Source: Thraustochytrium aureum
Lineage: Eukaryota
Assembly: GCA_012862495.1 (NCBI GenBank)
Contig: BLSG01000321.1
Location: forward strand, 1 to 52,479
Direction of reading: 5' to 3'
Length of the DNA: 52,479 nt
Shown here: positions 1 to 52,479 of the stretch, piece by piece
How positions within the stretch are numbered: the first letter of the stretch is position 1
How the letters are laid out: every line of letters starts with the position of its first letter
Notes under the pieces: generated by a model
What the model was told of the DNA's origin: nothing
The model's database searches: none
Seen by the model: only the letters and a program-made list of their open reading frames with translations
Made by a program: the position numbers and the translations under genes

Positions 1-767
1 CACGGCGGGGAGATGTACTTTCACCTCGACCAGCAGGGCAAGTTTAGCGCCAAGCTGTCGCGCTTTTACGCCGCCGAGTGTGCCATCGCGCTCGACCACC
101 TCCACCGACACGGGATCATCTACCGCGACCTCAAGCCAGAAAACATCATGATTGCGAGGGACGGCCACATCAAGCTCGTCGACTTTGGGCTTGCCAAGAT
201 CGGCGTCTCCACGCCTTGAAAGGGGCCCGGTCCTTCGTCGGGACGATGGAGTACCTCTCGCCGGAAATGGTCGCCAAGCGGCCGCACGGCTTCGCTGTGG
301 ACTACTGGGCGCTTGGCATGGTTCTCTACGAGATGCTCACGGGGCTGCCGCCGTGGTACTCTGAGAACCGCAAAGCGGTCCTCTACCACATCCAAAACTC
401 GGAGCTCGCCTTCCCGAGCGGCGAAGTCGCCATGTCAGCCAGGAACCTGCTCCGAGGGCTCCTTACCAAGGACCCGCGCGACCGCTTGGGCACGCTTCGT
501 GGGCTGAAAGAGGTGGAGGGGCATGCCTTTTTTGCTTCCTTGGATTTTGACAAACTCCGAGCAAAGAGGATCCGACCGCCCTTCGTGCCGAGCATCACCA
601 GCGCTGTCGACACGTCGTTCTTCGACACGTCATTCACCAAGCTCGATCCCCGTGTCGAGCGTTCCTCAAAAGACCCGGCCGGCGACGCCGTTCTCCTCCG
701 GGTTGCCGAGCGCGACGGCGTGTTTGCGGGGTTTCGCGGCGCGGCTCAGCCCCCAGCAGCCCTCTGA
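1..767 (+). CDS. AGC-family Ser/Thr protein kinase (S6K/SGK/Akt-like), 3' part; one frameshift near 215
   Basis: Frame +1 gives GGEMYFHL...[10 protein letters not shown]...DFGLAK. Frame +3 continues [14 protein letters not shown]...VDYWALG...PPFVP...DTSFFD (AGC C-terminal tail). Adding one C at acgccttg (211-218) joins the frames as TPLKGARSF. The gene starts left of the window. Confidence 0.9.
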
Positions 768-1217
768 CCCGCCCTTGTAGGGCGGGCTCGGCGGGCAGTT
801 GACGCCGGAGCAGACCGGGTCGCAGCTTTAAAAAACAAGCAACAACGAAACGCGCGCCGCGACAGTAGTAGTAGCACATGCCTCCCACGCGCGCGCGGGT
901 GGGGGGGGCGGCGCGGCGTGAAAGAAAGAAACTCGAGCAACGCAACCAATTGACGCACTCACTCAGTTGAAATCATCAAAGCTTGGGGAATAGGAACCCA
1001 ACGAAAATGAATCAGCAAGTCAACACCGCACTTGCGAAGCCAGCAACCCACTTCCGCGTCGTTGACGGCCTTCAGGGGCGCTGGAGCGAGTGCGGGAGCC
1101 TCTGCATGCGCGAGGGTAGGAAACAGCAACATTCTCGGCGCCCGCAGCGGGTCACCCATCGTTCTTTCTTCCTGTAGAATAAGTAGCAGCTGCCCTAGCC
1201 CGGGTTCGGGGACGGCC

Positions 1218-4057
1218 CTAAGGGCGGCCGGACCCGCCGCTGTTCTTCGCAAACTTGCGCGACTTGTCGGGCTTGGCGGCAAACATCTGCGCCTTGCGCT
1301 TGACCGAGCTAAGCATTGTCTCAATATCCTCCCCGTCGCTGCTCGGACCACCGGAAGCGCCTNNNNNNNNNNNNNNNNNNNNNNNNNNNNNNNNNNNNNN
1401 NNNNNNNNNNNNNNNNNNNNNNNNNNNNNNNNNNNNNNNNNNNNNNNNNNNNNNNNNNNNNNNNNNNNNNNNNNNNNNNNNNNNNNNNNNNNNNNNNNNN
1501 NNNNNNNNNNNNNNNNNNNNNNNNNNNNNNNNNNNNNNNNNNNNNNNNNNNNNNNNNNNNNNNNNNNNNNNNNNNNNNNNNNNNNNNNNNNNNNNNNNNN
1601 NNNNNNNNNNNNNNNNNNNNNNNNNNNNNNNNNNNNNNNNNNNNNNNNNNNNNNNNNNNNNNNNCCCCGTGTCGTCTTGTACTGCGCGCTTGTGCGATCC
1701 ACACTGTAGTCAGGGTCTTCGTACAGAGGCGCAAAGCGCTGGTCGGTGGTGTCCACCTTGAAGGTGTCGGATTTGGCGAGCTCGAGTGCGTCGCGGATCT
1801 TCTGCTTCTTCTTGGCTCGGCCTTTGACCTTGCCGCCCTTCTCAAGGAGGATCTTCTCGCCTGCGACCAGAGTCTTGAAGTCAAAGCCCTCGAGCCCACC
1901 GCCTTTCTTGCGGTTCTTCTCGTCCAAGAGCAGCAACTCGAGCTCGGCGGCCTCCTTTTCGCGCCGCGCCTCAGCTGCCACCTTCGGGTCAACCTTTGCG
2001 CCGTCGCCTTGCTCGTCCCCGTGCGACCCAGACCCGTTCTGCCGCCGAGCGCGCTCCTTGCGCTTCTGATCTTTGCGCGACTCGCCCTCCGGGTTGGTGA
2101 AAAACGGGTCGTTGAACGGGTCGGCTCCCTTCTTGCCCTTCTTGTCGGCCCCAGCTTCGCTCCTCGGCGCCTCCTCCTCTGCTGCCGCCACCTCGTCCCT
2201 CGCGCGGCGCTTCGACTTTTTGGGCTTTGCAGCATCCTCGGCAGTCTGGCCACTTGCTCTGTTCTGCAGGCGCTCTTCTAGCTCGGGGTCGTATGTCATC
2301 TGAAACACAGCGTCCTCGTCGTCCTCTCCCGCCTCGGAGGCCTCGCCTCGGAGGCCGCCCGCAGCGCCGCCTTCCCCAAGCAGCGCGGCTCGCAGGGTCT
2401 TGCGGTACTCTGCTGACTTGCGCTTCCTCCTCTCCTCGTCCTCCGATTCCGAGTCGGACTCGGACTCGACATCCGAGGCGATGAAGGCCTCCAGGTCGCG
2501 CTCGCCAATCATGCGCTTACCCTTGACTTGGTCGCCGTTCTTCCACTGGTTCAGCTTTTGCCGGTTGTGGTCGTCCTCGTCCCAGGTGAGATCCACCTTG
2601 GTGCTCTGCAGCGCCTGGGTGACAAATTCTGGCGCCTCGTAGTCCTCGGAGAACCCGGTTGCCTCGTCGCGGAGGGGGCGATCAAGTTCTACGTCATCCG
2701 GTACGAACCGGAGGTCAAACACATTTGACGAGCGTTCAAACTCGACGCCGTCGCACTCGTCGTACACCTTTGAGGCGGCCGTCACGGAGTCGAACTCTGC
2801 AATTGCAAAGTAGTACTTGAGTTTGTCCAGTTCGTAGCGGCGCAGCGCTTCGTCATTGTAGCCGTCTCCCTCGCCGGCCTCCTGGTTGAAAACGATCTCC
2901 TCATCCGAAGACTCGTCTTCCTCCTCGTCGTCTGCTGCGGCGTCACTGCGTCCCTTGCTGCTCATCTCCTCTGGGCGACCTATGCGCGGCCCGAAGCGCT
3001 CTTCTTCTTGCATGCGCTGTTCGCCAAAGATAGACTGGTACACCTTGACGCTCTTGAGCGCGCCGCCCGTCACGAACGAGTTCATCACAGCGAAGATGTC
3101 GTTCGCAGTCAGGCGGGCCCAGTCCAGGTTCTGGACCGCGATGCGCCGAGTTGCTTCTCCAAGAGGCACTTGGTACTCCTCCTCCTCCTCTTCCTCCTCT
3201 GCGTCTTCGGCAATTTCGGCGTTTGGCTTGGCGGCCGCCGCGCCCGCTTTCTTCGTTTTGGGCGCCTTCGTCGATTTCGGGGCGGGCTTTCGCGTTTCCG
3301 CCTCTGACTCGGAGCTCTCCGACTCGGCATCAGACTCGTCGGACGAGTCGCGCATTTTGATCTCGCCGCGGGCCAACTTGTTTAGGTACTCGAGGCGGTC
3401 CTCCTTGGAGTCGCCTTTGCCGGCTGGTTTCGTCGCTTTTGCCTCGGTGACTTTTCCTTTCGCAGAGGCTCCCCGGGGGGCTTTATCGTTGTCCTCGTCG
3501 CTCTGGTCCTCGTCCCCGCTCTGCACATCGTAGAGCCGCTTTAGGTCGTGGCCCTGAGCGCGCTCCTTCTTGGACAGCTTGCGCCCGTACTTGTCGACCT
3601 TGACTTTCGACTCGGTGAAGGCCTCGTCAGTAAACATGCTCTGGAACCTCTTGTCCACCTTGACCTTGGTCTTATCCTNNNNNNNNNNNNNNNNNNNNNN
3701 NNNNNNNNNNNNNNNNNNNNNNNNNNNNNNNNNNNNNNNNNNNNNNNNNNNNNNNNNNNNNNNNNNNNNNNNNNNNNNNNNNNNNNNNNNNNNNNNNNNN
3801 NNNNNNNNNNNNNNNNNNNNNNNNNNNNNNNNNNNNNNNNNNNNNNNNNNNNNNNNNNNNNNNNNNNNNNNNNNNNNNNNNNNNNNNNNNNNNNNNNNNN
3901 NNNNNNNNNNNNNNNNNNNNNNNNNGCTTGCGCGCAAACTTGGGGTCGAACGCCACATCCTTGAACCGCGCGTCTCGCATATCGCCTCCGAGTCGCCCGC
4001 CTCAAGCGGCCGCTTGCCGGGCTTGCTCGAGCCGCGAGGGGGCCCGTCGCGCGCCAT
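1218..4057 (-). CDS. ESF1: Pre-rRNA processing protein ESF1 homolog (spans two N-gaps; probable 1-nt indel near 3985)
   Basis: N-terminal DARF..DPKF motif (3926-3980); KVDKRF, KVDKYGR, TRRIAVQNLDW, LRRYELDKLKYYFAIAEFDS, DLRFVPDD, VDLTWDE; NUC153-like VDTTDQRFAPLYEDPDYSVD; C-terminal MLSSVKRKAQ ending at a TAG at 1218-1220. Confidence 0.92.
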
Positions 4058-4071
4058 CGCCGCGCCCTCTC

Positions 4072-4147
4072 CCAGCAGGCCGTGCGTGAGCAAGAGGGAC
4101 TCGAGCGCGCCAGCAGGCCGTGCGCGAGCAAGAGAGACTACCGCGCG
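4072..4147. repeat. Two imperfect tandem copies of a 38-bp unit just upstream of the ESF1 start
   Basis: ccagcaggccgtgcgtgagcaagagggactcgagcgcg followed by ccagcaggccgtgcgcgagcaagagagactaccgcgcg. Confidence 0.8.
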
Positions 4148-4346
4148 TCAGCTGCTGCTCCACGCTGCAGTGCAGTCTGGCGCCGCGGTCTGCGCGCTCT
4201 GCGAGTCCGAGCTCCAATTCGCACAACTCGCAACCAACCAACCAACCAACTCGAACGAACACAGCGAACAAAAGGAAATGGCCAGTGAGCTGCAGAACCA
4301 AATTCGCTTTGTTCGTGGCACGTGAAGCAGACTGTGACAGCTTAGC

Positions 4347-4385
4347 ACGAGCAGTGATAGAAGAAGAACGAGCAGTGATAGAAGA
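4347..4385. repeat. 18-bp direct repeat (acgagcagtgatagaaga x2, period 21) next to the transposase stop codon
   Basis: Exact copies at 4347-4364 and 4368-4385. Confidence 0.85.
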
Positions 4386-4396
4386 CAAAGATCGCG

Positions 4397-7300
4397 CTAA
4401 GGCTTGCTTTTCGATGTTATCGGGCGGCTTTTCACGGTTTTGTTTGTGTGCCACTGGTCCCAACAGGACACTTGCTGATTGGTCGAGAAGCGCAAATTCT
4501 TGTGCAGAACAACGTTGCAAAACCCGCAAGCGAGGCTTGCTTTCTCACCACACACGACGCATAGTCGACCAATCGACACCTTTTGCAGCACGTGCGGGTT
4601 GCTGGAAAGTCGCAGCCGCTTCACAGGCTCGGTGTTGGCAATCGCAATCACGTTTCGCTTGCCGTTTCGGATTCGCAGCTCATTGTGCTCCTCATTGGAA
4701 AGCGCTGGCAATTTCACGTTGAGGTTGAGGGTGACATCGTCAACGTTCTGTCGGTCGTCAGCATCTTGCACAGCCTTTCCTCGTGCAGATCCCTTTAGCT
4801 GCGAAGCTCTGTACAGGAGTTGAAAGCTCGCGTTCTGGACAAAGTCACTCAGGCTAGTGTTGCGGTTGCAACGATCTCGAAACCTCTTCAAAGTTGTCCA
4901 AGGCCGACCCTTCTGGGACTCTTTGTAAATCCGCCAGAGAACACAGCTGGCAATCATGCCATCCACCAGTTTATTCAACGTGACTTTCGTTTCCCAGTCC
5001 GTGTTTAAGGCCCGAGTCTGAAGCCGCTGGGCGTAGTCATCGATGCCGTCGACGCCCTGTTTCCCGGCGCTGTAATAGTACTGCGCCATGGAACGCAGCA
5101 CGCGCAATGGCATGAGAACCCCGAGTCGTAGGCGGCGATTGTGCAGGCCCTTCCACAGAGGGAAGCGGGACAAAATGACCTCAGCCTGATCGGGGGAAAA
5201 CGCGTTGGGGATGTTGGGCCTTCCTACCGATGTCAGCGCGCTCCATGCCCACTGAATGAGCGTCTCCCCGACGGGCGCAAGGGCCGAAACCCATGCCTCG
5301 ATCACGGCGGCTGGAAACTTGATAACGACGATGTAGTAGATGGACACTCTGTCCGCGACGCAATAAAGCCCGTGGTCGCTTCTGAAAACACAAGCTTGCT
5401 GAAGGAGCTGGCCACGATGCTCACGTGGAACGAGCGCAAACCACTTCGCATCCCCGGCGGTGCATGTCACGAATCGCTTGTTGTTGCGACCAAGACGCGT
5501 CGGGCGGTCCTTCATCCTCTTCGAGACCTTCGTCTCGATCTCAAGCGGTGCGAGAATCTGCTCCCCGGATGGCAAGTCTAGAGCTACGATATTGTCGGCG
5601 CTAACGCCGAGGTGGGTGTGTGTTTTCGACTGGACGAGGCCGATCTCGAAAACAGCCTTGACTGCCTCCATTTTTCGCAGCTGGGCTACAACAGCCCCTT
5701 CGCTGCGCGACCCAGTAATCATAGCTCGGTTTGCAACGCTTCCGAGCGATTTCTTCACGTGGAACCAGCTAAAGAAGAGCTTCGTGGCTTGTTGCTCGAG
5801 AGTCAGCGGCATCGCATCCCCACGCGAAGGGTCCTCGTACAGAACTTTCCTAACTTCTGGGTCTCGGGCAGCAATCTCCTGTGCTGTTGTACCAGTGATC
5901 ATGAATTGCCGGAACATGAACCAATCAGCGCAACGCTGTCCAGCAGTCAGAGGTTCAACAACTTTTCGTAGCTCATCCTCAACTGCCTCACGGGTTAACG
6001 GCTCAGGATACCCATGTGCAAGCACGCTCTGTGCAATTTGGCTCGAAGCGCTAGACTCTTGTGATCGGCATGGGGCGCTGAGAACATCTGCTGAGTCGGA
6101 AACCTCAGCCTGATGGACTGGGGCGTCGGAGCCTTCATTTCTCTCATCGTTGCGGAGGGCTGCCTCCACGTCGTCGCCAAAAACGACTCCACCTCTCCTT
6201 GGATCGTCGTAGTCATCTTCGTCGTCATCTTCGTCGACGTCAAAGCCGTCGCAGCTGCTGCAATCGTCGTTGTCCACATCGCTTGACGCAGACTCCGCCT
6301 GACCCAGAGGATAAAACAGCCAACGACTGGCAATAGAGGCTTTGACGCGAGGGAACTCCTCTGCGACGTAGTGCGTTTGGAACCTTTCCATGAGTTCTGG
6401 ATCGAGCATTGCCACGAAGCGATGGACTCTTGTGCAGTCTGCATTTCCGAACTCCCGAACTGCGTACGCAAAAGCGGTTACCTGGCGTCCCGCCTTCCTC
6501 GTTAGACTCCTCTTCGCGCTAAAGATTTGCGAGCCAAGTCGTGGGCCGTCCTCGACAACAAATTTCCGGGAAACCAATGTCCGTGGTGCCGCGTCCTTGG
6601 ACTTGCTGGCCTTGTCGGCCTTGTCGACTGCTGACCTTGAAGCGAACGGGTTGCCCTGCTGGCGCTCAAAGTCATTCACGACGATGAGATCAAAGCCCAT
6701 CTCAGCACAAAGACAATAAAGGTCGGGGCTTGGGTAGCCTCGATCAAGGCAAATCTCAATGCCTGAGCATTCTCCTGAAACAGCGCGCTTGAGCTCCCCC
6801 AGAATTTGCTCGAGCGACCTGATTTGCGTGTAGTTGCCCGAGTACATGACACTAAAGAGGGGGATTCGGAACGCTGCATCAGCGCTTGCGTCAGAGCCTG
6901 CGCCGTTCTTGTGCCGATTTCGAGGTCTGTATGTATTGTTCGGGTTTGATGCAGAGACGGTCCCACAGTTCCGGTCATCGATGGTGACCCTCGCATTTTT
7001 ATCCACGCAGATCTTGAGAGGCACTGCCGCTAAGTGTTGATCCAGGGTCCCAAACCGAGACGCGTTGTCGGCGATGTCGTCATGAGACTCTGCTGTCGCG
7101 CCTGCATGTGGCTCCATGCCAGAGAGGGCGCGTTGAATTTCGTTGAATCGCTCAACGCACAGCAAGGTGTCATCCACACTGCTCTTGAACTTGACCCGCG
7201 CCAGAGCTTCGAAGAACTCCATGCTGTACTTTTTCGAAGTCGAATTGTTGAGAATGGAGAGCAGGTACGCAAAGAAAGCGATGAACTCTGACTCTGAGAC

Positions 7301-8023
7301 GGTTCGTACGTCAGGGTATGTAAGCCGAATGCGCTGGTTTGTCCACTTCCGCAAAACGTTGAGAACATCTCCGAGAACGAGCTTCACCATGTCGATCTCG
7401 CGAGGATTATCGGTGTCAAAGCCTTCCCGAAAGAGTTGACTTTTGATTGCAGCGCACATGCGGTTTACGTGTCGCTCGCCTTGATCATCAATTCGCGAGA
7501 GTGCAGCCGCCTCTGACCTGGAAACCACCACGAAGCAGTCAGGATCCTTTAGTCTAGTCCATGCCTGATGAAAAGGCTTGTCTTGTGTTGATCGGCCACT
7601 TGGGCGAGGCCTCGACGCAGTTGGCTGAGCTGATGAGGCGCCCATCTCTGAACTAATCCGACTCTGGTCTGGACTAGAACGGTTCGCAGATTGTTGAGTT
7701 GATTTCTTGCTGCGCATCCCACGCAAATGGCAATGCTTGCTCCTTGCATCGCGATGACCCACTATCCCACATGCTGAGCAAGTAGGTTGCTCGACTTGGA
7801 CATCACCGGTACCAACAACTCTGCTAGGTTCCCGCTGCTCCGTTCTCCCAGCTATTTCTCCATGGGCGCCATCTTGGATCTGTGCAACAGGCACGGCATC
7901 TGGCGTTGGATCATTCCGCGGGGATCCAGAGCAAACTGTAACACCGTCAAGTCTGGGGCCTGTTTCTGTGCCTTCTCCAGCCCCTAGGAGCGCCGGCTGC
8001 TCGCTCGCCGAGTCGCCGTCCAT
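4397..8023 (-). CDS. piggyBac-like DDD transposase with N-terminal Zn knuckle, internal YqaJ/lambda-exonuclease-like domain and C-terminal Cys-rich domain (~1208 aa from the first ATG)
   Basis: piggyBac motifs: KWTN...EFIAFF, ERFNEI, D1 TIDD (6977-6979), D2 LDRGY (6743-6745), D3 KQGVDGIDD (5048-5050), and CRD CVVC..CGFCNVVLH..CWDQWH. YqaJ motifs: QRCADWF..RQFMITGT, AMITGSRSE, GLVQSKTHTHLGVSADNIV, LEIETK, QLLQQ (~5320-5950). Zn knuckle CSACGIVGHRDARSKHC (~7730-7780). The ORF-track start at 8260 is non-ATG; the first ATG is at 8023. Confidence 0.88.
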   Translation of the reverse strand: MDGDSASEQPALLGAGEGTETGPRLDGVTVCSGSPRNDPTPDAVPVAQIQDGAHGEIAGRTEQREPSRVVGTGDVQVEQPTCSACGIVGHRDARSKHCHLRGMRSKKSTQQSANRSSPDQSRISSEMGASSAQPTASRPRPSGRSTQDKPFHQAWTRLKDPDCFVVVSRSEAAALSRIDDQGERHVNRMCAAIKSQLFREGFDTDNPREIDMVKLVLGDVLNVLRKWTNQRIRLTYPDVRTVSESEFIAFFAYLLSILNNSTSKKYSMEFFEALARVKFKSSVDDTLLCVERFNEIQRALSGMEPHAGATAESHDDIADNASRFGTLDQHLAAVPLKICVDKNARVTIDDRNCGTVSASNPNNTYRPRNRHKNGAGSDASADAAFRIPLFSVMYSGNYTQIRSLEQILGELKRAVSGECSGIEICLDRGYPSPDLYCLCAEMGFDLIVVNDFERQQGNPFASRSAVDKADKASKSKDAAPRTLVSRKFVVEDGPRLGSQIFSAKRSLTRKAGRQVTAFAYAVREFGNADCTRVHRFVAMLDPELMERFQTHYVAEEFPRVKASIASRWLFYPLGQAESASSDVDNDDCSSCDGFDVDEDDDEDDYDDPRRGGVVFGDDVEAALRNDERNEGSDAPVHQAEVSDSADVLSAPCRSQESSASSQIAQSVLAHGYPEPLTREAVEDELRKVVEPLTAGQRCADWFMFRQFMITGTTAQEIAARDPEVRKVLYEDPSRGDAMPLTLEQQATKLFFSWFHVKKSLGSVANRAMITGSRSEGAVVAQLRKMEAVKAVFEIGLVQSKTHTHLGVSADNIVALDLPSGEQILAPLEIETKVSKRMKDRPTRLGRNNKRFVTCTAGDAKWFALVPREHRGQLLQQACVFRSDHGLYCVADRVSIYYIVVIKFPAAVIEAWVSALAPVGETLIQWAWSALTSVGRPNIPNAFSPDQAEVILSRFPLWKGLHNRRLRLGVLMPLRVLRSMAQYYYSAGKQGVDGIDDYAQRLQTRALNTDWETKVTLNKLVDGMIASCVLWRIYKESQKGRPWTTLKRFRDRCNRNTSLSDFVQNASFQLLYRASQLKGSARGKAVQDADDRQNVDDVTLNLNVKLPALSNEEHNELRIRNGKRNVIAIANTEPVKRLRLSSNPHVLQKVSIGRLCVVCGEKASLACGFCNVVLHKNLRFSTNQQVSCWDQWHTNKTVKSRPITSKSKP

Positions 8024-8201
8024 CACAAGGCGGTGAGATTGACTGGCCACGAGAACGTTCTGTCTCTCCCCGTGCTCACTGTCGCAGGCCGCACCAGGTT
8101 GCACTGGAGCTCGTTGGGTATCTATCTGGCTCGCATCTGTGCGCCTGCTCTTCGCTGCAGCGCCGTTTGGTAGCGCTCCAGGAGAGATCAATGGCTGCCA
8201 C

Positions 8202-8227
8202 GGATTTAGAGCACGTGCTCTAAATCC
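8202..8227. repeat. Perfect 26-bp palindrome
   Basis: ggatttagagcac|gtgctctaaatcc equals its own reverse complement. Confidence 0.95.
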
Positions 8228-8295
8228 AACTTTTGAAGGACTTAAGGGTCGGTCATACAAAGTACCGTTGAAATAAGTCCTTCAAAATTAGGATT
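8223..8295. repeat. Inverted repeat (14-bp perfect core, 22 bp with 2 mismatches, 29-bp spacer)
   Basis: ttttgaaggactta (8231-8244) pairs with taagtccttcaaaa (8274-8287). It extends to aatccaac... / ...ttaggatt. Confidence 0.9.
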
Positions 8296-8349
8296 AGTGC
8301 TCGCCTACCTTAACGAGCCTCAGCTCAGCCGTTTTGGATCTTTGCGCAA

Positions 8350-10947
8350 CTAGTCTTGCGTCGAAGATTTCCGCTTTGCTGTCACTGCATCCTTTCGAAT
8401 ACCAGCGACGTGCTTGGCGCACTCTGCCGCCAGGATAGAGGTGTTGCAGTCCTGCGCTTCCCTGGACGATGGGGTAGGGTGGGAGCCGAGGTCGACATCA
8501 ACAATGAGGCCACAGTTGTCACGAACGGCCATCTCGCTGAGTCGGAGGCAGTCTACAACCCGAACTACTTCTTTCCGAGCTGCGTCTAGCTCTGGGGCGT
8601 CCTGGAGGCCGGCAATGAGCCCTTCGAGCAGAAGGTAGGTTGCTTTTTCTTTCTTGAGTCTTGCCCGGCGCAGGCCTCTTTCTTTGGCCTCGTCGATGGC
8701 AGCGGAGCTCAGCAAGCTCCCTACGCGAGCTTGCTCTTGTTGTGCTTGTTCGAGGTCAGCCTTAAGCTTGGCAATCACCGACTCCTGCGTTTCCCATGCT
8801 TCTTCCAACGTAGCGCGTTTCTTCATCCACGTGTCTGCAGAAATGTAATCACTTTTCGCGAGGTACTCGTCGATTCTCTCTCGCATTGACGCCGCCCTCT
8901 GCTCTGCCTCCTCGCACAAGGAGTTCAGGTTCTGACGGTCCATGGTGCTGTCGTCAAATATCGTTCGAAGCGGTCCGAGGCTAGGAAGACGCTGGGAAAC
9001 CCTCTCGAGCGTAGACGTGTCGTCCATGAAGAATCTCTTGCACGCCTCGTCGGAAAGGAGATTTTCCAATGAAGCCACGCCGCTCAGGTCCTGCATTTGT
9101 TGCACATGCTTTTCTGCGCAAGATTCCTTTGACCTTCGCCGTAGTTGGTCCGCGTCGTGGACAGCTGGGTGCGCTAGGAGTATGCCGCGGTTGGCTGGAC
9201 GAATTCCTGTGAGCCGAGCCCCTTCCGCGCAATTTGCCCGATTGAAAACTTTTCGCAATGCGTTTGCGGCGAGCAAGACCTTAACTTGCCGGTTGACTTT
9301 CAGGTTCTTGTTGTCAATGAGCCACTCCCGTTCGAGTTTGGCCATGCAAGATTTGAGCTTCCCAAACAGCACAACAACGGGGCTCTGCATCTTCGATGTG
9401 GCGTTTGGGAGCCATCCAACAAGCACGATTCCGACCTCACGCAGATTGTCAAGTAAATCCAAAGTCAGGCGACTCTCGTGCCAGTCCGTCATCCAAAGGA
9501 CTCGTTTTCCATCCTCAGGTGCAACGTCGGGAAACATGGCCTTGATTGCCGCCACCATCAGGTCTTTGATATTGGCGCTCGTGATTCCGCCCTTCGGAAA
9601 GAGTCCAAGAATGACCTCATTGAGAAGTCGGTTGTTGAAGGGTAGGTCCTTCGGTGCTGCTGCTGCGCGGAGCTGATCCCTAGTTGTGTTTGTGACTTGA
9701 CCCGGAGCTTCCACCACCCAAACGGGCAGTGTGGCCTCTCCGTTGAGGTTGTGCCCTGCGACGAGGGTGATGTGGTGCTGGCAGTCACCTTCAGGCATTG
9801 CAAGTCGTCGTCGCTTTGAGCCTTTGTCGCTCAACTCGAGCCTTTCGGTGGTGGTAACAACCCTCGTTCCTGCCTTTGACGAGCTCCTTCGTTGGCCCCC
9901 GCTGATAGACGTCTCGTCAGTTATAATTACTCGCCCAGGGTCAAGCCACACGAATTCAGACTCTGCCGATTCTTCAACTGTCGGTTGGCGAGCGAACTTG
10001 TACTTGAATGCGACATCTTTCAGTCGATCGAACCACCACTCGATGTTGTCGGAGTTGAACCATCGGAGAGTGCGACAGTCCATCCCCCGAGTGAGACTTG
10101 CGACAACGCGGGGATCCTTTCGTGCCATCCGAGCTAGCCACCTTTCGAACCAGCCCATGGTCGGCCCCAATGGCCCAAAAGCGCTGGGCGACATGCGGGC
10201 GGCAAGCTCCATGACGAGTCCCGGGGTCGCTGGGATTGCGTGACTGTCGAAGTAAAGGACGGCTTTCAGAAGCTCTTCCTCTGCGATTTCCGACAAAGCC
10301 TGTGGCCTTCCAGCAGTGTTGCTCGGGCTTGTCTTGCCACTGTTCCAGCGGAGCAGAGTGTTGAACGAGACCTTGACGGACAGTTCCGTCTCGAAGAAGG
10401 CAGCCGCCTCTCTCGCACTCGAGAAGCAGTGCTTGGCAGCATTCGTCGCTTCTTCGAGCTCCTTGACGAGAGCGCACTCTTTCTCAACCAAACGGGCCAA
10501 CTTGGCTTCAATACTGGGTCTTGTGTGGGTGTCTGCGTCGCCAGGGAGCCCCTGCGCCTCCACTTGCTCTTTGTGCTTGCGCAGTTTGAAGCGAAGACCT
10601 TTTTGCTTGGCCTTGACGTTTGAAACACTTTTGGAAGCCACAGATCTGGCCTGCTTCAACCGCTCACTTTGCCCGTACCAGGCCGCCACAAACTCGCGCG
10701 TGCAGCGCGAGAGACCCTTGCCCCCGCCTGTGCGCTCCTGCGCAAGTACAAAGCCTTTGAGAAGCTCCTGAATCTGCACAAGACGGACAACCTCTTGCCC
10801 GTCGTCGTTTTTCGCAACGACTTTGGCTCGCCCGGCGCTCGAAACCTCCTGAAGTCTGAAGGTAAGGGTGCCTTCCCAGAGGACTGCTGTCCCGTGCAGC
10901 ACGTCTGCCGCCCACTCAAGCCTCTTTTGCAGGCCCTCGCCGTCCAT
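8350..10947 (-). CDS. pogo/Fot1-like (Tc1/mariner superfamily, DDE_1-type) transposase with CENP-B-type HTH; third catalytic Asp replaced by Val
   Basis: HTH region AGRPQALSEIAEEEL...GPTMGWFERW; D1 IITDET (9916-9918); HITLVAGHNLNGEATLP; D2 WMTDWHESR (9484-9486); LPNATSKMQSPVVVLFG where canonical proteins read P..T..LQPLD. 35 residues separate D2 from this Val. Predicted coiled coils at both ends. Confidence 0.85.
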   Translation of the reverse strand: MDGEGLQKRLEWAADVLHGTAVLWEGTLTFRLQEVSSAGRAKVVAKNDDGQEVVRLVQIQELLKGFVLAQERTGGGKGLSRCTREFVAAWYGQSERLKQARSVASKSVSNVKAKQKGLRFKLRKHKEQVEAQGLPGDADTHTRPSIEAKLARLVEKECALVKELEEATNAAKHCFSSAREAAAFFETELSVKVSFNTLLRWNSGKTSPSNTAGRPQALSEIAEEELLKAVLYFDSHAIPATPGLVMELAARMSPSAFGPLGPTMGWFERWLARMARKDPRVVASLTRGMDCRTLRWFNSDNIEWWFDRLKDVAFKYKFARQPTVEESAESEFVWLDPGRVIITDETSISGGQRRSSSKAGTRVVTTTERLELSDKGSKRRRLAMPEGDCQHHITLVAGHNLNGEATLPVWVVEAPGQVTNTTRDQLRAAAAPKDLPFNNRLLNEVILGLFPKGGITSANIKDLMVAAIKAMFPDVAPEDGKRVLWMTDWHESRLTLDLLDNLREVGIVLVGWLPNATSKMQSPVVVLFGKLKSCMAKLEREWLIDNKNLKVNRQVKVLLAANALRKVFNRANCAEGARLTGIRPANRGILLAHPAVHDADQLRRRSKESCAEKHVQQMQDLSGVASLENLLSDEACKRFFMDDTSTLERVSQRLPSLGPLRTIFDDSTMDRQNLNSLCEEAEQRAASMRERIDEYLAKSDYISADTWMKKRATLEEAWETQESVIAKLKADLEQAQQEQARVGSLLSSAAIDEAKERGLRRARLKKEKATYLLLEGLIAGLQDAPELDAARKEVVRVVDCLRLSEMAVRDNCGLIVDVDLGSHPTPSSREAQDCNTSILAAECAKHVAGIRKDAVTAKRKSSTQD

Positions 10948-11037
10948 CTCGCTGTGTAGTCTCGCTGCAGCCTCCGCGTGTCGCTTCGGTGTCTGAATTC
11001 AAAAATACACAAGCCAACCCAGGCCAAGGTGAGCCTC

Positions 11038-11722
11038 TCAACTCACATTTATAATCGATGTTGACGGGTACCCTGTGACGATAAAGATGAGGATCTTTGG
11101 GAAATTGGCCCTCCCGATGTAGCCCAGCGCGGTCACGGGAGTACCGGTAAGCTTCGAGGTCTGGTTTCTGCGCACAAGATTGTTGAACTCGTCCGACTCG
11201 ATCAAAAACCTTGGAAGGAGTATGTAGTCGCAAGACGTGATGATCGCTTGGTTGAGCGTTGAGACCGACGGTCCTCTAGAGGTCGACCAGAACATAGTCA
11301 AACCTCCACACGTCGCATGCATCGTCGATGAGCTTGCGGAAGGCGTTCAGGTAAACGGGGGCGTATGTCTGCGTGGCTCGCACCAGCGACATCTGTCCCT
11401 CAAAGCTCTCCAGGTTTGGGCTGGCGCTTGGTAGTCCGCTCGCGCCAGGCTCTGCGCATGGGTTTGCAGCATCTCCTGGCCCCCTGGCTTGATCAAGTAG
11501 CCAGCTCTGAGTAGCGAGGGAGTACTCGGGTTCCCGTTCTCCTCTAGCTCTAGAGCTTGTTGCCTGGGCCAGCAAGTACTCGAGTGCAGCGTACTCACAT
11601 GGGCCTACTTCGATCCGCAAGCGATCATCAACAAGGTTGTCTTGGACGTGTCGAGCCAGCATTGCAAGGCAGCCGTCATCCGTCAAATGTTGTTTCATCG
11701 GTGAACACCTTTGCTTTGCCAC
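11038..11722 (-). pseudogene. Degenerate ParA/Soj-like (AAA_31-type) ATPase fragment
   Basis: SPNLESFEGQMSL...AFRKLIDDACDVWRFDYVLVDL then GPSVSTLNQAIITSCDYILLP matches the ParA Walker-B region (YDYILVDLGPSLG.LN..AL...D). It is split by a 4-bp insertion creating a stop at 11276-11278. No Walker A motif is visible. Confidence 0.7.
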
Positions 11723-11873
11723 AGGCCTCCTGCCCCATGGGCCTCTCTAGAGCTAGAGCCTGGCCGGCAATCACAAACAGCCAATTTTTGAATGTTTTCA
11801 AAAGAATAAAGCCCACTCGAGCAGTATTCGCCCACGTGAACCGCATGGAGTTGATGACGCCAGTGGGGCTTAA

Positions 11874-13501
11874 TCACGATGATTCGCTGCCAGAGTCCGC
11901 GCTTGATGAGCGCGGCTGCAGGGACGAAAAGCTACGGATGAAAAAGCGCTGGTCCAGTTCAACGGGAACCTCCAGAGCCGGGCTTGCACAGGCTGGCAAG
12001 GCCTCCCAGGGCGCGCAAACTTGGGCGACGGGCAGTAATGGCCCATGTTGCACATCCTCCGCATCTGGCCCTGGAAAAGAGGACAGAGCCAGCTTGGCAA
12101 GGCCCGGGGGGATGTCGAGGATCGACGGCCACGAGCACGACCGCGTCGCGGGGGGAAAGAGGGAGCAAGGCCCTAATCGGGTGCGCTTGCCGGTCTTGAA
12201 CACTGGCTCGGTCCAGAATCCGACCATCAGCGTCAAGCGCTGCGGGCTTCCACGCGGTGCGGCGCTGTTCCCCGGAAGGACCCCATGCAGGGCGTTGCCG
12301 GGGAACGTCAGCATCGCGCCGTCGTGGGGCTTGGCCACGACCGCGCGAGAGGCGCCTTCAACCGCATCTGCAGCTTGGTCGAAGACGACGGTGCAGCCGC
12401 CATGCTCTGCGCCGGTAAGGTAAGTCACAGAGCTGACGACTGGGTGAACCACCTTCCCGTGGAGCTCGAGGGTGTTCTCCTCCATGTCAAAGTGAAGTTG
12501 GTGCCCGAGGTTGCGCCCGCTTTTTCGAGAGTGCACCCACCACTCCGCCCCCACGATGTCCTCGCGTCGTGTCTGCGCAAGCATCCAGCGGATCGCCAGC
12601 TCAACGAGGTTGGTTGGGCCGCGCTCCACGTCGTACCAGAACGAGTAATACCCGCGCTCCTTGTAGTCCGTCTCCACCCAGTACTGCGAGCTCGGGGCGA
12701 CGCCTCCCGCAGGGCGCTGAGAATGGGCTCTGGAACGACGTCGGCGCGCAGCGTGACAGGAACGGGCGAAACGCTCAAAAAGGCCTCCTCCGCCGTTGCG
12801 ATCTGCGCGACCTCACTTGAGCGCATCCGTGCGGCGGTTTGCCAGACGGCCGGGGCGACGCGGTGCTTCAACCCAAAACGCTGCAGCAGCGGGATAGCCT
12901 TCTCATAGTTGCCCAGCTGGTGATTGATGAGCGCCATCGTGTAGGATGCCAGCGCCACGCAGTGCGCTTTCGGCCGCTCAACCCAGATTTCGGACCAGAC
13001 CGTGCCTTCCGACTCCTGAACGCAGTCGCCGAGTGCTGCGACAGACTCGTAGAGCTTGACCGCTGCGGCTTGGTCGCCGTGCTCGCGCTCGAGGTTGGCA
13101 AGGTTGAGTTGCGCCATTGCATTGCCTGGCCACAACCGCAGGGCCTTTGCGAACCAGCGCCTGGCAGGCTTGATGCGGTGCGCCTCCAGTTCGAGGCCGC
13201 CGAGGCAGTTGGCGCTGCTGCTGGCCACGATATTCAACGGCGGGCCGTACCCGCCGACGTCCCCTGCACCGTCGTCGGCGCGCGCGCCAAGCAGGCGTTC
13301 GAGCTTGCCAACCAGCCCTTCGTACGCTTTCGCAGCGGCTGCAACCTCCCCGCCGTCCTCCAAAAACTGCGCCTCCTGGAACGTGTCGACCGCCTCGTCC
13401 ACCATCCGCTGGAGCTCTTCGCGCGTTTCCCTCCGTTTCCCGGCCTCTGCGCCGCTGCCAGGCCCGGGCGGGCACCTCTTGCGCTTGAGCCGCGCCACCA
13501 T
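11874..13501 (-). CDS. TPR-repeat plus 2OG-Fe(II) oxygenase-like protein (1-nt frameshift near 12700)
   Basis: TPR-like helices (ARRWFAKALRLWPGNAMAQLNLANL; ALINHQLGNYEKAIPLL). Adding one T gives EAFAPSSQYWVETDY and joins a C-terminal domain with GAEWWVH..HQLHFD (HxD), SSVTYL, GGCTVVF, LHGVLPG and RLTLMVGFW. Confidence 0.75.
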
Positions 13502-13732
13502 CGTAGCCGGCCCTTCCCCGCTAGCTACTTCGCTCCAGCCAGGATTCTCCGCCGATGTCGGCGCAGCAGAGCACTACTTACAAGCAAGGGCCAGGTCGCG
13601 CCAACGAGCACGCCGGCCGGACGGCGCCCCGAGCTGCAGCGCGCCGAACTGGCCGCGACCACGACCGCGTCCGCGCCGCGAGTGTCGCACCAAATGCGTT
13701 CCTCGAGACTCCCTCTCGCGTGTCATCCCGTC

Positions 13733-13785
13733 CGCTCGGCGCCGCTCGGCTCCGCTCGGCTCCGCTCGGCGCCGCTCGGCGCCGC
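13733..13785. repeat. 10-bp tandem repeat (cgctcggcgc / cgctcggctc), about 5 copies
   Basis: ccgctcggcgccgctcggctccgctcggctccgctcggcgccgctcggcgccgct. Confidence 0.8.
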
Positions 13786-15193
13786 TGTCCTGGCGTCCTG
13801 CAGGACGCGCCGCAGCTCCTGCAAGACGTGGCCAGCCAGCCGGATGTCTTGGAGTGAGCGCCCATTCGCTGCGCAGGAGGTCGCGCAGGCGCAGCTCGAG
13901 GACTTGTCGTTCGATGGGCATCTCCGCCTCTCCACTGGACAGAGAGAGCTTGAGCCAGCGCAGCCGTGGTCAGCCAGCCAGCCTGCCTGCCTGCCTGCCG
14001 NNNNNNNNNNNNNNNNNNNNNNNNNNNNNNNNNNNNNNNNNNNNNNNNNNNNNNNNNNNNNNNNNNNNNNNNNNNNNNNNNNNNNNNNNNNNNNNNNNNN
14101 NNNNNNNNNNNNNNNNNNNNNNNNNNNNNNNNNNNNNNNNNNNNNNNNNNNNNNNNNNNNNNNNNNNNNNNNNNNNNNNNNNNNNNNNNNNNNNNNNNNN
14201 NNNNNNNNNNNNNNNNNNNNNNNNNNNNNNNNNNNNNNNNNNNNNNNNNNNNNNNNNNNNNNNNNNNNNNNNNNNNNNNNNNNNNNNNNNNNNNNNNNNN
14301 NNNNNNNNNNNNNNNNNNNNNNNNNNNNNNNNNNNNNNNNNNNNNNNNNNNNNNNNNNNNNNNNNNNNNNNNNNNNNNNNNNNNNNNNNNNNNNNNNNNN
14401 NNNNNNNNNNNNNNNNNNNNNNNNNNNNNNNNNNNNNNNNNNAGTGGTCTGATTTGGTGGTCGGTCTTCTGCTCGAGGTGATTGACGCCGGAAAAAGTGG
14501 GATGTGACACTCCTGGCGTTGATGGCCGAACTCGGAGAAGAGGGCTGGCTGGGCAAGAATGGGCGCGATCGATCGATGGATGGATGGATGGATGGACGGA
14601 CGGTGCTCTATGGAGTTCTTCCAGTTCCGCACGCGAGGCACGAGAGATTTGACCGACCTTCAAGGTGGACTCTTGTTGGTACCGTTGCAACGGCTAGGTT
14701 GGGCGATGAGGCGGACAAGGCCGCGGCGCCAGCGCTGCCACGCGCGCCGAGTCGGTGGGGCAATCGCTGCGTCCACCTACCGCCTGCTTGGGGGAGCTTG
14801 CGCGATTCGTACCGATTCGTACGAGAGTGGCCTGCAAGCTCTGTGGCCTGCTTGGACGAGCGCGATCGCTCGGCCTCCCTCGCGCGAAAAAGAAACAGCC
14901 ATGGGAGGGTCGACAGCATCCAGCCGCCCCTCTCACCATGCGGAGAGGCAAGTGCGCGCCTCCTCTTGCGTTCGGAACGAAATTGCGCAGGGTTGCACGC
15001 TCTGTCATTCGGAATCGGGCGTTCCGACGCACTCGAGAATGCAGGCAACTTGAAGCATGCAATGCCAGGCAGGAGGAAACGCCTGCAGCAGTACCAAGGC
15101 TGATCAAGACGTGGACAAGCAGGTCCCTGCCGAGCGACGCAGTGGACAAGGTCTCGACCCCGACGGGCTCGGGAGGGCACACGACGGGCGAGA

Positions 15194-18100
15194 ATGAGCC
15201 AGGAACTCGTTGCGCAGCGCAGCCCCGCGCGACCACGCCGGCTCAGCGCGGCCGGGCTGCCTGCCGCCCTGCTGAGCTTGAAGCATCGGCTCCGGAAGAG
15301 TCGCGACGTTAGGGCGCTAGTCGGCACAAAGATACCGCGCAGCCTGACGTTCCAGCAGCTGGTGGCCACACACATCCCAGCACGGGTTGGCGTTCTGCAG
15401 GTGATGAAGTTCTCTGGAAAGCGCTCTGCAACATGGCAAAGCCAGCTTCTCGTCCTGTGTGGCAACAAGCTGGCAATGTTCCCCACGACGCTGAACTCGG
15501 ACGCAGAGCTTGGGGCCGCCACTGCCAGCCAGCCGCGGAGGGGCGAAATGGGCAAGACTCGGGCAGAAATGGTTTTCGACCTCACCGAGCCATCGTTGTC
15601 AGTGTCCGTCGCGCTGCTCGTTGCAAACCAGAACAACTTTGGCAACTCGTTCGAACAACTTTTCGAATGGACGCTGTCCGTGCAGCGGTTTCGCGGCCTC
15701 GTCCTGGTGCGGTTCCGCTGCTCGACGCGCGAAGAGCGTGATAGCTGGGTTTCGGCGTTGCGGAGCTTCGAGTCCCGCAACCCGGCAAACGGAGTGCAAA
15801 GCAGCATCGCAAGACAGGCACCTGCGGGTCGAACGGATCAGAATCTGGATCAACGGGCGGTGAGGAGCGCTTCGCGGCGCAGTGCGCGGAGTTTGATTGC
15901 AGCACTGCCCATTTCACGATCTGGCCGTGCGCCGACCTCGGCGAGCGGAGCACCTGCAGCAGAGGCCTCACGGGGCGTCTTTTCAAACGCACCGTCACCG
16001 TCAAGGCCGCTGCGCAGGTCCCTGGCGTCGCCTCGATGCCGCGGGCGCAACAGTCGCAGTGGCAAATTCATCGTGCCATCCAACTCTAACTCTCTTGGCT
16101 TGGACAAGGACGGCAGGGCCAAGCCGTCTGGCGGAGGGGAGGACCAGCGAGAGCAAATCCTCGGCGTCTTTGAAAGTCGCATCGAGGCGGGCGACATGGA
16201 CCGATTCACCATCCACGCGGGTTCCGAGGCGCTCTGGGAGCGCCAGCAAGCGCTCGTCCGCCCTTTGGCAGAGCACATCAAGCGCCACATACATAGTAGG
16301 AACGTGAGCGACTCCAACGAGGCAGAAGACATCGCCGTAGCGCTTCTTGTTGAGCATGCGTGGGCCCTCGGCCCAGCACTGCGCGCTGCAACGGAAGCCG
16401 CCAAAGCGGCTGCCGCCCAAGCTGTTGCATCGTCGCTCCCAGATCCGCGCGCCCACAAAGTCGCAGACAAGTTGGACCTTTGCGGAGGGAGCAATGCTGG
16501 CAGGGCGGCTGAAGCCAGCCCCGAGCAGGTTACGTGCCAAATTTGTTTCGAGGAATCCCAGCCAAGCGACATGGACGCCCTCGCCTGCGGCCACGCGTTT
16601 TGCGAAGGGTGCTGGTCGGGCCTCGTTAAAAGTCGCATTCTTGACGGGAGAATCTGTCTGGCAACGCAGTGCATGCAGGACGGCTGCAGAGTGCGCGCCT
16701 CCCGAGGGTTCCTGCGCAAGCACGCTCAAGGCGACCCCGACCTCGTCGTCCGACTGGAGAGAATCTGCTCGGACGCCTTCGTCGAGGCGTCCCCAAATGT
16801 TCGCTGGTGCCCCGCACCCTCGTGCGGCCGCGCCGTAGAGTGGGTCCTGCACGCTGAATCGGCGCCAAAGGGCACCAGCCCGGGATCCGCTCGCTCGGTC
16901 CGCTGCGCCTGCGGGCTTGAGTTTTGCTTCGACTGCGGCGCCGACGCCCACGCCCCGGCAACTTGCGAACAAGTGAGCGCATGGAAGGAAGCTGTCGCGG
17001 AGGCCGACGAGGCTGGCCGCGTCGAGGCGGCGCCACGTCAAGAGCAGGACGCCGCGCTGGCCAAACAGTGGATCCTGCGCAACTCGAGGCCATGCCCCAA
17101 GTGCAAAGCCCCCATTGAAAAGTCGCACGGGTGCAACCACATGGTCTGTTCAAGCTGCGCGCACGAGTTTTGTTGGTTTTGCTTTGGAGAATGGACCACG
17201 CACGGGGCGCAAACGGGTGGGTACTTTCGGTGCAACGTCTACGAGTCGAATGAGGCGGAGCTTCGCAAGGTGCACGAGACAATAAAGAAGGACCAGGTTG
17301 CCGAGCTGGAGGAAATCAGAGAGCGAGCAAAGGAAGAGAAGATGCGGCACAAGGAGCAGGAGACGCGCTTCTACGAAGCGCAAATGCTCAAGCGCAGGGT
17401 GCAGCATTACCTTTGGCGACACCAAGTTCACCAACAGAGCGCGCGCTATGCTGCGGAGATGCTGCAGCTTGTACCGACACCACAGCAGCACAGCGGTGAA
17501 CTGGCCACCGTTGCCCCGTCCTGTGGCGCGGAGCCAGACATTCTGCCCGTGCTGGAGCGCGCGTTGCGGCTCGTGGTGCGCTGTCGCGAGATCCTCACTT
17601 GGGCATACGTCGTCTCCTTCTTTCTTGACGCGCCAGGGCTCTCCGGCGAGTGGCTCTTCCTGAGCTCGACAGACACCGCGTCGCCAAGGTCGTCCACGGC
17701 TCCAGCGGATGCACCGCCTAGGGCGCTGTATCTTGCCAAGGTCGGCAAACTCGAGCAGGCAACAGAGCGCCTCCAGCACGCGGTTGAGGCTCCGACGCTC
17801 GCTTCGAGCCTCGCGCTAAACCGGGGGCCGACGAAGCCGCGGAGGACAAAATCCAGCGCTGGCATTGCAGCTCAGGGCGCAGAGCGCCTCCTGCGGGTTT
17901 TGGCCCCCTTCCGAGACGAAATTTTCCAGCTTTCGAGCAAGGCGCTGGACACCGCATCAGAACTGATGAGCTTGTCGGCCGAGATCCACCACCACCTGGC
18001 GGAGCTGGCCCGGCCACCTAGTGCTGAACGCAGACAAAATGCCGTGCATGCTGAGCGGCGGGCCTTGACTGCAGCCCCGTCCGTCCGAGTAGAGGGCGTC

Positions 18101-28580: not shown

Positions 28581-29831
28581 ATGAAGCTTAAGCGGTTCTT
28601 GCTGCGGTACTATCCGCCCGGTATTGTGCTCGAGTTTGAGCGACGCGATGGGTCTCGGGGCGCAAAGGAAATCGATCTGCTGCGGCTCACGCCAGAGACC
28701 GACGTTGACGTGCTGGTCAACCAGATCGTGTACGAGGAACCGCTGATTTCGCCCAACCGCAAGCCACAGCTCCGCCAGCTCATCCTCAAGCTCATGGAAA
28801 AGCTGGACGTCAACGAAAACCACGACTTTTACTTGTTCAAGATCCTCCGCGCGCACATCCTGCCGCTCACCAACTGCGCGTTCAACAAGTCTGGCGACCG
28901 CTTTATTACTGGAAGCTACGACAGGACCTGCAAGGTGTGGTCCACAGAGACCGGCGACGAGCTCCTCACGCTTGAGGGACACAAAAACGTCGTCTACGCA
29001 ATCGCTTTCAATCTCCCTTATGGTGACAAGATCGCCACGGGCTCGTTTGATAAAACTGCCCGGCTCTGGGATGCCAAGACCGGCCAGTGCTACCACACCT
29101 TTCGCGGCCACGCGACCGAGATTGTCTGCCTCGCATTCAACCCGACCGGGGACAAGCTCGCCACAGGCTCTATGGACAACACCGCAAAGATCTTTTGCAC
29201 CGAGACGGGACAAACGCTGCACACGCTAACCGGCCACAGCGCAGAGATCGTCTCGCTCAACTTTAGCGGCGACGGCACCAAGATCCTCACGGGCTCCTTC
29301 GACCACACGGTCCGCCTCTGGGACGTCCGCTCGGGCAAGTGCATTCACACCCTAATGGGCCACCACGGCGAGATTTCAAGCACCCAGTTTTCGCACAGCG
29401 GGGACCTGGCGGTCAGCGGCTCGATCGACCGGTCGACCAAGATCTGGGACCTCAACCAAGGCCAGTGCGTGCAGACGTTGCGCGGCCACAACGACGAGAT
29501 CCTGGACGTGTCCTTCAACAGCACGGCTTCCAAGCTGGTCACGGCCAGCGCGGACGGCACGGCTCGCGTTTACAACGTCATGACGGGCGCTTGCCAAGCG
29601 ATCCTGATCGGCCACGAGGGCGAGATCAGCAAGGTGACCTTCAACCCGCAGGGTACCAAAGTGCTGACGGCGTCGGCGGACAAGACAGCGCGCATTTGGG
29701 AGGTCGAGAGCGGCGACTGCCTCCAGGTCCTCGACGGCCACTCCGACGAGATCTTTTCCTGCGCGTACAACTACGATGGGTCCACCGTCATCACCGGTTC
29801 GAAGGACAACACTTGCCGGATCTGGCGATGC
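28581..29831 (+). CDS. DAW1: Dynein assembly factor with WD repeats 1 (ODA16/WDR69)
   Basis: [18 protein letters not shown]..., [35 protein letters not shown], multiple WD repeats ending [12 protein letters not shown]. The stop codon probably falls in the gap. Confidence 0.97.
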
Positions 29832-30650
29832 NNNNNNNNNNNNNNNNNNNNNNNNNNNNNNNNNNNNNNNNNNNNNNNNNNNNNNNNNNNNNNNNNNNNN
29901 NNNNNNNNNNNNNNNNNNNNNNNNNNNNNNNNNNNNNNNNNNNNNNNNNNNNNNNNNNNNNNNNNNNNNNNNNNNNNNNNNNNNNNNNNNNNNNNNNNNN
30001 NNNNNNNNNNNNNNNNNNNNNNNNNNNNNNNNNNNNNNNNNNNNNNNNNNNNNNNNNNNNNNNNNNNNNNNNNNNNNNNNNNNNNNNNNNNNNNNNNNNN
30101 TAGCTTTAGAGCTCTCTCTACTAGTAAAGAGATCAAAGCAAGCCACTGCGCTTCTCGTGCCCTGCTCGGCCTCAGGGATTGGCAGTCTCTGCGGAGCCAA
30201 GAGGTTGCTCGACTGGGCTGCTCTCGCCGGGAGGCTTCCCCGTGGGGCGCAAAAGTGCACTTTGACTCTCACCGCTTGTGCAAGGCTGGTGGGCAAGGGC
30301 GCACACAGCACATTTCGCGAAACGTCGGCGGTGAATCGCGCCTCCCTGGCCCGCGCGTGGCGCGGGGCCGCAGGCCTCTCTAGAACTAGAACGAATGGGT
30401 ACCGAAACAAAAACCGAACAGACATCAGCCGAAGCGCCTTCGCCCGTGGCAGACCCGGCCCGGCCAACGCATGCCGCGCAGCCGCGTCGGGGTAGAAAAT
30501 CAGGGACAAATAGAACAGGACTTGGTCGAGCGACCGGTTCAATGTCCTTGTCACTCTACGAGAAGCTAGTTGAGAGCAGTGCGAATGCGAAATGCGAACA
30601 CGGCCAGCAAAACGACCAACTCGAGCACCCTGCAGGCAGGCAGGCAGCTC

Positions 30651-32319
30651 TCACAGCTCATCGTGCTTGCTCTCCGTCGTTTCTGACGGGCTGTCCTCGT
30701 GGAGGGCTGTGCCGTGCTCGTACTTGAGCATGTTGAGCGAACCGGCGTTGGCCAAAAGCTGGTCAAGGAGCGGCGTCCACACCCTCCAGGACTCGAGCAC
30801 CTCGTCGAGACGCACAAAGTGCTCCTTTTCGCCCTCGAGCCCCGCTCGCAGGAGAACCTCGTAAGCGAATGGGCCCTCAGGGGCCTCCGCGATGTAGCCC
30901 ATGCGCGGCTCGTGCGAAAACGTCCAGCCAGAAGGCGGCTCGAACTCGCCAAGCGTGCCCGTGGCCAGCACGAACGAGCCGCTCGGCCCGCGCGTCGAGG
31001 GCCCCTGCAGGTTGAACACGAGCGCGGAGCCGTCGTCAAAGTCCACCTCGGTGTACGAGCGCCGCACACTCAGCGCCTTGCCGGACTTGAGGTGAATTGG
31101 CACGTTGTCGAGGACACTCTCCTTGTTCTGGATACGAAGTACAACGTGGGCGTACGTGGGCGGTCTCGGAAGGCTTGTCCAGCTCCTTCTCCCCCCACCT
31201 GCGCCGGTCCTCGTTGACATGGTCGTTGTACGACTCGTACTGGGCGAGGAGCGCAACGCGTTCCAGCTCCGCGGCTGTGAGCCGCTCAAAGACCCGCTTG
31301 CGCGCATCGGCCTCCTCCTTGCCGGCGGCGTCGCGGCGCGAGCTGTACGCGTGGTCCATGTCCAAAAGCGCGAGCATCATCATCAAATGGTTTTGCATCG
31401 TGTCGCGAACGACGCCCACTTCGTCATAAAAACCCGTCCGGCCCTTGCAGTCGTCGGTTTCCAGCATGCCCACCTCGACGCGGGTCACTCGCCGCCCGCC
31501 GAAATAGAGGTCAACAGGGTTGCTCTTGCCAAAGGCACGGATGCCGTGCATGCCCGACTTGCCCATGTAGTGGTCCACGAGAAGCACCTCCTCAGGCTTG
31601 AGCGACTTGTAGAGGCCCTCGGCAAGCTCTTCCGCGGACTGCAGGTCGACGCCGAACGGCTTCTCCACGATCACGCGCAGCCACGCCGACTTGTCCTTGG
31701 GCCTCAGGTGCTTGTCGATGTAGCTACCGATTGAGCCGAAAAACTTTGGCGGTACGGACAGGTAGAACATGCGCCCGGCCTCCTCTTCGCCCGCTGCAGC
31801 TTGCGCGGCTTCCATCGTTTCGCCGAGCGCGGTGTACTGCGCCTCGCTGCCGAAGCTGGACGTAGCCCGTCACTCGGTTCAGGAACGCCTCCTTGGACGC
31901 CGCGTCACGCGCGGTAATGTTGTTCGCGAGGATCTTCTCCAGGATTGGGCTTGACGCATCTGCAGCTTTTGTGGCAGCAGGGTAGACCATCATGGAGTCG
32001 CCCGTCGAGATGCCACTGCTCGTCCACCTCGCGCAGGTCAGAAACGGAAACGAAAGGGGCGCTTCGTGCGCGCACTCCTTGGAGGACTTACTCGGTGTGG
32101 ATGTTGTACAGCCCTTGCCAAAGGTACTTTTCTGCCAGGTTACCGGTAGCGCCAAGCAAGACCTGCGCGCCAGGCACGCACCCCCGTCAGCTTCATTCAC
32201 GCTTGCACAGAGAGCCACCTCCTCCAGCTCCGACAACCTACCACATTGACCCTCTTGGCCTCCACGCCAGCGCCAGCGCAGACCGCCGCCAGCGCCACGA
32301 CGCCCGCCAGCCAGACCAT
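30651..32319 (-). CDS. Secretory-pathway glucose-6-phosphate dehydrogenase (H6PD-like), with signal peptide and C-terminal HDEL; introns 32163-32241 and 32016-32091; probable indel errors near 31850 and 31160
   Basis: Splicing two GT..CTGAC..CAG introns gives MVWLAGVVALAAVCAGAGVEAKRVNV|VLLGATGNLAEKYLWQGL. Later motifs: RMFYLSVPP, RVIVEKPFGVDL, VDHYMGK, GRTGFYDEVGVVRDTMQNHL, VPIHLKSGKAL, AYEVLL, ESWRVWTPLL. The protein ends KHDEL*. Confidence 0.9.
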
Positions 32320-33200
32320 CGATGGTCCGCGCCGTCCCCCGCGTCGAGCTCACCCAGTCGCCTCGAAACGTCCGACGGCAAGCGTCGCGCTTGGCACGTC
32401 GCGCGCCGCGTCCCGAGTCGGAGCGAGCTCGTTCAGTCCTGCCGAGCCACGGCCGCGAAGCTGCCCAGCGCCGCCAAGATGCCCGCAGCCGCACTGCCTT
32501 CCCGCGCCCTCCGCCCGCCCGCCTCCGCAGCGCGCAGCAGCAGCTCGCTCGCTCGCTCTCTCTCTCGCGTTCGGGCTCTGTCGGCGATTCCATTTCATCA
32601 CCAGGATCCTGAGTCCGGCCTCTCTCTCGCTGCCCCTCTATAATGACCTAAGTATTAAGGTTAGCATGGCTGTAGATAAACAGAGGGGAGAACAGGCTGG
32701 CCCTCTATGTANNNNNNNNNNNNNNNNNNNNNNNNNNNNNNNNNNNNNNNNNNNNNNNNNNNNNNNNNNNNNNNNNNNNNNNNNNNNNNNNNNNNNNNNN
32801 NNNNNNNNNNNNNNNNNNNNNNNNNNNNNNNNNNNNNNNNNNNNNNNNNNNNNNNNNNNNNNNNNNNNNNNNNNNNNNNNNNNNNNNNNNNNNNNNNNNN
32901 NNNNNNNNNNNNNNNNNNNNNNNNNNNNNNNNNNNNNNNNNNNNNNNNNNNNNNNNNNNNNNNNNNNNNNNNNNNNNNNNNNNNNNNNNNNNNNNNNNNN
33001 NNNNNNNNNNNNNNNNNNNNNNNNNNNNNNNNNNNNNNNNNNNNNNNNNNNNNNNNNNNNNNNNNNNNNNNNNNNNNNNNNNNNNNNNNCGCTGCTGCAC
33101 GCTGGGCGCGGCTGCGGCGAGCGGCGGTAGCGCGCACGCCTTGCTCTCGGCTGGAAGGGTCGTTGTGGCGGCACTCGCTCGAGCTTTGGGCGCCGGCACC

Positions 33201-36200
33201 ATGCGCCTCCAGGGCGGCGGCGGGACCGAACTCGAACAGAGCCGCGTCGCGGAGCGTGTTGCGAAGGTGGGCGCGAAGGACCGCGAAGGGGAGGATGAGG
33301 CTGAGCCCGGGAGCGAGCTTGTTGAGCTGGAGCTGATGCTGAGCGAGATTGATGCTGAGGTTTCGGGCATCGAGAGCGGGATTCTTGCGCGTCGCGGTGC
33401 GCGGCCGGGCGCTGCTCGCGAGCAGTGGGTATTTGATCGTGTTGAGAGAGCATGCGAGCGCAAAGACACAAAGGTCGGCGCCAAGCAGGTTCGACGAAAA
33501 GTGCCGAATACTGTGCCTGAAAAGTACTTGCGGGGCAGGGGCAGGCAGAAGGGGAAGCCTGACCACGACGGCCCGGGCGTTGGAGCATACTCGCCGAATT
33601 TCAATGCTGTTGAACGAAGAGTCTCAGGGCCCACAATGGTTGCCTCAAAGACAATGGCCGCGCATCGAAATATTCGACCGCGATTCTTCAAGTCGCACTT
33701 CAGGATTACCACGGCCAAGTTGCGATTAAGCCAGAAGCGGCTCTCGACGCCACTTCGCGGTTTCGCACGCCGATCGGGTGCAAGCTTGCCGGTCCAAAGA
33801 GCGCGAGCGAGACCCGCGACCAAGAACGGCGTGGCGCCACCAAGCAAGACGCGAAGACCCCTGCTGTCGGCGACTACGACCCCAACTACGCCGCCATCGC
33901 CCCGCGGACGCGTGGGTTCGCGTTTGCCCCTCCAAAATCAGTCGACAGCATTCTCGAGCGCGCGCACAGACCATCTCAAGGCCAAAGCTGCAAGAACAGC
34001 GAGGTCTCGGAGCCGCCAAGCACAGCGCAACGGTCCTCGGACGCCCACGACGATCTCGGGCTAGCCGTAGAGATTGCCTTCCAGGCGATCGAGCCGCGTG
34101 TGAAAGGTGTGTGTGCCTGGGTGCCGCCTTCTCACTCAAAGGAGCCGCGCACGCCGCAGAAGCAAAGCGCAAGGGCCGATGATGAAATTGTGCTCGAGGA
34201 TCTCGAATCTGCAAGGCGGGCTCTCGAGCCGAGCATCCGCGGAACCGTTGCATGGGTCAAACCAAGCGCGTCTCGGAGCCACAGCGTTCAGCCAGAGGCT
34301 CCAACCTCGGACAAGCGGAAGTGAACGGCACGAATCGTCTCGCGCAACGGTATCGCACCCGCCGAATCCAATGCCGGGTTTTGCGATTGCGAGCAAGCCC
34401 ACCCCACAGCTGTTGAAGCACCGGGCAAAGGAGAACCAGGTCAAAGCACTGCTCGGCCCCGGCACATACCTGAGCTCTGCAGCCGCTTCGACCTTTGCGA
34501 GCCAGGCCCCCGGGGTTGTTGCTTTCGCCCGCCCGACGCCATTAACAAACGCGCTCAAGCGGCGTCGGCGCCAGGAAGTGGCCGAGCCAGGGGTTGGACA
34601 ATACCATGTCGACAGGGCTATTGAGGCAACTCGCCCACGCGTGAAGTGCTCGGTGAGCTTCAGCAAAGGATCAGCTCGGTTTCGAAGCCCAAGCAAACCA
34701 ACCTCGGGCATCTCGCCTCCCCCGGCGGACACGACTCTCATCAGAGCAAATCCAGCAGAATCTCTCGAGCACGAGAAAGTGGAGCTGGAGCCGCAAGCCC
34801 ACGAGGCCAAGCTCGCAGACAGCTCCCCAAGCTCATACCATGTTGCAGAGTACAGCTCGAGCGACGAGGAAAGCGAGCCGGAGAGCAAGTGCAGCAAGCG
34901 CAAGAGGAGCGCCGCTCGTCGTAGCCATGAAGGCAAGTACACGGACTCGAGCTCGGGCAGCCGAGGCAGCTCAAGCGAGAGCTCTGACGAAGAAAAGAAC
35001 GCCGAACTCGAGGAGCTCACACAATGGCTCGTCGCTCGGAGGAAGAAAGGCGGCAAAGGCGCCCGTTCGCCAACGAAGCAATCCTCACCGGCGAGCCTCA
35101 ATGAACAATCGACGACAAAGCCTCTCACGGCAAGCAGGCAAAAGCCATCCCCTTGGGCACACAAGCCGTTTGCCGAAGCCGCAGACGGAAAGCGATACTT
35201 AATTCTGCAACGCTATAAACGCGACAAGGCCTTGGAGGCAATGGGTCCGGCCCGAGTCCTGCAGCCCAATCACAGCGCAGTGGAGCCGCGCCTTGGCAAA
35301 GGGACGATATCGCACAGCACAGCTCAGGAGACGCGAGAGAAGCAGGAGAAAATAAACGAGCAGATCAAGGCCAAGCTTGCCAAGCAAAACGGGCCTCGGG
35401 ACGAAGCGCTTTTGGCTCGGCTGGGAATCGCCGCAGACCTCCTGGAGGGACGAGACCCCATTCCAGACCCCAGCCGTCCGCCCTCACCGTCCCAGATCAA
35501 GGGTTTTGCCTACCACAGCCCCACGCACCTGAGCTCGCCAGCACGGCGCGCTCGAGCAGCTCGCCAAGAGGAGGCCGAGAAGCGCGGGCCAGGAGCTTAC
35601 TCGTCGTCGGTCCATCAGGAGTGGATCCGCGCCGAGGAGCGCGTCGAGCGCGCCCTCGCCGAGTTGCGGCAGGCTGCTGCCGAAGCCAAGCTGCACGAAG
35701 GCGGTCAACAGCACGAGCAAGCCTTGAAGCGCTTGCACGAAGCAAAACACGCATGGGAGCAGGTGCGGGCGCAAACGATCATGGGCAAAGCGCCAGGTCG
35801 CGAGCGCATCAAGGTTTCTTCAAAAGGGCGTACAACGCGAGTGGCTTTCCACGACGCTACGTTTTACGCAAGCGAGACGGATGCAGGGCCGGAGCTCGGC
35901 CCTGGTGCGTACAATGTGGCCGACAACGTTACGAGGTTTGGAGTTGATCGACCAAGAGCTGTTGCCGAGTACTCGCGCATGAGCGAGTCGCGTCGAGCAC
36001 CGCTGGGCCAGAACTTTGACTACGCCAACACCGACGACGAGAGCGGCGGCGGTGCGCTCTTTGACGGCTGTGCCCTCGACTTGGATCGTGAGGCAGCGTT
36101 TGACTTTGTCAAGCCTACAGCCCCTGGGGCGCGCGGTTTCTCGTTTGGCGAGCCAAGCGAACCAAGGCAGCACAACCTACAAGCAGACTCAAGCCCGGCA

Positions 36201-37877
36201 GGCCTTGACCTCGAACCGAACTACGAGTTCGGCAAGTTTTATGAGCCGGGTAAGGGCCTGCTTGCCATGGACAAGGTACTCGGTAGAGAGCCAAACAAGA
36301 GCTCAATCGCTGCCGAGCAAGACATCGCTGGTCGCCTTGACCTCGACACGGAGGCAGCGAGGGCATTTCTCCAGCCGCGCGTCAAAGGCATGGTTGATCT
36401 CTCGATGGGTCTTGATCGCGGCCTGGACAAGACCTCTGCCAGCGAAGACGTGGAAGGGTTTGTCAACGCCCAATACGAGCCAAATCTCGACGCAGTCAAA
36501 CCGCGGCAAGGCGCAGGCGTGATTGAGTTTGCCAAAGGGTTGGACCGTTTCCCAGCTGCAGCCCCAGGTGACGAGAGTGGGCCGCCTCCAGGCAAGGACG
36601 CGGCTTTCGACGCAGAATATGATACGACGCCTGGGCTGCGGCTCACGAAGCCTGGGTCGGTTCCGGCGGCCGCAGGGCTTGTGGATATGTCCAAGCAGCA
36701 AGGAAGAGCGCTTGGAGAAGCCGAGAAAGACGTCCCAGCATACCGTGACGCTGTGTACCCTGGAGCAGAAGGAGACCTGTCAATGCTCGGCGGTCGAAAC
36801 GCCAAGGGTCAGCGACGCACTGCGCCAGCAGCCACGAAGACGACTCTAGATATGAGCAAAGGACCAAGTAAGCCCCCTCTGTTCGCTGTGGACGAGGGTG
36901 ACCAGGCCATCAATGGAGGGACCGAGCTTGACCTTGACCCCGATCGCGCCGACGCCGTGCTTCGCCCCCGCCAGGACAAGGGTCTCGTCAAGCTTGATCT
37001 TTCGCGCCCTCGCTGGGCAGAGGAAGACGAGATGATCGCCAAGCGAGCGCGCGAGCGCCCAGAGTCTCCAATTCAGGAGCTGGTCGAGCTCGCACGAGCC
37101 AAGCTGTCGATCAAGGACAAGAGCAAGCGCCCAACGCCTGCGGCGCTCTTGGACCTCGGCCGGGGCGCTCAGCGGGACCCGTTTGGCGGCTTGGCGAAAG
37201 ACCACGCCAAAGAGGAGGCGCCGATACTGGAAATTGACGCAACCAAAGGTCGAGATGCGCCGTCGCAAAACCGCCGCGTTGTCGGCGGAGCGCTCGCGCG
37301 TTCAAAACGGAGCGGTTCGCCGTCAACACAATATGCCAAGGAAGCGGCTCTTCAAGGGAATGTGCTGGAGCTCGACCCGCGAACAGAAGCGATCGAGCCT
37401 CGCCAAGGCTTGGTGCATGTTGAAATGTCGCGCCAGCTTGGTCGCGAGAACCTGGCGCGCGACTCAAACACCCCAGCCGAGTGCTGGGAGGGTCCCAATG
37501 CCGACCCAGCGCTTGTAATGATGGCGGAGCCGCACGTTCCGGACCTTGAACGCGGCGACAACGCTCTGCGGAAGCGAGTCAAGGGAGGTGCGATTGGACT
37601 AGAGAATGAGACGTCGAAGCCGGTTCTTGTCGCGCAGAAACGCGAATCCTCAAAGCGAGAAAAAATTCGTCGGATGGTCGAGCGAGCCGCTGTCGCGCAA
37701 GAGCAGGCCAAACTACGCGCAGACCGTCTAGAGTCGGTGAATCGAGCCAAGTATGGCAAGGAGTACGAGGAGATGAAGGCGGCAGAGGCGGCTGCCCTTC
37801 GAAAACAGGAAGCTCGCGCAGTGCGACGCAGCAAGAAGAAGGGAAGAGTCCCGCCAAGAGCCAAGGCCGTGCACTAG
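33201..37877 (+). CDS. Large PGPG-Y (SHIPPO/STPG-like) repeat protein, probably flagellar; frameshifts near 33680 and 34330; start uncertain (possibly in the gap)
   Basis: Recurrent motifs GPGVGAYSPN, PAVGDYDPNY (alternate frame), LGPGTYLS, PGVGQYHV, RGPGAYS, LGPGAYNV and many ..PRVKG.. repeats. Confidence 0.6.
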
Positions 37878-38049
37878 GCCCTCGTTGGTATGCCACAACG
37901 AGAGCGCAGCAGCGCCGCGAGCTCGTTTGCTATCAACTAGCTAGAGTACCTACTAGAGACAAAAGCGACAAACAAAGCCTTCAATGTCCACCCCCTAGCT
38001 CTCTCTCTGGCCATCGTCGTCGCGCTCTAGCTAGCTAGAGCAGAGGCGC

Positions 38050-38886
38050 CTAGCCAGGCAAGAGCATCGCGACGTGACGTTCGAGTTCGTAAGGCATGAT
38101 TCCGTCAAACCGCCCAACAAGGACGCCTGTAGAGTCGAGAAGAAAATAGGATGCAAAGTCCCCCGCGATATCCTGCGGGGTCCCAGAAAGACGCTTCAGC
38201 TCTTGAAAGAGCGGGCTTGCGTGCTTACCGTTCACCTTGGCCGGGAGGGTGAGGCAAATGTCAGAGATGCCAAGTTTTCGCGCCACGGAGCGGCCCATCT
38301 TCATGAGCGCGAGCTTCTCGGCCGCCGGTCGCGTCTTCCACCGCTGCTCGTCGACCGCCGTTTCGTCGACCAGAACCACAAAGGCTGCCAGATTTTCTAC
38401 GCCGTATCGCTGCACAAGCGCTTGAATCTCGTCGAGGTGTGCGCACTCGAGGGTCGCGCCATCTGCTCGTCGGCCGCGTTTCGTTGCAAATGACGAGAGC
38501 CTCGCGCTCGTGATGAGACAGACGCGTCCGCGGAGCTTTGAGAGGTCGAGCCAAGGGATCCCAGAGCTTACCTTTTCGAGCTTTGTGCTCGATAGCGCGC
38601 TGCGAAAGACCTTGGCGGCCCTGAAGGCCTCCTCGTCCTCCGCCTTCGCAGCCCTTTCCTCTCGGGCCTCCGCTTCAATCAAAGCTGCAGGGCCATCGCT
38701 GGCTGGCGCGGGCGCGCTGCCACTTTCCTGCCCTCTGCCTTCAAGCCCCGCCGTGCCGCCTTCATCGGGTTGAGGCTGTTCCTGGCTTGCCTCAGCGCGT
38801 GCGCCAGCGTGTTGAAGGTCGTCTTCATGTGGCGGCCGTGGCGACTGCGCGGGCTCGTCCTCGGGCAATCGATGTTGCTCGGCCAT
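38050..38886 (-). CDS. Glutathione-peroxidase-like (thioredoxin-fold) protein lacking the catalytic motif
   Basis: LDLSKLRGRVCLIT, LVQRYG..LAAF, KVNGKHASPLFQELK and IAGDFASYFLLDSTGVLVGRF match the GPx layout. There is no NVASxC/U motif and no WNF motif. ATG at 38886. Confidence 0.65.
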   Translation of the reverse strand: MAEQHRLPEDEPAQSPRPPHEDDLQHAGARAEASQEQPQPDEGGTAGLEGRGQESGSAPAPASDGPAALIEAEAREERAAKAEDEEAFRAAKVFRSALSSTKLEKVSSGIPWLDLSKLRGRVCLITSARLSSFATKRGRRADGATLECAHLDEIQALVQRYGVENLAAFVVLVDETAVDEQRWKTRPAAEKLALMKMGRSVARKLGISDICLTLPAKVNGKHASPLFQELKRLSGTPQDIAGDFASYFLLDSTGVLVGRFDGIMPYELERHVAMLLPG

Positions 38887-39065
38887 TATCCGATCGGGAC
38901 TCGCCCGCGCTCTCCAAGAGCAACTTGCGCGCGAACGTCGCTGTGCGCGGAGAGCGCCCGCCCCGATTGGCTTGGCTGGCGAGCGGGCCGTCCAACACCT
39001 CCTAACGGGTCTGATACCCTCTATAAATTGGTCACCCTCTATACGCGTACGGGTTTGTGCATGAG

Positions 39066-39101
39066 CGCGATTGGCGCGCGATTGGCGCGCGATTGGCGCG
39101 C
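39066..39101 (-). promoter_or_regulatory. Three tandem 11-bp repeats each containing CCAAT (minus strand), about 180 bp upstream of the GPx-like gene
   Basis: gcgcgattggc x3. The repeat is seen directly; a regulatory role is inferred only. Confidence 0.35.
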
Positions 39102-39370
39102 GAGGCCTCGTGCAAGGCGGTGTGCTGGGCACGGTTCACGAGACACGGCGCACGAGATTCATCGAGAGACGAGACATGCGATTTTAACGAGGTCATCGTG
39201 GACGGGTTTTGCCGCGCATCGATCCGAAAGCAAGGCCAACTCGGAAGTTGTCGCTTTGGGGCCAACGCTCGCCTTTTTCCCTTTCTTTTCATTTCATGGG
39301 ACGGTGCGCGGACGGCCAGTTTCGTTGGATGTGGACCAGAAGAGTAGTGGTTTCCTTGTTGTGGTTGTTT

Positions 39371-42300
39371 TCAGTTCGAGTCGGTCGGCATGGCTTTGGG
39401 CGGCTCGATGAGCTGCCTGAGCTCAACGACCTGCGGGACCGCGTGAATAAAGTCCTGAGCGAGTTGCTCAAGCTGCGGCTCTATCTCCGACTCGAATACG
39501 GTAGTGAGGGTCTCAATGAGGTCGTCGAAAGAAACGCCGCCGTTCCCGGTGACGTCTGCCTCAAAAACCATGCTTTCGGCGTCCTGGCGCGTGCACGGTA
39601 CGCCGCGCAGTTCCATTGCATCGAGGATGTCGATGGCCATGATTATGTCGTCGAGAGAGCGCTCCTGAGTCAGTTCTTTGAAGTCCTCAGCGACAGCCTC
39701 GTCCAGCTTCTCTGCTTTGATGTGATAAGCCATCATCGAGCAGAGGCTCACGAACTGCAGGACGCGCTCAGGCTTTTTTGCAGGACCATCACCGAGAGCG
39801 GAGGCGGGCAGCGCAAAGTCGGACCATTCTGCGAACATCTTCTCGAGGCGGTACGGATCCTCAGGGTGGTCCAGGTCTGCCAAGAGCTGCTGAAGCCCGT
39901 CTACCGTGAGAACTTTGTCCGGGAGAATGGGGATGAGCCCAGAGATCTCTGACGAGTGGCCAACGTCAATCTCGCGCGCATGCTTGTTGAAAAACAGAGC
40001 AAACCCCAGGATGTGCTCGTCTGAGAGCGGCTCGAGGCTTAGGTCTCGCACGATGCCCAGAAACTGGTCTTCTGAAACGGTGGCTGAACCGAGGCACCCG
40101 TGGAGCTTGAGGATGGCGTCAAGCTCAGAGTCTGTCGGGAAGTGGCCCCATATCCATCAGCGTCCGGCGAAGCTTGCTACTTGGCAGCTCGTTTGCGAAG
40201 AGCCCCGAGAGCTGGTTTGGTGGTTTGGCGAGGTGCTCGCGCGCCTCGAGGGCCGCGGCTTGATCGCCGGCGGCGGTGCGCTTGCCACGGCCGTAGAACC
40301 GGTTGGAAGCAGCGCGCTTGAGGCAAGCGACCGCGTCCGCTCTTTGCAGCTGCGACAAGTGAAGGTGCTCCCTCGTCAATTGCACGTCTACAATGCTGGC
40401 GCCGGCTTGGCCACCCAGCTCTGCGTGGCTCCCGCTTGGCGCATGATAGAAATTGCTTCGCTTCAGATCCGGCCGGAAGCACAACGCCTTGCTGCGCGCG
40501 CTGCGGCGAGAAGCGTCCGTCACGTGCGATTTGGTTCTGCCAATCATGTCGTTGTGGCTCGCTTGCCTCGTGTACCCGTGCCCCTCGCGGTCGCCGTCTG
40601 GGCCGAAAATGGCCTTGATGGACACGCGCTCCGGCGCGCGGCCAGCATTTGGTGGGAGAGTCGCCGCCGTATCCAGGCCGAGATTTGCAACAGAGTTCGG
40701 CAAGTGGGCCATCCCGCTGGAGTTGTGGCCAATCGATCGATTGGAGGACCGCCGGTTTCTTCCCGAGTCAGCACCCGCATAAAAATCAGGATCTGCAGAG
40801 CGCGGAGCCAGTGGGGCCTGTGCAGCGCTGGAATCCAACGCAGACAGCGTCCCAGCCTCCTCGCTCGACTTGGGCTGCGTCTGCGGGAGAGAAAGAGAAA
40901 GAGAAAGAGGAGACGGCGTAACGCCGTCCTCTGGCGCGCTCGTGAGCGCTGGTGTTGCGTCGGCGAGCATCTGCGCCCTGGCCTGCTCCTCACGCAGCTC
41001 GATCCTGGACTGCTTCATGATCATGCGCCCAACAGAGCGAGACGTGGACTTGAGGTGGGTCTCTGGTATGCCTGGCGCTGGCGACGCCTGCTGGGTTGTC
41101 GCATGGCGCAAAGTTGAAGAGGCAAGGGCATCGCGTGACATCGGCTGCCCAAGACTTGGCTCATGGTCGAGTGAGGAACGGATGAGCCCCTCAGTAGAGG
41201 ACCCGGCTGGCGTCGAAGACGCCGACGCGACGGTTGTCGACGCGTTGGTCGGCGTCGTCGACGCGTTGGACATGAGCGGCCCCTTCGCTCTTGGTGATTC
41301 TGGCGTGAGCGCGCCACCGGGCGGCTGCGCCTTGTCCGCCTTGGACAGAGGCCATTGAGCCCTCCTGAGATTTCAACTGGCCGCTGGGTCTACTTGACAA
41401 ACCCCGCTGCGCCTCTTGCGAATCGTCCTGGTTGAATTGTTGAGCAAAGCTGCCACGTTTTCCGCGGTAGGCGCCGAGGGCGACGACACGAGGCGCGCGG
41501 TTGAGGAGGGCGACGACTCATAGTTCGAGGCGGCAAAATTGGAGGGCGCGTAGTGCGAGCCGCCGTAGCGCGAACCGCCGTAGTGCGAGCCGCCGTAGTG
41601 CGAGCCGCGAGTGCTGCGTTCGCCTGCCCCGCCGCCGTCGCGGTAGAACGACTGCGTGCGGGCGCCTAGCTGAAACGACTTGTGGTCTGCAATTGTGTCA
41701 AAGTGACGCCTCGTCGAGGTTTCCGCCCCGGAACGCGCGAGGCGCTCATGAAGCGACCAGTGGTCGACGACGTCCAGCTCGCGCGCGAGTCGGTTGCGAA
41801 CCCTCGCGGTGTGCCGCAGAACGTTGCGATGAATCTCAAAGGCAACGTCTGGGTTGCGGGCCTCGAGCAGCTTGAGGTTTTCGCGGGAGAGCGCGAGGAC
41901 GACAGAGTCCTCGTCCGCAATAACGGTATGCGAGAGCGGGAACTCGACAAAGAGCGCGTCCTCGTTGATAAACGCGCCGCGGTGATGCGACTGCAGGCGG
42001 ATCAATGATTCGTCCATCCGTATCATGTAGGACGTGAGCCGTCCATGCTGCAGCAGAAAGAGGTGCGGGTTCACTTCGCCTGCGGTGCACAGATGGGCCC
42101 CTAAGGGAACGCGGATGGGCTGAATGTATCTCCACACAGAATCGCCGAGGTGGCCGCCCAGGATGTGCTCGAACGGCTCGTGCTGGGCCTTGAGGCGCGC
42201 TTGCTCGTGCAATACGCGAAACGATTCAAAGAACACGAGCCACTTTTGACGCACAGCGCTTGCTTGTTCGAGAAGGCGCTCCTCGACCCACTCCATGGCC

Positions 42301-45029
42301 AGGTCGAGCGTCGGAAAGACGCGCCGGTACTCGGGGGGGAAATCGAGATTGAGGTAGTAGTCTGCCGTTGTCGGCGGGCGCGGCTGGTCGCTGCTGTCCA
42401 GAAACCCTGTTGCTTCCTCAGGACCAACCTCGAGCGGATCGTCGGAGCCGTCGCTGGGGTTGCGGCGGCGGCGGCGGCGGCGGTGGGCGCTACTGCTACT
42501 GTCCTGTTCCATGCCGTGCTCCGTCGTAGGAACGCTCGGGTCGTCGTCGAGGTAGTCGCGTTCCGCGAGCCGCGCCGCGGGAGGCAACGAGCCGCCCGCC
42601 TGCTTTGGCAGGTTTGGAAACGCCTTGTTGCGGTCAGCGCTCGGGCCAGAGACGCCTGGGCTGCAGCCCATTTTACGCTGAAGGGAGGCGCGACGCCTTG
42701 CCGAAGAGAGCGGAAACGTAGGAAGCAAGGCGGGTTGTGCGTGGGACAGAGAGGATCTCAGGCATGAGGAGGTCGGCGCGCTTTGTCTCGCCAGCCTTGA
42801 GGCCCGAGTAGTGGACGAGGTCGATGATCCCCTCGCTCTTCAAGCGCCGGTACACCTTGTCCGACATGCCCGTGAAGACGATGGTAAACCTGCGTGAAGG
42901 AGGCTTTGGCTTGGGCTTGCGCGCAAACCTTTGCTTGAGCAATCGGAGCAGCACGTTTGTCTCCCAGGCGGAAGGCGCGGCATTCACTGTTTGCCTGTGT
43001 AGGCCTCGGTGCGGGTTGCTCTCCTCGCGGCGGCGGCCGGATAGCTCGTGCTCGTTGCCGCCCGCCAAGTCGCCATGGCATGTCCCAGGAAGCACGTTCA
43101 GCGAAGAACATTGTCCGTGCTCGAGGTCGGATTGCGCAGCGCTGCCATCGACGGCGCTGCGGAGTCCACCCGCAGCTGCACTGGCCGCTGCGGCTCTCCT
43201 CGCATGGACGCGGCGCTGCGCCTCTTCGACTTGAATGGCGCCTTGGTGCGACTCTACGAGCTGCGCAACGAGCTCTCCGAGGGTTCCGCACGCCGTAAAG
43301 TCGATGCCATATACGTCTTCAAAGTCGAACACGATGGTGTTGATGTTGTGAGGGGCGCTCGCCACTGAGGCCGGGAACGAATGGCCAAACTCCGAATAGT
43401 CAGAGTCAATGTCAATGCTCCCGCCGCGTTGGAGGCCGTCGTCGCTCGGTCCTGGGCCCTCGTCGATGATGTCTCGCACGAGCTCGGTGATCTGGCTGGC
43501 CGAACCGAAAAAGATGTAGCGTTTGAGCTTGATGATGACAACCTGCGAGCTAAGGTGCTCAAGCTTGGTGTCCTCCTGCGTGCTCCGTATCACTGAGCTC
43601 TGAAAATCTTTGCCGCTGAGGACGGCCTTGATGACGCCAGTCTTGCTGTACTGGATGACGAACAAAACAAAGGAGAGCATCACGCCGACGATGACGGCTA
43701 CGAGCATGGAGAGAACCTGGCTGAGGACGACGATTGCGATGACGGTCAAGTATTCGAACAAGCTGAGGCGGTTTTGCGTCCAGGTGTCGATGAGGTTTTC
43801 CACGACGAAGCCGATGCCAGCGTAGATGAGCATTGCGCCAACGAAGAAGCGCGGGAGGTAGTTGATAAGCGGGAACCCCGCGAGGAAGAGCCCGCCGTTG
43901 AATAGTGCTGCGATGATGCCCGGGAGGCGGCTCTCCTTGTTGTGGATGATGCCATAGTTGAGGTTGGTAAACTTGAGCTGCGCATACCCAGGCGCACCCA
44001 CGCAAAACAGCATTAGGAGATTGGCCTTGCCCCCGAGGCGCATTTCGTGGTCGTAGTCAATCTCGGCTATACCGAGCTGTTTTTTGGTGCCGCTGATCTT
44101 GAGCAGGCTGTCGAGGGTCACGATGATGATCATGATGAACATGATCGGGATCTCTGTCGCGAGGGCGTCCCACTCGATGAACTGGGCCATGCCGAAGCTC
44201 TGCGTCCACTGGTCTATGAGCAGAACCGCGTTGTAGCGGTCGTATAGCCACGTACAGGATATGTTTTGCGTGGGGCAGAGGTTGATCTCGCGCACAGTGT
44301 CGAGGTCGTTTCCGGTGGCGAAGACGCAGACGTAAAATAGTGCGAAAGGGCCGAACAAGCACAAGGGAACGACCCAGATCGGAGAGCCCAGGTGCATGCG
44401 CTTTGTGACGTAGAGCAGCACGCCGATGGGAACGGCCGGTGCAAGGAGAGCCCAGAACTGCCAATATCCCGGGTGGTGTGCGAGCTCGTCGCCGACGCAC
44501 GCCTTCACGGCCTTGATCATGATGATGATGCCGACCGCAGCAAGAAACCCGCTCAGAACCGCGGCGGGCATGAACTGGACAATGCGGGTGAGCCGGAATC
44601 GCCCTAGGCAATAGAACCAAAGCCCCGTAGCCGCCGAGCCGATTATTATTGAGAACAGAATGGTCGTGAGCACGATCTGGTCGCGGTTCGGAGCGTTCGG
44701 GCCGTACTTGTCGTCCACGAAAGACCCCGTATGCACTGCCATTTGGGCGAAGAAGATGGTTGGGTTGATGTCTGGCCCTGCGATGGAGAGCGGGCAGTCT
44801 GAGTAGATGGCGAACGGAGCCCGACCACGAACGCGGTGATCGTGTTGGTGCCCGCCCCGAGCGGGACAAACTCTTGCAAGCCCACTTCGGGCGGCCCAAA
44901 GACCAGCGAGGCAAAGACGTAGCAGAAAACAAACATCAGCAGTCCATTCACGATGCCGGACAGCACCTCCGTGACGAGCTGCAGCGCGCGTTGCTGGACG
45001 CTCTCGCGTTTGCCGGCGTGGACCGGCAT
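39371..45029 (-). CDS. SulP/SLC26-family anion transporter with STAS and cNMP-binding domains, apparently continuing into a calmodulin-like EF-hand C-terminus; broken into five ORFs by indels and one in-frame stop
   Basis: TM region IAGPDINP.., LGRFRLTRIVQFMPAAVLSGFLAAVG, DYDHEM..GKAN, YLPRFFVGAMLIYAG; STAS KRYIFFGSA..IVFDFEDVYGIDFT; cNMP-binding LCTAGEVNPHLFLLQHGRL..TVIADEDSVVLALSRENLKLLE; EF-hand-like AESMVFEADVTGNGGVSFDDLI. Whether 39371-41273 belongs to the same gene is uncertain. Confidence 0.75.
41551..41608 (-). repeat. 15-bp coding tandem repeat encoding (GGSHY/GGSRY) x4
   Basis: tagtgcgagccgccg / tagcgcgaaccgccg units. Confidence 0.85.
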
Positions 45030-45893
45030 TCCCAGGTCTTCTAACTTTTACGAGGCAGCGTCAGCAACTTGCGCTCGCCCTTTCGCTTGCTGCAGGTGCC
45101 TGCCGGACCAGAGCTTGAGTAAGCGCGTCGGCCGCCCTCTGCTCGCGGCTCTTTCTCAGCGAGGCCCGCACCTCGGCCGCCCCCGGACCCGCGCGCTCTG
45201 CGTGCTTGCATTCGATGTTGAGAACAGCAAAAGCAGCAAAAGCAAACCCAGTAAAAGAACAACCGACCATTCTCGAAGAACAAAATGCCCCAANNNNNNN
45301 NNNNNNNNNNNNNNNNNNNNNNNNNNNNNNNNNNNNNNNNNNNNNNNNNNNNNNNNNNNNNNNNNNNNNNNNNNNNNNNNNNNNNNNNNNNNNNNNNNNN
45401 NNNNNNNNNNNNNNNNNNNNNNNNNNNNNNNNNNNNNNNNNNNNNNNNNNNNNNNNNNNNNNNNNNNNNNNNNNNNNNNNNNNNNNNNNNNNNNNNNNNN
45501 NNNNNNNNNNNNNNNNNNNNNNNNNNNNNNNNNNNNNNNNNNNNNNNNNNNNNNNNNNNNNNNNNNNNNNNNNNNNNNNNNNNNNNNNNNNNNNNNNNNN
45601 NNNNNNNNNNNNNNNNNNNNNNNNNNNNNNNNNNNNNNNNNNNNNNNNNNNNNNNNNNNNNNNNNNNNNNNNNNNNNNNNNNNNNNNNNNNNNNNNNNNN
45701 NNNNNNNNNNNNNNNNNNNNNNNNNNNNNNNNNNNNNNNNNNNNNNNNNNNNNNNNNNNNNNNNNNNNNNNNNNNNNNNNNNNNNNNNNNNNNNNAGCCT
45801 TGCGGCGCGGCGCGGGGCGAGGGCACGGCTGGCTTATAGATAGAGGACGGCGCGCGAGCGGGCCCAGAGGCTTGGGCTGTACGCTTCGCCGGG

Positions 45894-47111
45894 ATGACGG
45901 CAAGGCGGGCAGGGCGGACGGCGACGACCGCTGTCGTTGGGCTTCTGGTCTTGTCAGCCGCGATGCATCGAGGAACGCAAGGCGCGCAAGAGCTTGGACT
46001 GGCTCGGCGCGGCCCTGAACTCGTGGCTGGGGCAACCACGCTCGCGTTGTTTTCAGCCCACGGAGCTTGCGCGGGTCTGGCTTCCGGCGGCGCTGCCTGC
46101 GTGGATCAACTTGCCGAAGAGCATCATCTGGAGGGGGAGCGAGCCGCCGAAGCAGATGCCGAGCGCGGAAAGGGAGGGCTAGGCCAGCTCGATGCAGACC
46201 AAGATGAAGAGTTTCAGGACGAACGCGAGGAGCTGAGCAAGCGGGGCTTTGACGAGGCGGGGAACTGCATCGATGAAGACGTGGAGTGCCCCACCTGGGC
46301 CAGCGAAGGCGAGTGCCGCGCCAACCCGAAATACATGCTTTTCCACTGCCGTGTGAGCTGTGGGACATGCGAGTCGGTGTGCGTGAGGCAGGGCCCGCAA
46401 GAGCCGCTGGTTGTGGCCGGAGGCTTGCGCAAGCTGTTTCACGAGGTTTTGAGTCGCGCAAGAGACCAAGGTGTACGGCATCAAGTTCTCTCGGAAGGCC
46501 CGTGGATCGTCCAGCTCGACAACCTTTTGTCCGATAGCGAGTGTGACTTGCTGCTGAGGGCTGCGAAGCAAGATTTTGAGCGCAGCACTGAAGCTGGAGA
46601 GCTTGTTCGCGACGGGGAAACCGCCACCATACGGTCGTCGTACCGCACGAGCGAGACGGCATTCTGCATCGATGAGTGCGACGAAGAACCTGCCGTCCTC
46701 GCAATCCAGGAGCGCGTGGCGCGTCTAGTCGGGGCTTCGACCTCAAACTTGGAGTATCTCCAGTTCGTCAAGTACCGCGTGGGCGAGTACTACAGGACAC
46801 ATCATGACTCGCACCCAAGTTTTGTGTCGATGCCGATGGGGCCGCGTGTGCTCACGCTATTCATGTACCTCACCGATGTGGAGGACGGCGGGGAGACCGA
46901 TTTCCCAGATCTTGGCGTGCGCGTCAAGCCAGTGAAGGGCAGGGCAGTTCTCTGGGCGAACATGCGCGACGATGACCCGGACCGGATTGACGGGCGGGCG
47001 AACCATCAAGCTCTGCCGCCCAAAGGCGAGGGCTCGGTCAAGGTGGGAGCAAACTTTTGGATCTACCAGTTTGACTACCGTTCGCCGTGGAAGGTGTGGT
47101 GCACAGGGTGA
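45894..47111 (+). CDS. ShKT-domain prolyl 4-hydroxylase (2OG-Fe(II) oxygenase)
   Basis: ShK CIDEDVECPTWASEGECRANPKYMLFHCRVSCGTC; PWIVQLDNLLSDSECD, RTSETA, YYRTHHD (HxD), RVLTLFMYLTDVEDGGETDFP, HQALPP..KVGANFWI. Confidence 0.92.
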   Translation: MTARRAGRTATTAVVGLLVLSAAMHRGTQGAQELGLARRGPELVAGATTLALFSAHGACAGLASGGAACVDQLAEEHHLEGERAAEADAERGKGGLGQLDADQDEEFQDEREELSKRGFDEAGNCIDEDVECPTWASEGECRANPKYMLFHCRVSCGTCESVCVRQGPQEPLVVAGGLRKLFHEVLSRARDQGVRHQVLSEGPWIVQLDNLLSDSECDLLLRAAKQDFERSTEAGELVRDGETATIRSSYRTSETAFCIDECDEEPAVLAIQERVARLVGASTSNLEYLQFVKYRVGEYYRTHHDSHPSFVSMPMGPRVLTLFMYLTDVEDGGETDFPDLGVRVKPVKGRAVLWANMRDDDPDRIDGRANHQALPPKGEGSVKVGANFWIYQFDYRSPWKVWCTG

Positions 47112-47354
47112 CGCCATGGCGTCCAGGCGCACGCCGCGAGCAGCACCGGATTGGCACATGGCCAGCAGTCAGTCGTGTGCCGAAGGCGGCAGACAGAGAG
47201 ACGCGCTGAAAAAGAAAAAGAAATAGAAATAGAAAAGAAAGAAACAGAAAAAAAGATTTTCATGGTTGACGTTGCGCGTGCGCAAGCGCCACACAGCCCA
47301 AAGGGTTTGATTTATAGTGCTCAACGCACCCGGCAGCGATAACGGCCAGTTGCA

Positions 47355-48041
47355 TTACAAGCTGGTTCCAACGCACTCCACCACGCCAGAATCAGCGATC
47401 CGGATAGTCTTGCCATTGGGGCAGCCACAGTTCGGGACTTTCGGGCAGTCAATGCCAAGACAGCCAACGTCGTGAAGCTCAAGGGGGCCCCTGCAGTGCA
47501 GATCGCCAGTGCAATCGCTCGCGCTCTCCAAGCACGTGCCGTCTTCGTTCAATGCCTTGGGGAATGCGCAGCCGCAACCAACCTCGATAGCAATAGGAGC
47601 TTCTGAGCCAGTCTTGGAGCAGAGCGCGAGGTTGTTGATGGTGGGCTTGTCCGCAAAGGTGAAGCCATTGGCGCAGCCATTGTCGCTGGAGCTCACCAGT
47701 GGGACGCAGGTCTTGTACTTTTCCGAGCCCTTCTGGCACACCAGCCCAGGCGAGCACTCTTTCGTGGAGTCGCAGCGCCTGGTGTTGAGCCCGCACGGCT
47801 TGGCCTTGGTGCAACTCCTCTTGTTGCTTCGCTTGCCGCACTTGTTGTTGACCAGGCACACCAAGTTGCCCCTGCAAAACGAGTCGTTGTCTCTGCAGTT
47901 GCCCTGGTTCTTCCTGCAGGGCGCGGCCTCTGAGCAAGCGCGAAGCTCGCGGCTCTCGTCGACGGTCACGATCTCTGGCGCCGCTCCGGCGGCCAGCGCA
48001 GCGGCGCACGCGCCAACCGCGACCCAGACGCTCCAGCGCAT
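47355..48041 (-). CDS. Secreted cysteine-rich protein
   Basis: Signal peptide MRWSVWVAVGACAAALAAG; repeated C-x4-PC..C..C.GL.C modules; paralogous to 49801-50553. Confidence 0.75.
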   Translation of the reverse strand: MRWSVWVAVGACAAALAAGAAPEIVTVDESRELRACSEAAPCRKNQGNCRDNDSFCRGNLVCLVNNKCGKRSNKRSCTKAKPCGLNTRRCDSTKECSPGLVCQKGSEKYKTCVPLVSSSDNGCANGFTFADKPTINNLALCSKTGSEAPIAIEVGCGCAFPKALNEDGTCLESASDCTGDLHCRGPLELHDVGCLGIDCPKVPNCGCPNGKTIRIADSGVVECVGTSL

Positions 48042-49800
48042 CTTCGCTTGCTGCTGCTCGGTGCTCGGCCTTCGCTGCTTTGCCTGCTGCGGCTGTGGTT
48101 GCGGTGCTGCTGCGCTTGCGTTCGGGGTCTGGGAGGCCGTGCGAGCCCAGATGTGCCTGACCGCGCGCGCCACATCGCCGCACTTTCCATTTTTTTCCAT
48201 TTTTTTCATTCATTCCTCAATTTTTCTTCCTTTTTTCATTCATTCTCTTTTTCTTCATTCATGTTTCAAGTTCATTGTTTTCTCGTCGAGGATGAACGAG
48301 TGAAAAAAGTGTGAAAAGGGAGAGTTTAGTTTGTGATGGCGAGCCACCGGGAGGAAAGCGAGGCGGCGGCTCGAGGTGCGGCCCTGCAACGCGAAGAACG
48401 CGCTCCGCCGCCGTGAGGCGCCCGGCGGCCTTCCCTCGCACCTCACAAGATGCAGAATGGATTGCGCCTCACACTCGAGTGCGCCTCCTCTCAGCTCCAG
48501 CCCGACGGAGAACGATGGGCAGCGGTGGGAAACGATAGAGTATCGACGCAAAGTGTTGAGAATTGAACTGATTGCTCACCTTCGATCGACTCCCGATTAG
48601 AATCGGCGCTGAGCAGGCGCCGTTGGCGTGTGGTCCTCACAGACGATGGCGTCACACCGTGTCTGGCATTAACAATGTGACTCTGCAAGGCCGCGCTTGG
48701 GAACAGAGACCCGGCGATTGGTTCAGCGGGGACATGTGTCCGTACGTGGACTGAACGCATTGGCACGAAAAAAAAAAGAGAAAACTTCNNNNNNNNNNNN
48801 NNNNNNNNNNNNNNNNNNNNNNNNNNNNNNNNNNNNNNNNNNNNNNNNNNNNNNNNNNNNNNNNNNNNNNNNNNNNNNNNNNNNNNNNNNNNNNNNNNNN
48901 NNNNNNNNNNNNNNNNNNNNNNNNNNNNNNNNNNNNNNNNNNNNNNNNNNNNNNNNNNNNNNNNNNNNNNNNNNNNNNNNNNNNNNNNNNNNNNNNNNNN
49001 NNNNNNNNNNNNNNNNNNNNNNNCAACTTGCTTCGAGCACCGACTCCGATGAGAGCGCGTCGGTAGCCCGAGGGTATGTACTCGATTGCTTCGCGTGCGA
49101 ACGTTGGCTGACGCTGCCACGGATGAATGGCGAGTGAGACTTGCAGAGGTTCAGTTGGCCTTCGGCGATGGCTGCCTTCATCAAGGAAGAAGGAAGGATG
49201 AGTTTCATTCAAGGAAGAGTGGAAGGCCATCCTGGCCAACGAACGATTGCTGGCCACCGAACGAGAACGATTGCTGGCAAGTGCTGGACTTGGATGATCC
49301 ACCCACGAATCATGATGATGAATCTGACATTCCACGTGCTGATGGCGTTGGTGGCTGGGTGGTCATGATGGTGGTGACACTGGGGACACGTTCGATCGAT
49401 GATCGTCGATCGTCGATCGAATCGAGTGATTGACACCGTCTTCTAATTGTGGTGATGGATCAATCAATTGATCATTGGTAAGTGAGTAAGATGCAAGTGA
49501 GTGATTTTCTTCATTCCTTCATGAAATCGGTCAAGAAAGTGCAAGGCAACTTGACTGGCAGCACTGGCAGGATCGAGGCGACGCGGGCGGGCTTGATTTG
49601 GCAGAGGCAACAAAAATGACAGGATTGGGTCACACGGTCGATTTGATTTATTTTCTTTTCGGGTTTTAGGTTTACGGTGAGTAGGTAGGTACTCGTACTC
49701 CTGAACGAGCGTGTCGCGAGCGTGTTTGAGCCGCCTCGGCGGCAACTTGGAGGCTTGGGAGCACAAATGCAGCGTGTCCTTGCTGTTCCATGCTCTCGAG

Positions 49801-50553
49801 CTACGCGCTGCCAGGAGCGTTCGGGCACTCTTTCGCGGCGCGGCACACGGGCGGGCCGCCCGCAACCATCTCGGTGTACTCCGGGCAGCCGCAACCGGGA
49901 ACAGCGACCCTGGTCATCGCGCACATGATCGGCTCGCCAGAGCACACGTTGGGACATGGCTTGACGGAATACATGACCTGGCCTGCGGGGCACTCATTCG
50001 CAGGCTCGCCGCCGTCGGCTCCGACGGCACTGCTGCAGTCATCCACGCAGGTTTGCGAGGTAGGTTCCAGGAAGTTGGAGCATCCGCAACCCTCAGACAC
50101 GTCCCGTCCTGGCTCAGGCCTCGATCTGCTACTCGGCTCTGTCCCACATCTTCGCGTGATCTCGGGGAAGACCATCCACTCGAGATTGTTTTGGCACCGC
50201 GGAGAGCCGCAGACCTTGTGGCCAACATCGCGGTTCAATTTGCAGCTGAGCCCAGCAAGGCAGTCCGAGGACGATCTGCAACGCTTGGAACCAAACATGC
50301 CGCATCGGCGGGCCCTAGAGCATGCGAGCTTGCTCCTTGTGCTGCCACAGTTGTTGTTGCTCAAGCAAACGAGCTCGCCCAAGCAATTGTTGTCGCTCCC
50401 TTGGCAGCTGCCCTCTCGCTGTCCGCAAGGCGTCTCCTCGGTGCAGGCCGCGCGCCGCAGAGACCTCCCCTCTTCACCTGGCGCAGCGCCGGCGGCCACC
50501 GCGCTCACGAGAGCCAGGAGAGCAAACAGCGCCGTCCATTGGGTCGCGACCAT
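49801..50553 (-). CDS. Secreted cysteine-rich protein with C-terminal TIL-like modules
   Basis: Signal peptide MVATQWTALFALLALVSAVAAG; CTEETPCGQREGSCQGSDNNCLGELVCLSNNNCG; TIL-like ECPAGQV..PCPNVC..C..PGCGCP..C....CP. Confidence 0.75.
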   Translation of the reverse strand: MVATQWTALFALLALVSAVAAGAAPGEEGRSLRRAACTEETPCGQREGSCQGSDNNCLGELVCLSNNNCGSTRSKLACSRARRCGMFGSKRCRSSSDCLAGLSCKLNRDVGHKVCGSPRCQNNLEWMVFPEITRRCGTEPSSRSRPEPGRDVSEGCGCSNFLEPTSQTCVDDCSSAVGADGGEPANECPAGQVMYSVKPCPNVCSGEPIMCAMTRVAVPGCGCPEYTEMVAGGPPVCRAAKECPNAPGSA

Positions 50554-51415
50554 CTCGGCTCCCACAGGAGAACAAACGCGCTCTCCGTCAGCGCAACAGA
50601 GGCCTGCCTTCGCCAACCAAGACAGCGTCGCTCGCCGGCCGTCTTCCGCTGGCCGCCTGATGACTGACTGACTGCCCGGGCTTTGGTGACTGCCTGCTCG
50701 AATGGCTGTCTTCGAGTTGGCTCCTGCTCAACGTGTCTTTTACTTGTGGCTGAAATTGATGAAAGAACAGCTCCGTCCCGTCGTGCAGGAGTGGGAAGCG
50801 GTGCTCGACCATTGGCGCTGGCGGTTGAATGGATGACGGGGCTTGGCCCGTGCTCGCGAGCAACGCTGGAAACCGCCTCAAGNNNNNNNNNNNNNNNNNN
50901 NNNNNNNNNNNNNNNNNNNNNNNNNNNNNNNNNNNNNNNNNNNNNNNNNNNNNNNNNNNNNNNNNNNNNNNNNNNNNNNNNNNNNNNNNNNNNNNNNNNN
51001 NNNNNNNNNNNNNNNNNNNNNNNNNNNNNNNNNNNNNNNNNNNNNNNNNNNNNNNNNNNNNNNNNNNNNNNNNNNNNNNNNNNNNNNNNNNNNNNNNNNN
51101 NNNNNNNNNNNNNNNNNNNNNNNNNNNNNNNNNNNNNNNNNNNNNNNNNNNNNNNNNNNNNNNNNNNNNNNNNNNNNNNNNNNNNNNNNNNNNNNNNNNN
51201 NNNNNNNNNNNNNNNNNNNNNNNNNNNNNNNNNNNNNNNNNNNNNNNNNNNNNNNNNNNNNNNNNNNNNNNNNNNNNNNNNNNNNNNNNNNNNNNNNNNN
51301 NNNNNNNNNNNNNNNNNNNNNNNNNNNNNNNNNNNNNNNNNNNNNNNNNNNNNNNNNNNNNNNNNNNNNNNNNNNNNNNNNNNNNNNNNNNNNNNNNNNN
51401 NNNNNNNNNNNNNNT

Positions 51416-51719
51416 CCGGGAGCGCAAGTTTCAGCTCAAGGTGTTCCAGCCGCTGCACAAGCTCGACCGCCGCGCGCGCGCGACGCCGCCGTCAGAGAGG
51501 CTCGACAAGCTGCTTGCAGTGCTTCGCCAAGAGCACGCCGCGCAGGCAGCCGCGCTGCGCAGCGAGCAGGTCGACTTTGCCCTCGAGCAAACCGCGAAAT
51601 CGGTAGCGGCCGAACTGGCTGCTCTTGAAGAGGCGAGGGGTAGGCGCGCCACGCGCGCCGAGATTCGCCAACTGCTAAGGCGCCGACTCCTCGAGCAGGG
51701 CAGGACCCTGCCACGCTAG
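51416..51719 (+). CDS. 3' end of a hypothetical helical protein; 5' part in the N-gap
   Basis: Open frame with host-like codon usage, RKFQLKVFQPLHKLD...LLEQGRTLPR*; no recognisable motif. Confidence 0.4.
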
Positions 51720-51843
51720 GCGCGCAGATGCCTCGCAACGCGCAGCAGCACCGCGCGAACTCGCTCACGCGCGAGAGGTAGCAATTAGTAGACTGGAGGA
51801 GCGGCCTACCTGGGCGCCATGCGGGGAATGTCGTGGCGCTCCT

Positions 51844-52479
51844 TCAGCCGCGCAGCCTCACCGCGAAGCCCCCGTCGCTCGCAGCAGACCCCAAAATCGG
51901 CGACAGCTGCTCCACGACGCACCGGACGCGGGACTCGTCCACGACACGCGTGACATACTCGGTCTCGGGCGCGTTGCGCTTCTCACCGCCCATGAAGAGC
52001 GGCGTCTCCGGGCGGAAACGCATTGCGCCCTCTACGGCGCAGCGCAGCGACCCGTGGAGGTAGCCCGCGCCAGTAGCTTGAGCGATGCGCAAAGCGTTCG
52101 ACTCGTCGACGCCAGCGCCGGCCATGATCTCCAGGCTTGTCCCGGTCGCCGCGTGCACCATGCTACGAATCATCGCAGCGCCTTCCACGGCGCTCGCGCG
52201 TGCGCCAGAGGTAAGGATACAGCCGACACCGCAATCGCAGCAGGCGGCAACAGCAGCCACCGGGTCGGCCGAGAGGTCAACGGCTCGGTGGAAAGTAACT
52301 GGAAGCGGGTGGGCTGCAGCGACAAAGCGAGTGAGGAGCGCACGATCGACCAGGCCGTCGGCGGTCAGAGCGCCGACGACGATGCCGTCGGCGCCGGCGG
52401 ACTTGGCCGCCTCAATGTCGAGCTCCATCACCTCCACCTCGTCCTTGCTGTACAAAAAGTCGCCCCCACGCGGCCGGAT
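51844..52479 (-). CDS. CUTC: Copper homeostasis protein CutC, 3' part
   Basis: IRPRGGDFLYS.DEVEVM..DI..AK..GADGIVVGALT.DG.VD, PVTFHRAVD, ILTSG, IMAGAGV. The gene starts right of the window. Confidence 0.95.
   Translation of the reverse strand: MRPRGGDFLYSKDEVEVMELDIEAAKSAGADGIVVGALTADGLVDRALLTRFVAAAHPLPVTFHRAVDLSADPVAAVAACCDCGVGCILTSGARASAVEGAAMIRSMVHAATGTSLEIMAGAGVDESNALRIAQATGAGYLHGSLRCAVEGAMRFRPETPLFMGGEKRNAPETEYVTRVVDESRVRCVVEQLSPILGSAASDGGFAVRLRG

Follow-up and report, generated by a model that had tools for sequence, protein, structure and literature searches.

A piggyBac-related transposase of Thraustochytrium aureum with a predicted lambda/YqaJ-type exonuclease nested in its catalytic core, encoded by a likely end-truncated copy

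The piggyBac transposon is prized for its seamless excision at TTAA. Repbase lists, under piggyBacA and piggyBacX, divergent relatives of piggyBac from protists, algae among them; they have ATAT duplications, and piggyBacX possibly carries a lambda-exonuclease. Transposases that are accompanied by exonucleases are already known: one lies inside the DDE core in Dada, and lambda-type exonucleases occur with KolobokE and ISL2EU. ATAT is listed as a rare target site (PMC5381638). In the accessible portions of the respective papers, a 5′-CC start of the terminal inverted repeats is given as a feature of the piggyBac superfamily (PMC10045372), the piggyBac insertion domain is described as lining the target-DNA channel (PMC7351741), and the Dada exonuclease is proposed to process ends (PMC3706591).

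The locus described here lies in the window, the whole 52,479-nucleotide stretch that was analysed (contig BLSG01000321.1). A first-pass annotation had reported one uninterrupted ORF in which YqaJ motifs are enclosed by piggyBac motifs in a fixed order. This is borne out: the 1208-aa frame has no internal stop codons and runs on the minus strand, which had been left unstated. Motifs of the N-terminal half, CSACG (aa 82), KWTN (226), EFIAFF (246), ERF (291), TIDD (347, containing D349), and DRGY (427), are followed by those of the nuclease part, QRCADWF (696), ITGT (709), HLGVSAD (804), LEIETK (827), and QLLQQ (872), and by KQGVDGIDD (988, containing D992) and CVVC/CGFC/LHK/CWDQWH (1155-1192) in the C-terminal part. 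The spacings also hold, with 78 codons between D349 and D427 and 565 between D427 and D992. The features of the gene are as follows.

4397..8023, minus strand: transposase ORF P0001 of 1208 aa, with its ATG at 8023 and its stop codon at 4397-4399
7730..7780, minus strand: N-terminal zinc knuckle motif C-x2-C-x4-H-x7-C (aa 82-98; Pfam zf-CCHC_6 E 0.62, under the cut-off)
6989..7381, minus strand: helical dimerisation/DNA-binding region of the N-terminal half (~aa 215-345; KWTN, EFIAFF, ERF), from profile A2 aligned to T. ni piggyBac 145-225
6977..6979, minus strand: catalytic D1 (D349, TIDD); xDD is present in 5/5 relatives
6743..6745, minus strand: catalytic D2 (D427, DRGY); DRGY in L001-L004, NRGN in Hondaea P0003
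6308..6562, minus strand: beta-rich segment (~aa 488-572), likely the ordinary insertion domain, judged from a conserved block and from strands modelled at pLDDT ~50
5984..6301, minus strand: acidic low-complexity linker (~aa 575-680), absent from L002 and L003
5138..5968, minus strand: lambda-exonuclease/YqaJ-type PD-(D/E)xK domain (~aa 686-962; D810, E828), from profiles and model
5534..5536, minus strand: codon 830, Glu where aligned relatives carry the catalytic Lys of E-x-K
5048..5050, minus strand: catalytic D3 (D992, KQGVDG), aligned to piggyBac KGGVD/D447
4448..4561, minus strand: C-terminal cysteine-rich domain (aa 1155-1192), from a profile aligned to piggyBat 510-576 (domain i-E 5.3e-5)

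The proposed CCHC knuckle stands as a motif whose spacing is common to L001, L003, and L004, but not as a Pfam assignment.

Profile, family, and model searches support a piggyBac-type core for P0001. A four-protein profile matches T. ni piggyBac 6x67 (E 2e-5) and piggyBat 9c0f (E 6.6e-6), which are the only PDB sequences with E < 0.3 among 177,635. The counterpart of the helical region in L001 matches Pfam DDE_Tnp_1_7 over the cut-off (E 2.7e-6). The annotation expected DDE_Tnp_1_7 to be split around a YqaJ match, and in P0004/P0005, where Pfam DDE_Tnp_1 is over its cut-off, DDE_Tnp_1_7 is indeed matched on both sides of the insert, though under cut-off. The Pfam scan of whole P0001 gives neither DDE_Tnp_1_7 nor YqaJ; the domain calls for this protein are based on its relatives, on profiles, and on the model. 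Against PDB sequences, whole P0001 returned nothing useful and sub-profiles A5 and A6 gave no meaningful match. Among 48,161 chains, the low-confidence whole model ranks piggyBac first (Z 14.3, rmsd 5.6 over 280 residues, 15% identity; model residues 37-940, aa 183-1086) and piggyBat second (Z 11.9). A single rigid alignment to 6x67 spans both sides of the insert, with pLDDT around D1 and D3 below 50; mean pLDDT of the two models is 48.6 and 39.5, each fold being built on 4-7 sequences. Foldseek of the whole model against the PDB and a viral library found nothing at E<=0.001. Its weak rows include lambda exonuclease (prob 0.77), baculovirus alkaline exonuclease (0.95), and pandoravirus YqaJ (0.94).

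The same kinds of search support a YqaJ/lambda-type nuclease domain nested between D2 and D3. PHROG 434, a family of RecE-like phage exonucleases, matches all four domains tested (window E 0.0099, L001 4.3e-5, L002 1e-4, L003 2.6e-6). In Pfam the window domain matches Viral_alk_exo at E 0.002 and YqaJ at E 0.13, and YqaJ PF09588 is under cut-off in 4/4 domains, the best reaching 13.6 bits of the required 22. The best matches of an Atlas search with the domain are YqaJ, at a lead-level score of 0.88. Within the whole model, itself of low confidence, LHK-Exo aligns at Z 6.8 (rmsd 4.3, 123 aligned), and the matches to residues 628-794 of the model include several chains of the lambda-exonuclease family. 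The domain-only model is poor, with low mean pLDDT, and gives no Z > 3.6 (LHK-Exo Z 3.4). The insert had been described as ~460 aa containing a second nuclease. The nuclease is nested in the core, but ~90 residues, the window's extra length over the D2-D3 distance of 475 in L002/L003, are acidic linker, where runs X1, X2, X3, and X5 carry a 12-nt in-frame insertion at 6225, and the domain itself covers only ~aa 686-962. The YqaJ motifs are likewise in place with one qualification: the window copy reads E828-I-E830, without the catalytic Lys, whereas catalytic D...E-x-K is present in all four full-length relatives.

These four relatives (28-43% identity), which include the frameshifted L001, keep the same motif order, and each also retains the S-A-D and E-x-K motifs and the Gln motifs downstream of these. 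Two are complete elements: L002, of 3767 bp with terminal repeats matching at 11/12 positions, and L003, of 3783 bp with repeats matching at 12/12. Their terminal repeats start CCC and are flanked on both sides by ATAT, not TTAA, and therefore the element's own ends were inserted intact, ends and ATAT being defined by these two elements only. L001 has ATAT at its one readable end. Because the duplication is ATAT rather than TTAA, the element is classed as piggyBac-related and not as canonical piggyBac. Between L002 and L003 the nuclease domain is under purifying selection and is the most constrained part, with a dN/dS of 0.13, the lowest of five regions. Among word-indexed homologue searches, only the domain query found any relatives (3 of 7981 candidates); those with the long region (0/7992) and with alignment A2 (0/7991 candidates) returned none, although relatives exist; viral contigs (0/44 and 0/55 candidate stretches), prokaryote genomes (0/135), and annotated phages gave no match.

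On balance, we favor a reading of the locus as an end-truncated, likely immobile copy whose single predicted protein, with its nested lambda-type exonuclease, would carry out transposition and also trim DNA ends. By analogy with piggyBac, a dimer would bind the element ends, the DDD site would cut the element out and insert it at ATAT, a palindrome, and the nuclease-bearing insertion domain would face flanking DNA. At the broken donor site, the nuclease would chew back the 5′ strands. A site resected in this manner would not be simply re-ligated; its repair would use the sister chromatid or homologue as template, restore the element there, and raise copy number. Donor-site 5′ resection would be the most likely role of the nuclease, a prediction held at somewhat less than even confidence.

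The nuclease might instead cut or trim the non-transferred (5′) strand at the element ends and so replace the piggyBac hairpin step. In Tn7, a PD-(D/E)xK protein, TnsA, works beside TnsB. Such a role is unlikely but draws on several observations: the nuclease sits in the insertion domain, adjoining flanking DNA; it is strongly constrained; and precise 3′ ends suffice for exact ATAT duplications. However, the D1-D2 spacing, D3 helix, and palindromic 4-bp target are piggyBac-like and fit the hairpin route. The domain also retains the N-terminal WF..R/K...ITGT motif, which binds the 5′ phosphate end in lambda-type exonucleases and points to action on a free end, not to an internal cut.

The window copy is likely an end-truncated, immobile piggyBac-related transposon, with two remnants beside the ORF.

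8202..8295, no strand: what is likely left of the 5′ end of the element, with a palindrome at 8202-8227 and an inverted pair at 8223-8244 / 8274-8295
4279..4396, no strand: 3′ remnant; a search as far as the region upstream of ESF1 found no terminal repeat

No terminal inverted repeats of the window copy were found, only the subterminal repeats at 8202-8295, and in L001-L003 similar inverted pairs lie a short way inward from the 5′ end. TTAA occurs near the ORF at 5005, 8242, and 8310, in no case paired with terminal repeats, and neither an empty donor site nor a footprint of excision was observed. The nuclease of this copy is likely dead because Lys830 is Glu. Across the four public runs covering codon 830, the allele is Lys in X2, X3, and X5 and Glu in X1; E830 and S774 in the window replace residues that are invariant among relatives. 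Given the Glu at the catalytic Lys and the missing terminal repeats, the cut-then-resect scheme raised in the first-pass annotation probably does not apply to the window copy.

A domesticated, host-kept gene in place of a decaying transposon copy is rather improbable. In its favor, the 1208-aa frame is intact, and contigs in four DNA runs are ~99% identical to the window, one of them bridging to ESF1. Single unspliced contigs from X2 (4376-8109) and X3 (4430-8091) cover the insert and both flanking parts; these runs are probable RNA, a guess concerning one study, no run being on record as RNA. Contigs that skip the nuclease part, as transcripts splicing it out would, were absent among the public-run contigs examined. 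The 32 differences between window and X2 are skewed to synonymous (16/32; P 0.001-0.008), an excess that fits a kept gene or a recently truncated copy equally. Hondaea P0003, which is without D2 and the Cys-rich tail, looks domesticated. Against host retention, an X1 contig runs past 8295 into sequence that has 8 letters in a row in common with the terminal repeat of L003, and to the left of 4279 contigs of X1 and X7 depart from the window, whereas a different X1 contig stays with it into ESF1; copies with other ends therefore exist. The GC3 of the ORF, 0.60 versus 0.70-0.79 in five host ORFs, and the derived changes at invariant nuclease positions also argue for a decaying transposon copy.

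It is improbable that the domain has no catalytic role in transposition, being a captured passenger or a DNA binder only. Glu at the catalytic Lys is tolerated in the window and X1, and in the partial fifth relative, L004, the domain is broken by low-complexity and Cys-rich sequence soon after the first motif, but all four full-length relatives, both complete elements included, keep the nuclease motifs. The gapped window assembly (10 N runs) might raise the suspicion of a chimeric assembly, or of a single ORF read across two nested elements, but this is ruled out by the single X2 and X3 contigs and by the layout in four full-length relatives.

The wider proposal is a doubtful one: these elements may form an undescribed ATAT-targeting piggyBac-related lineage across unrelated protist genomes, in which a predicted exonuclease defeats seamless excision and leads to copy gain, or acts as a fused TnsA-plus-TnsB. 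An ATAT-targeting relative with a second nuclease on the face of the protein that contacts flanking DNA would show the piggyBac scaffold rewired for other end processing. It would also offer a one-protein system for the question of why the Kolobok, ISL2EU, and Dada superfamilies independently gained exonucleases. In elements that retain their ends, the insertion point accommodates ~370-460 additional residues, a property of use in transposase engineering. For tests, L002 and L003 are preferable to the window copy.

No piggyBac with this nested layout was found in the literature search, the Repbase piggyBacA/piggyBacX entries lying outside the comparison. The locus shares with piggyBac (Trichoplusia ni, 6x67/6x68) and piggyBat (9c0f) the DDD triad, the D1-D2 spacing of 78, the helical DNA-binding region, the D3 helix, and the C-terminal cysteine-rich domain; its relatives share the CC-starting terminal repeats and the 4-bp palindromic duplication, as far as the available text of PMC7351741 describes them. 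In contrast to piggyBac, the D2-D3 distance in this family is 475-565 rather than 101, the locus has a nested exonuclease domain and an N-terminal zinc knuckle, and ATAT replaces TTAA in 2/2 complete relatives. Phage RecE-like/lambda/YqaJ exonucleases (PHROG 434, PF09588, 3syy, 3slp) have the same motif order and, as far as the low-confidence model indicates, a similar fold, whereas here the domain is embedded in a transposase, is under the Pfam cut-off, and in the window copy is without the catalytic Lys. KolobokE also combines a lambda-type exonuclease with a transposase, but that nuclease lies downstream of the transposase domain, in another superfamily, instead of inside the core, and Kolobok has TTAA duplications and RR..YY termini in contrast to ATAT and CCC..GGG. 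ISL2EU has a YqaJ exonuclease domain (PMC4122938, in its accessible part), placed in a second ORF beside a THAP-domain transposase of the PIF/Harbinger-related group. On the available portion of PMC3706591, Dada of Laccaria bicolor and Ectocarpus siliculosus is alike in that its DDE core contains a nested exonuclease, which follows the second catalytic Asp; Dada belongs to another superfamily, targets small-RNA genes, and carries a DEDDy 3′-5′ exonuclease in place of the PD-(D/E)xK type found here.

The piggyBac-related transposase is encoded on the minus strand by a single open frame of 1208 amino acids (window 4397-8023, ATG at 8023), and the plus strand over the same interval holds many stops. 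All motifs claimed by the first-pass annotation are present, in the same order, in the minus-strand translation, and its spacings of 78 codons between D1 and D2 and 565 between D2 and D3 are borne out, with D349, D427, and D992 as the candidate catalytic residues. For T. ni piggyBac, the available text of PMC7351741 gives the triad D268, D346, and D447 and an insertion domain at 372-433. The neighboring genes are ordinary eukaryotic ones (ESF1, a RING-IBR protein, a 7TM receptor, a WD40 protein, and a sulfate transporter), and GC3 is 0.60 in the transposase ORF against 0.70-0.79 in the five neighbor ORFs. A few hundred bases past the transposase stop the ESF1 gene starts (959-4147, minus strand; Pfam RRM_ESF1 and NUC153), which places the truncated element in the ESF1 upstream region. 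Runs of N, 235-650 bases each, occur at 10 places in the window, none within 3926-14000.

The nested-nuclease layout is real and conserved. The whole protein drew a blank against Pfam and the PDB. With the insert between D2 and D3 alone as query, three proteins were recovered among 7981 candidates (P0003, P0004, and P0005). Of 333 candidate stretches in metagenome contigs, four were confirmed: L001, L002 (encoding P0004), L003 (where P0005 is encoded), and L004, which is partial. P0003, L001, L002, and L003 are the full-length relatives; these four share 28-43% identity with the window protein, and the order of parts is unchanged. A frameshift lies between D1 and D2 in L001, and D2-D3 is 475 in L002 and L003 because the acidic linker is absent. 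P0003 (Hondaea fermentalgiana FCC1311_075012, 1040 amino acids, on a 290-kb contig) has Asn at D2, is without the zinc knuckle and Cys-rich tail, and retains the nuclease E-x-K; by sequence, it is a candidate domesticated gene that kept its nuclease. The seawater-metagenome relative L004 (1035-3548) has the N-terminal half of the family; past the first exonuclease motif come low-complexity sequence, a Cys-rich finger, and the contig end.

The nuclease domain (residues ~686-962) matched PHROG 434, a RecE-like recombination exonuclease, in each of the four domains searched (window, E 0.0099; L001, 4.3e-5; L002, 1e-4; L003, 2.6e-6). Its Pfam matches are below cut-off (Viral_alk_exo, E 0.002; YqaJ, E 0.13), and its top Atlas clusters are YqaJ (0.88, a lead-level score). 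In the whole-protein model, residues 628-794 align with LHK-Exo (Z 6.8, rmsd 4.3, 123 residues), R354 (Z 5.9), Dna2 (5.5), and lambda exonuclease (4.9), Z values that are weak on their own; a model of the nuclease domain alone was poor (pLDDT 39.5) and gave no usable fold. Every one of the four full-length relatives retains the S-A-D and E-x-K motifs and the Gln motif downstream of them, which we take to have the catalytic roles known from the lambda-exonuclease family. When L002 is compared with L003 over five regions, constraint is strongest on the nuclease domain (dN/dS 0.13), followed by the D3 region (0.14), the core (0.24), and the termini (0.31 and 0.61).

A four-protein profile matched the PDB sequences of piggyBat at E 6.6e-6 and of T. 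ni piggyBac at E 2e-5, with the N-terminal helices, the helix of D3, and the Cys-rich tail as the aligned parts; the sole remaining row was a zinc finger (E 0.31). DDE_Tnp_1_7 has no match in the window protein, for which a whole-length Pfam search is blank. In two relatives it matches below cut-off, P0005 aligning on the N-terminal side of the insert (profile positions 18-230) and P0004 on the C-terminal side (303-349). These proteins both pass the DDE_Tnp_1 cut-off, and the N-terminal piece of L001 lies above that of DDE_Tnp_1_7 (E 2.7e-6). An AlphaFold model from 7 alignment rows was poor (mean pLDDT 48.6); among 48,161 chains its best match was piggyBac (Z 14.3, rmsd 5.6, 280 residues; model 37-940 against chain 117-527) and its second piggyBat (Z 11.9), both well clear of the rest. 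In this poor model the piggyBac alignment takes in residues from either side of the insert, which fits a predicted folding of D3 back onto the core.

Two complete elements, L002 (3767 bp) and L003 (3783 bp), are suited to direct tests. Both start with CCCGGTCTTGTT and end in its inverted copy (11/12 or 12/12), and ATAT lies immediately outside both ends of each, with unrelated flanks farther out. L001 starts with ATAT then C, its opposite end being cut by the contig, and inverted pairs lie just inside the 5' end of all three. Judged from these junctions, the element family is mobile.

The window's own copy retains two features, likely remnants of its 5' end:
8223-8244 / 8274-8295, subterminal inverted pair
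8202-8227, palindrome

No terminal repeat of this copy was found on either side. From 8296 the window enters a 53-bp repeat and then another long ORF. Past 8295 a contig from public run X1 differs from the window, and by eye 8 consecutive letters (9/11), 19-30 letters on, match the L003 terminal repeat; the 30 letters compared there are too few to read any ATAT. Left of 4279, X1 and X7 contigs diverge from the window, and a further X1 contig agrees with the window as far as ESF1. Two short stretches are duplicated in tandem, one of 38 nt (4072-4147) and one of 21 nt (4344-4385), the second copy of the latter being absent from an X1 contig.

The 53-bp stretch (8296-8348) has high contig depth in X1, and its flanks differ in X1, X2, X3, and X7. 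It contains AGCCGTTTTGG, which recurs inside the L002 5' end and, in shorter form, at the opposite end of L002 and at those of L003; the stretch is possibly part of another element's end. Directly upstream of the transposase element, an 882-amino-acid stop-to-stop ORF (P0002; 8350-10998, minus strand) shows by eye DDE motifs (ITDETS, WMTDWHESR) of a presumably pogo/Tc1-like family, the third acidic residue apparently being absent; a Pfam search gave no relevant match. Diverged X2 contigs are related to this region at 9818-9965 and 11070-11423.

At codon 830 of the transposase, in the E-x-K motif, the window and X1 encode Glu, and X2, X3, and X5 encode Lys; this codon lies outside the coverage of X7 and X9. 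S774 replaces an Asn invariant in the relatives. X2 differs from the window at 34 letters, and the 32 listed in the ORF (one adjoining an indel) comprise 16 synonymous and 16 nonsynonymous differences, against an expected synonymous share of 0.24-0.29 (P 0.001-0.008). Single contigs without a joint cover the whole or nearly whole ORF (X2, 4376-8109; X3, 4430-8091), and none among the runs' contigs skips the nuclease part. Expression of the ORF is likely, X2 and X3, both from one study, being presumed RNA runs.

The Repbase lineages piggyBacA and piggyBacX probably have ATAT duplications, and piggyBacX possibly carries a lambda-exonuclease. The chance that the present lineage is already named is slightly short of even. 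No piggyBac containing a nested exonuclease turned up in a literature search. For >13,000 piggyBac subfamilies, the available text of one survey (PMC13461360) describes fusions at the N and C termini; 'exonuclease' and 'YqaJ' are absent from its main text and four text-searchable supplements. The accessible portions of PMC5718144, PMC6431247, and PMC9004415 held nothing further on the question. The window contributes a truncated copy alongside near-identical Lys-bearing copies.

By analogy with piggyBac, a dimer would bind the terminal repeats, the DDD site would both free the element and insert it at ATAT sites, and the channel for flanking DNA would be lined by the insertion domain. In L002 and L003 (two elements) the ends and the duplications are exact, which shows that the element's own ends are not eroded. 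Lambda-type enzymes trim the 5' strand from phosphorylated ends. The simplest useful target of the nuclease would be the broken donor site, where trimming would block direct re-ligation and favor repair from the sister copy, restoring the element at the donor with one copy gained; this reading is offered tentatively. A TnsA-like role, in which the nuclease releases the 5' strand, is unlikely, and a non-catalytic role is the least probable of the three.

The relatives' elements resemble piggyBac in their CC start and 4-bp duplication, which are piggyBac traits in the available text of PMC10045372. They differ from canonical piggyBac in showing ATAT, which the accessible part of PMC5381638 counts among the rare sites of piggyBac-like elements. 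The element probably works like piggyBac, yet the relatives' ATAT in place of TTAA keeps it out of canonical piggyBac.
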